Source: a virus
Strand: one strand, 5' to 3'
Length of the DNA stretch: 64,000 bases
Virus record (IMG/VR): IMGVR_UViG_3300021498_000001
Span: 1-64,000 of that record
This document shows positions 1 to 64,000 of this stretch, piece after piece (the first letter of the stretch is position 1; every line of letters begins with the position of its first letter). The position numbers and the translations under genes were made by a program. Under the pieces are notes generated by a model. That model saw only the letters and a list, made by a program, of their open reading frames with translations, had not been told where the DNA came from and searched no databases.

Positions 1-43
1 GACAATTTAAAGCCCAGGGCAAAAGAAACCCTGGGCTTGGGAA

Positions 44-373
44 TTACCTTGTCCCTATAATGCACTCAATAGGGACATTGATTTTTTCCTCCACCGCCGC
101 TGGAAGGAATCGGCGGGGAAGGAATTTAATCCTTTTAAAATTGGAGTACTTGGCCAAGATTTGATTGGCCAAGTCTTTGGTGACATAAGCAAGTCTAGGT
201 GAAAAAGCCACCAATAGTATGCCGTGTCCCTCTCCTGTAGTGCTGTCAACAAACATCCGCACAGGGATGCTTGCCCAGGCCTTTGCGTTTGTACTATTCG
301 TGCTATTTGAGGACTTGGGCAACTGAGGGACATCTTTAAAACCCCTTACATAGTTACCGAGTTTAATCTGCAT
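44..373 (-). CDS. hypothetical protein (start uncertain; MQIKLG start preferred)
   Basis: ORF 44..454 in track; its 5' part overlaps hairpin-rich intergenic DNA, so the internal ATG at 373 is more plausible. Confidence 0.45.
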   Translation of the reverse strand: MQIKLGNYVRGFKDVPQLPKSSNSTNSTNAKAWASIPVRMFVDSTTGEGHGILLVAFSPRLAYVTKDLANQILAKYSNFKRIKFLPRRFLPAAVEEKINVPIECIIGTR

Positions 374-517
374 CTTGCACCTCTTAAGACTGGCCTTAGA
401 ATTTAAGGGCTTATGCCCACCAGTCTGTTTGTCAAAACAAAAAAGGCCAGCCAACGGGTTTTAAACCCGTGACTGGCCTTGCTGTGAGGGCCCAAGGCCC
501 TCATTGCTTTGCCAAAA

Positions 518-1006
518 CTAACTTAACTTAACACCTAAGAAAACAGCAGTAGCAATGATATCACTGTTGCAAGATTTTCGTAATCTATCTTCAATACGTC
601 TACGGATTTTCTTTATATCTAAAGGCTGGACTGGATAAATTGAAGCAAGATACCGCTCATCTGGTCGTCTTTCCCAAGTACAATAGTTGAATTCCTTTTC
701 TATAATGTATGCTACATCTTGGTAATTAATACCTTCTTCTTTTAGGAATTCAGCAACTGTCATGCCATAATCATTATTCCACTGTTCTCCAGAACCAGTT
801 GAACCAGAAGAGTCGTAGGGCACTTCTAGTAGCTTGCCATCTTTAGTCAAGACATAATAAATCGTACCTTCTGCACTATTGCCGTCGCACCAACTGTAAC
901 TATCTTCATACCCCTTTGTACTCCACACACGATTAGGACAATAATCATGAACATCAACGTGGTAACCTCTGTCCCTTAGGTCTTTAATCACTTCTTGTAA
1001 GGTCAT
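518..1006 (-). CDS. hypothetical phage protein
   Basis: 162-aa ORF with purine-rich RBS upstream. Confidence 0.75.
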   Translation of the reverse strand: MTLQEVIKDLRDRGYHVDVHDYCPNRVWSTKGYEDSYSWCDGNSAEGTIYYVLTKDGKLLEVPYDSSGSTGSGEQWNNDYGMTVAEFLKEEGINYQDVAYIIEKEFNYCTWERRPDERYLASIYPVQPLDIKKIRRRIEDRLRKSCNSDIIATAVFLGVKLS

Positions 1007-1104
1007 CTTTTCTCTCCCTTCCCCTTCCCTTGCCTAAGCATTGGCTTGGGGAAGGAGTGCTGGCGGTGAACCTTTAAGGGCCTTTGGCCCACCAGCCTCC
1101 TTTT

Positions 1105-1587
1105 TTAACCCGTCAAGCTGGCCTTATCAAACCACTCTTGTAAGACTTTTCCAGCCAAAAGCTGGCCCTTATAATTGGTCATATAAGGGCCGAAAGCAAT
1201 CGAGAAGAGTTCTCTAACAGTTCTTTCATCAACAGAGTCTCCAAATTTAACTTCAGAGACCTCAGAATTAAGAATTAACCCAGTTAAGATTTTATCCAAT
1301 TGATGAAATAAACAGAAAGAGCCTCTGGGTGCAAAGAAACGCACCTGAGGCTTTCTTTTTGAGATTTGGATAATTCTACCTGAGACGGTTTTAAAAATGA
1401 TGAGATTTTCATTTTCCTTAACTACGGGACTACAATCAAAATCTTCATCATAAAGAACCTCGGGAACTTTCCTATAATCAGTAACTCCCCAGACAACTGC
1501 CGAGACTGCATTGGCTATAGTCTCGGCATCGGGGATGCCCTTTTGACATCCCTGAACTTTCCATATAGCTTTTTTTACTTTTTTCAT
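1105..1587 (-). CDS. hypothetical phage protein
   Basis: 160-aa ORF, GGAGG RBS upstream. Confidence 0.75.
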   Translation of the reverse strand: MKKVKKAIWKVQGCQKGIPDAETIANAVSAVVWGVTDYRKVPEVLYDEDFDCSPVVKENENLIIFKTVSGRIIQISKRKPQVRFFAPRGSFCLFHQLDKILTGLILNSEVSEVKFGDSVDERTVRELFSIAFGPYMTNYKGQLLAGKVLQEWFDKASLTG

Positions 1588-1760
1588 CTTTCCTCCCTTT
1601 TTAATCTGGCCCTATAAGTTTAAAGCCCTTTGGGCTACCAGACAAATAGTAAAAAAACAAAAAGGGAAGGGAATAACTCTTGCCTCTTTGGAGACCAGCT
1701 TTTTTTTGTCTCCATTTCGGCCGCCTTCCTCGTCCTCCCTTCCCTCATCCTCATGCCTCC

Positions 1761-1789
1761 CTTATACCACACCCTCAGATTTTTGTCAA
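1761..1789 (-). promoter_or_regulatory. sigma70-type promoter for leftward genes
   Basis: minus strand TTGACA-17 nt-TATAAG with extended -10 TG. Confidence 0.7.
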
Positions 1790-1885
1790 GCATTTTTTAT
1801 TAACCCAACTCAACGACTAGTTTAACTTAACAATCTTTCTTAGATAAACTAACTTAGACAATCTAACAAGGTTGATTCAGAAAAC

Positions 1886-2107
1886 ATGCCTCTAATTTCA
1901 AAAATAAGACTGAGAGAGTTAAAAGCTCAGTTTGGTGGTCAATTGCAAGTAGTCTTTACAATTCCTGGCAAGGATTATGAATTAGAACATTTTTTGCATG
2001 CTCGTTTTAGAAAGTATCGGTTTAGGTATAAGGATAGCAGGGAATGGTTTTATAATGTACCTGCTATCTGGCGTTACGTGCGCAAGTATAAGCGGTCTTC
2101 GGATTGA
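1886..2107 (+). pseudogene. truncated T5orf172/Mug113-like (GIY-YIG superfamily) domain
   Basis: RLRELK...ELEHFLHARFRKYR...REWF matches the C-terminal half of the family; N-terminal motifs absent. Confidence 0.55.
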
Positions 2108-2246
2108 TTTAAAAATAACATGCATTTAAACCATGATTAAAGGCCAGTTTCTTGCCCTTGTGAACCAATTATGCTGTCCCTCAAATCACCCCACCCTTAA
2201 ATTGCAAAATCGTTTAAAAGCTAGAATTGGAGAGAGTTTTGAGAGG

Positions 2247-2615
2247 CTAAAATTGACTAGAATTGTTTAATATAACATGACTATTTATTAGAGCTTCTTT
2301 CATTCTTTCAATTTCTTTTGACTTCATACCTTTTCCTTCAAGATATGCCTGGAAAATCCTGCATTTTACCCATTTATAAAGATTCACCTGCATTGCTGTC
2401 ATGTAATTAAACCGCTCTATTTGTTTATCTGTAAGTGCCTGCTGTTTAAGTTCATTTATCATTTCAATGCTTTGATTTTCTATATTATCAAGTTTATTTA
2501 TCAGGTATTCACAATATGCCTTGCAGAGTGCTTTGTCTGCTTGTTCTTCTAGGGCTTCTGAGATTGCTTTGTCAACTATCTTGTTTATATCTGCTTTGCT
2601 TATTACTTTAGGCAT
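2247..2615 (-). CDS. hypothetical helical protein
   Basis: 122-aa ORF with its own promoter-like TTGACA-17-TAACTT at 2625-2653 (minus). Confidence 0.65.
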   Translation of the reverse strand: MPKVISKADINKIVDKAISEALEEQADKALCKAYCEYLINKLDNIENQSIEMINELKQQALTDKQIERFNYMTAMQVNLYKWVKCRIFQAYLEGKGMKSKEIERMKEALINSHVILNNSSQF

Positions 2616-2646
2616 GTCAATTTTAAGTTACGCTATTTAGTGCGGT

Positions 2647-2865
2647 GTGTCAAGGCTATTTGGCTATTTGGCTAAATGGAATGGCAAACGATGGGTCAAG
2701 AGTGCTAGGAAGAGGGCTGATGGAGTTTATCTTTATTTTGACGATGGGGATGAAGGATATATAGCTAAAGCACATATAGAAAAATATCTCCCTGCCCCTC
2801 CCTTTGGATATACATACAAGTGGGAAGGTCCAGGGAAAATTATTACAGTAAGGGAGGTGAAATAA
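2647..2865 (+). CDS. hypothetical protein
   Basis: 72-aa ORF, first of three closely coupled small genes. Confidence 0.55.
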   Translation: MSRLFGYLAKWNGKRWVKSARKRADGVYLYFDDGDEGYIAKAHIEKYLPAPPFGYTYKWEGPGKIITVREVK

Positions 2866-2866
2866 G

Positions 2867-3136
2867 ATGGGAATGTCTTGTACATTAGAACAGGGTTTAG
2901 CTTTAGAAAAACTTTATAAACTGCATGATTCTAATGGATTGATTAAAGGTAGATACTTTATAGATACGCCTGGTAATAAGGACTATGGTACCGATGATAG
3001 GCATGATATGTGTTTACCTGTATTTGAGATTTTAAATGGCAATGGATATGTAAGACGTATAGGATATGTGAGGATTAAACCTAATGGTAAGATATATGTG
3101 CCTAGACAGATTAAAATGAAATTAAGGGAGGTGTAA
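2867..3136 (+). CDS. hypothetical protein
   Basis: 89-aa ORF, GGAGGT RBS. Confidence 0.7.
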   Translation: MGMSCTLEQGLALEKLYKLHDSNGLIKGRYFIDTPGNKDYGTDDRHDMCLPVFEILNGNGYVRRIGYVRIKPNGKIYVPRQIKMKLREV

Positions 3137-3137
3137 G

Positions 3138-3365
3138 ATGAATATTAAAGCATATCAATGGGACTATAAGACAAACCAAGGGATTAAAATCTCATCCAAT
3201 CAAAAACGGGTAAGGGATTTTGCTAATACTCTAGCTAAGACATGTAAAGAATTGTTTGGCCAATGTTTAATCTCATTATCTGTATTCTTTGCTAGTAATA
3301 CTGATTCTTATCCTTATCACTATGTGGGCATATTAGAAGATGGGCGCAAAGTATATGCGCCCTAA
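3138..3365 (+). CDS. hypothetical protein
   Basis: 75-aa ORF, GGAGGT RBS. Confidence 0.7.
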   Translation: MNIKAYQWDYKTNQGIKISSNQKRVRDFANTLAKTCKELFGQCLISLSVFFASNTDSYPYHYVGILEDGRKVYAP

Positions 3366-3373
3366 ATTTCCAA

Positions 3374-3405
3374 GCCTAGGCCATTATCGGCCTAGGCATT
3401 ATTTA
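3374..3405 (+). terminator. putative intrinsic terminator
   Basis: GCCTAGGCC-loop-GGCCTAGGC hairpin followed by T-rich tract, right after the 3365 stop. Confidence 0.5.
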
Positions 3406-3958
3406 TGCCACCAATCTTAGACACTCCTAACATTCTTAGACTAATCCTGAATTTGACATAAGATAACATTATCGGACCCTGTTAAGACAAGCTAAGTTAG
3501 TTAGTCTAATAAAACATTGTTTTGTAAACAAACATGATTAGGCAAACAAACTCAGTTTGACATAAACAAAGGCAAGCAAGCAAAGATTGATAAGTAAGCA
3601 AAGTTAGTTAGATTGAACTGAGTTAGTTGCATGAAACTAAGTAAAAGATTCGGAACAAAATTTGAATCTGCTCTATGCTGGTATCCCGCGAAAATTTTTT
3701 CATTTTTCTTGCCTTACCTTACCTCCACATACACCTTTATGTTCTTCTTTATCAGATCAGCTATTTCTCTTAACACCTCGAAATCAATATCAACTTGTTT
3801 GCCCCGCTCATCCACAATATTCAGAATTATCCCTATTTCTTCTCGACTAATTCTTATATCGGCAAATTAACCATCTATTCTGTGTCCCGCAGTGTTCTTT
3901 CAATACCTTTCGTACATTCCTTATTACAAATTCTTCAAATTCTTCAAATTCTTTGAGT

Positions 3959-4408
3959 TCATCTTTCATTTTCCATCCTCTCCACAACCTTCCTATACCA
4001 CTCATTTGGAAAGCATACCTCATCCCAAAACTTATCCTCTGTATAGACATCCCATTTTCTCCTTATTCCATGCACAATTCGACAGAAATCGCTTCTGCAA
4101 CCGTTTTTCAAATCCTCACAGCATCCATGTCTTTTCCCATATCCACATGTCTTACATCCCGACCAAAACCTACAATAACTTTGAAAGATACACCAAGGAC
4201 AAGTCCAAGAATTTAAACCTCTGCCTTCGTGATATATAACCTCTCTGCAAATTGCCTCCCATACCCCTTCTGCCTCTATTTCGCTCCATTTCTCTATCTC
4301 CTCTGCATCCTCAGGCCCATAGTACAAATGCCAATTCTTTATTCCCAGAACCCACATTCTCCTTGCCTTTGCTCCCATCAAGTATTTAAGTTTGTCCTTT
4401 GCGTTCAT
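3959..4408 (-). CDS. Cys-rich hypothetical protein
   Basis: 149 aa with CPWC, CKTC and CC motifs. Confidence 0.65.
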   Translation of the reverse strand: MNAKDKLKYLMGAKARRMWVLGIKNWHLYYGPEDAEEIEKWSEIEAEGVWEAICREVIYHEGRGLNSWTCPWCIFQSYCRFWSGCKTCGYGKRHGCCEDLKNGCRSDFCRIVHGIRRKWDVYTEDKFWDEVCFPNEWYRKVVERMENER

Positions 4409-4571
4409 TTGCTTTCCTTACATGCCCTCTAATTTGAAGAAATCCTATAACCTGCAAGGCAATCTTCTCTATTATTTCTTTCTGCTCCTTACCCAGCAAA
4501 GGCAGTACTCCATTCTTCTCTGCCCATTCTACAAATTCACCCGCCAATCTTAACCTGTCTGAGAATAACAT
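4386..4571 (-). CDS. hypothetical protein
   Basis: 61-aa ORF coupled to neighbours. Confidence 0.55.
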   Translation of the reverse strand: MLFSDRLRLAGEFVEWAEKNGVLPLLGKEQKEIIEKIALQVIGFLQIRGHVRKANERKGQT

Positions 4572-4573
4572 AC

Positions 4574-4914
4574 TTATTTCTTCTCCATTCTATAATCCTT
4601 CATTATCTTTACCACATCTCCAAGATAGAACGAAACCAAGTTTCCCTTCTTCAAATTAGGAATATTGCTTTGCTCACTTACTAACTCACCATAGCATAAC
4701 TCCCTGCCAACTTCACAACCTTACACCACAGCTCCTCTGCTCCTGCAATCTCACTCGAACCAAAGATAAGCTGCACAAAATCGCCTTCTTCTATTTCAAG
4801 CAATTGTTCTTTGGTAGGCAAATCATAATCCTTTGAAATGGGTGGCCTGCAAATATAATATCCCTGACTTGCTTCTGTTGAAGTTGTTGCAGTTTTAAAT
4901 TTATATTTGTTCAT
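4574..4914 (-). pseudogene. frameshifted DUF2314-like gene
   Basis: ORF 4681..4914 (GDFVQLIF...EELWCKV) continues in the -1 frame as GELVSEQSNIPNLKKGNLVSF...KK* ending 2 nt before the next ATG. Confidence 0.55.
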
Positions 4915-4941
4915 TGCGCCCTCCTTTTTTTATTAAAAACC

Positions 4942-5406
4942 TTAATCTCTCCTTATAAGCAGCAAAGATTCAGCATATTTATCCTCTTCTGCCAGCAATT
5001 CGACTCTATCTAGAGCTCTGTCTCTTTGAAACATCAAATTCTCTGCATCAAGGAAAGAACGAAACATTTGATATGCCTCTTCTGCATTGCTTGCTATCAC
5101 ATAAGCCTGTTTCTTGCCCTTAACTGTTACCTTATAAAGTTTCATTTCAACCTCCTGTGTTAACTTTTCTCTCAGTTTCAAACGCTTCTCTGTTTCCTCG
5201 GCGGTCTTTTCCATATAAGTGCCTATTGCTAGGTTGACTAAATCTCCAATATCTCCTTCTACTTTCTCAATTTCAACAAACTGTTTCTTAGGGTGTTTCT
5301 CCTTTTCCAAGATAAGTTCCATAGTTCCATCTTCAATTATTCTTAGCTTCTTTCCTTCAATTGATATCCAAATTCTTGGTGGTACTATCATTTCCTTTCC
5401 TCCCAC
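4942..5406 (-). CDS. hypothetical protein
   Basis: 154-aa ORF; shares VEGDIGDLVNLA motif with 5388..6056. Confidence 0.7.
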   Translation of the reverse strand: MGGKEMIVPPRIWISIEGKKLRIIEDGTMELILEKEKHPKKQFVEIEKVEGDIGDLVNLAIGTYMEKTAEETEKRLKLREKLTQEVEMKLYKVTVKGKKQAYVIASNAEEAYQMFRSFLDAENLMFQRDRALDRVELLAEEDKYAESLLLIRRD

Positions 5407-6056
5407 TCAGAATATTTCCATATCTCAATCACAACAGGCTTTGCAAACCATTTGTTTATAAACTCTATCACTGCCTGTTGTATATCCTTGGACTTACCCA
5501 AATATAAAGTATTTTCTGGATGTGTGGGTTTTCCATCCACATTAGTTATATCCAATACATTTCTATTCAATACAATCCTTGCATATTTAAGTTTTTTCTG
5601 TTTGTTCATGCTCACTCCTAAAATCCCTGCCTCTCTGCTAATCCTTGCATTTATAGCTGCACGATTCTCGTATGTCTTCAAGGCAAGCTCTACCAAATCA
5701 CCTACATCTCCTTGCACTGTATAAATACAATAAAATTCTCCATCGGGAAAGGACTTCTGCAATTCTTGCCATTTCTCACAATCCTTTTCTATTATCAAAT
5801 CAGTCTTGTGCTTGCCTACTATTGCCAAGCAAATAGTTTTCATTCCTGCCTGCTTAGGTTTATTTGCCTCTTCCCAGAGTTTCTCATAGAGTTCTTCTGC
5901 TGTCGTGCCTTTATCTATGCCTCCTGGCTCCGTATATCCACATTTGCACCACCAATACCAAGGATATTGAGGTGGATAAGAAGGCAAATCATAATTCTCA
6001 TATCTCTTTATCATTTTCTTGCCACATTGGGGGCATATTTTGGTCTTTAACATCAC
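5388..6056 (-). CDS. hypothetical protein with N-terminal Zn ribbon
   Basis: CPQC...WCKCG; 222 aa; AGGAGG RBS. Confidence 0.7.
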   Translation of the reverse strand: MMLKTKICPQCGKKMIKRYENYDLPSYPPQYPWYWWCKCGYTEPGGIDKGTTAEELYEKLWEEANKPKQAGMKTICLAIVGKHKTDLIIEKDCEKWQELQKSFPDGEFYCIYTVQGDVGDLVELALKTYENRAAINARISREAGILGVSMNKQKKLKYARIVLNRNVLDITNVDGKPTHPENTLYLGKSKDIQQAVIEFINKWFAKPVVIEIWKYSEWEERK

Positions 6057-6255
6057 TCTCCTCCTTTCTTAAAGACTTCATAACACTATCTGCCTTGTGC
6101 ACACAATATAAATTACACGCATGCCTAGATATGCCTTCCCTTATGCACTCAAGAAAGCATTGTTTGTAAGTTTGTCGCCATATCTCATCCTTGGGCATAT
6201 CGGGACTAAATACCAAGAGAGCCAAATAAGTTACGCAGACAATAATGATCCTCAT
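5998..6255 (-). CDS. small secreted or membrane-anchored protein
   Basis: hydrophobic N-terminus and two Cx3C pairs. Confidence 0.5.
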   Translation of the reverse strand: MRIIIVCVTYLALLVFSPDMPKDEIWRQTYKQCFLECIREGISRHACNLYCVHKADSVMKSLRKEESDVKDQNMPPMWQENDKEI

Positions 6256-6491
6256 TTACTTCTAAGCTCTATAAGCTCTATAAGCTCTATATAATTTCTA
6301 ATTGCTGTTTCAATTCTCTCAAAATTAGAAACTCCACACCAAGGTATAAATTCATCTAGCATCAATCCAATTTTATATGCCCAGAAACTCATTAATTCTA
6401 CTTGCTTACTGCAGGGCAGGTCTTTAAATTTATCTAATCCTTTAGTGTCCAAGGAATACTGCTTGCTAATTGGTGCAATTTCTTTATTCAT
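6252..6491 (-). CDS. hypothetical protein
   Basis: 79-aa ORF in leftward operon. Confidence 0.6.
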   Translation of the reverse strand: MNKEIAPISKQYSLDTKGLDKFKDLPCSKQVELMSFWAYKIGLMLDEFIPWCGVSNFERIETAIRNYIELIELIELRSK

Positions 6492-6502
6492 CTTCTATTA
6501 CC

Positions 6503-6730
6503 TTATAAATCTCCAGTCCAATCTGTTCTTTCGGGATGTTCTCTTCCATTATACTGTACCAAAATAAACAAAGAAGGCTGACATGCTCCATATTGACTGT
6601 CATTCCCTACAACAACTTGCATTTGCACAGATTCAATCTTGCCCTGAATACTGTCAAGGAATTCATTCACCTTTTCTTCTACAATCCAACGACTTTCACT
6701 CAAATCAAAGGCTTTGAATATTGCTTTCAT
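6503..6730 (-). CDS. hypothetical protein
   Basis: 75-aa ORF in leftward operon. Confidence 0.6.
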   Translation of the reverse strand: MKAIFKAFDLSESRWIVEEKVNEFLDSIQGKIESVQMQVVVGNDSQYGACQPSLFILVQYNGREHPERTDWTGDL

Positions 6731-6739
6731 TTTACCCCT

Positions 6740-7120
6740 TTATCTAATATCTCTTAATACAGAATCATATCTTTCCTTCAAGTATATCAACTGTTCCTCA
6801 CTTAATACAGCTAGATATGTTTTCTTGCCAACATGAGCATATTTCACAGGCTTGCCTTTTATTTTAAAACGACTAAGACCTCTTATTTCTAATTCCTTTG
6901 CTACAAGTCCAAGAATACAATTTTTGAGATAATCCCTTAATTGGTCTAAATGAGTCTTTTTTGCTTCTTCTGTTAATGCATTCCAAGGTTTTATTCCATA
7001 CTCTTCATACACCTCAAATTGAATCGAAGCCCTAGTATAAATCCGTGAATAAGGTTCATGATATTCTATTGTATCTATTTCGATAGCATTGTCCAATGTT
7101 TTTAGCTTCCTAATATCCAT
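6740..7120 (-). CDS. hypothetical protein
   Basis: 126-aa ORF, AAGGAG RBS. Confidence 0.65.
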   Translation of the reverse strand: MDIRKLKTLDNAIEIDTIEYHEPYSRIYTRASIQFEVYEEYGIKPWNALTEEAKKTHLDQLRDYLKNCILGLVAKELEIRGLSRFKIKGKPVKYAHVGKKTYLAVLSEEQLIYLKERYDSVLRDIR

Positions 7121-7123
7121 AAT

Positions 7124-7593
7124 TCACTCCTTCATAAATATTTCTTTACTCTCAAGCCATTCATCCACATATTTCTTATATTCTCCAGCCAGCTCTTTGA
7201 TTTTATTTTCTTGCCAATCTTGTGGCTCTAGGAGTACTCTGATGATATTTGCGACCTTGGGATAAAAATATTCCCAAGCATACATAATGTGAGATAAATA
7301 ATGACGATAATCATCCAGTTGTTTGGAAATTGCTAAAATCCTTCTTCTATTTCACGTTGTTTTAAGTATAGATACTCATTTACATCACAGGAAAGCAAAC
7401 AAGCTTTCCCTCTCAAAGGACATGTAAAGATAAATTTTATATAGTGAATGTCACTTTCTTTAATATCAGGTCCTCTCAAAGCAGTCACATAAGCCCAGAG
7501 TAGATCGTTTCCACAGTCTGCTGGAGGTTTAAGTTTATTACCCATACAGGCATTCAACAATTCTATCCAAGTTCGTTCCATATTTCTAGCCAT
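7124..7593 (-). pseudogene. frameshifted paralogue of 10591..11076
   Basis: N-half has WAYVTALRGPDI/IFTCPLR; the -1 frame after the 7333 stop gives HYLSHIMYAWEYFYPKVANI...YKKYVDEWLES, matching the C-half of 10591..11076. Confidence 0.75.
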
Positions 7594-8278
7594 TGCTACT
7601 CCTTAACAATCTATTCAAATTTGGCTTGATATATACTCTAGTGAATTGCTTAAGTGCTGCTATTAGCTCTTTAATCTTTTCACCAGGAGGCTCAGGCAAA
7701 TTGCACTTCTTAGAATCAGCACCAATGCTTACAAAGCTAGGATTGATATATTCAAGAATCAATACAAATTTATCCAAATCAAAATCCATAATAGGCTCTA
7801 TGCTTACCATAGATTTAAAGTCTTCACTATACTCTGAGAATGTTGCAACTCTTTCCTCTGGGCAAGGTGCTTTGGATATATTATAATTTCTGTTTGATTC
7901 TAAGGTTATGCCTAAAACTACTTTAGGAGGTAACTTAAGAAGCCAGTTTCTTAATCTCTCGGGATTTTTAGTTTGAAAGAAGTAAATATTTTCAGGATAT
8001 TTGTTGCAATGCTCTATAATGCAATGAATGTATCTAGCATTTACCCACCATCCAAATAAATCTGTACAACTACAAACAAATATGACCTTATCTCTGCTAA
8101 GGTTTATGAATTCCTTTTCAATCAATCTGGCAGGGCCTTTATATTTCTCCAATCTAGCAAGTCTGGGGCTTCTTTTAACATAGCAATATTTACATCTATG
8201 CATGCATTCTCCACCAAGTGGATTCCATGTATGCGTTGTCCAGCTGTACATGTTGCCACTAGACTTGACTAAACTCAT
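7586..8278 (-). CDS. radical SAM protein, DUF5131/phage Gp37Gp68-like
   Basis: TWNPLGGECMHRCKYCY (CxxxCxxC), FQTKNP, SIEPI motifs. Confidence 0.85.
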   Translation of the reverse strand: MSLVKSSGNMYSWTTHTWNPLGGECMHRCKYCYVKRSPRLARLEKYKGPARLIEKEFINLSRDKVIFVCSCTDLFGWWVNARYIHCIIEHCNKYPENIYFFQTKNPERLRNWLLKLPPKVVLGITLESNRNYNISKAPCPEERVATFSEYSEDFKSMVSIEPIMDFDLDKFVLILEYINPSFVSIGADSKKCNLPEPPGEKIKELIAALKQFTRVYIKPNLNRLLRSSNG

Positions 8279-8279
8279 C

Positions 8280-9260
8280 CTATACCAATCTCCAAGAAGA
8301 ACCTGACCATCCTCCCTTGATTACTCCCTCATTCTTCACAAGAATTACATCATCAAACAGAGCAATAAAGTCTCTATAATTCACTTGCAATCTTGCAGAT
8401 GTATCGATTACTTCTGTAGTATAATTGCACCAAAACGAACATCCAGCAACTTTATCTCCCAAAGAAACTTCATGTATGGGATGCAAAAATGAATAACCCT
8501 CTTGCTGAATGTACTTGGCCTTACAAATGACTCCTACTTTCTCACTGCCACCAAAAAGAAGTCCTATAATTGGACGGTCAGGTGGAATAGAATTATCTGC
8601 ATATCTATCTACATGCTCAATTGTAGGATAATAAACTGCAAAATCAATATGGTTGACTGGCTCTCCTTGCGCAGTGAAATAAGTAGAGCTACCTAAGAGT
8701 TTGGCAAAAAGATTCAAGACAAAGAGAATGGCTTTAGAAATTGGACAAACCTCTGTAATAGGCACAACTCTTTTATGCCAAGCATATTCTCCACAAACTC
8801 TGCAAGGCTTGTGGTGATATGGGCCTGGCTGGCATATTCTTTTTTCTGTCACTTCTTCGGGCTTTAGAGACGCATTGGGCGTGAGTACGTGCGCATTTGA
8901 ACAAGCATACATTTGGCTATCTTTTACACAAAGTAGCCCTAAAGAACCTGCGGTAATATCTTTGTGCCCCACAGAAGTGCCTAAAGGTATAGGCTCAAAA
9001 GGCTTGGTTTTATCTACTTTCTCTCCCTCTAATGCGTTAACCTCACCTATCTCTACAACATCTACTCTAATTCCTTCAATTTCTCTAGGAATGATATCCT
9101 TCTTATGCAGATACTCCACAGGCACTTTCTTTTTCACATAGACTCTAATCCCTTTCTCTGCAATAGGCTTTCCTTCTACCAGAATTGGCATTAGTGTCTT
9201 GGAGCAACCAATCACATTGCGCTTAGTTTTTAATTTGCGATATACATTGTCAATTTTCAT
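8280..9260 (-). CDS. trypsin-like serine protease (Nal1-like)
   Basis: AGSLG, SNAHVL (His), IDFA (Asp), GGWSGS (Ser); N-terminal VYVKKK...DVVEIG pro-region; start at MKIDN after AGGAGG. Confidence 0.75.
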   Translation of the reverse strand: MKIDNVYRKLKTKRNVIGCSKTLMPILVEGKPIAEKGIRVYVKKKVPVEYLHKKDIIPREIEGIRVDVVEIGEVNALEGEKVDKTKPFEPIPLGTSVGHKDITAGSLGLLCVKDSQMYACSNAHVLTPNASLKPEEVTEKRICQPGPYHHKPCRVCGEYAWHKRVVPITEVCPISKAILFVLNLFAKLLGSSTYFTAQGEPVNHIDFAVYYPTIEHVDRYADNSIPPDRPIIGLLFGGSEKVGVICKAKYIQQEGYSFLHPIHEVSLGDKVAGCSFWCNYTTEVIDTSARLQVNYRDFIALFDDVILVKNEGVIKGGWSGSSWRLV

Positions 9261-9262
9261 TT

Positions 9263-9841
9263 TTAATCCTCCTTCTTTATGCAATCTGTTCCTAACATTG
9301 TGCATATAATAGGATTCGTAGGCTTCTCAGGTTCTGTTTGTGGACATTCAAGTCCAAGTTCATTTGCAAGATACAAATCTCCTTGATTATATCGCTTATA
9401 CTCTTTAAACTCTGGAATTTCATTTTTATCCAAAGGAAAATAAGGATTTTCAGGCAAGGTCATAAGCCATTTTCTGAATAATTGAATCGTCTTATATTTA
9501 ACTCCAACCCATTTATCACCTACAAATCCATAGCAACCTATGCCAAATAGTGCTCTCGTAATATTCTTAGACCAATCCTTATAAATAGCTACCAGAAAGA
9601 CAGAAACCTGAATACTGCGTTTTCCAAATAAATATAGATTTCTGTATTGTACAAAGCCATCCCAAAAATGCATGATATAAGGCTTAATAAACCGCCCTTC
9701 TGGCCTCCATGCTTTCTTATCTTGAATACTAACCCAATTCTTATAAATCTCTACTTTGACTCCATCAGGACACTCTAAGACGCCTTTAGTAGGTTCTCCT
9801 CTCTCATTCCAAGCTATTGTATCCCAATTAGAAAGTCCCAT
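9263..9841 (-). CDS. conserved phage hypothetical protein
   Basis: 192 aa; paralogue at 63222-63625. Confidence 0.75.
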   Translation of the reverse strand: MGLSNWDTIAWNERGEPTKGVLECPDGVKVEIYKNWVSIQDKKAWRPEGRFIKPYIMHFWDGFVQYRNLYLFGKRSIQVSVFLVAIYKDWSKNITRALFGIGCYGFVGDKWVGVKYKTIQLFRKWLMTLPENPYFPLDKNEIPEFKEYKRYNQGDLYLANELGLECPQTEPEKPTNPIICTMLGTDCIKKED

Positions 9842-9845
9842 CTTA

Positions 9846-10619
9846 TTACACTAAGTTCTCAAATAACTCACACCAAACAGCAGGATCGATTATCAAAGGC
9901 TTGTTGTTTTCTCTTAAAGGAAAAAGATTTGTAAGTTGTGCTAATGTTATCGCTTTGGGTTGGAGTTCCCTATCCATCTTGTTTATCTGGTCTTTATCTT
10001 TGCATAGAATCCAACAATCTTTATTCTTTGCTGCTGACAGCATAAATTGAAAATGTGATTCTATTCCTGTAACTTTATAATACTCACATATTTCCTTAAA
10101 TGCAGTGTAATAGGCTCTCAAATACTTGCCTTCTCTGTTTATGCGGTCTTGTTCTTCTTTCAGCACCTTAGTAGAATGCATCCAAATATCGACTGCCTTA
10201 ATATAATCTCTTGCAACATTTCGCTTTGTCTTATCGGGGCAATTGCCTTCCCATGTTCTAATTAAATTCTTAATTGCTATTTCCACTTCCATGTTGAAAT
10301 TATTCCAGCAATACATCAGTGACAAGGCATATTCGTAAAAATCATCCCAGCATTGAGTTGCTTCATTCATTGCTGCTATCACGATATCTTCTTTCTGATA
10401 ATAGTGAAATTTGTACCAACGATGTTCATTCTCAATTGGGTCTTTACCTCGTAGAGGGACTTGAAAGGCTGCAGAAATATGGCTTGGTTTGCCAAAATAT
10501 TTATCGAATCTTCTTAACGCTTCACAATAATACAATGCTACATGCTCTTTTTGTTTACACTCATCAAAAATTTCTATCCAAGACTTATCTTTATTTTTCT
10601 TCTCCAATTGCTCCTCCAT
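9846..10619 (-). CDS. hypothetical protein, diverged member of the WIE/ALR/PLRG family
   Basis: SWIEIF...EALR...VPLRG...YIKAVDIW resembles 10591..11076. Confidence 0.7.
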   Translation of the reverse strand: MEEQLEKKNKDKSWIEIFDECKQKEHVALYYCEALRRFDKYFGKPSHISAAFQVPLRGKDPIENEHRWYKFHYYQKEDIVIAAMNEATQCWDDFYEYALSLMYCWNNFNMEVEIAIKNLIRTWEGNCPDKTKRNVARDYIKAVDIWMHSTKVLKEEQDRINREGKYLRAYYTAFKEICEYYKVTGIESHFQFMLSAAKNKDCWILCKDKDQINKMDRELQPKAITLAQLTNLFPLRENNKPLIIDPAVWCELFENLV

Positions 10620-11076
10620 ATTCCTGATTGATTACTCTTTCACTGTTCAACCATTCATCTACATATTCCTTATATTTGCAAGCCAGTGCTTTTGCTCGGT
10701 CTTCTTGTTCATCTAATATTGTTCCCATTAATTCACTGAGAATATCTGCAACCTTTGGATTTAAGAAACTCCATGCAAACCTAACATATTCTAAATAATG
10801 TAAATATTTATATTTATTATTTGTGTCACTTAGATAAATGAATACTGATTCTATGTCTTTCAATGATAAGCGCTTATATTCCTTTACATCTATGAATATT
10901 TCATTTCTAACTCTCAATGGACATGTAAATATTGTCTCAAGACGTCTATCATTCATAGTGATGGATTCCATAATATCAGGTCCTCTCAAAGCTGAGGCAT
11001 AAGCCCAAAGTGCCTCTTTACTATGATTTCTACATATTTCCATGACTTCTATCCAAGGTTTATCCTGATTTTTCAT
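10591..11076 (-). CDS. hypothetical protein (three-member paralogue family)
   Basis: 161 aa, AGGAGG RBS. Confidence 0.75.
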   Translation of the reverse strand: MKNQDKPWIEVMEICRNHSKEALWAYASALRGPDIMESITMNDRRLETIFTCPLRVRNEIFIDVKEYKRLSLKDIESVFIYLSDTNNKYKYLHYLEYVRFAWSFLNPKVADILSELMGTILDEQEDRAKALACKYKEYVDEWLNSERVINQEYGGAIGEEK

Positions 11077-11092
11077 TGAAGCCTCCTACTGA

Positions 11093-11566
11093 TTATTGCA
11101 ATATCTTCTTTGTCTTTGTCTCCATTTGTATCATTTGCTCGAGCATTGCAACTTTTTGAGCCAACTTAGCAGTAGCCTCGCTTAGGTTAGATAACAAATC
11201 ACATATCTTAGAAACATCCTTAGCTAGATTTGCTGTTTGCCTTTCTGCAATATTCACTCTGCTCTTAGTTAATGTTTCCTTCAAAAATGATTCAGCCATT
11301 CTGCATCCAGCCTTATCCTCTTTTAAAATCAACTTTATTGCCTCATGTCTTGTAAATCCTTGCTTTGTTAAGTGCTTAAACATTTCACTGTACAACTTGG
11401 CTCTTTTCTCAGATAGATTTGTCAAACCATCTAAAATTGAATCTGTCACTGTGTAAGCAATATCTTTGAGCAACTGCCATGTTTCATTGACTAGTTTCCT
11501 TATCTCTGGGTTATTTCTCAATTGCTCCAATGCTATTGTTGCTTCATTAAGGTCATCAAATTTCAT
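11093..11566 (-). CDS. coiled-coil hypothetical protein
   Basis: 157 aa, AGGAGG RBS. Confidence 0.7.
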   Translation of the reverse strand: MKFDDLNEATIALEQLRNNPEIRKLVNETWQLLKDIAYTVTDSILDGLTNLSEKRAKLYSEMFKHLTKQGFTRHEAIKLILKEDKAGCRMAESFLKETLTKSRVNIAERQTANLAKDVSKICDLLSNLSEATAKLAQKVAMLEQMIQMETKTKKILQ

Positions 11567-11575
11567 TTTGCCTCC

Positions 11576-11761
11576 TTATTGATTTGCACTTGATATAAAA
11601 TTACTGCTTTCGTCCTTCCAAAGTTGAATTGCTATATCCAAGGCTCCTTTCATTTGAGAAGGAGTGTAATTAAATTCTTTCATTAGCTCATAAAGCCTGT
11701 AAGCTAAGTCACTAATTTCTGGACTTGCCATAAATGCATAGAAATGGAGGAAGTTATCCAT
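11576..11761 (-). CDS. hypothetical protein
   Basis: 61 aa, first gene after the leftward promoter. Confidence 0.6.
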   Translation of the reverse strand: MDNFLHFYAFMASPEISDLAYRLYELMKEFNYTPSQMKGALDIAIQLWKDESSNFISSANQ

Positions 11762-11770
11762 CTTAATTGT

Positions 11771-11799
11771 AAGATACTATATTAAGATTAACCTGTCAA
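11771..11799 (-). promoter_or_regulatory. leftward sigma70-type promoter
   Basis: minus strand TTGACA-17-TATCTT. Confidence 0.65.
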
Positions 11800-11824
11800 G
11801 TCAAATCAATTCTGTAAGCTAGTC

Positions 11825-11853
11825 TTGACTTTTCAAGCCTTCTATGTTACATT
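11825..11853 (+). promoter_or_regulatory. rightward promoter for the packaging/head operon
   Basis: TTGACT-17-TACATT, ending 6 nt before ATG 11860. Confidence 0.6.
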
Positions 11854-11859
11854 TAAGAC

Positions 11860-12108
11860 ATGCCAAAGAATGTTAGACAGTCCAAAACAAGCAAAGCCAG
11901 AAGCCAGACCACTCAATCTAAGACTGAATTGAAAACTCAAACTCAGTCTAAAGCTGTCAAACCTAAAAAGAAGCCTATCAAGACTCTGAGTGACGCACTA
12001 ATCCATATAAATGTTGCAGGCTCTAATGTTCGCAGTGTGCATGAGTTTGAAGACAAATTCGTGATTGACCTAAAGACTGGCGAAAGGCTTGTTGTAAAGA
12101 AAAGCTAA
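11860..12108 (+). CDS. Lys-rich hypothetical protein upstream of terminase
   Basis: 82 aa; stop overlaps terL start. Confidence 0.65.
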   Translation: MPKNVRQSKTSKARSQTTQSKTELKTQTQSKAVKPKKKPIKTLSDALIHINVAGSNVRSVHEFEDKFVIDLKTGERLVVKKS

Positions 12109-13673
12109 TGCTACTTGAAAGTTCTGGCAACAAGCAATTAGTTGCTTCATTGTGTAAAGTCTTCCAAAAAGACCCTTTAGTATTCCCAGAAAAAGTCCTA
12201 GGCGTTACTCTTTGGGATAAGCAAAAAGAAATAATTAGAGCAGTATTTGAGAATGAAAGAGTAGCTGTACCTGCATGCAATCATGCAAGCAAGACTCATA
12301 CTGCTGCATGTCTGGCTCTTGCATTCTTATTTACATATTATCCTTCCAAGGTTATTACTACCTCTGCATTCAAAGAGCAAGTCAAGGATGCTTTGTGGAG
12401 TGAAATCAAGTCAAGGATAAAATATTCTATTGTCCCTTTGGTAGAAGATAAATACGTTACATCAATGGGTCTTTATTTAGGCCCAGATTGGTATGCTATA
12501 GGTTTAAGACCTCAGGATAATTCACAAGAGGCATTTCAAGGGAGGCATAGTGAGAATATTTTGATAGAATTTGATGAAAGTAGTGGGATTAGTGAAAATA
12601 TCTGGGAAGCAGCCGAAGGATTAATGACTTCTACTAACTGTCACTGGGTAGCTCTTGGAAACCCATTCGATCCTCTATCTCCTTTTGGCGAGGCATGTCA
12701 CAGCGATGATTGGGTAACCATACACATCTCTGCTTATGATACTCCCAATGTCAAAGCAGGTAAAAATATCTATCCAAAACTAATGCCTTGGGACTGGCCC
12801 GAAAAGAAAAAAAGACAATGGGGCGAAGATAGTGCAATATATCAAGTCAGGGTTTTGGGCAGATTCCCAGACAAACAAGAAGAGAGACTTATACCCTTTT
12901 CTCTTGCCAAACAAACTGTGGAGAGAAAGTATGAGAGAAATTCAAGTGAGCCTTTAATAATAGGTCTTGATCCTTCTGGTTTGGGAAGGGATAAGACTGT
13001 TTGGGTTATGAGGCAAGGACTTTCTATTGTTGCAATTAAATGGGTCTTGAGTGCTACAGATGAAGCAATAGGAAGGAAGACCTTGGATTATGCAAGAATT
13101 TACAAAAGCTCTGATAATCCTACAGTCATAAATATAGATGCTGGATGGGGCAAAGGGATATATGAATATTTGAAAAAGCATGCAGATCCAGAGAAAGTCA
13201 AGGTCAATGCTGTATATCTTTCTTCTCAAGCTCAAGAGAAAGAAGAGTTTTATAATCTAAGGACAGAAGCTGCTTTTAGACTTAGAGAGTCAATAGAAAA
13301 AGGCTTATGTTTGTCTCCTTCTGCAAGAGTTGTTAAAGATATGTGGCTTGAGGATATAACTGCTCCTAATTTTGAAGAGGATGCTAAGAGTGGCAAAAAG
13401 AAATTAGAAAGTAAGAAGCATTTAAAGAAGAGATTGGGCCGTTCTCCAGACTTTCTAGATGCTACATTGCTTACATTTGTCTCGGATTATCGTGTTGCTC
13501 CAATTATGGTCTCTGCTACTCATTTTGAGCTAGAAAACAAGACTCAAGAGCAAGAGCGAAGCGAGGGTTCAATCTATTCTGTTTTCCCCTCCGCTGTGCG
13601 GCAATTTAAGGTTATAAGAAGAGCGCCTCTATTCTATTTTAGGCGAAATATACGCAGTTCATTTGGAGGATAG
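12108..13673 (+). CDS. terL: terminase large subunit
   Basis: LWDKQ adenine-binding motif, variant Walker A (ACNHASKT), Walker B LIEFDES, coupling motif LGNP, nuclease IGLDP and SPDFLDA. Confidence 0.92.
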   Translation: MLLESSGNKQLVASLCKVFQKDPLVFPEKVLGVTLWDKQKEIIRAVFENERVAVPACNHASKTHTAACLALAFLFTYYPSKVITTSAFKEQVKDALWSEIKSRIKYSIVPLVEDKYVTSMGLYLGPDWYAIGLRPQDNSQEAFQGRHSENILIEFDESSGISENIWEAAEGLMTSTNCHWVALGNPFDPLSPFGEACHSDDWVTIHISAYDTPNVKAGKNIYPKLMPWDWPEKKKRQWGEDSAIYQVRVLGRFPDKQEERLIPFSLAKQTVERKYERNSSEPLIIGLDPSGLGRDKTVWVMRQGLSIVAIKWVLSATDEAIGRKTLDYARIYKSSDNPTVINIDAGWGKGIYEYLKKHADPEKVKVNAVYLSSQAQEKEEFYNLRTEAAFRLRESIEKGLCLSPSARVVKDMWLEDITAPNFEEDAKSGKKKLESKKHLKKRLGRSPDFLDATLLTFVSDYRVAPIMVSATHFELENKTQEQERSEGSIYSVFPSAVRQFKVIRRAPLFYFRRNIRSSFGG

Positions 13674-13675
13674 AG

Positions 13676-13972
13676 ATGGATAATGATGAGCTTTTGAAGA
13701 CAGTTAAAGAAATGCTAGGAGAAATAATTGAGACTCATATCGGGTATATCAAGCGGGATTTACAACGCTTTGATAGAAATTTCCAAGTTTTATTCAATAA
13801 GCATGATGAGGCAATGAGGCAGATAACGGGTCTAGACTCTGCAAGAATCAATCACGAAAAGCGATTGGAAAAATTAGAAAATAAAAGTAGGTTTAATACA
13901 TTCATTTCTGGAGTATTTGGGTTTTTAGGTGGTTTGTTTTGGCAGGCCTCAAGGTGGTTTTGGAATAAATAA
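13676..13972 (+). CDS. coiled-coil protein with C-terminal membrane segment (XhlA/holin-like)
   Basis: HEKRLEKLE followed by ISGVFGFLGGLFW. Confidence 0.55.
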   Translation: MDNDELLKTVKEMLGEIIETHIGYIKRDLQRFDRNFQVLFNKHDEAMRQITGLDSARINHEKRLEKLENKSRFNTFISGVFGFLGGLFWQASRWFWNK

Positions 13973-13990
13973 GCAACAAGGAGGCAAATT

Positions 13991-14218
13991 ATGAAGAGGG
14001 CTTATTCAGAAGTGAGCCAAGAAGAATTTAAAGAATTGATGGGCGATGTGCTGCCTTCAGATGCACAGATTTATGCATTTGAGATAGTGCCAAACACATC
14101 GAGCATAAGAATTTATTTTTACAGTGACGAAGCTCCAGATGTGCCTGAAAATACTACAAGTGCATATTACTTCAGGGCAGGCAGCACAGTAGAAGTAAAG
14201 CCCAAACGAAGAAGATAA
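13991..14218 (+). CDS. hypothetical protein
   Basis: 75 aa, AGGAGG RBS. Confidence 0.65.
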   Translation: MKRAYSEVSQEEFKELMGDVLPSDAQIYAFEIVPNTSSIRIYFYSDEAPDVPENTTSAYYFRAGSTVEVKPKRRR

Positions 14219-14245
14219 TGAACAGTTAAATAGTAAGGAGAGATT

Positions 14246-15565
14246 ATGCCTTATTTCATTAAAAAATCTCCTGAAAAACCTGCACGTTTCTACGAAGCAA
14301 CTTCTACTAGACTCTCTTTGCCTGGACAAGAGGAAACCAAATCTGAGGATTGGCCTGGGTGGAGAAGATTAACAGGTGCAGCTCCTCTTAGAGAACTTAA
14401 GCCTGGAATCTTTGAAAGAATGAGTCGTATAGCCAAATGGCTGTATGACTCTAATCCTCTTGCAAAGAGAATTATTGAATATATCAAGAATTTTGTTGTA
14501 GGTGAGGGTATCTACTTTGATGCAGAGGATGCCAGAGTTAAAGAGATACTGGATGCATTTTGGTATGATGATGTTAATAATTGGCCTCTAAGACAGCATG
14601 ACAGAATCTTAGAGCTCTGTTTATATGGAGAGAGTATCTGGCCTGTCACAGTAAATCCTTCTAATGGACATGTAAGATTGGGATTTATTGACCCTTTAGA
14701 TGTAAAAGAAGTCGTGCCTAATGAGGACAATTGCTTGATTCTAGAAAAGATAGTCTTGGCAAGGCCAATTCATGGAAAGACAGAGCTGTCTATTATAAGG
14801 CGAGATGAAAATCCAAATAGCGATACTTTTGGATATCTCTCAGGTGAATGTTTCTTCTTCGCAATCAATAAAGTAAGTAATGCAACAAGAGGAGCAAGTG
14901 ACCTCTTGCCTCTAATAGATTGGATAGATGCCTACGACCAGTTTCTCTTTACAAGACTAGAGCGACAAATGAATATCAATAACTTCTGCTGGGATGTTAC
15001 ATTAGAGGGAGCAGATAAGTATGAGATAGAGCAATTTCTTAAGAATCTGCCTCCACCTACTCCAGGTACAGTAAGAGTTCACAATGAAAAGGTAACTTGG
15101 AATGTTGTTGCGCCTAAACTTGAGGCAAGAGATGCAAACCAAGAGAGCAGGCTTATAAGAAACCATATCCTAAGTGGTGCAGGTTTTCCTCCTTACTATT
15201 TTGCAGATACAGAAGGTGTGAGAGCTGTTGCTTATGAGCAGGCATTTCCTACAGAGAAAATGCTTATTACCAGACAGAAATACTTCAAAGCAATGATTGA
15301 GTATGTCTTTAACTTTGTTATAGACCAAGCCATTATTCACAAAAGACTGCCTGCAAATGTAAATCGCAAGTTTGAAATTGTATTTCCAGAAATATCTCTA
15401 AGGGATGTAGAGAGATTAAGCAGGGCACTTAAAAATGTAACTCTTTCTTTAGAGCACTTACAGCAAAATGGATTGGTTACAAATAGAGAGGCAAAAAAGA
15501 TAATAAGAAACTTGCTTAGTCAAATGGGATTGGAGTTAGAGGAGTTAAATGGAAGAAAAGGATAA
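14246..15565 (+). CDS. portal protein
   Basis: 439 aa after terL; SNPLAKRII...FVVGEG, LYGE, RGASDL portal-type motifs. Confidence 0.88.
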   Translation: MPYFIKKSPEKPARFYEATSTRLSLPGQEETKSEDWPGWRRLTGAAPLRELKPGIFERMSRIAKWLYDSNPLAKRIIEYIKNFVVGEGIYFDAEDARVKEILDAFWYDDVNNWPLRQHDRILELCLYGESIWPVTVNPSNGHVRLGFIDPLDVKEVVPNEDNCLILEKIVLARPIHGKTELSIIRRDENPNSDTFGYLSGECFFFAINKVSNATRGASDLLPLIDWIDAYDQFLFTRLERQMNINNFCWDVTLEGADKYEIEQFLKNLPPPTPGTVRVHNEKVTWNVVAPKLEARDANQESRLIRNHILSGAGFPPYYFADTEGVRAVAYEQAFPTEKMLITRQKYFKAMIEYVFNFVIDQAIIHKRLPANVNRKFEIVFPEISLRDVERLSRALKNVTLSLEHLQQNGLVTNREAKKIIRNLLSQMGLELEELNGRKG

Positions 15566-18500
15566 TTTAGATAGGCTAAGCGAGCTTCATTTAGAGCAGT
15601 TTAGAAAAGAAGGGATTGATTACGACCTTAAGAATCCTCAAACTAGATGGAAACAACTCTATGCAGACCTTCGTTACATCTTTGACTCTGGTCTGCCTAG
15701 AATTTGGAAAGGGAAAAAATGGGGAGATTGGACAGAAGAAGACTGTCTTAGATATGCAGGCAAGATTATAGATGCCTTGCGTTCAGTTTATTTTCCTTTA
15801 ATCCCACCTTCCAAGAATGACCCCAGATACAACACAAGCTACTGGAAAGCCTATCGCAAGGCAGAAGAGAAGGGATATGTCAAATCCAAGCCTCCCAAAT
15901 CAGAAGAACTACCTGAATGGGATAAAAAGCGCAAAGAGATAATCAAGACCTCTTTAGAAGAAGCAGAGAGAAAATTAGATGGACTTTATTTAACACCTCC
16001 ACATGGTGAGCTTTTCTGGACTGATGAAAAGAAGTTGCTCGTGAAAACAAAGGAGTTTGACTTATCCAAGCCTCATTATCTTATAGAAGATGGATACTGC
16101 TATGGCATTATCTCATTTAAGAAGCCTAAAGAAATAACTAAACAGCAATTCTTCTCTGAAGAGTTTAAGAAAAAACATCGCATTTTGGATACAGAAGCTT
16201 GGCAATGGTGGAGAATGACGAGGGACAATGCAGTGGAGCCTAAGCTGTATGCTTATGAGATAAAAGAATTCAAACCTTTTGATGTACCTAGAAGAGTGAG
16301 AGTGCCTAAGGGCATACAGGTTATTGTGAAGGCAGACAATATTGAATTTGTGAGTGAAGATGAAGAGAAACCTGCAAAGATTGATTGGCCTACAATGGCA
16401 GCAAAGGAGGCAAAGACTGATTTTATTAAATTCTATGGTACAAAAGGATATATAGAAGAGGAGAGTGAAAGACATAAATATCATACCTGTATTTTATTTT
16501 CTCTAAATGACACAAATATCTTGTTAGATTATGGAGAAAGGCATCCAGCAGAGATAGAAGAAAGAGTGGATGTAGTATTGAACTCGCATCGGCACGTCGA
16601 TCATATATGCCCTGAAACAGTCAACTTTGCTTGCCCTTTATATGTATCTCAGCAAACTTTAGAAAGAGTAGATTTTCCTCTGCCTGAAGACATTAGAGTC
16701 TATCGGCCCAGAGAACCTTTTAAAATCGACAATATAGAAATCACTGCCTATCCAGTTTACCACTCTATTCGTGCTCCTATGCATATCTTCAAAATCGAAA
16801 CAGACAATCTTGCCATAGGAGTAATGACTGATTTTTTGGGATTTAGAGACAAGAATGATGAGGACTCCTTTTATCCAGATTTAGACATTGTAATTATAGA
16901 TGGCAGTAGCATTACAAGAGATTTAAGGCGATGGAGAGAAGAGCATGACGAGCCTTTTGGACATGAGAGTGTAATACACCAGATAGAAAGGATTAGAGAT
17001 AAGTGTGAGAAAAATCCTGTAATAATCCTCACTCATATAGGCAATGAAGGACTTGAGCTAGGTGATGAGAGAATTCTAGAGTTATTGTCAGAGCAATTTC
17101 CTAATATGAGGATATATGTTGCCAAAGATGGCAGTATATTTGATTTGAAGACAAAGCGATTTACAGAAGCATTCAAAGGAGAACAAATCTGCAAAGATAT
17201 AGTTGCAAACTTGCCTTCCTTTACATGGATACCTGAATTTGTAAGCATAACAGGCTCTACCTTATTTACAAAAGACCATGCGCCTAGAGATTTAGATGTG
17301 ATGTGCAAGGCAGAAGAAATAAATGGAAAGTGGTATATACCTGTGGATACTTCTTTATTACTTAAACTGCAACGAGCGTATCAATATGCAACAAAGAAAG
17401 TATTAGGTAAGGCAATTAAAGCTGACTTTCCTCCTCCCTCGTTGATAGGCCCAAATTGGTGTGTTGATGATAAAACTGAGATTTTAACCAAGGATAGAGG
17501 TTGGGTATTATTCAAAGACTTAAAGGAATCAGACTTAGTAGCTACAGTATCAAAGGACGACTATTTAGAATTTCAGAAACCAATAAGATATTTCTCTAAT
17601 TTCTATAAAGGAAAAATGATTCATATCAAGAATAAGAATATAGATTTATTGGTCACTCCAGAACATAAGGTTATCTATTATCCATGTTTCACGAGAAATA
17701 AAAAACGAATCATATCTGAAGAATGGCAGATGATAGAAGCTCAGAAACTCCTTGAAATGAAAGGAAGAATTTATTTGAAACTAGGATGCAAATGGAAAGG
17801 TGATGGTGATTCAATATTTTGGATTCCACCCTGTATTGGATACAACATGAAGTTAGAACCGCCAGTACCAATTGATATGGAAGATTTTGCTATGTTTATG
17901 GGATGGTATTTATCTGAAGGAAGTGTTCACATTACACCAAAACAAGTTTACTCCGTCTGTATTGCACAATATGAAGACTCTCCTAAGTTTCAAGAATTAA
18001 AGGAATTACTATCTCGCTTGCCATTTGACTTTAAAGAAGTAAGAGGGAACCAAGACAATCCAGAAAAGATTACTGGATTTTGTTGCAAATCGAAACAGTT
18101 AGCTTTATATCTTAAACAATTTGGTAAATGTTATGATAAGTTTATTCCTAATGAAATTAAGAATCAAAAACCAGAAATACTGAAAAGATTTTTAGAATGT
18201 TATTTCTATGGCGATGGACATTTGAGAAAAAGAGCAAAAGGACTGTATGTTGCTAAAACTGTATCTGAACGCTTAGCTGGTGACCTGCAAGAAATTGGCT
18301 TGAAGCTAGGAATTAGAGTCTCCTATAATAAGGAAGGAAATGGAAAACGAAGAAGAATCTACATTGGTAATTTCACTCTTGAATCTAAGTGGAAAAGCAA
18401 AATGAGGCAATTATGTCGTGTTTGTCTTGAGCTTGGACATGTAAAGGAAGTACCATATGAAGGAATGATATATGCAGTTGAAGTGCCTAATGGTATTGTT

Positions 18501-21500
18501 ATTGTTAGGAGAAACTTTAGATTTTGTGTGACTGGTAACTCTTCCATTCCTGCCTACGATTTAAAACTTGTCCCCAGAAAAAATCCAGAAGTAAGAAGGA
18601 CAGGAGAAGAAGAGTTTGAAGAGAAGGTTTATGGAGTGGATTTTAAAGAAAAGCTACGCCTTCGCACCAAATCCAAAGATATTGAAAAAATGGCTCAACA
18701 GTCCCTAGAAGAAGATAAAGTTAAACCTCTTCGCTTCTTTATGCCTCTCAAACCTATAAGAGTGCAGGGCAAACATGGAGAAAGGAATACGCCTGAAAGA
18801 TTGGTAGAGCTATTTGAGCCTCAGCATTATCCTGTATATAACTCAGTCAAGAGGGATGGTTTCAGGGCCATCCTAATGTACGATGGAAATAAGGTTGTCA
18901 TTTACTCAGAAGATGGCAATGACATTACAGACCAATTGCCTACAATTGTAGAAGCAATCAAAAAACTCAAGGTTAAATCAGTCATTCTGGATGCTGAGAT
19001 TGAACTCTGGGAAAATGGACAGCATCATCCAAGAGAGGCAGCAATTGCTAAAATTCACTCCAAAGCAATAGAAGATGAGAATTTGATTGCCAATATTTTT
19101 GACTGTGTCTATCTAAATGGCCAAGACTTACACAAAGAACCTTTTGAAAAGAGATGGAAGGCATTAAATTCTATTGGCATTAAATATTCAAAGGAGACCA
19201 GCCTAGACCCAAAGCAGAAACTCAATATCATACCTCATATCCCATGCAATACACCCAAAGAGCTTCTTAAAGAGACAGAACGAATGAGAAGAGTGAAATC
19301 GAGTGAAGGATGTGTGGCCATTGCACACAATGCTGTATATCCTTTGGATGGAAAGCCAGAAGGTAACTCTTTCTGTAAGTTTCATAATAATGTGGTTGTG
19401 AGAGGGATAGTAGTACAACCAGTCGAAACACGAACCAGCGGCGTATTTAATTTGACCTGGGGTTGTTTAGCAGAAGGCCACGAAATCTTAAAGAAAGACC
19501 AGACAGAAGTAGGGCCTTATGAAAAGGTCTTAGTTATAGGCAGCACTTTTGCAGCACCTTATGTAAAAAGAGGAGCTGTTATTGAGGTTGAGTGTGAGAC
19601 AATCAATCATATCATCCATGAAGATATAGAAGGCAAACCTATAGAGATTACAGCTTGGGCACCCAGATTTATGCGAGTGGTACCTGGAGCAAAGCCAGAC
19701 AGCATAGATGATATTTTAAGAAAAGCAAGGAAAGAAAATCATGTTTTGCAGATTAAAATAGTTAAACCTGATGGCACAGTAGAGTACAGAGAGTCAAAGA
19801 AAGAACTCCTTTGCTTTCTTACAGAAGAACCTACTTTAGAGAGTCAGATAAGCGATAGATTTGGCGCAGCCAAATATGCTGTGTTCTTTGAACCTGCTAC
19901 TTATCACTTTGAAGCAGTAGATTTGTCTAATTTTAGAACAGGTGTAGAGATTGCAGATTTAATAAAGCAGCATCAGGCAACTAAAGTCATTACAAATCAA
20001 ATAGGAAGATTTAGCAGAGACGAATTAGAAAAAGCTGGCATTGAGATTGATTTTGCAGAGGGAAGGGTGAGTGATTATTTGAAAAAGGAGCTGGGAGAGA
20101 GTCCTTTGGTAAAGGAGGCAGAAATAAGGGAGCAGGGTGACCCATATATGCAGTATTTCGATGAGGATAAAGAGCATAGAGTGTGCAACCAGAGGCATTA
20201 TAGATTTGCTCTTAAGGACATACTCAAAGAGACTGGAATGGAAGATGAATGGCCTGATGAGTGGACAGAAGAAGATTGGCGAAAAAATTGGGATTCTTGG
20301 AAAAGAAGAGTATATCCAAAATTAAGGAAATATTTTGAAACTCATCCTGAATATGAGCATAGTCCTTCAACTCATGTAGATCAAAGATATGAGACAGATA
20401 GTGGTGCATTGATTGGATGGACTATATTGGATTCACTGCCAGATAGACCTAAAGTGCCTCCTCTTTCTTTGGAGGATGCCAAAAAGTTTGATAGAGATCC
20501 TTCTAATTGGAAGATTGATTGGAACACAGGTGAATGGGCTTGGCGTGAAAAAAAAGGTGGAGCAAAGGCAAGAATTTCAATTGTAGTAAGGAAAAAGTCA
20601 CCAGAGCCCCTAGACTGGCTCACTTTTGAGGGTGAACAGCCCCCCAAATCGGTTGGTGCAACAGCTTATGGCCCTGCTATCTTTACTCACATTACTCCTT
20701 TAGGAGTAGTTGAGACGCTCAGCCAGAAAAGTTACATGCATGAATACTATCTCACATTTCCCAATTTTAAATGGCATATAGTATTTCGTCTTTTGAGGAA
20801 ACCATTTGTGCAGAAAGAATCATTTAAGGAAGCACTGAGAACACAAGATTATGAGCGTCTTTCAGAAATGGTTGAATTAGAAGAAGGCGAATCTTTAGAA
20901 GAAGGCTTGTATCTAGAAGCTAAGAGATTTATTCCAGTTTCTAAGGGCGGGTGGGGGCTGGAGGAAAGTGGATGGGTAGCTATTTATGTCACAAGAGAAC
21001 CCTATGTTATTTCAAAGCGTGCAGTACAATTGAAATGGATTCCACCTTATCCCTACAGCGCCCTCCCTCGCCATATCAAGAAACAAATCCCACCTGAATA
21101 TCACTACTGGAAAGAAAAGGATATGCAAAAGCGCATAGAGATAAGGGATGCTCTTGTTAAAGCTATCAAAGAAAAGAAAGTTGTATTGAAGGAGAGTATT
21201 GTAAGAGACTTTAAACTTGACTTTCACTGGAGCGAACCTGCTGAGTTGGTGAAGCGTCGCAGCCCCGCCCACAAACATTGGGACCTTCGAATCGATGGCG
21301 ACCTCAAAAAGAAAACAGGTTATATCTTCCACGCAGTCTTAGAACTCAATCCCTTAGAAGTTGACTCTACTTCTGCATATCTCAAGAAATGCAAAGGAGA
21401 TGAAGGCGGCATTGATTGGATGAACGTGGGCAAAGAAAAGACAGTTAAATTCACAAAGGGCCCAGGAACATTTGAAAAGAATGAGCCAGGGTACATAAGA

Positions 21501-21659
21501 GCATTGGATTGGGGCAGAGTTTTAGTGCTTGAAGACTCTCCTCTCTTTAAGAAGTTTCAATTTAAGGGCAAAAAATTAAAAGGTATCTGGATTATGTACA
21601 GAAGCAGTCCAGATACAGATATTTGGATATTTGAAAAGAGTAAGAATATAGGCAAATAA
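15549..21659 (+). CDS. multidomain protein: ASCH-like, MBL-fold hydrolase, nucleotidyltransferase-like, intein, ATP-dependent DNA ligase, NifB/NifX-like, two LigD phosphoesterase-like domains
   Basis: HRHVDH; FVSITGS...DLDV; VKRDG, LDAE, IFDC, SEG ligase motifs; ISDRFGAAKY...QIG; QRH...HVDQRYE and FHW...HWDLRI...LKGIW. Confidence 0.8.
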   Translation: MEEKDNLDRLSELHLEQFRKEGIDYDLKNPQTRWKQLYADLRYIFDSGLPRIWKGKKWGDWTEEDCLRYAGKIIDALRSVYFPLIPPSKNDPRYNTSYWKAYRKAEEKGYVKSKPPKSEELPEWDKKRKEIIKTSLEEAERKLDGLYLTPPHGELFWTDEKKLLVKTKEFDLSKPHYLIEDGYCYGIISFKKPKEITKQQFFSEEFKKKHRILDTEAWQWWRMTRDNAVEPKLYAYEIKEFKPFDVPRRVRVPKGIQVIVKADNIEFVSEDEEKPAKIDWPTMAAKEAKTDFIKFYGTKGYIEEESERHKYHTCILFSLNDTNILLDYGERHPAEIEERVDVVLNSHRHVDHICPETVNFACPLYVSQQTLERVDFPLPEDIRVYRPREPFKIDNIEITAYPVYHSIRAPMHIFKIETDNLAIGVMTDFLGFRDKNDEDSFYPDLDIVIIDGSSITRDLRRWREEHDEPFGHESVIHQIERIRDKCEKNPVIILTHIGNEGLELGDERILELLSEQFPNMRIYVAKDGSIFDLKTKRFTEAFKGEQICKDIVANLPSFTWIPEFVSITGSTLFTKDHAPRDLDVMCKAEEINGKWYIPVDTSLLLKLQRAYQYATKKVLGKAIKADFPPPSLIGPNWCVDDKTEILTKDRGWVLFKDLKESDLVATVSKDDYLEFQKPIRYFSNFYKGKMIHIKNKNIDLLVTPEHKVIYYPCFTRNKKRIISEEWQMIEAQKLLEMKGRIYLKLGCKWKGDGDSIFWIPPCIGYNMKLEPPVPIDMEDFAMFMGWYLSEGSVHITPKQVYSVCIAQYEDSPKFQELKELLSRLPFDFKEVRGNQDNPEKITGFCCKSKQLALYLKQFGKCYDKFIPNEIKNQKPEILKRFLECYFYGDGHLRKRAKGLYVAKTVSERLAGDLQEIGLKLGIRVSYNKEGNGKRRRIYIGNFTLESKWKSKMRQLCRVCLELGHVKEVPYEGMIYAVEVPNGIVIVRRNFRFCVTGNSSIPAYDLKLVPRKNPEVRRTGEEEFEEKVYGVDFKEKLRLRTKSKDIEKMAQQSLEEDKVKPLRFFMPLKPIRVQGKHGERNTPERLVELFEPQHYPVYNSVKRDGFRAILMYDGNKVVIYSEDGNDITDQLPTIVEAIKKLKVKSVILDAEIELWENGQHHPREAAIAKIHSKAIEDENLIANIFDCVYLNGQDLHKEPFEKRWKALNSIGIKYSKETSLDPKQKLNIIPHIPCNTPKELLKETERMRRVKSSEGCVAIAHNAVYPLDGKPEGNSFCKFHNNVVVRGIVVQPVETRTSGVFNLTWGCLAEGHEILKKDQTEVGPYEKVLVIGSTFAAPYVKRGAVIEVECETINHIIHEDIEGKPIEITAWAPRFMRVVPGAKPDSIDDILRKARKENHVLQIKIVKPDGTVEYRESKKELLCFLTEEPTLESQISDRFGAAKYAVFFEPATYHFEAVDLSNFRTGVEIADLIKQHQATKVITNQIGRFSRDELEKAGIEIDFAEGRVSDYLKKELGESPLVKEAEIREQGDPYMQYFDEDKEHRVCNQRHYRFALKDILKETGMEDEWPDEWTEEDWRKNWDSWKRRVYPKLRKYFETHPEYEHSPSTHVDQRYETDSGALIGWTILDSLPDRPKVPPLSLEDAKKFDRDPSNWKIDWNTGEWAWREKKGGAKARISIVVRKKSPEPLDWLTFEGEQPPKSVGATAYGPAIFTHITPLGVVETLSQKSYMHEYYLTFPNFKWHIVFRLLRKPFVQKESFKEALRTQDYERLSEMVELEEGESLEEGLYLEAKRFIPVSKGGWGLEESGWVAIYVTREPYVISKRAVQLKWIPPYPYSALPRHIKKQIPPEYHYWKEKDMQKRIEIRDALVKAIKEKKVVLKESIVRDFKLDFHWSEPAELVKRRSPAHKHWDLRIDGDLKKKTGYIFHAVLELNPLEVDSTSAYLKKCKGDEGGIDWMNVGKEKTVKFTKGPGTFEKNEPGYIRALDWGRVLVLEDSPLFKKFQFKGKKLKGIWIMYRSSPDTDIWIFEKSKNIGK
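17460..18539 (+). mobile_element. intein with LAGLIDADG homing endonuclease (360 aa)
   Basis: N-terminal CVDDKTEILT, block B VTPEH, endonuclease blocks FMGWYLSEG and YFYGDG, C-terminal VTGN followed by +1 Ser. Confidence 0.92.
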
Positions 21660-21660
21660 C

Positions 21661-21981
21661 ATGAGTGAGATGAAAGAGGTTGATTTAGGCAATAAGATTG
21701 AGATGAAGCTAACCCTAGATAAGTTTCTTGAATTACTCAAACAGCAATGTGGAGAGAAATGTCAAATCTCAGCGATTGTAAGAAATCCAGATATGCATAC
21801 ATTTCAATGTCTTGCATACAATTCTGATTCGTTGCAAGATTTTTATTTCGATGTGTTAGGTGGTTTGATTACAATATATCTTAGAATGGGACAGAATATT
21901 GATTTTGAAGAATACTTGGCAGCAGTAATTGGACATTTACGATTGATGAAAGATAATCTTGTTCCTATAAAGAGGCAGTGA
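21661..21981 (+). CDS. hypothetical protein
   Basis: 106-aa ORF coupled to neighbours. Confidence 0.6.
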   Translation: MSEMKEVDLGNKIEMKLTLDKFLELLKQQCGEKCQISAIVRNPDMHTFQCLAYNSDSLQDFYFDVLGGLITIYLRMGQNIDFEEYLAAVIGHLRLMKDNLVPIKRQ

Positions 21982-22169
21982 TGGATTTTAGCAGATTTAG
22001 ATGTCCAAAGGACAAACACTTTCTGTTTGCACAGTGCATAAAGGATGGGATGATTGAGGTAAAATGTAGATACTGCAAGACTACTTATCAGCTTAAGTTT
22101 AAGAATGGTAAACTTGTATCCCTTAAAGAAATTTATGTGCCTTTAAAGCAAGAAGACTTGACAAAATAA
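21978..22169 (+). CDS. Com-family zinc-ribbon regulator
   Basis: RCPKD...LF...IEVKCRYCKT, Mu Com-like pattern. Confidence 0.7.
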   Translation: MMDFSRFRCPKDKHFLFAQCIKDGMIEVKCRYCKTTYQLKFKNGKLVSLKEIYVPLKQEDLTK

Positions 22170-22186
22170 ATTTCAAAATATAAAAT
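22158..22186 (+). promoter_or_regulatory. sigma70-type promoter upstream of capsid gene
   Basis: TTGACA-17-TAAAAT. Confidence 0.6.
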
Positions 22187-22284
22187 ATGTTAGATAAATA
22201 GAACTTTGTGAATTGCCTCGCATTCAGGGCAAAGAATCTATTGGATTAAAGGCCCAGTAAGTGGAAGAGGCAACTTGCTGGGCT

Positions 22285-24639
22285 ATGAATGTTTTAAGTA
22301 CAAGCGATTTCTTAGAAACCTTTCAAGGCAAATTCCTTCCTTTATTAGAGTCTTCTAAAACAGGCGAAGAGTGGGATGTTGTCTTAATAGAAGCAGGCAG
22401 AAGCAAAGGAGGCAGTCAGGGACAAATCCTTTATCCAGAAGAAGTATTGAAGAAAGCAGTCCCTCTCTTTGAAAATGCCAAATGCTATGCCTTTGAATTC
22501 AGCGGTCAAATCTATGACCACCTACCAGAAAATATCAAACAGGCAGTACCTCAAGGTTTTGCAAAGAACCTTGTCGGTTATTTCACAAATCCAAAGCTAA
22601 AGAAACTCCCTAACGGCAAAAAGGGCATTGTAGCAAGATTTCATGTCATTGCAGATTGGCTTAAATCTGCTCTCAAGAATGCAGGCAAAAAACTGCCAGA
22701 GCTGCTGGGATTCAGTATAGATGCTGAGGGTGTAGTGGATAAAGAAAATCAGGTTGCCTTGTCAATTGACAGAGTAGATAGTGTGGACTTGGTAACATAC
22801 CCAGCAGCAGGGGGCAGATTTTTAAGAATGGTTGCGTCAAGGCTTGCTGCGAGTTTGCAACAGCAGGCTAATTTAAAGACATCAAACAAAGGAGGGTTGG
22901 ATATGGTAGAAGGCAGAATGTTGTTAATGATGAAAGGTTTGCAGAGTGGTCTTAAGGAGGGACAAGAGCTAGAAATCACAGATGATGTTGTCAATGCTAT
23001 CTTCTCAGAGGCTCTAGAGAAAGAGGAGATTGAGGAGTCTAGGGATGAGCTGAAAGAGATTATCTCACAATGCATTGGATTCTTGAAAGAAGGCAAAGAC
23101 CAGTTTGCAGAAGCTCTTTTGAATGGGATTGTTGAGGCTAAGAAGAAAAAGAGGAAAAAGAAAGAGGAGTATCCTAGCCCTGAAGAAGAGTATCCTAAAC
23201 CTCAGAAGGCTTCTATGCCTGAGCCTCAAGCTGAGCCTAAACCTGAGATGAAACCTGAGCTTGAAGAGGCAAAGAAAAAGAAGAAAGAAGAATATCCTTA
23301 TCCTGAAGTACAGAAACAGTCTCAGGAATTACAGGCTCTTAAAGATGAAATTACTCGCCTCAAATTAGAGAAGTACTTAGAAGAAGCTCTTAAGGAATCT
23401 GGTCTTACCAATGTTTCCAAGAACCAGATCAGAAGCATGAGATTTAGCTCTGTAGAGGAAATTGATAAGGCTATCCAGAACATGAAGGACTTAGAAGCTA
23501 AGTTTATGCAGGAAGCTGGCATTTCAAGCAGGGTAGAAGCAGGTGAAACTGAGGGCGAAAAGGCATTGAAACTGCTTGAGGATGTTATTGAAGGTAAAGC
23601 TCACAGCATTAAAGAGGCTTATGTCAGGTTTACAGGTGATACTAGAGTCACAGGCTTAATAAGAGAGTGCAGAGGTAGGGGCAAGGAAAGAATTACAGAG
23701 AGCTTAACTACTTCAGATTGGGCAGAGGCATTGGGCGATACCTTGAGGCGTAAGCTCATAAAAGAATATCAAGTTTCTGGCTTAGATGACTGGAAGAAAA
23801 TCGTATCTGATATAGTGCCTTTACCTGACTTTAGAAGCCAGCATTGGATTAGATTGGGTGGATACGGTGAGCTTCCTTCTGTATCTCAAGGTGCAACTTA
23901 CACAGAGCTAACTAGCCCAACAGATGAAGAAGTGACCCTGTCTGTGAGCAAAAAAGGTGGCCTTGAATCGGTCACTATTGAGATGATAAAGAATGATGAC
24001 ATAATGGCAATTAGGCAGATTCCTAGAAGGTTGGCAAGAGCTGCTGCTCAGGCTCTTTACAATGCTATATTTGATGACATTCTCAAAGACAATGCAACAA
24101 TATATGATAGTGTTGCCCTATTCCATTCAAGCCACAATAACTTAGGAAGCTCTGCTCTTTCTGCTTCTTCATTTATGGCAACAAGAAAGGCAATGGCACA
24201 GCAAACTGCTTATGGAAACAGCGAAGAATATCTAAACCTCTATCCAAAATGGTTGATTGTGCCAGTGGATCTTGAGGATACAGCATTCAAGATTTGCCAT
24301 TCTCCTGTGTATGTAAGTGCAGCTTCTTATTACAGCGGTGGTACTGCTTCAGAGGCTGCAACCACTCCAAATATTGTACCTCAGAAATTTAAGACAGATT
24401 ACATTGTTGTGCCTAGATGGACAGATGCAAATGATTGGATCGCAGTAGCAGATCCTAATATGTGTCCTACAATAGTTGTAGGCTTCTTGGATGGGAAAGA
24501 AGAGCCTGAGATATTTATTCAGGATCAGCCTTCAGTCGGTAGTTTATTCTATGCTGATAAGATAGTGTACAAGATTAGGCATATTTGGGGCGTGGCTGTA
24601 TTTGATTACAGGCCATTCTATAAGCATGTAGTGAGCTAA
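22285..24639 (+). CDS. prohead protease-scaffold-major capsid fusion (Mu gpT-like capsid)
   Basis: N-terminal protease (GFSI...SVDLVTYPAAGG), charged EYP-repeat scaffold, C-terminal HK97-fold capsid (LFHSSHNN, PKWLIVP, YKIRH). Confidence 0.88.
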   Translation: MNVLSTSDFLETFQGKFLPLLESSKTGEEWDVVLIEAGRSKGGSQGQILYPEEVLKKAVPLFENAKCYAFEFSGQIYDHLPENIKQAVPQGFAKNLVGYFTNPKLKKLPNGKKGIVARFHVIADWLKSALKNAGKKLPELLGFSIDAEGVVDKENQVALSIDRVDSVDLVTYPAAGGRFLRMVASRLAASLQQQANLKTSNKGGLDMVEGRMLLMMKGLQSGLKEGQELEITDDVVNAIFSEALEKEEIEESRDELKEIISQCIGFLKEGKDQFAEALLNGIVEAKKKKRKKKEEYPSPEEEYPKPQKASMPEPQAEPKPEMKPELEEAKKKKKEEYPYPEVQKQSQELQALKDEITRLKLEKYLEEALKESGLTNVSKNQIRSMRFSSVEEIDKAIQNMKDLEAKFMQEAGISSRVEAGETEGEKALKLLEDVIEGKAHSIKEAYVRFTGDTRVTGLIRECRGRGKERITESLTTSDWAEALGDTLRRKLIKEYQVSGLDDWKKIVSDIVPLPDFRSQHWIRLGGYGELPSVSQGATYTELTSPTDEEVTLSVSKKGGLESVTIEMIKNDDIMAIRQIPRRLARAAAQALYNAIFDDILKDNATIYDSVALFHSSHNNLGSSALSASSFMATRKAMAQQTAYGNSEEYLNLYPKWLIVPVDLEDTAFKICHSPVYVSAASYYSGGTASEAATTPNIVPQKFKTDYIVVPRWTDANDWIAVADPNMCPTIVVGFLDGKEEPEIFIQDQPSVGSLFYADKIVYKIRHIWGVAVFDYRPFYKHVVS

Positions 24640-24706
24640 TAGGCTTATTTAATAAACAAGGCACAGAGATTGGTGCTTAACTTGAGAATTAAAGAGGAGG
24701 TATGCT

Positions 24707-25123
24707 ATGGCTAAGATTATAGCAGGTGATTTGCCCTCTCATAGACAGTCAGTATTGTTTGAGGTAGCAAGCAGAGCTGCAACAGATGATAAATACAGCA
24801 ATCTTATGTTCAGAGCACCTCATGACCTCACAGTCAAAGCAGCTTATGTAACCTTTCTTTCTGCTGTAACTGGAGCTGCAGATAATTATTTCACAGTAAG
24901 AGTTAGGAATTTAGGCACAAATGGCAGTGGTACTACTGACCTTGCTACAAAGGCTTTCAGTTCAACTTCTGTGACTGCTTCTGCAAAAGTCCCAGTAGCT
25001 TTGACTTTAGCTTCTACTCCTACAATGAGTGAAGGTGAAGTAATGGTTGCTTATATAGACCATGCTGGAAGTGGTAAGGCTAGTGATATAGCAATTTTAC
25101 AGGTAGATTATACTTGGACATAA
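24707..25123 (+). CDS. probable head decoration/cement protein
   Basis: 138 aa beta-rich, directly after capsid gene, AGGAGG RBS. Confidence 0.6.
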   Translation: MAKIIAGDLPSHRQSVLFEVASRAATDDKYSNLMFRAPHDLTVKAAYVTFLSAVTGAADNYFTVRVRNLGTNGSGTTDLATKAFSSTSVTASAKVPVALTLASTPTMSEGEVMVAYIDHAGSGKASDIAILQVDYTWT

Positions 25124-25226
25124 TAAAGAGCAGCCTAGACTGGACTAATTGGCAAAAAGAAGCCTCTAATAGCAGTACTAGGCTGCTCTAAAAGAGGCTT
25201 AGTAATAAAGGCTAGGTTGGCTTTAA

Positions 25227-26429
25227 ATGGCACTAGCAACAGAATTTGAATACATCAATCCATCTCCATCCTTCTTTATTGTAACAGGTTGTCCTCGTTC
25301 TGGCACTACATTTTTGATTGAACAAATCAAAGAACACCTTAAAGTGCCAGTCTTGGGATATGATGACCTAGTCTTACATAGAGAATGGAAAACAGCAATA
25401 GAGGCCAATGCTATTCTTTTAGGAGATGTGTTTGCAGACCTTAGTAAAGGAGCACCTAAGGCTGAGGAAGTAGAAAAGCAATATCCAGAATTCAAAGAAT
25501 TTCTTGAGTCACATAAAGATGAGTTCAGTGAATATGGTCTTTATTTCTTCAAAGACCCAAGAATATGCTACACATGGCCATTCTGGATGAGATTATTTGA
25601 AATAAGAATAATTCACATTGTGAGAGATTTTGAGGGTGTCTTTAACAGCATAGACGAAATGGATAAAGTAGGAGATAAAGAGGTTAGATTCAGATGGATT
25701 AGACCAAGAGAAGAATGGCATGAGATTTGGGAAAATCATGTAAATGGAGCAAGAGAAAGCAATAAGTATGTGCCCTATCTAGAGATCCCATTTGAGTCAT
25801 TTGTGAAAGATCCTAAGCCTTGGCTTATAAAAATAGCAAAATTCGTGAAAGCACCTGAAAAGTGCCTCAATCTAGGAAGTGGTCTTGCACCCAGAGCAGG
25901 CAGTGAATGGGTAAATGTGGATTACAACAAGGATTATATACCACCTACCAAATATGATGTTTATGGAGTAGTTGCAGATTTGGAAAATCCCTTGCCTTTT
26001 AAAGATTATACTTATTCATTCATAGTTGCAAATCATGTCCTTGAGCATATCAAGAATTATGAACAATTGATGTGTGAAATATACAGAGTGCTCAAAATTG
26101 GAGGAAGATTAATTATCAGAGTTCCTTATGCATTCTGTCGTGCAGCGATTGCAGACCCCACTCATGTAAGACAATTTGTACCTGAGTCATTCTTTCATTT
26201 TTTACCAGAAAATTTAGGGCCAGTAGCTAATCCTAAGTTTTGGGGCACATTTAAGATTATAGATTTGGAAGTGATTAAGCATGACAGGCCAGAGATAGAC
26301 AGGGGTGAGGTAGGCAGCTACTATTCAGAGGTGTTTTGTGAAATGGAGAAAATCCCTAAACAACAACCTCCTAAGCCAAACTGGACTATAAGGCAAGAAG
26401 ATGAGCAAAGGCAAAGCAATCATATTTAG
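25227..26429 (+). CDS. sulfotransferase-like domain fused to class I SAM methyltransferase-like domain
   Basis: TGCPRSGTT, KDPR, IVRD; then LNLGSG, NVD, HVLEH, LKIGG, DPTH. Confidence 0.85.
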   Translation: MALATEFEYINPSPSFFIVTGCPRSGTTFLIEQIKEHLKVPVLGYDDLVLHREWKTAIEANAILLGDVFADLSKGAPKAEEVEKQYPEFKEFLESHKDEFSEYGLYFFKDPRICYTWPFWMRLFEIRIIHIVRDFEGVFNSIDEMDKVGDKEVRFRWIRPREEWHEIWENHVNGARESNKYVPYLEIPFESFVKDPKPWLIKIAKFVKAPEKCLNLGSGLAPRAGSEWVNVDYNKDYIPPTKYDVYGVVADLENPLPFKDYTYSFIVANHVLEHIKNYEQLMCEIYRVLKIGGRLIIRVPYAFCRAAIADPTHVRQFVPESFFHFLPENLGPVANPKFWGTFKIIDLEVIKHDRPEIDRGEVGSYYSEVFCEMEKIPKQQPPKPNWTIRQEDEQRQSNHI

Positions 26430-27426
26430 AGGTTATAAGGCAATAGGAGATGCACTTTACACTTCTCCTTTGCCTAGGCTTATGAAAGAAGATGAATATG
26501 AGCAAGTAGATGTTGCATGCTGGGAATCAAACCAGCAAGTGTTTTGGAACAATCCTTATGTGGATAACATCAGGGTATTTCCAGATGACCTAAGCGAAGA
26601 AGAATTTGAGCATTACTACAATGAATGGCACAAAGAATATGATGTGATTGTAGATTTGAGATATACAATAGAAAGCAAGTATCTCTTTCGCACAGATGCT
26701 CCTTTGCCCTCTTTAGAGGAAAGAAGAAAGAAAAATAAAGGAGTGAATTATTACAAAGAGACAATGAGAGTTGCAGGATATAAGTTAGATAAAGGAAGGC
26801 CAGAATTATATCTTTCCAAAGAAGAAGAAAAGATATTGCAAGACTTCAAAAAAGAGAATCCAAAATTTGTAATTTGGCAGTTGTATGGCTCATCCAATGC
26901 AAAACAGCTTGTTCGTGCTCCTTTATGGATAACTGAGATTATGAAAAGAGTGCCTGACTGCAAACATTACTTGGTAGGTCATGCTCATTTCAGCACTAAA
27001 AGATTATTTGGCTCAGATAAAGTCAAATGCATGGCGGGTATTTGGGGCTTGAGAACATCTATGCTTATGTGCAAATATGCAAATTTAGTAGTCGGGCCTG
27101 AATCTGCTATAACTAATGCTTCGGGTGCTTTTGATACACCGAAATTTATAATGTATTCAGGCACTTTGCCAGAAAATTTAGGCGGAGATTTTGAAAATCA
27201 CTTTGCATTTTGCCCTAAATGTGAATGTTATCCCTGCTACAAAATAAGCATAAGCCCAAAAGAGGTTTGGAACTTGAAGAAAAGAAGGCTTGCTTATGCA
27301 AACATGGAAGAGTGCAGAGTGAAAGACCCATTTGATTGTTACAGATATTTAGGATTTAAATGCACACTAAGCCTTCCAGAACAAGAAATTATAGAGAAGG
27401 CTGTGGATATATTAAAGCATAGTTAG
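26401..27426 (+). CDS. glycosyltransferase family 9 (heptosyltransferase-like)
   Basis: AIGDALYTSP, NNPYVD, VVGPESA, CECYPC. Confidence 0.82.
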   Translation: MSKGKAIIFRGYKAIGDALYTSPLPRLMKEDEYEQVDVACWESNQQVFWNNPYVDNIRVFPDDLSEEEFEHYYNEWHKEYDVIVDLRYTIESKYLFRTDAPLPSLEERRKKNKGVNYYKETMRVAGYKLDKGRPELYLSKEEEKILQDFKKENPKFVIWQLYGSSNAKQLVRAPLWITEIMKRVPDCKHYLVGHAHFSTKRLFGSDKVKCMAGIWGLRTSMLMCKYANLVVGPESAITNASGAFDTPKFIMYSGTLPENLGGDFENHFAFCPKCECYPCYKISISPKEVWNLKKRRLAYANMEECRVKDPFDCYRYLGFKCTLSLPEQEIIEKAVDILKHS

Positions 27427-27435
27427 GAGGATAAT

Positions 27436-27741
27436 ATGATTGGTGGAGTTACTATAGAAGAATACGATGCTTATGATAAAGAAACAATTACTGTAAGTTC
27501 GTCAGTAGTTGGATTTTCGAGCAGCAAGATTACAAATTGTAAGATTGCATACTGTACTCTTGATCCAAGTGCTGGCGCTATAAGATATTGGATGGACGGG
27601 TCAAATCCCACTTCAAGCGAAGGACATTATGTAGCTGCAGGAGGCAGTTTTACTATCTCGGGAAACAATAATATTCGCAATTTCAAAGCTATAAGAGCGG
27701 GTGCTGATGACGGTAAATTACAGGTAACTTACAAGAAATGA
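27436..27741 (+). CDS. putative virion structural protein
   Basis: 101 aa beta-rich, AGGAGG RBS. Confidence 0.6.
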   Translation: MIGGVTIEEYDAYDKETITVSSSVVGFSSSKITNCKIAYCTLDPSAGAIRYWMDGSNPTSSEGHYVAAGGSFTISGNNNIRNFKAIRAGADDGKLQVTYKK

Positions 27742-28274
27742 GAATCCCAGCTAAATTAGAAAATATAAGCAGAGTTTTGGAACAAATTAAAAAGAATATA
27801 ACTATGGAAATTGAAAAAGCAGGCAGGGAAACAACAGAAAATATTACCCAATCTGCAATGGATTTAATGAAAGAACATGCTCCTGTTGCTTTTGGTGCAT
27901 TGAAAGACTCCATAGGAAAGAGACTTGTGTATGGATATCCTGTTATGTATGGCATAAGTGCAACAGGTTTAAAAAGACCTTCTGTAGGATATGCGGAAGC
28001 AGTTGAATATGGAGTAAAAGCAAGTGCTTATGGATATACAGTACATGGAAGGCATTATGAAGGTGTGCCTCCTTGGGGCAGAGGTTCAAGACTTTATGAA
28101 TGGGTAAGACTAAGAGGACTTGCTCCTTTCTTATCAACCTCTGCAAGGATAGCTAGAAAGATAGGAGAGAAAGGGATACCTGCAAAGCACTTTGTGAAAA
28201 AATCTCATTCTGTTTTGGTTGGACTTGTGCCAGATACTGTAAAGAGAGTTTTTGATAAACACTTGCATTTTTAA
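27738..28274 (+). CDS. HK97 gp10-like neck/tail-completion protein
   Basis: APVAFGALKDSI, YAEAVEYG, GIPAKHF. Confidence 0.75.
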   Translation: MRIPAKLENISRVLEQIKKNITMEIEKAGRETTENITQSAMDLMKEHAPVAFGALKDSIGKRLVYGYPVMYGISATGLKRPSVGYAEAVEYGVKASAYGYTVHGRHYEGVPPWGRGSRLYEWVRLRGLAPFLSTSARIARKIGEKGIPAKHFVKKSHSVLVGLVPDTVKRVFDKHLHF

Positions 28275-28283
28275 GGCAAGGCA

Positions 28284-28733
28284 ATGAGTTTAAGTACAAT
28301 TAGAAGTGAGATTAAATCGATTTTAGAAGGCATAAGTGGAATAGGCAAGGTGTATGACTATCTGCGATGGGATACAAGAGATTGGAAGGGATTCTTTAAC
28401 TTATTCAAATCCAATGGCTCTTATCATGGATGGATGATTACAAGAACAAGCACAACAGAAAATAGAAGGTTTGAAACAGACCATAATTTGAGGACTTATA
28501 CATTTAAAATAGTAGGCTTTTATCCTTTGAACGATGCAAAGGCAACAGAGAAGACATTTCAAGACTTAATAGAGTCAATATGCACAACATTTAGAACAAA
28601 TTACAATTTAAATGGAAAGTGCTTAGATTCAGACCCACCTGAAGTGAGTGTTGTAGAAAATAGAATGTTTGGCTCTATTGTTGCACACTATGCAGAGATT
28701 ATACTTAGAGTAAGAGAAAGAATTACACTATAA
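28284..28733 (+). CDS. probable tail terminator protein
   Basis: size and position just before the tail tube gene. Confidence 0.6.
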   Translation: MSLSTIRSEIKSILEGISGIGKVYDYLRWDTRDWKGFFNLFKSNGSYHGWMITRTSTTENRRFETDHNLRTYTFKIVGFYPLNDAKATEKTFQDLIESICTTFRTNYNLNGKCLDSDPPEVSVVENRMFGSIVAHYAEIILRVRERITL

Positions 28734-28744
28734 GGAGGCTTGAA

Positions 28745-28876
28745 ATGGGCAAGATGAAATTTCAAAGCAGAGCAGGTGGACATTACTCTCCTGCTCCTCC
28801 TAAGCCTAAAGCAAAGACTAAAGCAAAGAAAGAAGTCAAAGCAAAGAAAGAAACAAAGGAAGGAGGTGACAAGTAA
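28745..28876 (+). CDS. small basic protein (43 aa, not in ORF track)
   Basis: AAGGAGG RBS; MGKMKFQSRAGGHYSPAPPKPKAK...; stop overlaps tail tube ATG. Confidence 0.55.
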   Translation: MGKMKFQSRAGGHYSPAPPKPKAKTKAKKEVKAKKETKEGGDK

Positions 28877-29850
28877 TGTCCTTATTAACAAGAAGAAGTG
28901 TTGTATTGGCAAAGATTGAGAGCAATTATGGAACGGATGCAAGCCCAGGAACAGCGGATGCTATTCTTTGTACCGCTCCTAGTGTTACTCCTTCGGGTGA
29001 CTTGCTCACAAGAGATTTTGTAAGAAGCTCTATCTCTCCTTATCCTCATGTTATCGGTGCAAAGACAGTAGAGGTTACATTTGATACTGAGATTAAAGGT
29101 TCAGGTACAAACTCAAGCACTTCTACAAGTGACATTATTCCTGAAATAGGAGTCTTATTCAGGGCATGTGGATTGAGCGAAAGCGTGACTTATGGCTCTA
29201 CTTCAGGTACTCCTACTACTTATTCAGATTTAACTGCTTCTTATCAGCCAATTTCTACAAACTTTGAGAGCGCCACTCTCTATGTCTATTTCGATGGTGT
29301 GTTGCATAAGGTTGTAGGTTGCAGAGGTACTTGTGTATTGACACTCGATGCAGGTGCATTTCCTAGAATTAGCTGGACATTTAGAGGTCTGTATCAGGAT
29401 GTTGTCGATGCCAGCTTGGTGACAGGAGAATATGACGATACTCAGCCACCTATTGTTGAATCCTTGAACCTGAAACTCGATTCTTTCTCCCCCAAAGTAC
29501 AGTCAATTACTCTTGATTTGGCAAATACTCTTACTGAGATTAGAGATGTCAATTCAAGCGAAGCCATGCGTGAGATTACAATTACAAACAGGGATGCAAA
29601 TGGAAGAATCAATCCTGAGATGGAACTTGTTGCTACTTATGACTTCTTTGGAATCTGGAAAAATGCAACAAAGAAATCTCTAAGCTGTACCATTGGAAGC
29701 GCAGGTGGAAATAAGATTATAATCTCTTGTCCTACAATTCAGGAGAACAGTTTGGCTTATGCAGATAGGGATGGAATCAGGGCACTAGATATTCCTATCA
29801 AGTTGGCAAGTGAGAGTGGAGATAATGAGATAACAATTAAATTTGTATAA
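28876..29850 (+). CDS. tail tube (major tail) protein
   Basis: LAKIESNYGTD, LFRACG, YADRDGI motifs; 324 aa; no sheath gene seen. Confidence 0.82.
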   Translation: MSLLTRRSVVLAKIESNYGTDASPGTADAILCTAPSVTPSGDLLTRDFVRSSISPYPHVIGAKTVEVTFDTEIKGSGTNSSTSTSDIIPEIGVLFRACGLSESVTYGSTSGTPTTYSDLTASYQPISTNFESATLYVYFDGVLHKVVGCRGTCVLTLDAGAFPRISWTFRGLYQDVVDASLVTGEYDDTQPPIVESLNLKLDSFSPKVQSITLDLANTLTEIRDVNSSEAMREITITNRDANGRINPEMELVATYDFFGIWKNATKKSLSCTIGSAGGNKIIISCPTIQENSLAYADRDGIRALDIPIKLASESGDNEITIKFV

Positions 29851-29892
29851 TTGCCTCTGTTTGAGGCAATAAGATTAAATAGGAGGTAAGGG

Positions 29893-30351
29893 ATGCCAAA
29901 TTATGAAGGTTTTGACTTATCTTTAGATGAAGAGGTAATCGTGCTTATAGATACACAGCACGGAAAGGAATTTGAACTCAAGCATTATGTAAGAAGGCCC
30001 AAGACCTCAGAGTTTAAAGAATATAGAAAGAGAATGAGTGAATTTAGAGGCGGATTGAGACGATTTAAGTGGGAAGATAGAACAACAGATGCTGCAGAGT
30101 GGTTGTATAGAAAGATTATACAAAGAGTAGAGGGCTACACTCTTTCTGCTTATGGAAATAAAAGTGTAATGGATATTACAAGAGAAGAATTAGAAGAAAT
30201 AAGTCAGCGTCGTGGAGAGAGATATGAGTCTTGGGTGGATTTAATCCCACCTAGGCATAAGATGTTTGTAATAGATAGAGTTGCTGGCTTGGTGGTTGAA
30301 GGTGAGACTGAAATGGAGGAGCAATTGGGGGAATCTTTAAGCGGAGCCTAA
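29893..30351 (+). CDS. tail assembly chaperone (gpG-like)
   Basis: between tail tube and tape measure; slippery GGGGGAA at 30327-30333. Confidence 0.8.
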   Translation: MPNYEGFDLSLDEEVIVLIDTQHGKEFELKHYVRRPKTSEFKEYRKRMSEFRGGLRRFKWEDRTTDAAEWLYRKIIQRVEGYTLSAYGNKSVMDITREELEEISQRRGERYESWVDLIPPRHKMFVIDRVAGLVVEGETEMEEQLGESLSGA

Positions 30352-30635
30352 GATACAGCTGCGATCCCAAAACTTGTGATGCATATAGGATTTCAGGTGG
30401 AAAGGCTTGTAAAAGTTGTCCCAACAATCCAGAGAATTGGCAAAAAGACCTTGACCCAAATTGGATTGCTTATTCAAACTACATAATTTGGTTGCATACT
30501 CTAAAGAGTATAGGGTGCACCTTCTTAATGGATGACCTATCTCTTTCTGAGTGGAAGGCACTAGAGATTCTAGAGAGAGAAATCAAACTTAAAGAAAAAG
30601 AAGAAATGGAGAAAATTAAGAAAGGAAGGAAGTAA
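30327..30635 (+). CDS. -1 frameshift extension of tail chaperone (gpGT-like)
   Basis: open -1 frame of ~100 codons from the slippery site to a TAA overlapping the tape measure ATG. Confidence 0.8.
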   Translation, partial: GGIFKRSLRYSCDPKTCDAYRISGGKACKSCPNNPENWQKDLDPNWIAYSNYIIWLHTLKSIGCTFLMDDLSLSEWKALEILEREIKLKEKEEMEKIKKGRK

Positions 30636-33600
30636 TGGCTGGCTATGACGTTAGTATCACCATAACCACACGCTGGAGAGAAGCAGGCAAACCTCCTTCT
30701 CCTGAGCCTGTTCAAAAAACAGAGCAGGCAGTAAGGCGTACTACGGCTGCACTCAAGGAGCAGCAGAGTATTCTGGCAAGATTCATCCGCAATTGGAAAA
30801 ACACCTTTGCTGTTTTCGCTGCAGGATATGTAAGCGTTGTAGCTTTCCTAGAAGTGTTGCGTCTTATGAGTCAGACTATTGCGGGTGGAATCCAAAAAAT
30901 TGCAGAATTTGAGTCTGCTGTCGCTTCTCTTACAGCAAGATTAATGTCATTGATAGGAGTTAGGCCTGGAGAAAGTCTGTCTGCAGGTTGGGATAGACTA
31001 ACAGAGTATGTGAAGAATGTCTATAATTGGGCTATCAAGTTGGATGCTCAATTTAGCGGGACTACTGAAGAATTAATGGAGGCATTTAGAGCATTGGCAG
31101 ATCAAGGCATTATTTTAAATGTTCAAGCCGAAGAACATCGCAAGGCTTGGCTTGCTATTGCAGAAGCTGCTAAAGCTGTGAATCCTCATATCAGAAGACA
31201 GGGACAAATGTATCAAGAAATTAGAGCTTGGGTGCAAGGAATTGTGAGACAGGGAAATGAGCTTGCAAGACAATCAGAAGCAATGATTCCTAACTATAAA
31301 GAGCAAGTCAAGCTACTTGCAAGTGCTGATGAGTGGGTGCAGTTTATCAATACTCATTTCTTAGGTTACTTAGTCTTGTCCAAAAAGATAGGTGATACTT
31401 GGGATGCAGTAGTTTCAACTTTTGAAAGCTACTTTACTCTCCTGCAAAGAATGGGACTCAGGCCCTTGTTTGAAACATTGAAGAATATCATTGCCAGCAT
31501 GGCTGATTATCTAAGAAAACATCTTGTGCCTCTTAGTCTCAATTTTGCTGCTATCTGGAAAGCAATTGGGCCTGCAATTCAATTGATAGCAGATATTTTT
31601 GGAATCATATTTAAGACAGTAAGTGCCTTGTCTCCTATTATTGCTGCATTCACTCATGCGGTTGGCACTTTGGCATCCTTATTCAGAGTGCCTCTAAAAT
31701 TATTCTCTATGCTTTTAGATAATGCAATAGAATATGAAACTCATTTATATAAGATTGAAGAGCAGCAGAAAAAGACTTTCGCTATAAGTGAAGAAGAAAG
31801 AAGACTATTGGAATTAAGAAAAAAGGAAGAACAGATTGATTTAACTAAACCTCTACAATTAGCAGAAGAAGCAGAATATGAATTATTAGCAGCAGCTAAA
31901 AGTGCTACTTATGCAAGAATAGAACTAAAGCGAAGAGAAGTCAAAGACGCTATTGAGGCCATCCAGAAGAAAATAAAGGCATTGCTATTGGTGGAAGAAC
32001 TGGAATCTAAGGTAGCTAAGCAAGGCATGAAGGAAGCAGAAGAAAGGCGCAGGAAATGGGAGAGTGACTATAAAGAATGGGTTAGACTCAATTCAGAGCT
32101 TAGTCAATTGCAACAGAGATTATATCGAATGCCTCTTGGAGGTGGAGCTGAAGCGGGAGAAATCATGTCTCGAATAAGGCAAATTCAATCTAGAATATTA
32201 GGACTATCAGAAAGCCTCAATAAATATAATAAAGCTCAAGAAGACTATGTAGAGCATGCTGAAAAGGCCAAAGAAGCTGATGAAAAAATAGCAACACTCA
32301 GAAAAAAACTCGTTACATTAAATAAATATCTTGCACTTCTCAATGAAAAATTAGCAGAGGAAGAAAAAAAGATAGCAGAAGAAAAGGAGAAAAATGCACA
32401 AAAAGAGTTGCTGAATATTAAGAAACTTTCTGATGCTTATGCTGCCTTGGCAGCAGATTATGAAAGATATCAAACTCAAATGGCTACAGTTACAGAAGAC
32501 CTAGCAACAGAAAGATTGAGAATAGAATCTGAATTGACAGGCAGTCTAGAGGCTCAATATCGCTATCGAGTACAACAAGTGGAAAGATGGGAAGCTGAAA
32601 AATGGAATCGAGTCAAATCTATTCAAGAGAGCATGCTGAAAAAAATAGATAATATGAGGCGTCAAATAGAAGAGCAAAGAGCTAAGGAAAACAGAGAGCT
32701 TAGACTGGATGAAGCTGCCACGCTTGTTGACCTCGAAATAAAGGAAATGGAGATTTATAAGGATGTGCAAGAAAAGAAAGTTGAGATAGCAAGAATTGCT
32801 GCTGAAAAGGAGAAGCAGATTTTTCTAGATACGTATGGGTATGCAATTAATTTGGGAGAAATGCTTGAAAGTACTGTTGCAGATGCTTTCGAAGGAATAG
32901 TTCTAGGTACTCGTAAACTCGAAGATGTGTTTACAGCTATGAGAGATGTGATTGTGGAACGCTTTTCTAGAATGTTTGCAAGAATGATAAGAGACAAACT
33001 AGATTTTGATACATTTTGGGTTGTCAATGTGGAGAACATGCCAAAACAGTTTGAAAAGTCTGTCTTTAATATAAGAAGTATCTGGAACTCCCTGATGAAC
33101 TGGATGACAAGCTCTATAGGTAAACTCACAGGAGCAATTGGCACCATTGGATATGGCATTGCTGGAATGGTGGGAGGAGAGCCTTGGAGAGCAATAGGTG
33201 GAACAGCTGCAACAGCAGCTATGCTTACAGGGCATCCTGTTATTGCAGTCGCTACAATTACAACAGCAGAGATTGCAAGAGCAATATTTAAGGGAAGAGT
33301 AGAATGGGTATCTGTAGGAGCACCTGCTGCAGGAATGGCGGGAACAAGAATCGGACTTGAGAGAGGATGGTGGGAAAGCATGTCCACCTTCTGGAAGATT
33401 AGTTTGTCATTTCTTACTGGATGGATACCTATATTTGGTAGTATTTTTGGCAGAAAATGGCCTACAATTAGAGGTACTCTAGAAGCCTCTCTAACCTTCT
33501 TAACAGAAGCATCTCAAATAGCAGATGAATATGCAGAAGAAATAAGCAAGGTTTCAGGTGGAACAAAGGGACGAGTAAGATTTGAAGAAGCCACAGAAAA

Positions 33601-36600
33601 TGTCAGAGTCATTATCCTTCAGTGGCGTGATGTAAAAGGAAGCATGGATGAGTTATCATTAGCATTCCTTAAGTTTACTCAGGATGTCATAGATACATAT
33701 AATGCCTATTTTGCAATGTTACCTGAAGACATAAGAGAGGCACTTATAGAATCTTTACCTCAAATAGAATTTGCCTTTGCTGGTGGACGCAAAGATATGG
33801 AAATATTAGGAAAAAAGGTTGCCACCAAGATGTTGATAGAGACATATCTTTCCTGGGGCGTGCCGTTAATAGAAGAGTTTAATAAATTATTGGGCATAGA
33901 TTTATTTGAAAAATTTGGCTTGGAAAAGACTTGGGAAGAATTGATAGAAAAGGCTGGAGTTGACATATTTAGAGAGTTTGGTCGAGCTTCGCATAAACGC
34001 AAAGAGGAAATAGAAGAACTTTATGAGTACGTTACCCAAGAACTTCAGACTACTGTAGATGTTGTACTCAGAACTGCTGGAACCTTATACAATTTGATGA
34101 AAGTGTATGGAGATGGAGTTGAAATTTATTTTGATAGCATATTAAATTATGTAAAGGATATTGTAGATAAATATACCGCTGAAATGTCAGGCTTAAAAGA
34201 AGAAGAGGTAGCGAAAAAGGCCGAGGAGTTAGGAAAGACAGTAGATGAATATTTATCAGCAGTAGTTTCTTTCATAGAAGACATAGAAGATACAATTGCT
34301 GAATATACTCTGGCTCCTGCTGCAAGAGAAATCAGAGACATAGAAAAATGGTATCAAGAAAGAATTGCAGAAGCGGAGTCATTAGGTTTATCTATCGAAA
34401 GACTTAACCAAGCAATGGCTCTCAAATTCTTTAAGCCCATAGAAGATATTATAGATACCAGAAGTGATTTTGAAAAAGCCATAGATGAGCTCAATGAATG
34501 GTATTTAGCAGCAACAGATTTCTTTGAGAGACACCAAGAAGTATTAGAATCCTTAGGCTATTCTATTGAAGAGATAATCCTTGCATACAGAACACAATTG
34601 GAAAGGTTATTCTTATCTCCTTTAGAAGAACTCAGAAAAAGGATTGCATCAATAGGTGGCGGTGTACAGATTACACCTGAAGAACGTGCTGCTGAGATAT
34701 CCAGAATTCTAGATGAAATTATGACTTTGCTTGCTTCAGATACAGAAACCCTTGCTTCTCAATGGGAGCATCTCCTTGAGCTCTTAAATGAATATATTAA
34801 TTTACAGGAGCAAGCATATGAGGAACAAATAGAACAATTACGCGATGAGTATGAAAAGCGGAAAGAATTGACTCGCAAGGCTTACGAAGAAGAAATGGAA
34901 AAAATCAGAGAAGAATATCAAGCTAGAATCGATGCAATTCAAGACGAGATTTCACAGGTAGAAGAATTAATGAGTGCATGGGAGTCCATCCAAGATAGAG
35001 TGGATGACCTTATTGAACAGATTGAAGAAGCAGGCAAAACGCCTGTAGAATCTTTGGAGTCTGCTTGGAGTGAATTTCAAGATTTATTGAGAGAAATAAT
35101 GGAGGCTCCTCCAGAAGAAAGACCTGAGCTCATAGAGGAACTCTTGGATTTAATGCCAGAGATATTGAATCTTGCAGAAGATATTTTTGGTCAGGGAGAA
35201 ATTCTTAATCAATTACAACAATATTTCTTGGATATTTTAGAGCACATAGGAGCAGAAGCTGAATCTCAACTGGATGTATTGAAAGAAACAAGAGATGCTT
35301 TGGAAGCACAAAAAGAGCTGTTGGAAGATGAATTGGATATGAGATTAAGCGAATTAAATGAGTCAATGGAAGCAGCCTTGAATGCCTTAGATGAGGATTT
35401 ACAGTCTAAGATTGATGAACTTACTCAATCAACCATTGATGCATTAATGTCATTGATAGACACTGTCGAAGAAGCAGGAGAAGGCATTATAGATTCTATG
35501 ACTGGAGGCGAATTTGCTGGCATTTCAGAAGAAAAACTTGAGGAATTAAGAGAAAGTTTAGAATCGTTACAAAGCAGTTTTGAGGGACTGGATTTAGGAA
35601 CTATCAATGAAAATATAAGTACATTGACAGAAACAACTACCGATCTAATACCAACGATGAGTGAAAATCTTGCTAATGAGGTTGCGTTGATGAATGACCA
35701 GATCTTACCACTATTGCAACATATAGACGAAGGCATCAATACAGTCCTTGTAAATGTTATAAACAGTGCAGTTTCTACATTGTCTGAAGCAGTTGGAACT
35801 GGAGTTGCATCTATTAATGGCCAGATTGCAAGTACAGGTGCATCTCTCGGCAATGCAATCTCAAGTGCTGCATCCTCAATTTCATCTGCTATATCTAGTG
35901 CAGCGAGCTCAATATCTGCTTCTATTTCTGCCATTCAATGTGTCTGTGAGAGTCATTGTCATTGTGACTGTTCATGCACCTGTAATGTTAATACAGAATC
36001 AGCACAGGCAGGTGGAATTGTAACTCGTCCAACATTACTCATGGTAGGAGAAGCAGGTCCAGAAGCAATAATACCCTTATCTCGATTGAGTCAATATGTA
36101 CCTACTTCGAGATATACTTATCCTGCTTATTATGAGCCATTTATAGATCCATGGAAATTATGGGATGAGATAAGAGATTTAGTTGATGCAATAAGAGAAC
36201 TCACAGAAGAATTGGCGGATTGGATAGAAGAAGCACTCAATCCTTTGTATGATTTTGAGAAAGATCTAGATGAGATAATAGAAGAAACCAAAGAGTGGAT
36301 AAAATTATTAGAAGCACATAGAGATTATCTTGAGAGCATTGGGTACAATGTTGACCAGCTTATCGATTTAGTAAAACAAACAGCTTGGGAGAAAATTTTG
36401 GATTTGATTGAAGATGATATAGAAGAAGTGAGAAATCTTGTAAACTATACTTCTGATTGGGAACAGGAAATTGCTGATATTCTAGATTGGTATGAAGAGT
36501 TAACAAGGAAGACAGAAGATATATTAGATATACTGGAGGAGACATTAATTCCAACAGTTTTAAAGAAATATGGAATTACTACTATTCAAGATTTGGAAGA

Positions 36601-38938
36601 AGTAATCAAGGATTTGGAGAAGATAGAACCTTATTGGGAAAAACTGCGAGATTTAATACCACAGGTATTGGGCGATCCATTGAATGAATTTCTGAAGCGG
36701 CTTTATTGGGAAAGGTATAAATGGGATATTGCAGCTAATACTATAGAAGACTTCTTTAACGAGTTTTTAGAGTCTTTAGCCCCACATCCAGCTGATGTAG
36801 AGCGGCTTCAGGAAGAGTATGGTGCTTATTTGAATGCTTGGCTTTCATATTTAGAGAAAGTGAGAGAAGGACTTTGGGATTGGGCTACATTTCTTAGGAT
36901 GATTCATGGAGATATAATTGAGATAGAATCTTTGGAATGGTTTAAATGGATGGGAACGTGGGAGCCATATGAATCTAATATTGAAATTGAAGACGTAAGA
37001 AGGTGGTTGTTAACTGTTTTGTCACGTCATTTAAGAGATTTCACAGATGAGTTTATAGGCACTTTGGATGAAATAATTGGTCGTTTGATATATCCTTATC
37101 TCCCTGAAAGAATCAAACAGGTGGTTTCCAAGATGTCACCAGAAGAAATCTGGAAATACTTAATTGAGAATCTTGATAAAACTATTGAATATCTGAGAAA
37201 TCTGCTTACTGACTTGGGAGATACTCTTAAAGAAAGACTGGAGTATCTCGATAAAATCAGGCAAGCAGCTGCCAGAAAAATATCAAACGTTTTGTACGAG
37301 GTCTTTGTTGAGCCTATGGAAGACTTAAGAGAAAAGATTGAAAGATTCTCACTGGGCGAAGAGTATGTTGCAAAGGCATTGGAAGATGCAGAAGCACAAT
37401 GGAATAGAATAGCAGATACTTGGCAGAGGATAACTGAAACTGGAAATGAAGAGGCACTTAGAGCAATGGCTTCTAATTGGGAAAGAATTTTAGAAGATGC
37501 AGAGAACTATATTGATTTGCTAGAACAGGCTTACGAAAGAGAAGTAGATGCTCTTGAGAAAGAATATGAAGCAAGAATGGAAGGCTTCAATAAAGAAACA
37601 GGAGAAATCTACAGCACTTGGCAAGATATAGCAGACCTTTTGACAGAAAGAGGATATGATGTAGGAGAACAATGGGGCGAGGCTTGGGAGAAGGCACAAG
37701 CGGTAGGTGAAGGAGTAAGCGAGGCATTTGATATATGGAGAGATTGGCAAGAAGAACAGCTCGATGCTTTGGAAGATTTGAAATCTGATTGGGAAGATGT
37801 GATGGAATCTGCACAGGAATTAATAGATGAATTGACAACAGTAAGTGAGCTTGCACCTGTTCAGAGCTGGGAAGCAATTCAAAGAAGATGGGAAGAGCTA
37901 AGAGAACGCATGATTTCTGGAGATGTTGAAGCAGCAAGAGCACTTATTGACTTTACAGAGACTTATTTGGAGATGGCAAGAACGCTAACGCCAAGTCAAT
38001 ATGTTAATATATATCAAGACGTTCTTGGAACGTTACAACAATCCAGAGACATAGCAGAAGACCAGATATCAACACTAGGGGATTTGGCAGACAGTATTCG
38101 TGAAACAGTAGAAGCAGCAGAAGTTGCATTAGAAGACATAATGGAACGGTTAAATGATGAATTAGAGCAAAGGATAGAGGACTTAAGGCAGGAGTATGCA
38201 GCAAGAATGGATGAAGTCTACTCACTACTTGAAGATATGAGGGTGAAAATAGTTACAGAAGTTGTACCTCCAGAATTCAGGGATGATGTACTCAGGGAAC
38301 TAGGCTATCAGATTGATTACCTTTCAAGAGTCGAGGAAATTTTGAATAATGCAAGTACTGCTGATAATCAGATTAAGGTATGGAAACTTGAGGATGTAAG
38401 TGATTACTTAAACAAGATTGCATCATGGAATCTTGACGAACTCATGAAGGATATCAAGGAATGGGACTTAGGCAATAAAGTTAAAACTCTCTTCAGTGTG
38501 CTTCGAAGACAATCAGAAACCATCAGAGTTTGGGTTCCTAGAATTGCTAGTTTAATACAACATACAGAGTTAATTCATGCATTGGATATACAACGAAACG
38601 AATATTTGAAGCAATTGTGCGATCTTCTCCAAGAAAATAAAGGCGCAGGCGAAGTTCCTTCTTTGCAAACAGGTGGCATTATAGGTCAAGAAGGCATATA
38701 TCGTCTCCATCCAGGAGAAATCGTTATACCTCGCAATGCTAATATTAGAGTGGAAATAGACGCAGATAAATTAGGTGAGTCCATTGCCTCTTCTTTGATT
38801 CGTGCAGGTATAGCTTCAAAAGAGACCTCTTCTATACACTTGCATATAGACGGCAGAGAAATAGCAGCAGTTACAGCAGAACAAATAAGAAGAGGTCATC
38901 CAGAATTGGTGAAGCAAGTAAGAAGAATTACACATTAA
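30635..38938 (+). CDS. tail tape measure protein
   Basis: 2767 aa, helical/coiled coil, hydrophobic segments, GGIV...GEAGPEAIIPL and LHPGEIVIP motifs, IDGREIA C-terminus. Confidence 0.9.
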   Translation: MAGYDVSITITTRWREAGKPPSPEPVQKTEQAVRRTTAALKEQQSILARFIRNWKNTFAVFAAGYVSVVAFLEVLRLMSQTIAGGIQKIAEFESAVASLTARLMSLIGVRPGESLSAGWDRLTEYVKNVYNWAIKLDAQFSGTTEELMEAFRALADQGIILNVQAEEHRKAWLAIAEAAKAVNPHIRRQGQMYQEIRAWVQGIVRQGNELARQSEAMIPNYKEQVKLLASADEWVQFINTHFLGYLVLSKKIGDTWDAVVSTFESYFTLLQRMGLRPLFETLKNIIASMADYLRKHLVPLSLNFAAIWKAIGPAIQLIADIFGIIFKTVSALSPIIAAFTHAVGTLASLFRVPLKLFSMLLDNAIEYETHLYKIEEQQKKTFAISEEERRLLELRKKEEQIDLTKPLQLAEEAEYELLAAAKSATYARIELKRREVKDAIEAIQKKIKALLLVEELESKVAKQGMKEAEERRRKWESDYKEWVRLNSELSQLQQRLYRMPLGGGAEAGEIMSRIRQIQSRILGLSESLNKYNKAQEDYVEHAEKAKEADEKIATLRKKLVTLNKYLALLNEKLAEEEKKIAEEKEKNAQKELLNIKKLSDAYAALAADYERYQTQMATVTEDLATERLRIESELTGSLEAQYRYRVQQVERWEAEKWNRVKSIQESMLKKIDNMRRQIEEQRAKENRELRLDEAATLVDLEIKEMEIYKDVQEKKVEIARIAAEKEKQIFLDTYGYAINLGEMLESTVADAFEGIVLGTRKLEDVFTAMRDVIVERFSRMFARMIRDKLDFDTFWVVNVENMPKQFEKSVFNIRSIWNSLMNWMTSSIGKLTGAIGTIGYGIAGMVGGEPWRAIGGTAATAAMLTGHPVIAVATITTAEIARAIFKGRVEWVSVGAPAAGMAGTRIGLERGWWESMSTFWKISLSFLTGWIPIFGSIFGRKWPTIRGTLEASLTFLTEASQIADEYAEEISKVSGGTKGRVRFEEATENVRVIILQWRDVKGSMDELSLAFLKFTQDVIDTYNAYFAMLPEDIREALIESLPQIEFAFAGGRKDMEILGKKVATKMLIETYLSWGVPLIEEFNKLLGIDLFEKFGLEKTWEELIEKAGVDIFREFGRASHKRKEEIEELYEYVTQELQTTVDVVLRTAGTLYNLMKVYGDGVEIYFDSILNYVKDIVDKYTAEMSGLKEEEVAKKAEELGKTVDEYLSAVVSFIEDIEDTIAEYTLAPAAREIRDIEKWYQERIAEAESLGLSIERLNQAMALKFFKPIEDIIDTRSDFEKAIDELNEWYLAATDFFERHQEVLESLGYSIEEIILAYRTQLERLFLSPLEELRKRIASIGGGVQITPEERAAEISRILDEIMTLLASDTETLASQWEHLLELLNEYINLQEQAYEEQIEQLRDEYEKRKELTRKAYEEEMEKIREEYQARIDAIQDEISQVEELMSAWESIQDRVDDLIEQIEEAGKTPVESLESAWSEFQDLLREIMEAPPEERPELIEELLDLMPEILNLAEDIFGQGEILNQLQQYFLDILEHIGAEAESQLDVLKETRDALEAQKELLEDELDMRLSELNESMEAALNALDEDLQSKIDELTQSTIDALMSLIDTVEEAGEGIIDSMTGGEFAGISEEKLEELRESLESLQSSFEGLDLGTINENISTLTETTTDLIPTMSENLANEVALMNDQILPLLQHIDEGINTVLVNVINSAVSTLSEAVGTGVASINGQIASTGASLGNAISSAASSISSAISSAASSISASISAIQCVCESHCHCDCSCTCNVNTESAQAGGIVTRPTLLMVGEAGPEAIIPLSRLSQYVPTSRYTYPAYYEPFIDPWKLWDEIRDLVDAIRELTEELADWIEEALNPLYDFEKDLDEIIEETKEWIKLLEAHRDYLESIGYNVDQLIDLVKQTAWEKILDLIEDDIEEVRNLVNYTSDWEQEIADILDWYEELTRKTEDILDILEETLIPTVLKKYGITTIQDLEEVIKDLEKIEPYWEKLRDLIPQVLGDPLNEFLKRLYWERYKWDIAANTIEDFFNEFLESLAPHPADVERLQEEYGAYLNAWLSYLEKVREGLWDWATFLRMIHGDIIEIESLEWFKWMGTWEPYESNIEIEDVRRWLLTVLSRHLRDFTDEFIGTLDEIIGRLIYPYLPERIKQVVSKMSPEEIWKYLIENLDKTIEYLRNLLTDLGDTLKERLEYLDKIRQAAARKISNVLYEVFVEPMEDLREKIERFSLGEEYVAKALEDAEAQWNRIADTWQRITETGNEEALRAMASNWERILEDAENYIDLLEQAYEREVDALEKEYEARMEGFNKETGEIYSTWQDIADLLTERGYDVGEQWGEAWEKAQAVGEGVSEAFDIWRDWQEEQLDALEDLKSDWEDVMESAQELIDELTTVSELAPVQSWEAIQRRWEELRERMISGDVEAARALIDFTETYLEMARTLTPSQYVNIYQDVLGTLQQSRDIAEDQISTLGDLADSIRETVEAAEVALEDIMERLNDELEQRIEDLRQEYAARMDEVYSLLEDMRVKIVTEVVPPEFRDDVLRELGYQIDYLSRVEEILNNASTADNQIKVWKLEDVSDYLNKIASWNLDELMKDIKEWDLGNKVKTLFSVLRRQSETIRVWVPRIASLIQHTELIHALDIQRNEYLKQLCDLLQENKGAGEVPSLQTGGIIGQEGIYRLHPGEIVIPRNANIRVEIDADKLGESIASSLIRAGIASKETSSIHLHIDGREIAAVTAEQIRRGHPELVKQVRRITH

Positions 38939-38954
38939 TTTGGAGGTGTTTGAT

Positions 38955-39518
38955 ATGGAAGAAAAGTTTAAGCAAGGAATGAATATAGGAGCGAGTGTTA
39001 TTTCAAAACGAGGAGTTCATTTCAGACCTCTTTGGGGCGCACATTACAGAGTAGAATGCTATGACAAAAATGGCAATCTCAAATGGGTAGATGAATTTGA
39101 CAATCTGGTAGTGGATGAAGGACTGAATGACAATCTGGATAAATATTTCAAAGGAAGCAACTACACAGCCTCATTTTATGTAGGACTTACAGATGGCTCT
39201 CCCACACCTTCTGCAAGTGACACTATGTCTTCTCATTCAGGTTGGAATGAAGTTACTGCTTATGATGAATCTGCAAGACCCTCTCTTGTTCTTGGTACTG
39301 TGTCAAATAAATCTGTAGATAATTCTGAAAATAAAGCTCAATTCACAATAAATGCAAACAATACAACAATAGGTGGTGCATTTGTGACAACTGACAGCAC
39401 AAAAGGAGGCACAACAGGCATTTTATATGGTGTGGGAGCATTTTCTGCAGGTGACAAAACATTGGACAGTGGAGATGTTTTGCAAGTAACAGTTACTCTT
39501 ACTGCAAGTGCAGCATAG
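38955..39518 (+). CDS. tail-associated structural protein
   Basis: NLVVDEG...GD.LQVT type minor tail protein; GGAGGT RBS before ATG 38955. Confidence 0.7.
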   Translation: MEEKFKQGMNIGASVISKRGVHFRPLWGAHYRVECYDKNGNLKWVDEFDNLVVDEGLNDNLDKYFKGSNYTASFYVGLTDGSPTPSASDTMSSHSGWNEVTAYDESARPSLVLGTVSNKSVDNSENKAQFTINANNTTIGGAFVTTDSTKGGTTGILYGVGAFSAGDKTLDSGDVLQVTVTLTASAA

Positions 39519-39537
39519 CAGGATATAACAATAAAGA

Positions 39538-41736
39538 ATGAGCAAAAAGTTTGAGTTAAAACATAGGCGTTCACTTAACTCTAAGGTATTTTACAATGGA
39601 GATGGGACTTTCACTCTTCGTGCGCATGTGGGGCATATCCATTACAAAGACAAACAGACAAGAGAGTTTGAGGATATAGACCCCACTTTGATTCCTACTG
39701 AAAATGGCTGGGAAATGCGAAAGTCCAATTACGAGGCTGAGATTCCTAAATATGCTGATGGTGAGTTTAAATTTATTCACTCTTGCCTAATAGATATTAA
39801 CACAAAGAAGGATTTGGAACTGCCAGAGGAGTGTATCTCCTTTATTCCTTTGGGTGTGTCTCATGTTGATGGTAGATTGGATGAAGGCAAGAGGAAAGTT
39901 ACATATCCAAATGCATTTGGAGATGGGATTGACTTGGAAATCGAGACAGGCAAACTAAGCCTCAGAAAATATATTGTCATTAGAAAACAGCCTGAAGAGT
40001 TGACCAAAGATTTGGAGTTTTCATTTGTGGTATCCCTTCCCCATATGGATGCTAAGGTCAAATGGAAAGACAGAGAGACAGGTAAGTTTGTAGAATGGAG
40101 GAAAGACAAGGATGTTGAAATTCTTGGAGATGTACCTCTTACTCTGGGCAAGAATCGTGAGACTTGGATTCGTCCTTTAAGGATTTGGGATTCTGCGGGT
40201 AATAAGGCTTATATTAAAGTCAAATTAAGGATAATAAATAACAAACCAGTTCTTACCAAAATTCTGCCTAAAGACTTTTTACTCAAAGCTACGTATCCAG
40301 TTTATACAGATACCACGACAAGTTATTATTCAGGAAGTGGGGATGGATATGTTGAAAATTCTAACAGCAATTGGAATATTTGCCATGATGCTACATCGGG
40401 AAGTGATAGTGACTATATTTACGCTGCTACCTTTATCTCTTCTCATGTTGAATCGAGCAACTATGTTATAAGGAGAGCGTTTTTTCCTATTGATACCTCT
40501 AGCATACCTGATAATGCTGAGATTCAATCAGCAACCTTTCATTTTGATATTTATTCGATTGATCAAAAAAAGGGCACAAATTATTTTGCATTAGTTCAAA
40601 CATCTCAAGCGTCCGTGACATCATTAACAAATGATGATTTTGACCAATGCGGAGCCGTGAATAATCCTACTGAAGGAGCAGATAGACTACAAGTGCCTTC
40701 TTCTACTGGATGGTATTCATTTTCGTTAAATTCTACTGGTTTGGGTTGGATTAATAAGACTGGATACACCAAATTGGGCATCAGGTCTGGAGATTTAGAT
40801 TGTGATGATGTTGCTCCTACCGATGGATCTCATGAATTTTGTGTTCAAGTTTATACTTCGGAGAGTTCTTATGACCCTTACTTAGAAGTAACTTATGGCT
40901 TTTTTGGTGATGTAACCTTAGCAATGTCACAGTCTCAGTCTCAAGAAAGCCTAGCAACATTTCAGGGTGATATCTCACTGTCTCATTGCTTATCTCAACA
41001 ACAAAATGGCCTGATATCGTTTTTCGCATCTATTTCTCTAGACCATGCCATGTCTCAGGCACAAGATAGAGTAAAAATATCTCTAGTGAATCTTCCACTT
41101 TCTCATTCTTTATCTCAAACTCAATCTGGACTAGCCCAATCACAGTCTCAAGTGGGTTTATCTCACTCTTTATCTCAGGCACAATCAGGTTTGGCTCAGG
41201 CAAAATCGCAAATAAGTTTGTCGCATTCTTTATCTCAACTTCAATCTAGCATTAAATTAGTACAACGTCAAATTGGGTTATCTCATTCTTTATCTCAATC
41301 CCAAACTGCACTGTCTTATGCATTGGCAGGATATATGGCAAGTTATCTTTCTCAAAAAACGCCAGACTATGATGCCTTCTTACCTAACTTGCCAGTATCT
41401 TCCTTCAGTGAAAGTGTTACTGTTACGACTAACATTCTTGAAGTTGACAGTGGAGATGAGGAAAGAATACAAATATCACAACCAGACTTTAGAGTTACAC
41501 TAAATTTATCCAAATTAACAAGGAGTCAAATTGAGGAATTAATTGAGTTTTACACAAATGAAACTAAAGCCAATGGCAAGATGCGTTCTTTTAAATGGAC
41601 TCATCCAGTAGATGGGCATACTTATGTTGTGAGATTTGATACAGACTTGATTGATGTAGTTAGGCATGGATTATTTACAGATGAATTAAGCATTACTCTA
41701 AGAGTTTTAGGATACTCAAGTTTGGGTTGGTCTTAG
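39538..41736 (+). CDS. virion structural protein with Ser/Gln repeats and C-terminal distal-tail-like domain
   Basis: 732 aa; LSHSLSQ repeats; C-terminus resembles 41746..42102. Confidence 0.7.
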   Translation: MSKKFELKHRRSLNSKVFYNGDGTFTLRAHVGHIHYKDKQTREFEDIDPTLIPTENGWEMRKSNYEAEIPKYADGEFKFIHSCLIDINTKKDLELPEECISFIPLGVSHVDGRLDEGKRKVTYPNAFGDGIDLEIETGKLSLRKYIVIRKQPEELTKDLEFSFVVSLPHMDAKVKWKDRETGKFVEWRKDKDVEILGDVPLTLGKNRETWIRPLRIWDSAGNKAYIKVKLRIINNKPVLTKILPKDFLLKATYPVYTDTTTSYYSGSGDGYVENSNSNWNICHDATSGSDSDYIYAATFISSHVESSNYVIRRAFFPIDTSSIPDNAEIQSATFHFDIYSIDQKKGTNYFALVQTSQASVTSLTNDDFDQCGAVNNPTEGADRLQVPSSTGWYSFSLNSTGLGWINKTGYTKLGIRSGDLDCDDVAPTDGSHEFCVQVYTSESSYDPYLEVTYGFFGDVTLAMSQSQSQESLATFQGDISLSHCLSQQQNGLISFFASISLDHAMSQAQDRVKISLVNLPLSHSLSQTQSGLAQSQSQVGLSHSLSQAQSGLAQAKSQISLSHSLSQLQSSIKLVQRQIGLSHSLSQSQTALSYALAGYMASYLSQKTPDYDAFLPNLPVSSFSESVTVTTNILEVDSGDEERIQISQPDFRVTLNLSKLTRSQIEELIEFYTNETKANGKMRSFKWTHPVDGHTYVVRFDTDLIDVVRHGLFTDELSITLRVLGYSSLGWS

Positions 41737-41745
41737 GAGTTAATT

Positions 41746-42102
41746 ATGACTCCAGATTACAATGCTTTTTTGCCAGTTGAGCCTCAAGAAGCGGTAGAGG
41801 AAACAGAGCAGCCTTGGCAAAAGATACTGGAAGGCTCTGGGTATGAGGAGAAAAGGATTGAGCTTGGGGATATGAAATCTTATGTGCAGTTGAGATGGAC
41901 TGTATTGACAAAGAGCCAAGCAAGACAGTTGTTCAAGTTTTTTCTTGAAGTAAAGAAAAATAAAACTTTTAAATGGACAAATCCAAGAAACAGCATTACT
42001 TATGTTGTAAGATTTGACAGTGACTTTAAGAGAAATATAATAATGAGTGAGGTCTTTTCAGTTGACCCAATAAGACTCAGAATTTTAGGCGTAGCAACTT
42101 AG
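41746..42102 (+). CDS. distal tail (lambda gpM-like) protein
   Basis: 118 aa, LFKFF...FKWTNP...YVVRF. Confidence 0.6.
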   Translation: MTPDYNAFLPVEPQEAVEETEQPWQKILEGSGYEEKRIELGDMKSYVQLRWTVLTKSQARQLFKFFLEVKKNKTFKWTNPRNSITYVVRFDSDFKRNIIMSEVFSVDPIRLRILGVAT

Positions 42103-42111
42103 GAGTGTAAA

Positions 42112-45100
42112 ATGCTTAGTTTGACAGATTCACAATTAGAGCTACTGCAAAACACTTATAAATCCATAATTTGGCTTTTCGATGTTACAGACAAAAACAA
42201 CAATGCTTATTATTGGTCAACAAGGGATTATACTTATGACTCAACAAGCTATACATTTAACATAGTTGAGTTTTCTGGTATTTCTTTAAATAGAAGTCGT
42301 TCAGAAGAAAACATAATTGCACCCAGTGAGGTAAGAATCAAGATAGGCAATGTTGGCAATACCTATTCTGCAGATGATTTCACAAACGGAGAGGTTTTGA
42401 TTTCGCTAATAGTAGATGACAGTTTTATTGCCAAATGGAAGTTTAATATTATAAAGGCCTATGGCAGTTATCAAACTATCACACTGGAATGTGAGGATTT
42501 TTTGCAAAAATATCTAGAAGGAGCATATCCCAATACTCAACTTATTAAGGCTCTTTTCCCTGATGAATACTATGAAGAGGAAGATGTTTGTGTGCCTGTA
42601 TGTTTTGGCACGGCATACATTCCTCTTAGGCCTGTAGAAATAGAAGGATCAAGATATTATCTTCTTGGTCCTACAGATAGAACATATACAATAACAGAAG
42701 TTCATACTCCTTCAGAGTGGGGCATAAAATATTCTTGGTCTTCTTCGAGTTACTCCTTCAATCAATATACAAAAGAAGACCAGTTTGGTAACTCATGGCA
42801 GGTATTTCAGCCGATAATCGCGGACTCAAATTTGGATGGAACACCAGATGCATGCGGCTTGTGGATTGAAGGACAGCGAATATTAGATATGCCTACTCAA
42901 TTTAGTTATAACTCCATAACCAATCCAGCAGATGTGATAAAAGAAATTCTCAAGGATTTTGGTGTACCCGAAAATGAAATAGACAGTGATTCTTTTAGCG
43001 ACGCTGCAACTACATTTAATAATTGGGGTTTAACCTTTAATGGTGGACTGTGGACGAAGTCAGATAGAAAGTCTATCTTATCAATGCTTCTTAACTCATG
43101 CCACTCAAGAATTTTAGTAAGGGATAAATTGTATTTGTCTGTCTTGTCCAAGACAAGCCAAAAGACTATCACAACATCTCTAGTGGCAAAGGAGAGCTTT
43201 GATTATTCTAAGTTATCTGAGGAGCTATCTGACAGTGGATACGTAGCATGGCAAAAAGAGGGAGAGCCTCAAGATAATATGTTGAAGGCACTTGTGCCAG
43301 GCAAAGGAACAACAACTGATTATATAAGTGATGAGATTATATACATACCTTGGGTGCAGAATGCAGTTCATGTGCAAAAATTAGCATGCCTTGTATTCCA
43401 GAGAAAATTTTTCAAAATTGCAGAGTTAACCTTTGAAGGCAGAAGTGAGCTTCTGACACTAGAGCCAGGAGATGTTATCACAATAAATGGAGATAATTAT
43501 GGCGGCACTTATAAGGCGATTGTAGATGAAGTAGAAATAAAAAATGACCTAACTGTAAGAATTACTGCTACAAGGCATTCTATTGAATTTGATGATTGGG
43601 ATGATTTAACGCAGTTTACAGATATAACTGTATATACAACTGTTCCTTCTGCGTGGGAAGCCCTACCTTCAGGTTATGGATATGGAATTAGATGGGATAG
43701 GGAGCAAGCTACCTTATTCGTAGAAGGCACAATTAGAGTTACGGGTGGATTTATTGCAGATTCAGGTGGATTTTTTAGGTCAGGCCAAACAGCTTTTGAT
43801 ATGGGTACAGGATTTTGGATCGGGAATAGCAATGGTACTCCTAGGTTATCTATCGGTGACAGCTCAGGTGTGAAACTTACTTGGGACGGTGCAAGTTTGA
43901 ACATTGTTGGAGCATCTATAAAGACAACAAGTTCTGGAGCAAGAGTGGAGATTTTCCCTACAAGCAATATAGGTATAGTTGCCTATGATGGTGGAGATGG
44001 TGAGGTTTTCAAGATTGTAGTAGGCGGTAATGATACAGGCGATGTAATCATAGGCCATTATGCAGCAAATCAGGGATGTAAGTGGGATAGGAGTGAAAGT
44101 ACATTTTATGTAAGAGGTAAACTAAATGCAGATGATTTGGTTGCTGGGATAGTAAGCATGGATAGGATTGAAGCAGGGAGCATTACAGGAGATAAGATAG
44201 CTGCAGATAGCATTACTACAGAGCATCTACAAGCTAATTGTGTTACAGGAACTGAAATAGCTGCAGATTCTATTACAGCTACTCATATACAAGGAGACCA
44301 ATTGGATGTACTTGCTACAAAAACAGGTACTCTAACTGTGGATGAGGCAATTTATTCAACGAATAAAACTTCTTATAGTGATACAACTGCAGGATTTTGG
44401 CTGGGAAATGATGGCGGGACATATAAGGTAAACATTGGAAATGATACAAAATATTTGAAATGGGATGGAAGCGATTTGGAAATCAGAGGAATGGGACATT
44501 TTGGAGACGACAATGATTATATTTTAGTGGGAGTGAGTAGTCCAGGGTATGACCATATATCATTTTATTCAGGCGGTAGTTGTCGGGGCTATATTTGGGG
44601 AAGCACTAATGGACTGAATATTGGGACTTTATCTGGACTTAATGTACGACTCATTGATAGTACGGGAGCAATATCTTTGATTGTTAAAACTGATAGAATT
44701 GAATTTCGACATCCTCCATATCCCACTGTAGATAACAACCTCGATTTAGGAGCTTCTGGTTTCTATTGGAAGAACGGATATATTACTACTATTTATACTG
44801 ATTTACTAAGACCAAAGGCGTCCACTTCTGATATTGGTGACTCTGATAACTATTGGGAAAATGCATATATTAGCACCATTTACACTGATTTGCTCAAACC
44901 AAAAACATCCGCTTCTGATATTGGTGAATCTTCAAATGCTTGGCACTTTGCATACCTTAGTACCTTACATGTTACAAATATAAGAGTATTATCAGTTACG
45001 GGCACTGACTCTAATATTGGTGCATCTGATTCTCGTTTTGACAATATTTATGTCTCCACAGTCAATTATTGCAACACGAATGACTACTGTTCTCTTGTAG

Positions 45101-45447
45101 ATTTATCTGAGATTCTTTCTAAGCCTGCCTGCGATCTCTTGTTTGACCTGAGAACAGATGATTTTACTGTGCAAGCAGGCAAACATATCGCGCATAATTC
45201 TTGGCCTAGGTTTGTCCGTAACTTACATTATGTTGAAGTTGCAGAAGATGAAAAAGATAAATTAGAAGAAATAGCTAAACTTGTCTCAAGAAAGGTGGGA
45301 GAAATAGAAAAGGACAGCAAAAAATATTTCACCTTTGAAATTTCCTCTGTAAATGCAGATTTAATCGACTCTATTATCCTGGCAGCACTCAAAGAATTGA
45401 TATTGAAAATTAAGGAATTAGAGGGTAAAATAAAATTAAGGAGTTAA
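42112..45447 (+). CDS. tail tip / host-specificity fibre protein
   Basis: VPVCFG, NPADVI, LEPGDVI; ITGDKIAADSIT repeats; GFWLG repeats; C-terminal coiled coil. Confidence 0.82.
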   Translation: MLSLTDSQLELLQNTYKSIIWLFDVTDKNNNAYYWSTRDYTYDSTSYTFNIVEFSGISLNRSRSEENIIAPSEVRIKIGNVGNTYSADDFTNGEVLISLIVDDSFIAKWKFNIIKAYGSYQTITLECEDFLQKYLEGAYPNTQLIKALFPDEYYEEEDVCVPVCFGTAYIPLRPVEIEGSRYYLLGPTDRTYTITEVHTPSEWGIKYSWSSSSYSFNQYTKEDQFGNSWQVFQPIIADSNLDGTPDACGLWIEGQRILDMPTQFSYNSITNPADVIKEILKDFGVPENEIDSDSFSDAATTFNNWGLTFNGGLWTKSDRKSILSMLLNSCHSRILVRDKLYLSVLSKTSQKTITTSLVAKESFDYSKLSEELSDSGYVAWQKEGEPQDNMLKALVPGKGTTTDYISDEIIYIPWVQNAVHVQKLACLVFQRKFFKIAELTFEGRSELLTLEPGDVITINGDNYGGTYKAIVDEVEIKNDLTVRITATRHSIEFDDWDDLTQFTDITVYTTVPSAWEALPSGYGYGIRWDREQATLFVEGTIRVTGGFIADSGGFFRSGQTAFDMGTGFWIGNSNGTPRLSIGDSSGVKLTWDGASLNIVGASIKTTSSGARVEIFPTSNIGIVAYDGGDGEVFKIVVGGNDTGDVIIGHYAANQGCKWDRSESTFYVRGKLNADDLVAGIVSMDRIEAGSITGDKIAADSITTEHLQANCVTGTEIAADSITATHIQGDQLDVLATKTGTLTVDEAIYSTNKTSYSDTTAGFWLGNDGGTYKVNIGNDTKYLKWDGSDLEIRGMGHFGDDNDYILVGVSSPGYDHISFYSGGSCRGYIWGSTNGLNIGTLSGLNVRLIDSTGAISLIVKTDRIEFRHPPYPTVDNNLDLGASGFYWKNGYITTIYTDLLRPKASTSDIGDSDNYWENAYISTIYTDLLKPKTSASDIGESSNAWHFAYLSTLHVTNIRVLSVTGTDSNIGASDSRFDNIYVSTVNYCNTNDYCSLVDLSEILSKPACDLLFDLRTDDFTVQAGKHIAHNSWPRFVRNLHYVEVAEDEKDKLEEIAKLVSRKVGEIEKDSKKYFTFEISSVNADLIDSIILAALKELILKIKELEGKIKLRS

Positions 45448-45471
45448 ATACTTAAAAGAAGGAGGAGACAG

Positions 45472-45837
45472 ATGAGGAGAAAGGTTAGTGTATTGTTAGT
45501 CCTTGCTTTTCTTTTAATGTTCTTCTGTCAAACTATTTGGGCAAACAGTTCTAAAACATGTCCTCAAATAAGCTCAGTCACTTTATGGGGCTGCGAGTTC
45601 ACGGTAGAAAATGTTGAACAGATTTTCTCATTTGAGGATAAACTTATTTGCCATTACACTCTGATGAATTGTGACCTTGCATCAGAATACCTAGTAGGAA
45701 ATGAATTGAAGCCCATAATGTCCGATTTGTTAGATTTAGTAAGTGATTGGGAAATAGGCTGGATCAAACTCAACCAATATGTATTTGCTAACCATCGCTC
45801 GATTATTATCGACATAGGAATAGCTAGAAAACATTAA
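45472..45837 (+). CDS. secreted hypothetical protein
   Basis: signal-peptide-like N-terminus, AGGAGG RBS. Confidence 0.6.
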   Translation: MRRKVSVLLVLAFLLMFFCQTIWANSSKTCPQISSVTLWGCEFTVENVEQIFSFEDKLICHYTLMNCDLASEYLVGNELKPIMSDLLDLVSDWEIGWIKLNQYVFANHRSIIIDIGIARKH

Positions 45838-45846
45838 TAAGTAACA

Positions 45847-46254
45847 GTGAAAACAACTAAAAAGAAAATAAGCATAAAAAACTCATTTTTTGAGTCTTTC
45901 TTATTAGAATCTCAAAAGCTCGAGCGTAAAGACCTGCCTATATCCTTTGCGTTTTGGATAAGTAAAAACTTTGAAAAGTTGAAACAAGAGTCTCAGGTTT
46001 ACTTTGAAATGAAGCGAAAAATTGCAGAGAAATACAGTGCAAAGGACGATAAAGGCAAACCAAAAATAGACTCAAGAGGCAATTATGAAATTGAAGACAT
46101 GTCAAAGTTTGTGAAAGAGCTAAGAGAATTGCAGGAGCAGGAGATAGAGATGGAGCTAGATGTAATCAAAGTTAAATTGCAAGACTTAGATGGTATTAAA
46201 ATGACACCTGCTGAAATGTCTTGTCTAATGCCCTTCATTGAGATAGAGGAATAG
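45847..46254 (+). CDS. conserved phage protein found after tail fibres (DUF1617-like)
   Basis: LPISFAFWISKN...KIAEKYSAKDDKG. Confidence 0.6.
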   Translation: MKTTKKKISIKNSFFESFLLESQKLERKDLPISFAFWISKNFEKLKQESQVYFEMKRKIAEKYSAKDDKGKPKIDSRGNYEIEDMSKFVKELRELQEQEIEMELDVIKVKLQDLDGIKMTPAEMSCLMPFIEIEE

Positions 46255-46263
46255 GAGGCTTAT

Positions 46264-46509
46264 ATGGCAGATATAAGCGAAGAAATTATAAGCAGTGAGT
46301 TATTAAGAAAGAAGAGAAGAGTACAATTCAAGGCACCTTCTGCAAGTACAAACGATACAATCACGTTGGGAGATTATACAACTGTGCATGGATGTTGCTT
46401 GATGAAAGAGGATGGCACTAGTGTTGCATGCTCTGTGTCTGGCAATGTCATAACAATAACAGGCAGTGTTAGTTCAGAAGACCTATATGGCTTTGCAATT
46501 GTAAGCTAA
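46264..46509 (+). CDS. small beta-rich structural-like protein
   Basis: 81 aa, AGGAGG RBS. Confidence 0.6.
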   Translation: MADISEEIISSELLRKKRRVQFKAPSASTNDTITLGDYTTVHGCCLMKEDGTSVACSVSGNVITITGSVSSEDLYGFAIVS

Positions 46510-46515
46510 TCTGGA

Positions 46516-46746
46516 TTGATTGTGAAATCTCAAGTTGTTGAAACAGATTTAAAATTCTTAGAAGAGCTTGAGCTAACAGCAAAGTCTATATCTCAATATC
46601 TCAACAATATCTTGCTAGAATTGGATGATCTGGGAGATAAGCTGTTAAAGAATAAGTTAACCTTGCAAGAGTTTACAAAATTGGATAAAATAAGAAGTGT
46701 ATTGAATCAAACCAAAATCTTAATGGAGTCCTTAGAGGAGTTATAG
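46516..46746 (+). CDS. hypothetical protein
   Basis: 76-aa ORF. Confidence 0.5.
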   Translation: MIVKSQVVETDLKFLEELELTAKSISQYLNNILLELDDLGDKLLKNKLTLQEFTKLDKIRSVLNQTKILMESLEEL

Positions 46747-47421
46747 ATGACTAGGCAAGAGTATTTAGATGCCATAGATATAGAGCTAAAGGATACTGGC
46801 TCATTTTTATCTACAAATGATAAATCTCAGGCACTAGATAATGCAATTCAGCAGTACTCAAAAGATAGACCTAGAATTAAAATGAAAGAGTTTGATGGAG
46901 ATGGGAGCAGTTATGATTTTCAATTGCCTGATGATTATATAGGCGGTTTTAGCTGGATTGTTATGGTTGAGTATCCTGCAGGTAAACAAGAGCCTAAGAT
47001 TATAAGAGAAGATAGATATGCTGTTTATTTTAAGAATGACCTTTATTATTTAAGAATGAAATACAATGTGCCTTCTTCTAGTGAGTCATTAAGAGTATGG
47101 TACACAACTTTACACAATGAAGGCACAATCCCAGAAACAGATACAAGACTCATTGTAAAACTTGCAACCTCTTATTGCTTTAGAATGCTTGCAGCCAAGT
47201 TTGCTCAATCTAAGGATAGTATTATAGATGCAGATGTTGTGGATTATAAGAGCAAAGTGGAGCAATATACAGCCTTAGCAGATAAATTAGAAGCAGAATA
47301 TAATAGAATTATAGGCAGAGGAGAGAAGGGACATCCACCTGCTTTTGCAGTCAAGGATTGGGATAGGAGCTTGAGCGAAGCAATGGGCCATTTTTTGTAT
47401 CACAAGCCTCTTTATAGATAA
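46747..47421 (+). CDS. probable head-tail adaptor protein
   Basis: ALDNAIQQYSKDRP...VEYP...ADVVDYKSK pattern recalled from head completion proteins. Confidence 0.55.
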   Translation: MTRQEYLDAIDIELKDTGSFLSTNDKSQALDNAIQQYSKDRPRIKMKEFDGDGSSYDFQLPDDYIGGFSWIVMVEYPAGKQEPKIIREDRYAVYFKNDLYYLRMKYNVPSSSESLRVWYTTLHNEGTIPETDTRLIVKLATSYCFRMLAAKFAQSKDSIIDADVVDYKSKVEQYTALADKLEAEYNRIIGRGEKGHPPAFAVKDWDRSLSEAMGHFLYHKPLYR

Positions 47422-47589
47422 GTGCTTAGATGCTTGAAGTAGAAAAGTTATTGAAGCAAGAGATTAAGCGCATTAGAAAAATACAGATGGAACAGATAAA
47501 TACTTTACATGAGCTTTACATAGGCAAGAAGGGACGTATAAGTAAAAAATTGAAAAAGGGCATAAATAGTATCTTGAAATCTAAAGATA

Positions 47590-47817
47590 ATGCTCAAATT
47601 GCATAAGATACACAGTCAACTTTTAGAAGAAGAAATAGTTAAGCCTCAATTGGAAAGACAGCTAGGCTGGATTAACAACCTAACCTTTCAACAAACTCCT
47701 TGGAATAAAGACCTAGCATATCTTAATTGCTCCTTTGATTTGAACGAAGAAGGACATGAGAGTGAGGATTTAGATAAGTTATCTTCATTATACAAATCTC
47801 GAATAACTGTATTCTAA
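47590..47817 (+). CDS. hypothetical protein
   Basis: 75-aa ORF. Confidence 0.4.
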   Translation: MLKLHKIHSQLLEEEIVKPQLERQLGWINNLTFQQTPWNKDLAYLNCSFDLNEEGHESEDLDKLSSLYKSRITVF

Positions 47818-47819
47818 AC

Positions 47820-48239
47820 ATGGATTTTTCAAAACTACCCGAGGTAATTTTGCTTGCTCTTTGTATATTTGGAGAGGCAAGAGGAGAGCCTTTACAAGGA
47901 AAGATAGCAGTGGGGCTTGCTGTTAGAAATAGAGTAGAGAAACACCATAGCTCTTATCGCACAGAAATTCTCAAGCCTTATCAATTTTCTTGCTTTAACA
48001 AGAATGATCCCAATTACAAAAAGTTATGTCTCTATGCTTCTAAGAGTGAAAAGGAATGGATGCGTTCTAAGACTCTAAGAGACTGCCTTCTTGCTGCTAA
48101 GATTGTAATGGAAGGGATTACTGATTTTACACATGGCGCCACTCATTATTTTGCAACTTATTGCCCTGTTCCTAGTTGGCTCAAGGGATTTAAATTCTGT
48201 GGACAATTTGGGAGGCATTTATTTTGGAAAAAGAGTTAA
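47820..48239 (+). CDS. cell wall hydrolase (SleB/Hydrolase_2), probable endolysin
   Basis: GEARGE catalytic Glu, NRV, YQFSC, GATHY, GRHLF. Confidence 0.9.
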   Translation: MDFSKLPEVILLALCIFGEARGEPLQGKIAVGLAVRNRVEKHHSSYRTEILKPYQFSCFNKNDPNYKKLCLYASKSEKEWMRSKTLRDCLLAAKIVMEGITDFTHGATHYFATYCPVPSWLKGFKFCGQFGRHLFWKKS

Positions 48240-48429
48240 TATGTACATTTCCATTTGTTTATCCTTTTCATAATTGCGAATACAGAAGATTAATGGCAGA
48301 TGGCCTTCCTCGATGTATTTGCAATAATGGACAGTGCAAGAAATGCCAAAGATATTATGCTAAGCCTAAGTGGGAGTTGCCTGAATCGGTTTTAGAATAC
48401 TTGAGACATGTGGTTTTGAAGAATCGAGA

Positions 48430-48633
48430 TTAATTCTCTTTACTTTCTAGCTGAATCATAGGATTGGGATATTTATCTGGCCAAAGCCAATGGGTTTCTG
48501 GGATGCCTGTAATTTCTGCTAATTTTGCTGCTAATTGTGGACTTGGTCTTCTCTTGCCGTGTCTTATTCTAGAAAAATGTACTTGAGAGATACCTGCTTT
48601 GAATGCTATTTCTTTTCCTGTAAGTTTTTCCAT
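48430..48633 (-). CDS. XRE/Cro-like HTH regulator
   Basis: EIAFKAGISQVHFSRIRHGKRRPS. Confidence 0.85.
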   Translation of the reverse strand: MEKLTGKEIAFKAGISQVHFSRIRHGKRRPSPQLAAKLAEITGIPETHWLWPDKYPNPMIQLESKEN

Positions 48634-48647
48634 GACTTTCTAAGCAA

Positions 48648-48730
48648 AGGATAAACAATTTAGCCTGATTTGTCAAGTTATGTCAATTCTGTATGGATGT
48701 CTTGACAAATTTAACCTCTTAGGTTATCTT
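48648..48730. promoter_or_regulatory. divergent promoter pair (possible genetic switch)
   Basis: minus TTGACA-17-TATCCT (48648-48676); plus TTGACA-17-TATCTT (48702-48730). Confidence 0.65.
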
Positions 48731-48739
48731 AGGGTTAGA

Positions 48740-49240
48740 ATGGGACATGAACTGACAGTCTTAGCGATTGACCCAGGCCCAGAACAATCTGCTTGGGTTC
48801 TCTGGAATGGCAGATTTATATTGGGTAAATCCATTGAAGATAATGAGTCTTTGCTTTCAAAAATTCACAATCTCATGGTGCCTGTTGTTCCTAATATTCT
48901 TGCTCTTGAAGAGGTTAGAAATACTTATGGCATGCCTGCAGGCATCTCTTTATGCAAAACTATATTCTGGACAGGGAGATTTTATGAGGCATGGAAGTTT
49001 ACTGTGCCAAACTCACTCATAGTGCTGATACCCAGAATGGATATTAAAATGCATATATGTAAATCGCCAAAGGCGAAGGACTCTAATATTAGGCAAGCAT
49101 TAATAGATAGATTTGGCAATCCAGGAAGGAAAAATAATCCAGGCATTTTGTATGGAGTAAAGAAAGACATGTGGCAAGCATTGGCATTGGCAGTTTATGT
49201 GCATGATAAATGGACTTTGGTGGAGAGCAACAATGTCTAG
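48740..49240 (+). CDS. RuvC-like Holliday junction resolvase
   Basis: VLAIDPG, LALEE, KDSNIRQAL, DMWQALALA. Confidence 0.8.
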   Translation: MGHELTVLAIDPGPEQSAWVLWNGRFILGKSIEDNESLLSKIHNLMVPVVPNILALEEVRNTYGMPAGISLCKTIFWTGRFYEAWKFTVPNSLIVLIPRMDIKMHICKSPKAKDSNIRQALIDRFGNPGRKNNPGILYGVKKDMWQALALAVYVHDKWTLVESNNV

Positions 49241-49447
49241 AGCATTTTCAATGAAATCTAAAAACAATATTTTATATGAGATTCAACACAAGCTATCTTT
49301 ATTAAAGCATGATATTATATCAGGCCAAATTCATCCAAGAGCAGCTATCTCCAAAATAGAAGAAATTGAGTCACTAATAGGTGAGTATAAGAATAAGTAT
49401 CTTTCTACTGAGTATGCAGTGTTAGATGAAGAAAATGGATGGCCTGA

Positions 49448-50008
49448 TTGAGCTTTGATATGGACTACCCAAGCGTGACACAAATAATAAATGAGTTTGC
49501 TGATTACAGCATGGTTTCTACAATGAATTTCAACCTCTCAATCTCTAGAGGCAATGTTGTACACAAACACTGCCTTGCAATTGCAAGAGGTCTTACTGTG
49601 CCAGAATTAAATGGAGAAGCACAAGGATATGTTCAGTCTTTTCAAAAATGGATAGATTATGTTAAGCCTGAGATTATAGCTGTTGAGCCAGAAGTCAAAA
49701 ATGACAAATTTGGATATATAGGCCATCCAGATTTGATTTATAAAAAGAATGAGCAAGTGTATTTGATGGACATAAAGACAGGACAAACTCCCTGCTGGAC
49801 ATGGATAATACAGTTAGCTGCTTATTATTATTGTGACTTGCCAAATAATCCTATAAGTGCAGTTGAAATTTTGAGTCCTCATCCTTTTGGGGATATACCG
49901 AGGGTTTTTAGGTATTCTAGAGATTCAATTAATAAAGCATATTCTATTTTTATAAACATGCTTAATGTTTATCGCTATAAGAATTCTAAAGAATGGATGC
50001 CAAGATAA
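49448..50008 (+). CDS. PD-(D/E)XK exonuclease
   Basis: PSVTQI, RGNVVH, GHPDL, DIKTG, QLAAY. Confidence 0.82.
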   Translation: MSFDMDYPSVTQIINEFADYSMVSTMNFNLSISRGNVVHKHCLAIARGLTVPELNGEAQGYVQSFQKWIDYVKPEIIAVEPEVKNDKFGYIGHPDLIYKKNEQVYLMDIKTGQTPCWTWIIQLAAYYYCDLPNNPISAVEILSPHPFGDIPRVFRYSRDSINKAYSIFINMLNVYRYKNSKEWMPR

Positions 50009-50316
50009 GCAAAAGTAATATTGAGAACAATCATTCATCAAATTTTAAGATGTACTATTATAATCAGACTAAGCATACTCATCTGGTATTTGAATTGGTT
50101 CAAGTTAATCCTCAATCAGACTATATTCTTACAGTTGATTGTTGGAGTGATTTAGCAGATCCTTCTTTCAAGAGTGTTGTCTTCTCATCGTTCAGAAAAG
50201 CACTTAAATGTATCAAAAAAATTTTGATGTGCAAGAGACTGTATATCAATAAGCCTCGTATTGGACAATTGAGATCATGTATTAAAAATGCAATTAAAGG
50301 AGATCACAATGAATGA
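49993..50316 (+). CDS. hypothetical protein
   Basis: 107-aa ORF. Confidence 0.5.
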   Translation: MDAKISKSNIENNHSSNFKMYYYNQTKHTHLVFELVQVNPQSDYILTVDCWSDLADPSFKSVVFSSFRKALKCIKKILMCKRLYINKPRIGQLRSCIKNAIKGDHNE

Positions 50317-50962
50317 GTTCCAATACCAGCTCGCTATAGCTCAGGCCAAACAAAGTCTTTCCTCATTTATGGAAACAGGCGAAGCCTTATTAAATCAAGC
50401 TCAATCAATTGAGATACTAGATAAACCTGAATATGAAGAAGGAGCTAAATTATTTGCTCAAATCAAGTCTTTCAAGAAAACGATAGACACTCAGAGAAAG
50501 GAGCTAATTAAATTACCTTATGATTATGTAAGAAGAGTAAATGCTTTCGCCAAAGAGATTTCTAAGCCTTTAGACGATGCAGAGACAGTAATCAAACAAA
50601 AGCTAATTGATTATGAGGCTAAAAAGGAGTTGGAGAGAAGAGAGCAAGAGAAGAAGGCAGAAGAAGAGAGGAAGAGACTACAGGAGCGACTAAACAAAGA
50701 GGCTCAGGAGAAAGGTGTAGAAGCTGTTATCCTTCCTGAGGTTATGTTTCCTAAAGAGGAAAAGAATATAGTGCATACAGAGAGTGGTGACACTGTTTAT
50801 ACTCGCAATGTTTGGGATTTTGAGATTGTGGATTTTGCACAAGTGCCAGATGAGTATAAAGTTATAGATGAAAAGAAAGTGAGGCAAGCTATAAATAGAC
50901 TGGGGATAAGAGAGATCCCTGGATTGAGAATATTTCAAAAGAAGACTATTGTGAAAAGATAG
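50309..50962 (+). CDS. conserved coiled-coil protein of the recombination module
   Basis: C-terminal WDFEIVD...VPDEY...IPGLRIF; start at MNEF after AAGGAG. Confidence 0.75.
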   Translation: MNEFQYQLAIAQAKQSLSSFMETGEALLNQAQSIEILDKPEYEEGAKLFAQIKSFKKTIDTQRKELIKLPYDYVRRVNAFAKEISKPLDDAETVIKQKLIDYEAKKELERREQEKKAEEERKRLQERLNKEAQEKGVEAVILPEVMFPKEEKNIVHTESGDTVYTRNVWDFEIVDFAQVPDEYKVIDEKKVRQAINRLGIREIPGLRIFQKKTIVKR

Positions 50963-50971
50963 GAGGCAACC

Positions 50972-52219
50972 ATGAAAAAACAAAGCCTTGCGAAAATCGA
51001 TGAAGTAATCCATTCACCTGAGATTAAGAAAGGATTAGACTTATTGCCAGAAAGAATTAATAAAAAGCTCTTTATAATGACATTTTATAATGCTGTTATG
51101 AGAAATCCACAATTATTGAATTGTACTAAAGAAAGTCTAATCAATGCGTTCTTACAATGTTGCGAGTGGAGACTTGAGCCTAGCTTGGGCAAGGTATATC
51201 TTGTACCTTATAAGAACAATAAAAAGCCAGGTAATCCATTAGAGTGTCAAGCTCAAATAGGGTATAAGGGTTTAATTGAGTTGGCTAATAGAATTGAGAA
51301 TGTACAAGTCAGTGCACACATTATTTATGAAAATGATGAGTACGATATTCAATACGCACCCGAAGAGAAGATATTTCATAGGCCCAAGATTACAGGAGAC
51401 AGAGGCAAGCCAATTGGAGTCTATTGCATTTGGAAAAGAAAAGACTCTACATCATATTTGTTTATGACTTTGGATCAAGTCTATAAAATAAGAGAGCATA
51501 GCATTTCTTATCGCACAGCCGAAATGAAAGGCACTAAAGACTCGCCTTGGCATGTCTGGCCTGAGGCAATGATAAAGAAGACAGTAATAAGACAGAAAGC
51601 TAATTATGAAAGACTCCAATCAAGTTTTGCAGAAATACTTGAGAAGGAAGAAGCCTTTGAATTTGGAGATACATCAATAGCATTGAATGAAGAACCTAAA
51701 CCTATTGAGATGCCAGAGAACAAGACAACAGAGTCATTAGAAGAAGTCTCATTTGAGGATAAGCTAAATGAATTCTGCACCACTCATAATCTAGATATAC
51801 AACTTGTTAATGCCTATCTAGATGAGTGTATAGAAATGTTTGAAATGTCTAAAGAAGCAGTATTGGAAAGGGCCATAAACAATCCAGATGAATTCAAAGA
51901 GCAATTTGATAGGTGGCTCAAGATAAATGAGGCTATGCAAAAGAATGCTGAGGGAGGGTCGTTTTTAGAGAAATTGAAAGAGGCACAAAGTAAGCCTAAG
52001 GAGAATGCAGAGAATATATTTGATGTTAAAGGCAAGCTAGAAATGTGGCAGAAGCAATTTATAAATGAGCTGAAAAATGCTGTGAAACAAGGATTAGTAA
52101 CAGAAGAAGCAATTAAAGCCAAGATGATGGAACAAGGTTTAAAGAGCCTCTTAGACTTGCCTTCTTTAAATGATGCTGTGAAGTTTTACATGAGTTGTGT
52201 TTCAGATAAAGCCAAATAG
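50972..52219 (+). CDS. recT: RecT-family single-strand annealing recombinase
   Basis: LLNCTKESL, YLVPY, QIGYKGLIELA, SPW, AMIKKTVIR. Confidence 0.9.
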   Translation: MKKQSLAKIDEVIHSPEIKKGLDLLPERINKKLFIMTFYNAVMRNPQLLNCTKESLINAFLQCCEWRLEPSLGKVYLVPYKNNKKPGNPLECQAQIGYKGLIELANRIENVQVSAHIIYENDEYDIQYAPEEKIFHRPKITGDRGKPIGVYCIWKRKDSTSYLFMTLDQVYKIREHSISYRTAEMKGTKDSPWHVWPEAMIKKTVIRQKANYERLQSSFAEILEKEEAFEFGDTSIALNEEPKPIEMPENKTTESLEEVSFEDKLNEFCTTHNLDIQLVNAYLDECIEMFEMSKEAVLERAINNPDEFKEQFDRWLKINEAMQKNAEGGSFLEKLKEAQSKPKENAENIFDVKGKLEMWQKQFINELKNAVKQGLVTEEAIKAKMMEQGLKSLLDLPSLNDAVKFYMSCVSDKAK

Positions 52220-52227
52220 AATGAATA

Positions 52228-53187
52228 ATGCCAAAACTAAAAGTACCTGTGAGTCTTATGGTTTTAGATTATCTTGATAGCAGGCCCAGTGGGTTTACTT
52301 TCTCTATAAAAGAGCTTATGGATACATTGGGTCTTCCTGCTTCTGTTAGGGCATCAGTGCACAGAATTATAAACGATGCCCTCGATGAGCACCTTGTAGA
52401 AAAGCTAAGTTTTGGGTGGTATCAAATAACAAAAGAACCTAAGGTGTTGAGCCTTGATGAGATGCAGGGCAAGAAGCTAAAAATACCCCTGCCTTTTAAT
52501 CTTGGATTTAAATTTGACTTATATCCTGGAGCAATTGTATTGTTTATTGCCTTGCCAGGTAAAGGAAAATCATATTTTGCTGTGAATTTGTGTAAGTTTT
52601 GGGCTGAAAGAGGTTTTGCGCTGGACTATTACTTTTGTGAAGCGAAAGAAAGTATTGTGGACAGGCTTTTGAGAATGACCTCAGAAGGATTTTGGGTAAA
52701 TAAGGATGTGCGATTTATAGAGATTGAAAATCCAAGCATGAGAATGAGAGATGACTCTAGAAATAGAATTGTGATCTGGGATTGGCTTGACTTGACTGCA
52801 CAGTATCACAAAGTGCCCCTGATTATGAGACGAATGCAGAAAGACCATAAAAGTCTTATTGTTATCTTTATGCAAGGAAGACCAGGAGAAGAAGGTATCA
52901 TGCCTTTTGGCAAGTTAGGAGGGTTACATCCTGTAAGTGTTGCATTTGCTATAACACATGATGAGAAAGATAAACGCAAAGAGTATCCTATATTGAAAGT
53001 TAAAAAGGTTAGAGACTCGAGCTGGTTTTGCGAAGGAGATGAGATTTATCTTAAATTTGATTCTTCTACAGGTGAGATAAAACCTTTAGATATAAGAAGT
53101 AGAGATGAGTTAAAGAAACTGATAACAGGCGAAATCACAGAAGAGGATTTGTATGGAGCGCCAGATCAGGATGGAATACCTTTCTAA
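52228..53187 (+). CDS. replication protein: winged helix plus P-loop ATPase (RecA/DnaB-like)
   Basis: ALPGKGKS Walker A; IVIWDWL Walker B-like. Confidence 0.65.
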   Translation: MPKLKVPVSLMVLDYLDSRPSGFTFSIKELMDTLGLPASVRASVHRIINDALDEHLVEKLSFGWYQITKEPKVLSLDEMQGKKLKIPLPFNLGFKFDLYPGAIVLFIALPGKGKSYFAVNLCKFWAERGFALDYYFCEAKESIVDRLLRMTSEGFWVNKDVRFIEIENPSMRMRDDSRNRIVIWDWLDLTAQYHKVPLIMRRMQKDHKSLIVIFMQGRPGEEGIMPFGKLGGLHPVSVAFAITHDEKDKRKEYPILKVKKVRDSSWFCEGDEIYLKFDSSTGEIKPLDIRSRDELKKLITGEITEEDLYGAPDQDGIPF

Positions 53188-53198
53188 CCAGTGTTCAA

Positions 53199-53426
53199 AT
53201 GTGGACAGAGGTTAGTGTTTTAGAAGCAGTAAATTTGAACATGATAGAATCTCTCAAGGTTGAGAAACTTGAAGATTATGGATGGGCTTTAGTAGCCCAT
53301 GGAGTGAAGAAATCTTATGTGATATACTATGCAGGTGATAAAATTGAGCCTGTGATAGAAAGGTTGGAAGAGCTTGTTAGGGAATTGAATAAAGAAAATC
53401 GAGTTATTGTAACCACTCAGACATGA
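53199..53426 (+). CDS. hypothetical protein
   Basis: 75-aa ORF. Confidence 0.6.
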   Translation: MWTEVSVLEAVNLNMIESLKVEKLEDYGWALVAHGVKKSYVIYYAGDKIEPVIERLEELVRELNKENRVIVTTQT

Positions 53427-53610
53427 GTAAAATCATAAATTCTAAGAATAGAATATCAGCAAAGATTTTGATGAGATTTGTTAAAGAAGATTGGAATGCT
53501 GAAACTTATTGTGTCTCGGACTTCTCTGGAGTTTCTTTGGAGGCTGTTTTCATGTTTCTGAATGAACTTAGATACTCCAGAATGGCTGGACAATTCGTGG
53601 GAAGTGACAA

Positions 53611-54102
53611 ATGCTTGCAATAAGAAAACATAAAGACTTATTTAAACAAATAAGACAGTGCCAACAACGAATAAAGCTGTATGAGGACTTAAAGGCCAAA
53701 AACTGCTCAGATTTTCAAAACTATATATGTGACCAAAAACTACTAGAACTTAAAAACGAGAAGAAAAACTTAACATTAAAGCTAGACATAGCCTATGCCA
53801 AGTATGATGAGTTTTGGCAAGGCAAGCTAGAATCAAATAAAGACAGAAAAATTGAGAAAATAGATATAGATAAGGCTAAAAATGTGCCTTTTGATAAATT
53901 ATTAGAATTTAACAAATATGGCTTCACATTGTGTCCTTTTCACGGAGATACTAAGCCTAGCATGAAATGGTATAAAGAGGATAATATTGTGCATTGTTTT
54001 GGATGTGGAGTGCATTCAGATACAATTGAATATATGAGAAAGAGATACAATTTGAGCTTCAAAGAAGCAGTATTAACCTTGTTAAGGAGGAATAATGTTT
54101 GA
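53611..54102 (+). CDS. CHC2 zinc-finger protein (primase Zn-binding domain)
   Basis: CPFHGDTKPS...HCFGCG...SFKEAV. Confidence 0.85.
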   Translation: MLAIRKHKDLFKQIRQCQQRIKLYEDLKAKNCSDFQNYICDQKLLELKNEKKNLTLKLDIAYAKYDEFWQGKLESNKDRKIEKIDIDKAKNVPFDKLLEFNKYGFTLCPFHGDTKPSMKWYKEDNIVHCFGCGVHSDTIEYMRKRYNLSFKEAVLTLLRRNNV

Positions 54103-54479
54103 ACTTAAACTTAGGTGTTTGTTTTGGGATGATGAAATTACTATTCCAATAACTGTATCTGATGGATGGGAGACTTATTATAAAGGAGATGAAATAGAAA
54201 CATGTCTATGTCCTAAACATGCTGAATGTCTTAAGTTTTTCAAGGATCAATGCCCCAGATTGCCCTTTATTTAAGGATATATATCATTATAAAATTACTC
54301 AGTTGGATTTGAAATGCATTGAAGATGGAAAGTGTCCCAGAAGGGTATCGGGTACATTATTTGTTAAAAGCAATAAAGATGGACTTGATATGGAAGTAAT
54401 TGATATGAGTACAACATCCGAAGCAGGTAAGGCCTTAGCAAAAGCAATCAAAGAATATCTTGCAAGAAAGCCGAGATGA
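54095..54479 (+). pseudogene. frameshifted Cys-rich gene
   Basis: ATG 54095 frame (CPKH...DQCP) switches to the 54219 frame (DCPLF...GKCPRR) near 54255. Confidence 0.5.
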
Positions 54480-54664
54480 AAATATTTAAAGAAGCTATAT
54501 GTTTTATCTGCACAAAGTGTGGCAAGAAATATTTTGAGATGAAAATCCCAGATATGCCTTGTCCTAAATGTGGTGGTAAATTGATACCTATAGATTGCTG
54601 GGATGAGAATCCAAATAGAGAATTTAAAGACCCAAATAAAGTTAAATGGGAAGAGTTCTTTTAA
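54476..54664 (+). CDS. small zinc-ribbon protein
   Basis: CTKCG...CPKCGG. Confidence 0.65.
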   Translation: MKIFKEAICFICTKCGKKYFEMKIPDMPCPKCGGKLIPIDCWDENPNREFKDPNKVKWEEFF

Positions 54665-54667
54665 TAA

Positions 54668-54738
54668 GCGGAGGTAGCTTAAAGGCAAAGCATTTGGCTT
54701 CCAGCCAAAGGATACAGGTTCGAGTCCTGTCCTCCGCT
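54668..54738 (+). tRNA. tRNA-Gly (TCC), CCA not encoded
   Basis: acceptor GCGGAGG/CCTCCGC, D arm GCTT/AAGC, anticodon arm TTTGG-CTTCCAG-CCAAA, T arm ACAGG-TTCGAGT-CCTGT, discriminator T. Confidence 0.93.
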
Positions 54739-54778
54739 TCTTTTTTTTCTAAAATCGAAAAGAAGAGGAAGGGGCTAG

Positions 54779-54973
54779 ATGACATCAAGAATTGTACCAA
54801 CTAATACCTCTGATGAGGCTTCTTTAAGATATGGAATCGATATTTATAGTGATTGTTGCACTTGTCCTCCAATCTATACCTGCCCTAATTGTGGTATGGC
54901 GTTTGTACCTAGTATTTGGATTGAAATAAATGGTCATTTAAGACCAATTTGTCCTTATTGTGGAGACCCTTAA
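54779..54973 (+). CDS. small zinc-ribbon protein
   Basis: CPNCG...CPYCG. Confidence 0.55.
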   Translation: MTSRIVPTNTSDEASLRYGIDIYSDCCTCPPIYTCPNCGMAFVPSIWIEINGHLRPICPYCGDP

Positions 54974-54987
54974 GAGGTAAGGAGGTA

Positions 54988-55302
54988 ATGAATAAAATAG
55001 ATAAATATTGGTTGGTCAAAATTGGGCCTAGTTGGCAAGATCCTCTTTGGATATTTGTAGCAGAAAATTATGAAACAGCGAAAGATTTTGTCTTTGAGAT
55101 AATGAAACGGTCTGCTTATAACGATTGGAGTATAGATGAGTCTAAAGATTTGCTAAATGTATATAGTGATAATCTAAAAATATGGATTGAGGTAGAACAA
55201 GCTGAATATTTAAGCAAGTCCTCAATAAATGCCTTATTGGGTTCACTTGCAAACGTGTTTGCCTTTAAGACTCTTGATAAGGAGAAACATAGCAATGCCT
55301 AG
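54988..55302 (+). CDS. hypothetical protein
   Basis: AAGGAGGT RBS before MNKID; paralogue at 63626. Confidence 0.65.
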   Translation: MNKIDKYWLVKIGPSWQDPLWIFVAENYETAKDFVFEIMKRSAYNDWSIDESKDLLNVYSDNLKIWIEVEQAEYLSKSSINALLGSLANVFAFKTLDKEKHSNA

Positions 55303-55762
55303 AAAACAACCTATATGGTACCGCAAAGGCTTTTCTACAGGTGGCAGATATGATTGGGAATTAGAGGCAGAAATAAGAGGTTATTCTTCTGTTAAGGAAA
55401 TGCTTGAGGATTTATACATCAAAAAAAACATGACTTATTATCAAGTTGCAGATTATCTGGGGGGCATTAGTGCTGGCGGTGTATTTAATAAACTCAAACG
55501 ATTGGGAATTTCAAAAGGATATAAGAGACATTTTAACAATAAATTTGAAGAACTTTTCCCCAAAGTCAAAAAGTGTTTAGAACAAGGACGATATTTGAAA
55601 GACTGTCTTGCACTAATAGGCTATAAATCTTGCGGCAATTGCAATGAAGGGTTTGTGGGATGGATGAAAAGGCATAAAGGATTAGTAAATAAAGGGTGCA
55701 GAAAATATCCTAAATGGGTGTTTGAAGAAAATAAACAAGGAGAACAGGATGCCAGAAAATAA
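55295..55762 (+). CDS. HTH DNA-binding protein
   Basis: LEDLYIKKNMTYYQVADYLGGISAGGVFNKLKRLGI; overlaps the tas start. Confidence 0.65.
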   Translation: MPRKQPIWYRKGFSTGGRYDWELEAEIRGYSSVKEMLEDLYIKKNMTYYQVADYLGGISAGGVFNKLKRLGISKGYKRHFNNKFEELFPKVKKCLEQGRYLKDCLALIGYKSCGNCNEGFVGWMKRHKGLVNKGCRKYPKWVFEENKQGEQDARK

Positions 55763-56645
55763 AATACAGAAACCTATAAGGCAATTAGTGCGAAGCATTT
55801 ATGATTTACAAGAAGATAGAAAGAGAATTGGTCTTAGGCTAGTGAATCATTTTATGGTGAAAATGGGAATTGCGCCTTCCCAGAAAAGAGGCAAAGCGAG
55901 GCAGTTATTAGACCAGTTAAAGCAAGAATATAAGAGAATCACAGACGGTCTCCTAGAAGAGCCTAATGTTAGAAAGCTGTTGAAAGAGAAAGGATTGATT
56001 ACCGATGAAGCAGAGATGATTTTGGTATCCATGTATTTTGATTTGTTGAAGAGAGAAGAGCAACAAGTTAAGGCTTTAGAAAAGGTATTGGAACAAGAGC
56101 GTATTTATACAACCTTTCTGAAGAATATCAAAGGTATTGGACCTCTACTAAGCGGTGTGCTTATATCGGAGATAGATATAACAAAGGCTAAATATGCAAG
56201 CTCTCTTTGGAAGTATGCGGGCCTTGATGTAATCACTTATTATGATGAAAATAAGAAGCAGTGGATAACAGAAGGCAGGCGAATGAAAACAACCCATTTA
56301 GAGGAGAGAGAGTATATAGACAAAGATGGGAAGAAGAAAGTTAAGAAGACTCTCACTTTCAATCCATTCCTAAAAAGCAAGTTGGTAGCAGAAAAGGGTG
56401 TAGCTCACAACTTCATAATGCACAGAACAGAACCTTATTATAGCATGTATTTGAACTACAAGTTTAGAGTGAGAAATAAGCCTGAGTATAAAGATGAATC
56501 TGATGGGCATATTCATAATATGGCTAAGAGGTATATTGCAAAGCAGTTTTTAATTGTGTATTATAAGAAGGCAAGAGAACTGGCTGGATTGCCTGTATAT
56601 AATCCTTATGCAGAGGCAAAGCTAGGAATAAAGCATGCTGTATAG
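55749..56645 (+). CDS. tasA: TasA-like Nop-domain RNA-guided protein (IS110 C-terminal-like, no RuvC/HNH)
   Basis: coiled coil, IKGIGP helix-hairpin, SSLWKYAGLDV, FNPFLKSKL, HIHNMAKRY; no DEDD domain; abuts dual-spacer array. Confidence 0.85.
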   Translation: MPENKIQKPIRQLVRSIYDLQEDRKRIGLRLVNHFMVKMGIAPSQKRGKARQLLDQLKQEYKRITDGLLEEPNVRKLLKEKGLITDEAEMILVSMYFDLLKREEQQVKALEKVLEQERIYTTFLKNIKGIGPLLSGVLISEIDITKAKYASSLWKYAGLDVITYYDENKKQWITEGRRMKTTHLEEREYIDKDGKKKVKKTLTFNPFLKSKLVAEKGVAHNFIMHRTEPYYSMYLNYKFRVRNKPEYKDESDGHIHNMAKRYIAKQFLIVYYKKARELAGLPVYNPYAEAKLGIKHAV

Positions 56646-57580
56646 CCATATGGATGAAGTTTCCCGCTGCATTCTAGCGAGCCATAGCTTTATAGGCAAC
56701 CATGCTTTTGAAGCGAGCCATAGCGGAACTGATAACCATGTTGCTTGAGCGAGTCATGCTATTAGAGTTATCCACTGCCAAGAAGCGGGTCCTAATTTTT
56801 CAGGTAACCTTGATAACATAGCGAGCCTTATTGACTGAGACAACCAAGATAAAGGAGCGAGCCTGATTTTCCAAGATAACCTCGATAAAATAGCGAGCCA
56901 GAAAATTTTAGACATCCACAATTGAAAAGCGAGCCACATGTACCCAGATATCCATTATTACAGAGCGAGCCGCAATAACACAGACGACCATGATTTGTGA
57001 GCAAGCCACTCTTTTCCAGTTGACCATTAAAGTTGAGCGAGCCATAGACAAATAGTTAACCATGATGTATAAGCGAGCCATGTACACTAAGTCAACCATT
57101 CGTTATTAGCGAGTCGCAGATGGTAAGTTAGCCATGTTGATATAGCGAGGCCATATTTGAATAGTCAACCATCTGAGAGAAGCGAGCCATATAGATTAAG
57201 GCAACCGAAATTTCCTAGCGCCATTAGAAAGGAGTTAGCCAAGGTGATTGAGCGAGTGGTAGATATCCCTGAATCTTAAGCGAGTCATTTTAAAGGAGGC
57301 AACCACGTCTGGTGAGCGAGCCACTTTCGCACAGATAACCACCCAAGGCAAGCGAGCCATTTGATTTAAGACAACCATTTTGTGATAGCGAATGCCATAA
57401 TTCCTGAGCTAACCCACGATAATGAGCGAGTCATGATTAGTTAGACATCCCATAGAGACGAAGCGAGCCATTATTGTCAAGACACCCATTATGTTTTAGC
57501 GAGCCCTTAATGCCAAGATAACCATTTTCCCATAGCGCAATCTAAGCCATATCAGTTAAGCTACCCAAGCCTTTAGAGCG
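56644..57580 (+). repeat. TIGR (tandem interspaced guide RNA) array, 26 units
   Basis: unit = AGCCA-N9-AGnnAACCA-N9-AGCG (36 nt); constant motifs, unique spacers. Confidence 0.92.
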
Positions 57581-57605
57581 AAACTCCCTTACCTTCTTTT
57601 TATTT

Positions 57606-57982
57606 TGATACACTTGAGACAGTTATCACACTTAGTACATTCGAAACACTTGATACAGTTGAGACAGTTAGCATAGAATATACAGAAATATCACAGTAAT
57701 CCTTGAAAATCCAGAAATATCAAGCATGATACACTATGCAACACTTTGATACAGTTATGGACATAAGACACATCGGATTTTTCTCTCAAAATCAAGATAT
57801 AATCTATAAAATCAGGGACACCCTTTCAACCTTTGATACAGTTTGAGACATTATGGACATAAGACACATCGGGATTTAGCTAGATATAGCAAGGAAAATC
57901 CAGGATTTTGGAGAATTTTTTGATACACCTGTGTGTGTGTGTATCAGTGTATCTTGGTTTATATAAATATAAATATATATAA
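57606..57982. repeat. iteron-like repeat region, candidate replication origin
   Basis: seven tandem 9-mers from 57606, six TGATACA copies plus one inverted, 22-bp direct repeat, AT-only tract. Confidence 0.55.
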
Positions 57983-57990
57983 CGGCCTAG

Positions 57991-58557
57991 CTATGGAGTT
58001 TGAATCGAATTTAATTGGTTCCTCAAAGACTCACGATACTTTATCTCATTTTCATCCAAGTTTGCCCTTCCCCTCTTTATAACTCTATTCTCAAACTCAA
58101 AGGCTATCTTTGCCTGTTTTCTCTTTGCTCTAAGATAAGGATACAAGAATTGCAAAACAGCACCTGCTTTATACCCATAAGCTACCCAATAATATGTAGG
58201 CTTTTGAATATCTAACCTGCGATAAACCTTGCCTATTTCTAGGACTTTCTTTATTTGTCTAGGGACTTCCCTATCTTCATGTTTAATAAGGATCTCCAAT
58301 TGATAAGAAGGACATTCCCTGTCTTTTCTATTTCTCTTTGCAATCCTTATTATGCCATATTTCTCAAACAGATCTCCCAAATACATGCTCTGAGACTTCT
58401 TCTGCAATAATTTTCTTTTTAGATTGCCCAAGAAAATCTGAGTTTTGCCCATTGTATTTCTATGCTTGCATTTGGGGCATATTGCGCTTAGGTGACCTTT
58501 TCTACTTTGGGAGTAGTATAGAAATTTATGACCACAGAGTCCACATTGTATCTGCAT
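57991..58557 (-). CDS. zinc ribbon plus degenerate LAGLIDADG-family domain
   Basis: CGLC...CPKC; YLGDLFEKYG motif remnant; LQFLYPYLRAKRKQA. Confidence 0.75.
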   Translation of the reverse strand: MQIQCGLCGHKFLYYSQSRKGHLSAICPKCKHRNTMGKTQIFLGNLKRKLLQKKSQSMYLGDLFEKYGIIRIAKRNRKDRECPSYQLEILIKHEDREVPRQIKKVLEIGKVYRRLDIQKPTYYWVAYGYKAGAVLQFLYPYLRAKRKQAKIAFEFENRVIKRGRANLDENEIKYRESLRNQLNSIQTP

Positions 58558-58696
58558 CTAATTAGAAGATAACATGAAGCCCATTATTTATCAATCTCAT
58601 ATTATTTATCTCTGTATCTTATACCTTCGCAACTTGACATAATATTAGAAAATGCGACATTTAAATTTATCAGATTAAATTGACTAGTGCTTTACA

Positions 58697-59197
58697 TTAG
58701 AAAGTTTGAGACATTTCTTTAGATATTGCTTCTAACAAGACATTGGTTGGTATAGCAATGCTCTTGGTTGTATAAGTTTTGTTGTTAGCACTTATAATAT
58801 CATAACTCTTTATCCAATTCTTTCCATTCATGATCCAAGCTCGTTTTAACAACAAGACTGGTAATAGGTAAACCTTCTTGGAGGACATAATAGCATAAAC
58901 TATATAGTCAGATTGACAAGTGTAAAGCCAACCAGGTTTGCGTTGTTCCCAGATACTCCATATTTCTAACAATATGTCACCATAATCCTTTCTTCGTTTC
59001 TTCTCATCAATCGTTAAAATTCTTCCATCTTTGAAATATAAGATTTTATCTATTCCTTTCTTTTGTAAATCTAGATCTTCTACAAGTTTAATTCTCCTCA
59101 AACCAGGAAATATGCGATAGTAGAAACTATCAAATAATTCATTCTCTCGTTGATCTAGTGAATATTGTAAATCTACATCAAAATCGTTATATTTCAT
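58697..59197 (-). CDS. PD-(D/E)XK nuclease-like protein
   Basis: QKKGID...IDEKKR...LLEIWS...PGW; start MKYND overlaps the MTase end. Confidence 0.7.
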   Translation of the reverse strand: MKYNDFDVDLQYSLDQRENELFDSFYYRIFPGLRRIKLVEDLDLQKKGIDKILYFKDGRILTIDEKKRRKDYGDILLEIWSIWEQRKPGWLYTCQSDYIVYAIMSSKKVYLLPVLLLKRAWIMNGKNWIKSYDIISANNKTYTTKSIAIPTNVLLEAISKEMSQTF

Positions 59198-60332
59198 TGC
59201 CCCATGCTTTCCAGCCCTGTCGAGTCTCTCGTGCAAAAAGCTCAAGATACTTTCCTTTGGGGCACATTTTTTCAATCATTTCATATATTAATTTGGGTTT
59301 TTCACTATGCTTGCCTCTTCTCTCACGAATTATCGAGCTAAATCTTGAATCTGGTGGAGGAACAGGGTAGTTCCCTTTAACACCTACTAATAATAACTCA
59401 TGCTGTATTCTGAACCAAAATCCCATACCTATAACTTCTTTATCCCATACAGCGCAAGTGCGATATTTGAAGCCCCAGGCTCTCATAACTTCCAAAGCTT
59501 CTTCTAACTTTGGAGCAGTTGCCCACAAAAATAATACTGCATTTTCTGCAGATGGTATTTGTAATTGCTTTATTTCATCTAGAGTCATAGTTGGGTACTG
59601 ATTTTCGATTGCTCTATTGATTGCCATTGAAAACTCATATTGCCAAGGAGGATCGGCAAGTATAACATCATATTTTTCATTATTTGTCAAAATTGATGGC
59701 TCGGTGTATAAATCTCTTATTATCTTTTGTCTTGCTTTCTTGATTGATAATCTATCCTCCTCAATAACCTTGATTATCTTTTTCTTCTCTTCAGGTGGCT
59801 TCTTATAAAGCTCAATAATATCCTGTTTTGGGTTTTGTTTGAGGATTTCTCTAGGTATGTGTTGTGTTAACTCTTCTACTGCTTGGGCTAGAAGGGCGTC
59901 GTTATAAACTGTTCTGCTTGTTACTCCTGTTTCTTCAGCTATCTTTTGAGCAGTCTCAGAAGGATCTGAAATTTTTTCAGATCCCTTACTGTAAGGTATT
60001 TGGCCCCCATGACTCTGTTTCTCCAGCAAATACTTCTTGCCTCTTAAAACACTCACCTCAAAAGGATCCAGATTTCTCCTACTTAATTGGTTATCAATAA
60101 CCCAATTAATAGCTGATTTTCTATCAGGCAAGGAGATATACCTAAAGGTTGGTTTAATATTGTGTTTTTTACAAATCTCTAATCGGTGGTGTCCATCCAA
60201 TAATATATCTTGCTCTTTCCATACAACTAATGGTTCAGTAAGGCCTTCATTTAAAATTTTTTGCTCGAGTCCCTGAAATTCATCTGGCTTTAATGGTGGT
60301 ATCAAATTCATAATATCTGGATCGATTTTCAT
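59187..60332 (-). CDS. ParB-like domain fused to MT-A70 family N6-adenine methyltransferase
   Basis: LLDGHHR ParB motif; ILADPPW, LFLW, HSEKP, ELFAR, WGNE. Confidence 0.9.
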   Translation of the reverse strand: MKIDPDIMNLIPPLKPDEFQGLEQKILNEGLTEPLVVWKEQDILLDGHHRLEICKKHNIKPTFRYISLPDRKSAINWVIDNQLSRRNLDPFEVSVLRGKKYLLEKQSHGGQIPYSKGSEKISDPSETAQKIAEETGVTSRTVYNDALLAQAVEELTQHIPREILKQNPKQDIIELYKKPPEEKKKIIKVIEEDRLSIKKARQKIIRDLYTEPSILTNNEKYDVILADPPWQYEFSMAINRAIENQYPTMTLDEIKQLQIPSAENAVLFLWATAPKLEEALEVMRAWGFKYRTCAVWDKEVIGMGFWFRIQHELLLVGVKGNYPVPPPDSRFSSIIRERRGKHSEKPKLIYEMIEKMCPKGKYLELFARETRQGWKAWGNEI

Positions 60333-60353
60333 AAGGCCTCCTTAATAGTGAAA

Positions 60354-60515
60354 CTATTTAGCATTCTTTCGGTCTTTAAATCTCTTTCTTTCATAATCTC
60401 TGTTCCAATAAGGACTGCCACATTTAGGGCACCTAAGAGGCAATCTTTCACTCCTTGGAATCCATTCTTTACCACATCTTTTGCATCTTAATCGAGGCAA
60501 TCGGAGCCGCTTCAT
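60354..60515 (-). CDS. small zinc-ribbon protein (53 aa, not in ORF track)
   Basis: CKRCGKEWIPR...CPKCGSPYW, directly after a consensus promoter. Confidence 0.7.
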   Translation of the reverse strand: MKRLRLPRLRCKRCGKEWIPRSERLPLRCPKCGSPYWNRDYERKRFKDRKNAK

Positions 60516-60522
60516 GTTAGGC

Positions 60523-60551
60523 ATTATACCTTTGTCTTGTTACAATGTCAA
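60523..60551 (-). promoter_or_regulatory. consensus sigma70 promoter for the MTase cassette
   Basis: minus strand TTGACA-17-TATAAT. Confidence 0.8.
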
Positions 60552-60671
60552 GATATAACACTTATTCTCATATTATTTATCTCTTTCTCTTATCCCTTCC
60601 GCGTCTAACTTTGTTTGATTTGCCTAAGATTCTTGCAACAGCTTAAATTGCATGCTATCATATTCTTTTAA

Positions 60672-61175
60672 ATGAAGGAAGTCAAATTCTTAGCTTACAA
60701 AGGCACAGACTGGCTTGCAAAAGTCATAAGGTGGCAAACTCAATCTGAGTACAGCCATATTGCTTATATTTATGACAAAGAGCACACCATAGAAGTCTGG
60801 CCAGACAGCTTCAAAGAGTTATTTAATTGCAGGTGGAAAATAAGAAAGATATTTCAAGGCTACAAACAAGGCGATGAGTATGAGATTTGGAGTTTAAAAG
60901 TCAGTAATGCCCAATTTGTAGTAATAGACAACTTCTTTGTAAGCCTTGTCAAAATGCATGCCAAGTTTGATTATATTGCTGGATTTGGACTGTTCACAAA
61001 GTGGAATAAACAAAAAGAGAATCAATACTTTTGCAGTGAGGGTTGCATTTGGCCCTTAGTAAGAGCATTTAATTGGTATAGCATTACTCCTTGGAAGGTT
61101 ACACCTGTTGCCTTTGTTTGGATTATTCAAGCAGCGGGTGCAGAATGCATAGAAAAGGGCATAATTAGGTCTTGA
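60672..61175 (+). CDS. permuted papain-like amidase (YiiX/YebB, NlpC/P60 superfamily)
   Basis: YSHIA before FCSE, then VTP. Confidence 0.8.
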   Translation: MKEVKFLAYKGTDWLAKVIRWQTQSEYSHIAYIYDKEHTIEVWPDSFKELFNCRWKIRKIFQGYKQGDEYEIWSLKVSNAQFVVIDNFFVSLVKMHAKFDYIAGFGLFTKWNKQKENQYFCSEGCIWPLVRAFNWYSITPWKVTPVAFVWIIQAAGAECIEKGIIRS

Positions 61176-61200
61176 CTTATCGGGTTAAAGAGTGTATCTT
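61172..61200 (+). promoter_or_regulatory. sigma70-type promoter
   Basis: TTGACT-17-TATCTT. Confidence 0.55.
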
Positions 61201-61220
61201 AGATTTAGAAAGGAGGCACA

Positions 61221-61448
61221 ATGCAGGTAAAGGTGCTTTTGGAGAGTCAAGAAGTTGCATTAAATGCAGAGCAATTAGGTATCAATATGGATACACCTGA
61301 GGATGAAATATTAAAAAATTGCGCACCTGTTATCTTGGAGCAGACAGGTGTGAATATAGAATCTGATACGGGTGGCTATATTTACACAGTGCGCAAAATG
61401 ACAGATTCAGATACAATTTATATTTTGCCTAAGGCGGAGGCAGTCTAA
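61221..61448 (+). CDS. small protein, possibly ubiquitin-like
   Basis: 75 aa, AGGAGG RBS, ends IYILPKAEAV. Confidence 0.5.
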   Translation: MQVKVLLESQEVALNAEQLGINMDTPEDEILKNCAPVILEQTGVNIESDTGGYIYTVRKMTDSDTIYILPKAEAV

Positions 61449-61594
61449 TCAATTCAAATAATTTCCAAGTCAAAGAAGCTGGTTTTTGTGTAGAAGGCAT
61501 GGATAATATTCTATCTCTAAAGAGTATGGTATTAACTGCTCAAGATTTCATAGAGAAGGATTTGATTTATAAGACGAGATATTAGGAGGTCTAA

Positions 61595-62050
61595 ATGATT
61601 TGGATAATTTTACCTATGATTAGTATCATTCTTTTGGTATATTCTTTCAAGAAAGATAAGTTTGGGCTTGGATTCGTTTCTTTTCTTAGCTCAATCGGTT
61701 CTATCATAATATTGATAACATGCATTGTTTCAGGAGTGACTACTTATCCTTATTTAATTGGCAAATATCAAGAGATTAAAGCACTTCATCAAAGAATTGA
61801 AGACATTAGAGCTGCTGCTTATCCAGAACAACCAGAACCAGGCAAACTTATTGCAGGCAGTTTAACTAATTTACAACAATCTTCTAGACTAAGTGAGTAT
61901 CTGCGCCTTGTTGCAACAAATGAGGCTGAATATAACGCTGATTTAACTAAGGCTCGATTTTACAAAACAGATTTAACATGGATCTTATTTGGTCATGGAT
62001 TGTTTATTTCAAACAAAGTATTTCAATTGCCTGAGATAAAACATGAGTAG
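61595..62050 (+). CDS. membrane protein
   Basis: two N-terminal hydrophobic segments, AGGAGG RBS. Confidence 0.7.
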   Translation: MIWIILPMISIILLVYSFKKDKFGLGFVSFLSSIGSIIILITCIVSGVTTYPYLIGKYQEIKALHQRIEDIRAAAYPEQPEPGKLIAGSLTNLQQSSRLSEYLRLVATNEAEYNADLTKARFYKTDLTWILFGHGLFISNKVFQLPEIKHE

Positions 62051-62325
62051 TTTCAAAGCCGCAAATTATTGACTGGATTAACTATTCCTACCCTACACTT
62101 AGCTTATTCTGCTCAAAAACATTTGAGGTTGTTTGGGATGAGCAATTTAAACCTCAGAAGGCACAGGATGAATTTGATATATGCACATGGCGAGGAGGAA
62201 AAACATTTATTTGTCTTGTTGCTGCTTTGGGTGGGATTGCGGTGAATCAATGGATGCTGTATAATATTAAAATAAATTTTCTAGGTAATGAAAGAACAAT
62301 TAGGTCATGGTATCACCTGAGGTAG
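62051..62325 (+). pseudogene. possible C-terminal fragment of a ThiF/E1-like gene
   Basis: SRKLL...PTLHLAYS, one frameshift, then TFEVVWDE...FDIC...LVAALG; no start codon. Confidence 0.4.
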
Positions 62326-62454
62326 AAATCTTAGAACCTAAGAAGCAAGAAGAAGAAGGCAAGATAGAAAATGTTACTGTTACTGAAGATTCTACAACCA
62401 TTCCCATAGGAGGCATTTTTGTGACAAAAACTGTTCCTTTCTTTACGTTTACAG

Positions 62455-62775
62455 GTGATAATTATAATGAATAAGAATCTAATTCATGAGATACTTATTC
62501 TAGTAAGAGATATCATTGAATTAGAAGAATACATCGAAAAAGTCAAGGACAAGAAATGGGATGATGCTATCTTTACTGTTATATCCAATAACAGAAAATC
62601 AATCTTCAATCGTGCAAAAATGATTTGGGAGAATATTCATTCATTATCATTATCCAAGAGCATACCAGATGAAGTTCTCTTTAAGGTAAGAAGGAATCCA
62701 TATTGGAGTAACGATAAAATTGCAATATATGTTTGGGAAGAATGTTATAAAAGATGTTTAGCATTAAGAGAGTAA
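62455..62775 (+). CDS. hypothetical protein
   Basis: 106-aa ORF. Confidence 0.5.
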   Translation: MIIIMNKNLIHEILILVRDIIELEEYIEKVKDKKWDDAIFTVISNNRKSIFNRAKMIWENIHSLSLSKSIPDEVLFKVRRNPYWSNDKIAIYVWEECYKRCLALRE

Positions 62776-62803
62776 TATACAGGTCATTATAAGGAGGCAA
62801 ATT

Positions 62804-63205
62804 GTGAAATATAAAATTTTAAGTCTAATGTTAGTTTTCTTATTTCTTTTGCCTCTGAGCTGTATTTCTCATAACTCTTTCAATCTGAACCAATCCATTG
62901 AATTTTATAATAACACTATGCAACAAGCCGATGAATTGGCAAAAGTCTTATGTGAGCACTCTGCCTTTTCTGTCTGTTTTTGGAGAAATCTATTGGGTGA
63001 AGATGTAATATCTCAGCTTCCTCATGGTGCTTATGAAGCTCTAGAGACTATTGAGAAGACGATAGAAGGCAAGAGATATGAAGACCTTACTGAATGTGAG
63101 AAAGGCACAATTCTGGCATGCTGGCTTAGATTTACAGGTATGCTTACTGCTGAAATGATGAAGAAAATGCCTTCTTGGGCAACTAAATTTATTGCTTTGT
63201 TCTAA
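62804..63205 (+). CDS. putative lipoprotein/secreted protein
   Basis: signal peptide ending PLSC, AGGAGG RBS. Confidence 0.6.
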   Translation: MKYKILSLMLVFLFLLPLSCISHNSFNLNQSIEFYNNTMQQADELAKVLCEHSAFSVCFWRNLLGEDVISQLPHGAYEALETIEKTIEGKRYEDLTECEKGTILACWLRFTGMLTAEMMKKMPSWATKFIALF

Positions 63206-63221
63206 TAGAGGTAGTAAGTAA

Positions 63222-63625
63222 ATGGCCTTATCGAATTGGGATTATGCTGCTTGGAACGAAAAAGGAGAGCCAATCCCTACTTATATTGACTGTTCTGGCA
63301 CTATAATAGAACTATACAAAGATTGGATATACATAAAAAAAGAAACCAGATAGAAAGACCTATTTCTGTATATAATGGAGAAATAGAAGGAGATGGTTTT
63401 TATCTTTATGCAGAGCGTGCTCCTCAAGATGGTATATTTGTTGCTGTTAGGGATTGGAAAACAGATAAGATATTTCTTGGCATAGGTGTATATGGTTGGG
63501 ATGTATGTTGGGTTGGCATCAAGAATGAAACAAAAGAAGCCTTTATAAAATGGCTAAAATCTTTGCCTGATAAAACAATTAATTTAATTATTTCAGAAGA
63601 TGAAATACCTAGGAGGCTAGAATAA
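63222..63625 (+). pseudogene. frameshifted paralogue of 9263..9841
   Basis: MALSNWDYAAWNEKGEP...IELYKDW then -1 shift at A7 (63335-63341) into ...GIGVYGW...FIKWLKSLP. Confidence 0.75.
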
Positions 63626-64000
63626 TTGAGATATTTGTACCTAATTAGAATAGGTAGCTTGCATTATCCAAGTCATAATTCTTTAGTATTTAAGGATTAT
63701 GCAATGGCTTATGAATTTATCTCAAGTTTGATTAGTGATTTAATGAATCAAGGATTTAAAGAATGGCATTTTAAGGAGTCAATAGAGAAATTTCATGCCA
63801 ATAATAGTGACCTTCAAATATGGATTGATATTGAACGAGTCATGTATATTGATTCTACTCATCTATTTCTTTCTTTATTGACTTCAATCAAAAATCCGAA
63901 AGACTTTATCGATTATCCTTGGAAGCGCAAATGGAAAGAAGAAGATATTAGAGTCCTGCCTAATCCCAAAAATCGAACATTTAAAATCGGTGATGTTGTT
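63626..64000 (+). CDS. partial hypothetical protein, paralogue of 54988..55302
   Basis: YLIRIG...EFI...KEW...LQIWIDIE aligns with WLVKIG...DFV...NDW...LKIWIEVE; runs off the window. Confidence 0.55.
   Translation, partial: MRYLYLIRIGSLHYPSHNSLVFKDYAMAYEFISSLISDLMNQGFKEWHFKESIEKFHANNSDLQIWIDIERVMYIDSTHLFLSLLTSIKNPKDFIDYPWKRKWKEEDIRVLPNPKNRTFKIGDVV

Follow-up and report, generated by a model that had tools for sequence, protein, structure and literature searches.

TIGR-Tas systems joined the known RNA-guided systems only recently, and 6,685 TIGR arrays have been catalogued since their publication in 2025. Arrays of the dual-repeat type are defined by two alternating repeats of 8-12 nt, spacers of 9 nt, a unit of 36 nt and a box C motif CCA; the box motifs may diverge provided that the edge and loop repeats agree or covary, the edge repeats at the two ends of the array are truncated, and 5-15 units are usual (PMC12045711). 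TasA proteins bind the 36-nt tigRNAs (PMC12045711), and a 2026 preprint describes TasA as a sequence-specific repressor acting without cleavage, MbTasA and a catalytically dead TasR producing guide-dependent, reversible repression via target DNA binding (Xu et al. 2026, 10.64898/2026.09.09.750476). Described systems that can be set beside the present locus include FpTIGR of Flavonifractor plautii (Faure et al. 2025, PMC12045711), TaTasR in complex with tigRNA and target DNA (PDB 9MTY), and SpTasH of the Salicola phage CGphi29 (PDB 9W03, 9W04 and 21KL).

We analysed a window of 64,000 nucleotides (the whole stretch of DNA under study) from a tailed phage of hydrothermal-vent metagenomes, whose whole genome comprises 72,622 bp (72.6 kb); terminase, portal, capsid, tape measure and RecT genes in the window attest to its phage nature. 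In all probability, the locus described here is a dual-repeat TIGR-TasA system of this phage that mediates RNA-guided DNA binding without cutting, the DNA targeting being presumed wholly from homologues. TIGR-TasA architecture had been proposed in the preliminary description, and the locus does match the published dual-repeat anatomy. It resembles FpTIGR-type systems, judged by their published description, in having a solo coiled-coil and Nop protein with no accessory genes, an array that adjoins the gene, 36-nt units, a CCA box C, truncated end repeats and a phage carrier. It differs from published dual-repeat arrays in its number of units (26 instead of the usual 5-15), in the absence of a predicted terminator after the array, and in box D, which is AG here, in agreement between edge and loop repeats, as opposed to UG in TasR arrays. 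The preliminary description also implied novelty, but the family was published in 2025 and a relative with 50% identity (L004) is already entered in the published Science 2025 Tas table; four peptide strings of the phage protein itself had no match in the searched part of the supplement holding that table. The locus is thus a true TIGR-Tas system, but an ordinary one among those reported in 2025-2026, and it represents no new kind.

The array consists of 26 tandem units (56640-57576, plus strand) and a terminal remnant of the edge repeat (Table 1). Each unit is built of a 9-nt edge repeat AGCGAGCCA, a 9-nt spacer A, a 9-nt loop repeat AG..A.CCA and a 9-nt spacer B, and both repeats start with AG (box D) and end with CCA (box C). 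Our segmentation agrees with the 26 units, two constant motifs and two unique 9-nt spacers noted in the preliminary description, and the two units quoted there (56680-56715 and 57040-57075) are exact instances of AGCCA-N9-AG..AACCA-N9-AGCG. The array was also correctly placed as starting inside the stop codon of the 298-aa open reading frame (ORF): the first edge repeat is reduced to AGCCA, whose first letter, at 56644, is the middle base of the TAG stop codon (56643-56645), and the last is reduced to AGCGA. Exactly 36 nt are found in 20 of the 26 units. The remainder, all among units 15-26, have 37 (unit 15), 34 (17), 28 (18), 38 (22), 37 (23) and 43 nt (26) owing to short indels within a repeat or, in unit 18, to the absence of the loop repeat, whereas units 16, 19, 20, 21, 24 and 25 are regular. 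These six irregular units may escape processing, and the earlier estimate of about 25 guides comes down to about 19-20 if fully regular units are counted.

Table 1. Coordinates of the features of the TIGR-TasA locus
Feature	Position	Strand	Basis or remark
Shine-Dalgarno-like AAGGAG	55737..55742	+	Read directly; 6 nt 5' of the tasA ATG
tasA, 298-aa nuclease-free TIGR-associated protein	55749..56645	+	Translation, Pfam, PDB matches, AlphaFold2 model
TIGR unit 1, 5'-truncated edge repeat over the tasA stop, degenerate loop repeat	56640..56675	+	Segmentation
TIGR array stretch between unit 1 and units 15-26	56676..57143	+	Segmentation
TIGR units 15-26	57144..57576	+	Segmentation; eight with L083 homologues
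Terminal 3'-truncated edge repeat AGCGA, closes the array	57577..57581	+	Segmentation; fits published array ends
T-rich tract with no hairpin before it; may be a transcription end	57594..57608	+	Read from sequence

The 19 regular 36-nt units that follow unit 1 show little or no variation at positions 1-8, 19-20 and 25-26. Information content is close to zero at the spacer positions, except for a bias towards T at the first base (12 of 19 in both spacers), and from the fourth base on the similarity among spacers does not exceed that of shuffled spacers. The array is the only region of the 72,622-bp genome with a lag-36 period. A whole-genome search returned 13 exact edge 9-mers, 10 in the G-C form AGCGAGCCA and three in the G-T form AGCGAGTCA, every one of them inside the array and on the plus strand only. 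Because it is the sole lag-36 region and its edge 9-mers are confined to it and to one strand, the array cannot be attributed to chance; Tandem Repeats Finder recovered three fragments of it only, with periods of 18, 36 and 36. A terminator scan of 55000-58200 gave no rho-independent site, and no stable hairpin was found 3' of the array, the fold of 57540-57660 being no better than that of shuffled sequences (z = +1.15). The missing terminator was counted against the TIGR-TasA reading; the Science paper treats a terminator as typical, not obligatory.

CRISPR loci, too, combine tandem constant repeats with unique spacers next to an effector gene. However, a CRISPR array has one repeat of at least 23 nt and spacers of similar size, whereas two kinds of 9-nt repeat alternate here with 9-nt spacers. 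As had been noted before, cas genes are absent: PADLOC identified no Cas protein among 85 ORFs, and neither did Pfam scans of these and two overlapping ORFs, which cover the window, the last 8.6 kb of the genome lying outside it. CRISPR-Cas identity was ruled out by the lack of any Cas model among the 85 ORFs together with the two kinds of repeat.

The spacing of the AAGGAG motif argues that tasA starts at the ATG at 55749 and not at the upstream TTG at 55722; alignments of homologues to the protein start at residues 4-10. The protein consists of a coiled coil (residues ~7-114) followed by a Nop domain (~118-292), into which a beta-hairpin (161-201) is inserted, and carries the motifs IKGIGP and SLWKYAGL. 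Pfam PF02371, the IS110 C-terminal domain, is matched with an E value of 9.4e-5, and the PHROG label is 'transposase'. Among PDB sequences, TasR (9mty) was matched with an E value of 2.7e-21 and TasH with 1.5e-8, and a family-profile search lowered these values to 3.2e-25 and 1.1e-15, respectively. An AlphaFold2 model (pLDDT 90.5) was compared with solved structures by VIA-align, and TasR 9MTY was again the best match (Z 19.8, rmsd 2.0, 195 aligned residues, 35% identity), followed by TasH (Z 19.4), IS621/ISCro4 (Z 14.5) and Nop5/Prp31 (~Z 7.5); Foldseek ranking agreed, with TasR and TasH on top. The profile and structure searches against Tas, Nop5 and IS110 proteins that the preliminary description had proposed thus place the protein with Tas, and bear out its account of a coiled coil, GIGP and LWKYAGL motifs and an IS110 C-terminal/Nop fold. 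GIGP and WxYAG motifs are common to TaTasR and the phage protein.

The absence of a DEDD RuvC or HNH domain, also claimed at the outset, was confirmed by a Pfam scan without a nuclease match and by alignments to TasR, TasH and IS621, which begin only beyond the nuclease domains of these proteins. Residues 4-286 of the model are aligned with residues 109-316 of TasR and 122-314 of IS621, and residues 61-298 of TasH are covered. Residues 1-108 of TasR, its RuvC nuclease, are without a counterpart in the phage protein; the HNH domain of SpTasH is likewise lacking, alignment beginning at about residue 61, and the N-terminus of the model (residues 1-115) is helical only. We assign the protein to TasA because only the coiled-coil and Nop core aligns, without a RuvC or HNH part. 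The IS110/IS621 bridge-RNA recombinases (PDB 8WT6, 8WT9 and 9T56) share the coiled coil and the C-terminal RNA-binding domain, but their DEDD RuvC domain is absent here, PF01548 is unmatched, alignment starts at IS621 residue 122, and they use a single bridge RNA as opposed to an array of 26 guides. The lack of an N-terminal DEDD RuvC-like domain rules out an IS110-family transposase. By analogy with characterised homologues, the coiled coil may be a dimerisation region and TasA may act as a dimer.

Residues Y287, K291 and H296 do not vary in any of the 39 sequences of a family alignment that has this TasA as its first row. SpTasH, which like the phage TasA is phage-borne, has an alignable C-terminal loop in which Y287 falls in the column of the catalytic Y289 and an invariant histidine is nearby; H296 of TasA sits two residues past the H296 column of SpTasH. 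In SpTasH, Y289 and H296 are given as the pair that processes pre-tigRNA (PMC13421893). Y287 and H296 are probably a corresponding processing pair, with the role of H296 being putative given the two-residue offset. In TaTasR, the family-invariant Y287 position is occupied by W.

Homologues of TasA are numerous, with 385 found at E <= 1e-3 and 2,056 cluster representatives. Most relatives have 264-343 aa, and 91-100% of the query was covered in 119 of 120 among the matches listed. A lag-36 array was present in 74 of 82 viral relatives, mostly directly downstream of the gene and with the same repeats, and array size in relatives ranged from about 5 to 49 units. Across 79 distinct arrays (783 copies), edge positions 2 and 7 covary: G-C was found in 299 copies, A-T in 276, G-T in 177 and other combinations in 31, so that 752 of 783 copies are compatible with pairing as G-C, A-U or G-U, in line with the additional edge-repeat base pair of dual-repeat TIGR systems. 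Since G-T is able to pair only as plus-strand RNA, these data support the plus strand as the transcribed one. None of nine neighbours tested was conserved as a gene beside tasA in any of the 82 loci, as is expected of TIGR-TasA, a single-protein system.

From the homologues, a mechanism can be proposed for the phage locus. The array and tasA would be transcribed from the plus strand as one precursor, a TasA dimer would bind the box C/D motifs, and TasA would cut the precursor within each edge repeat, probably via Y287/H296. The guide units contain box D (AG), a linker, box C (CCA) and a 9-nt spacer, twice per unit, and the regular units, about 19-20, would yield as many different guides. The two spacers, A and B, would pair with opposite DNA strands of an adjacent 9+9 bp site; by our reading of the published cleavage geometry, one strand of this site would carry the sequence of spacer A and, after it, that of spacer B in reverse complement. 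The ribonucleoprotein would bind without cutting and may block transcription or another DNA transaction, which is the mechanism reported for MbTasA and dead TasR, in experiments that used those other proteins.

The box C/D-like anatomy of the guides and a Nop fold common to Nop5/Prp31 would also suit guides that direct TasA to RNA, as box C/D small RNAs do. We assign this a negligible probability: the published TasR is inactive on RNA substrates and the published TasA binds double-stranded DNA, Pfam scans of the 85 window ORFs revealed no fibrillarin- or L7Ae-like protein, and the likeness to the DNA-targeting Tas/IS110 proteins is far above that to Nop5. Identity as a box C/D sRNP proper (Nop5, fibrillarin and L7Ae with K-turn guides) was ruled out by the absence of the partners from the window ORFs and the low Nop5 score.

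The preliminary description had also called for a search for adjacent 9+9 matches, and this returned nothing above control. We compared 25 guides with both strands of the 72,622-bp genome, allowing gaps of 0-2 and either spacer arrangement, and leaving out unit 18, which has no loop repeat, and the array itself. No match was obtained at up to one mismatch; at two mismatches, the two arrangements gave 0 and 2 matches versus shuffled means of 0.8 and 0.78, and at three mismatches 12 and 7 versus 11.1 and 11.0. Within the array there was one trivial three-mismatch match only, containing the guide's own spacer. Self-targeting is rejected, as the guides match their own genome no better than shuffled guides do. 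The search of related viral loci (82 loci; 476,616 letters including separators) gave no match at up to one mismatch and one at two mismatches (shuffled mean 2.8). The viral contig collection was scanned with five exact patterns, for guides 2, 12, 17 and 23 (4 of 25) and one control. Guides 17 and 23 had no match, guide 2 had 12 in nine unrelated clusters, and guide 12 had 12, of which 10 came from one lineage; the control, guide 2 in the other arrangement, had 57, including 29 with the same two gap letters that probably represent one lineage. Because the control exceeds the guides, these matches are at chance level. Guides that spell a ribosome-binding site and start codon numbered 0-1 of 25, the same as in shuffles, and none was aimed at the repeat-spacer junctions of arrays. 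With none in the phage's own genome, the most likely location of the targets is the host or competing mobile elements.

The tasA gene and array stand at the end of a recombination/replication module (RecT, exonucleases and a primase-like protein). Directly 3' of the TIGR locus is a 9-nt tandem block that is unique in the 72,622-bp genome, and a ParB-like/MT-A70 fusion gene lies 2.5 kb downstream on the opposite strand. The discussion in the Science paper (PMC12045711) considers that TasA might bend DNA or have ParB-linked roles. TasA and its guides could, on these grounds, act in a different DNA transaction of the phage, for instance by RNA-guided DNA bending in aid of recombination, integration, replication or partition, perhaps together with further phage proteins. 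This is highly improbable in view of the absence of self-matches at up to one mismatch in either arrangement and of any neighbour gene kept beside tasA in the 82 relatives; moreover, the ParB-like gene and tasA share no operon, and the tandem block is limited, among 124 loci compared, to the window and an 89%-identical syntenic relative (L083), a distribution by which it was also rejected as a general TIGR feature. As for the host, a search of the genome collection with the terminase, which was meant to infer it, retrieved no relative, and relatives of TasA occur on metagenome-assembled genome contigs of many phyla and are uninformative in this respect. Positions 40000-64000 had no Megablast match among GenBank phages.

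With its 26-unit array, 72.6-kb phage genome, known gene context, syntenic relative and variants in vent populations, the locus is a clean case of a TIGR-TasA system, and because context, relative and variants are all present it is usable as a test bed for target finding and guide-array turnover. Two small results obtained with it are of general bearing, namely that the guides are not directed at the genome of the phage itself, and that related arrays have no CRISPR-like polarity of conserved versus new units. The window and L083 have 10 of 25 guides in common, in collinear order, most of them towards the distal end (8 of the 10 belong to units 16-26); no guides were common to the 82 related loci collinearly at up to one mismatch. 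General distal conservation is nevertheless rejected by a comparison of 52 non-redundant pairs of related arrays, in which the successive thirds had shared fractions of 0.39, 0.24 and 0.27; the proximal third may be inflated by the gene end, and the array limits were set automatically, with both arrays of the window-L083 pair shortened.

The irregularity of six of the 26 units, the lack of a terminator 3' of the array, the searches without a target and the point changes by which homologous spacers of the window and L083 diverge (1-4 of 18 spacer bases in 8 of 10 guides) could be taken as signs of a decaying or idle relic, which descends from TIGR-TasA and has no working guides now. We regard this as quite improbable: the tasA ORF is intact and retains each of the 29 residues that are invariant in the family (TasA itself being the first row of that count), 20 units keep the exact 36-nt spacing, gene and array are both kept in L083, and variants of the same locus occur on contigs of several vent metagenome runs.

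No RNA runs are listed among the runs that contain the locus, and those compared are DNA contigs. In contigs of four vent runs, whole units were skipped, inserted or replaced. Such unit changes, the 10 of 25 guides in common with L083 and the absence of self-matches allow a further suggestion, which is tentative and rather unlikely: TasA may be a multiplexed repressor with ~20 guides against host genes or rival mobile elements of the vent community, and its guide set may be exchanged unit by unit in natural populations. If true, this set would be an adaptive repertoire without any known acquisition machinery. At the other end of the array from most of the shared guides, unit 1 is also kept in L083, with 17 of its 18 spacer bases.

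The start of tasA is best placed at ATG 55749, which has AAGGAG upstream at a 6-nt distance and gives a protein of 298 aa. Pfam returned only a weak match to PF02371, the C-terminal domain of IS110-type transposases (9.4e-5). The best matches among sequences of solved structures were the RuvC-bearing Tas protein TasR (9MTY; E 2.7e-21) and the HNH-bearing TasH (E 1.5e-8), and a 39-member family profile lowered these values to 3.2e-25 and 1.1e-15, respectively. An AlphaFold2 model built from the 39-member alignment was confident (pLDDT 90.5, pTM 0.84) and showed long helices to residue 114, followed by a helical domain into which four strands are inserted at 161-201. The preliminary description had proposed a Nop/IS110 C-terminal fold without a RuvC or HNH domain, and structural searches bore this out: Foldseek placed TasR and TasH first (E 5e-9 to 3e-6), then IS621 (3e-3) and Nop5 (0.1-0.3), and a second structural aligner gave Z 19.8 for TasR (rmsd 2.0 over 195 residues, 35% identity), 19.4 for TasH, 14.5 for IS621/ISCro4 and about 7.5 for Nop5, Nop56/58 and Prp31. 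The model aligned with the coiled coil and Nop core alone (TasR 109-316, TasH from about 61, IS621 122-314). Because no counterpart of RuvC or HNH was found in the 298-aa protein in the alignments to TasR, TasH and IS621, the protein is identified as TasA. Y289 and H296 of SpTasH, an HNH-bearing Tas protein, were reported to cut pre-tigRNA, the guide RNA precursor (PMC13421893). The C-terminal segment of the phage protein can be aligned to the SpTasH loop bearing these residues, with Y287 in the Y289 column and H296 two residues past the SpTasH H296 column; both are invariant in 39/39 aligned relatives.

The adjoining array was segmented into 26 units, each composed of an edge repeat, a 9-nt spacer A, a loop repeat and a 9-nt spacer B, plus a closing partial edge repeat, in agreement with the unit count proposed earlier. 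Unit length is exactly 36 nt in 20 of the 26 units; units 15 (37 nt), 17 (34), 18 (28), 22 (38), 23 (37) and 26 (43) deviate through small insertions or deletions within a repeat or, in the case of unit 18, through absence of the loop repeat. Across the 19 regular units that follow unit 1, edge repeats read AGCGAGCCA and loop repeats AG..A.CCA, both with near-invariant AG and CC(A) ends. The edge repeat of unit 1 is reduced to its AGCCA half, which runs from the second base of the tasA TAG stop codon, as had been noticed, and the 3' end of the array is the AGCGA half. Lag-36 periodicity occurs nowhere else in the 72,622-bp genome, and the 13 copies of exact edge 9-mers all lie in the array, with none elsewhere on either strand. 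A terminator scan and RNA folding revealed no terminator hairpin downstream of the array. In the same 19 units the spacers carry nearly no information content except a bias towards T in first position (12/19 in both spacers), and past the first three bases they are no more alike than shuffled spacers; functionally, the leading one or two "spacer" bases may be part of the repeat. Spacer A frequently begins TA and spacer B TG, and on the transcribed strand the spacers (56649-57576) are rich in T (40% vs 30% in the window).

Positions of tasA, the TIGR array and other elements in the window
Feature	Coordinates	Strand	Remarks
ORF of 2,036 aa	15549-21659	+	between portal and capsid genes; unusual giant multi-domain protein within the structural module
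Two-domain ORF	25227-26429	+	sulfotransferase-family and class I methyltransferase domains; among head/tail genes
tRNA-Gly	54667-54740	+	phage tRNA, anticodon TCC; 1 kb upstream of tasA
tasA	55749-56645	+	
TIGR array	56640-57581	+	tandem, 36-nt period
TTGA.ACA block	57605-57694		about ten tandem 9-nt units right after the array
27-nt direct repeat	57755-57781 and 57851-57877		past the TTGA.ACA block
ORF of 188 aa	57991-58557	-	homing-endonuclease-like signature; adjoins repeat-rich intergenic region
ParB-like/MT-A70 fusion	59187-60332	-	ParB-like N-terminal region, MT-A70 DNA methyltransferase; 2.5 kb downstream of array

Relatives of this TasA are numerous. A word-indexed search found 385 homologous proteins at E <= 1e-3 (among the 120 matches listed, most are 264-343 aa long and 119 span 91-100% of the query); an exhaustive search found 2,056 cluster representatives, and 192 stretches of the viral contig collection encode a relative. 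In 78/82 viral loci 36 was the best period among lags 30-44, and 74/82 have a clear array, starting mostly at the gene end and with the same repeats as in the window, namely edge repeat AGCGAGCCA or AACGAGTCA and loop repeat AGAAAACCA or AGACAACCA. Edge positions 2 and 7 were G-C in 299, A-T in 276, G-T in 177 and other pairs in 31 of 783 repeats (79 distinct arrays); judged by this covariation, they are the covarying extra base pair of published edge repeats. Since G-T can pair solely as RNA of the + strand, these data support the tasA strand as the one transcribed. Nine genes that neighbour tasA in the window were compared, and none of them recurs beside it in the 82 viral loci, consistent with an autonomous module of one protein.

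Faure et al. [quoted passage not shown] The anatomy of the phage array is the same, although its box D is AG as opposed to the published UG, and its 26 units exceed the usual 5-15 stated but fall within the spread seen among related arrays (about 5 to 49). A 2026 preprint reported 6,685 arrays (10.64898/2026.09.09.750476), and one relative (L004), whose TasA is 50% identical to this one, is listed in the supplementary table of Faure et al. (Science); in the portion of that table that was searched, the protein of this window did not turn up. Fold, absence of a nuclease domain and array anatomy uphold the TIGR-TasA interpretation. Rather than a new type of system, the locus is a well-formed addition to the published family.

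The gene, fold, lack of a nuclease domain, array anatomy, strand and conservation are shown here, whereas the mechanism is proposed from work on homologues. The array would be co-transcribed with tasA, TasA would cut the precursor inside edge repeats, and a TasA dimer would carry one 36-nt guide, whose spacers A and B would pair with opposite strands of adjoining 9-bp half-sites; binding without cleavage would then block transcription. A TasA was demonstrated to bind target DNA and repress transcription in a guide-dependent, reversible manner (10.64898/2026.09.09.750476). From the published 8-nt 3' overhang and the rule that the cut falls on the 5' side of the nucleotide paired to the fifth base past box C (PMC12045711), one target strand should read spacer A and then the reverse complement of spacer B; as this is our own derivation, both arrangements were searched locally. 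The search for adjacent 9+9 matches suggested earlier found none above chance: none of the 25 guides matched the phage's own genome above shuffled controls, and none matched the array itself or the 82 related loci. Exact scans of the viral collection with four guides gave 0, 0, 12 and 12 matches, which is chance level given 57 for the control arrangement. Self-regulation through near-perfect matches is therefore unlikely, and host or rival elements are candidate targets, to which the family's authors likewise point (PMC12045711; 10.64898/2026.09.09.750476).

Array content varies. In the syntenic relative L083, TasA is 89% identical, the downstream region is the same and the homologous array is longer. 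Collinear homologues were found there for 10/25 guides (at least 14/18 spacer bases; shuffled maximum 14), 8 of them in units 16-26; two of the ten are exact matches, and each of the remaining eight has 1-4 base differences. The locus is also present on contigs from hydrothermal-vent metagenome runs, none recorded as RNA, and on those of four runs whole units are skipped, inserted or replaced, including an extra unit after 57390 that L083 shares. When 52 non-redundant pairs of related arrays were compared by thirds, the shared fraction was 0.39, 0.24 and 0.27; with sharing spread over the whole array, a general CRISPR-like polarity is absent.

The window belongs to a tailed phage encoding a large terminase, portal, capsid-protease fusion, tail tube, tape measure, RecT, exonucleases and a primase zinc-finger protein. 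tasA is the last gene of a long + strand recombination/replication block and has a 14-nt overlap with the end of the ORF before it. Scanning of 85 ORFs gave no match to Cas proteins, consistent with the preliminary description, or to the fibrillarin or L7Ae families. The TTGA.ACA block, the sole lag-9 periodic stretch in the 72.6-kb genome, is followed by scattered motif copies on to about 57935. The block is kept in L083 and absent from other TasA loci; it might serve this phage lineage as an iteron, origin or protein-binding array. The ParB-like/MT-A70 fusion, given its distance and opposite strand, is distinct from the operonic tasParB reported by Faure et al. (PMC12045711). The 188-aa ORF matches a PHROG "HNH endonuclease" (8e-16) and, weakly, LAGLIDADG_1. 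Matches of the 2,036-aa ORF comprise an ATP-dependent DNA ligase, a metallo-beta-lactamase-fold hydrolase, a LAGLIDADG-like domain, a thymidylate-synthase-like stretch and a dinitrogenase FeMo-cofactor-binding domain. In the genome collection, TasA relatives of this clade (L102-L124) lie on contigs binned in MAGs of widely differing phyla, including Saccharibacteria, Planctomycetota, Flavobacteriales, Neomarinimicrobiota and Micrarchaeum; these contigs may be of phage origin and have been swept into the bins.
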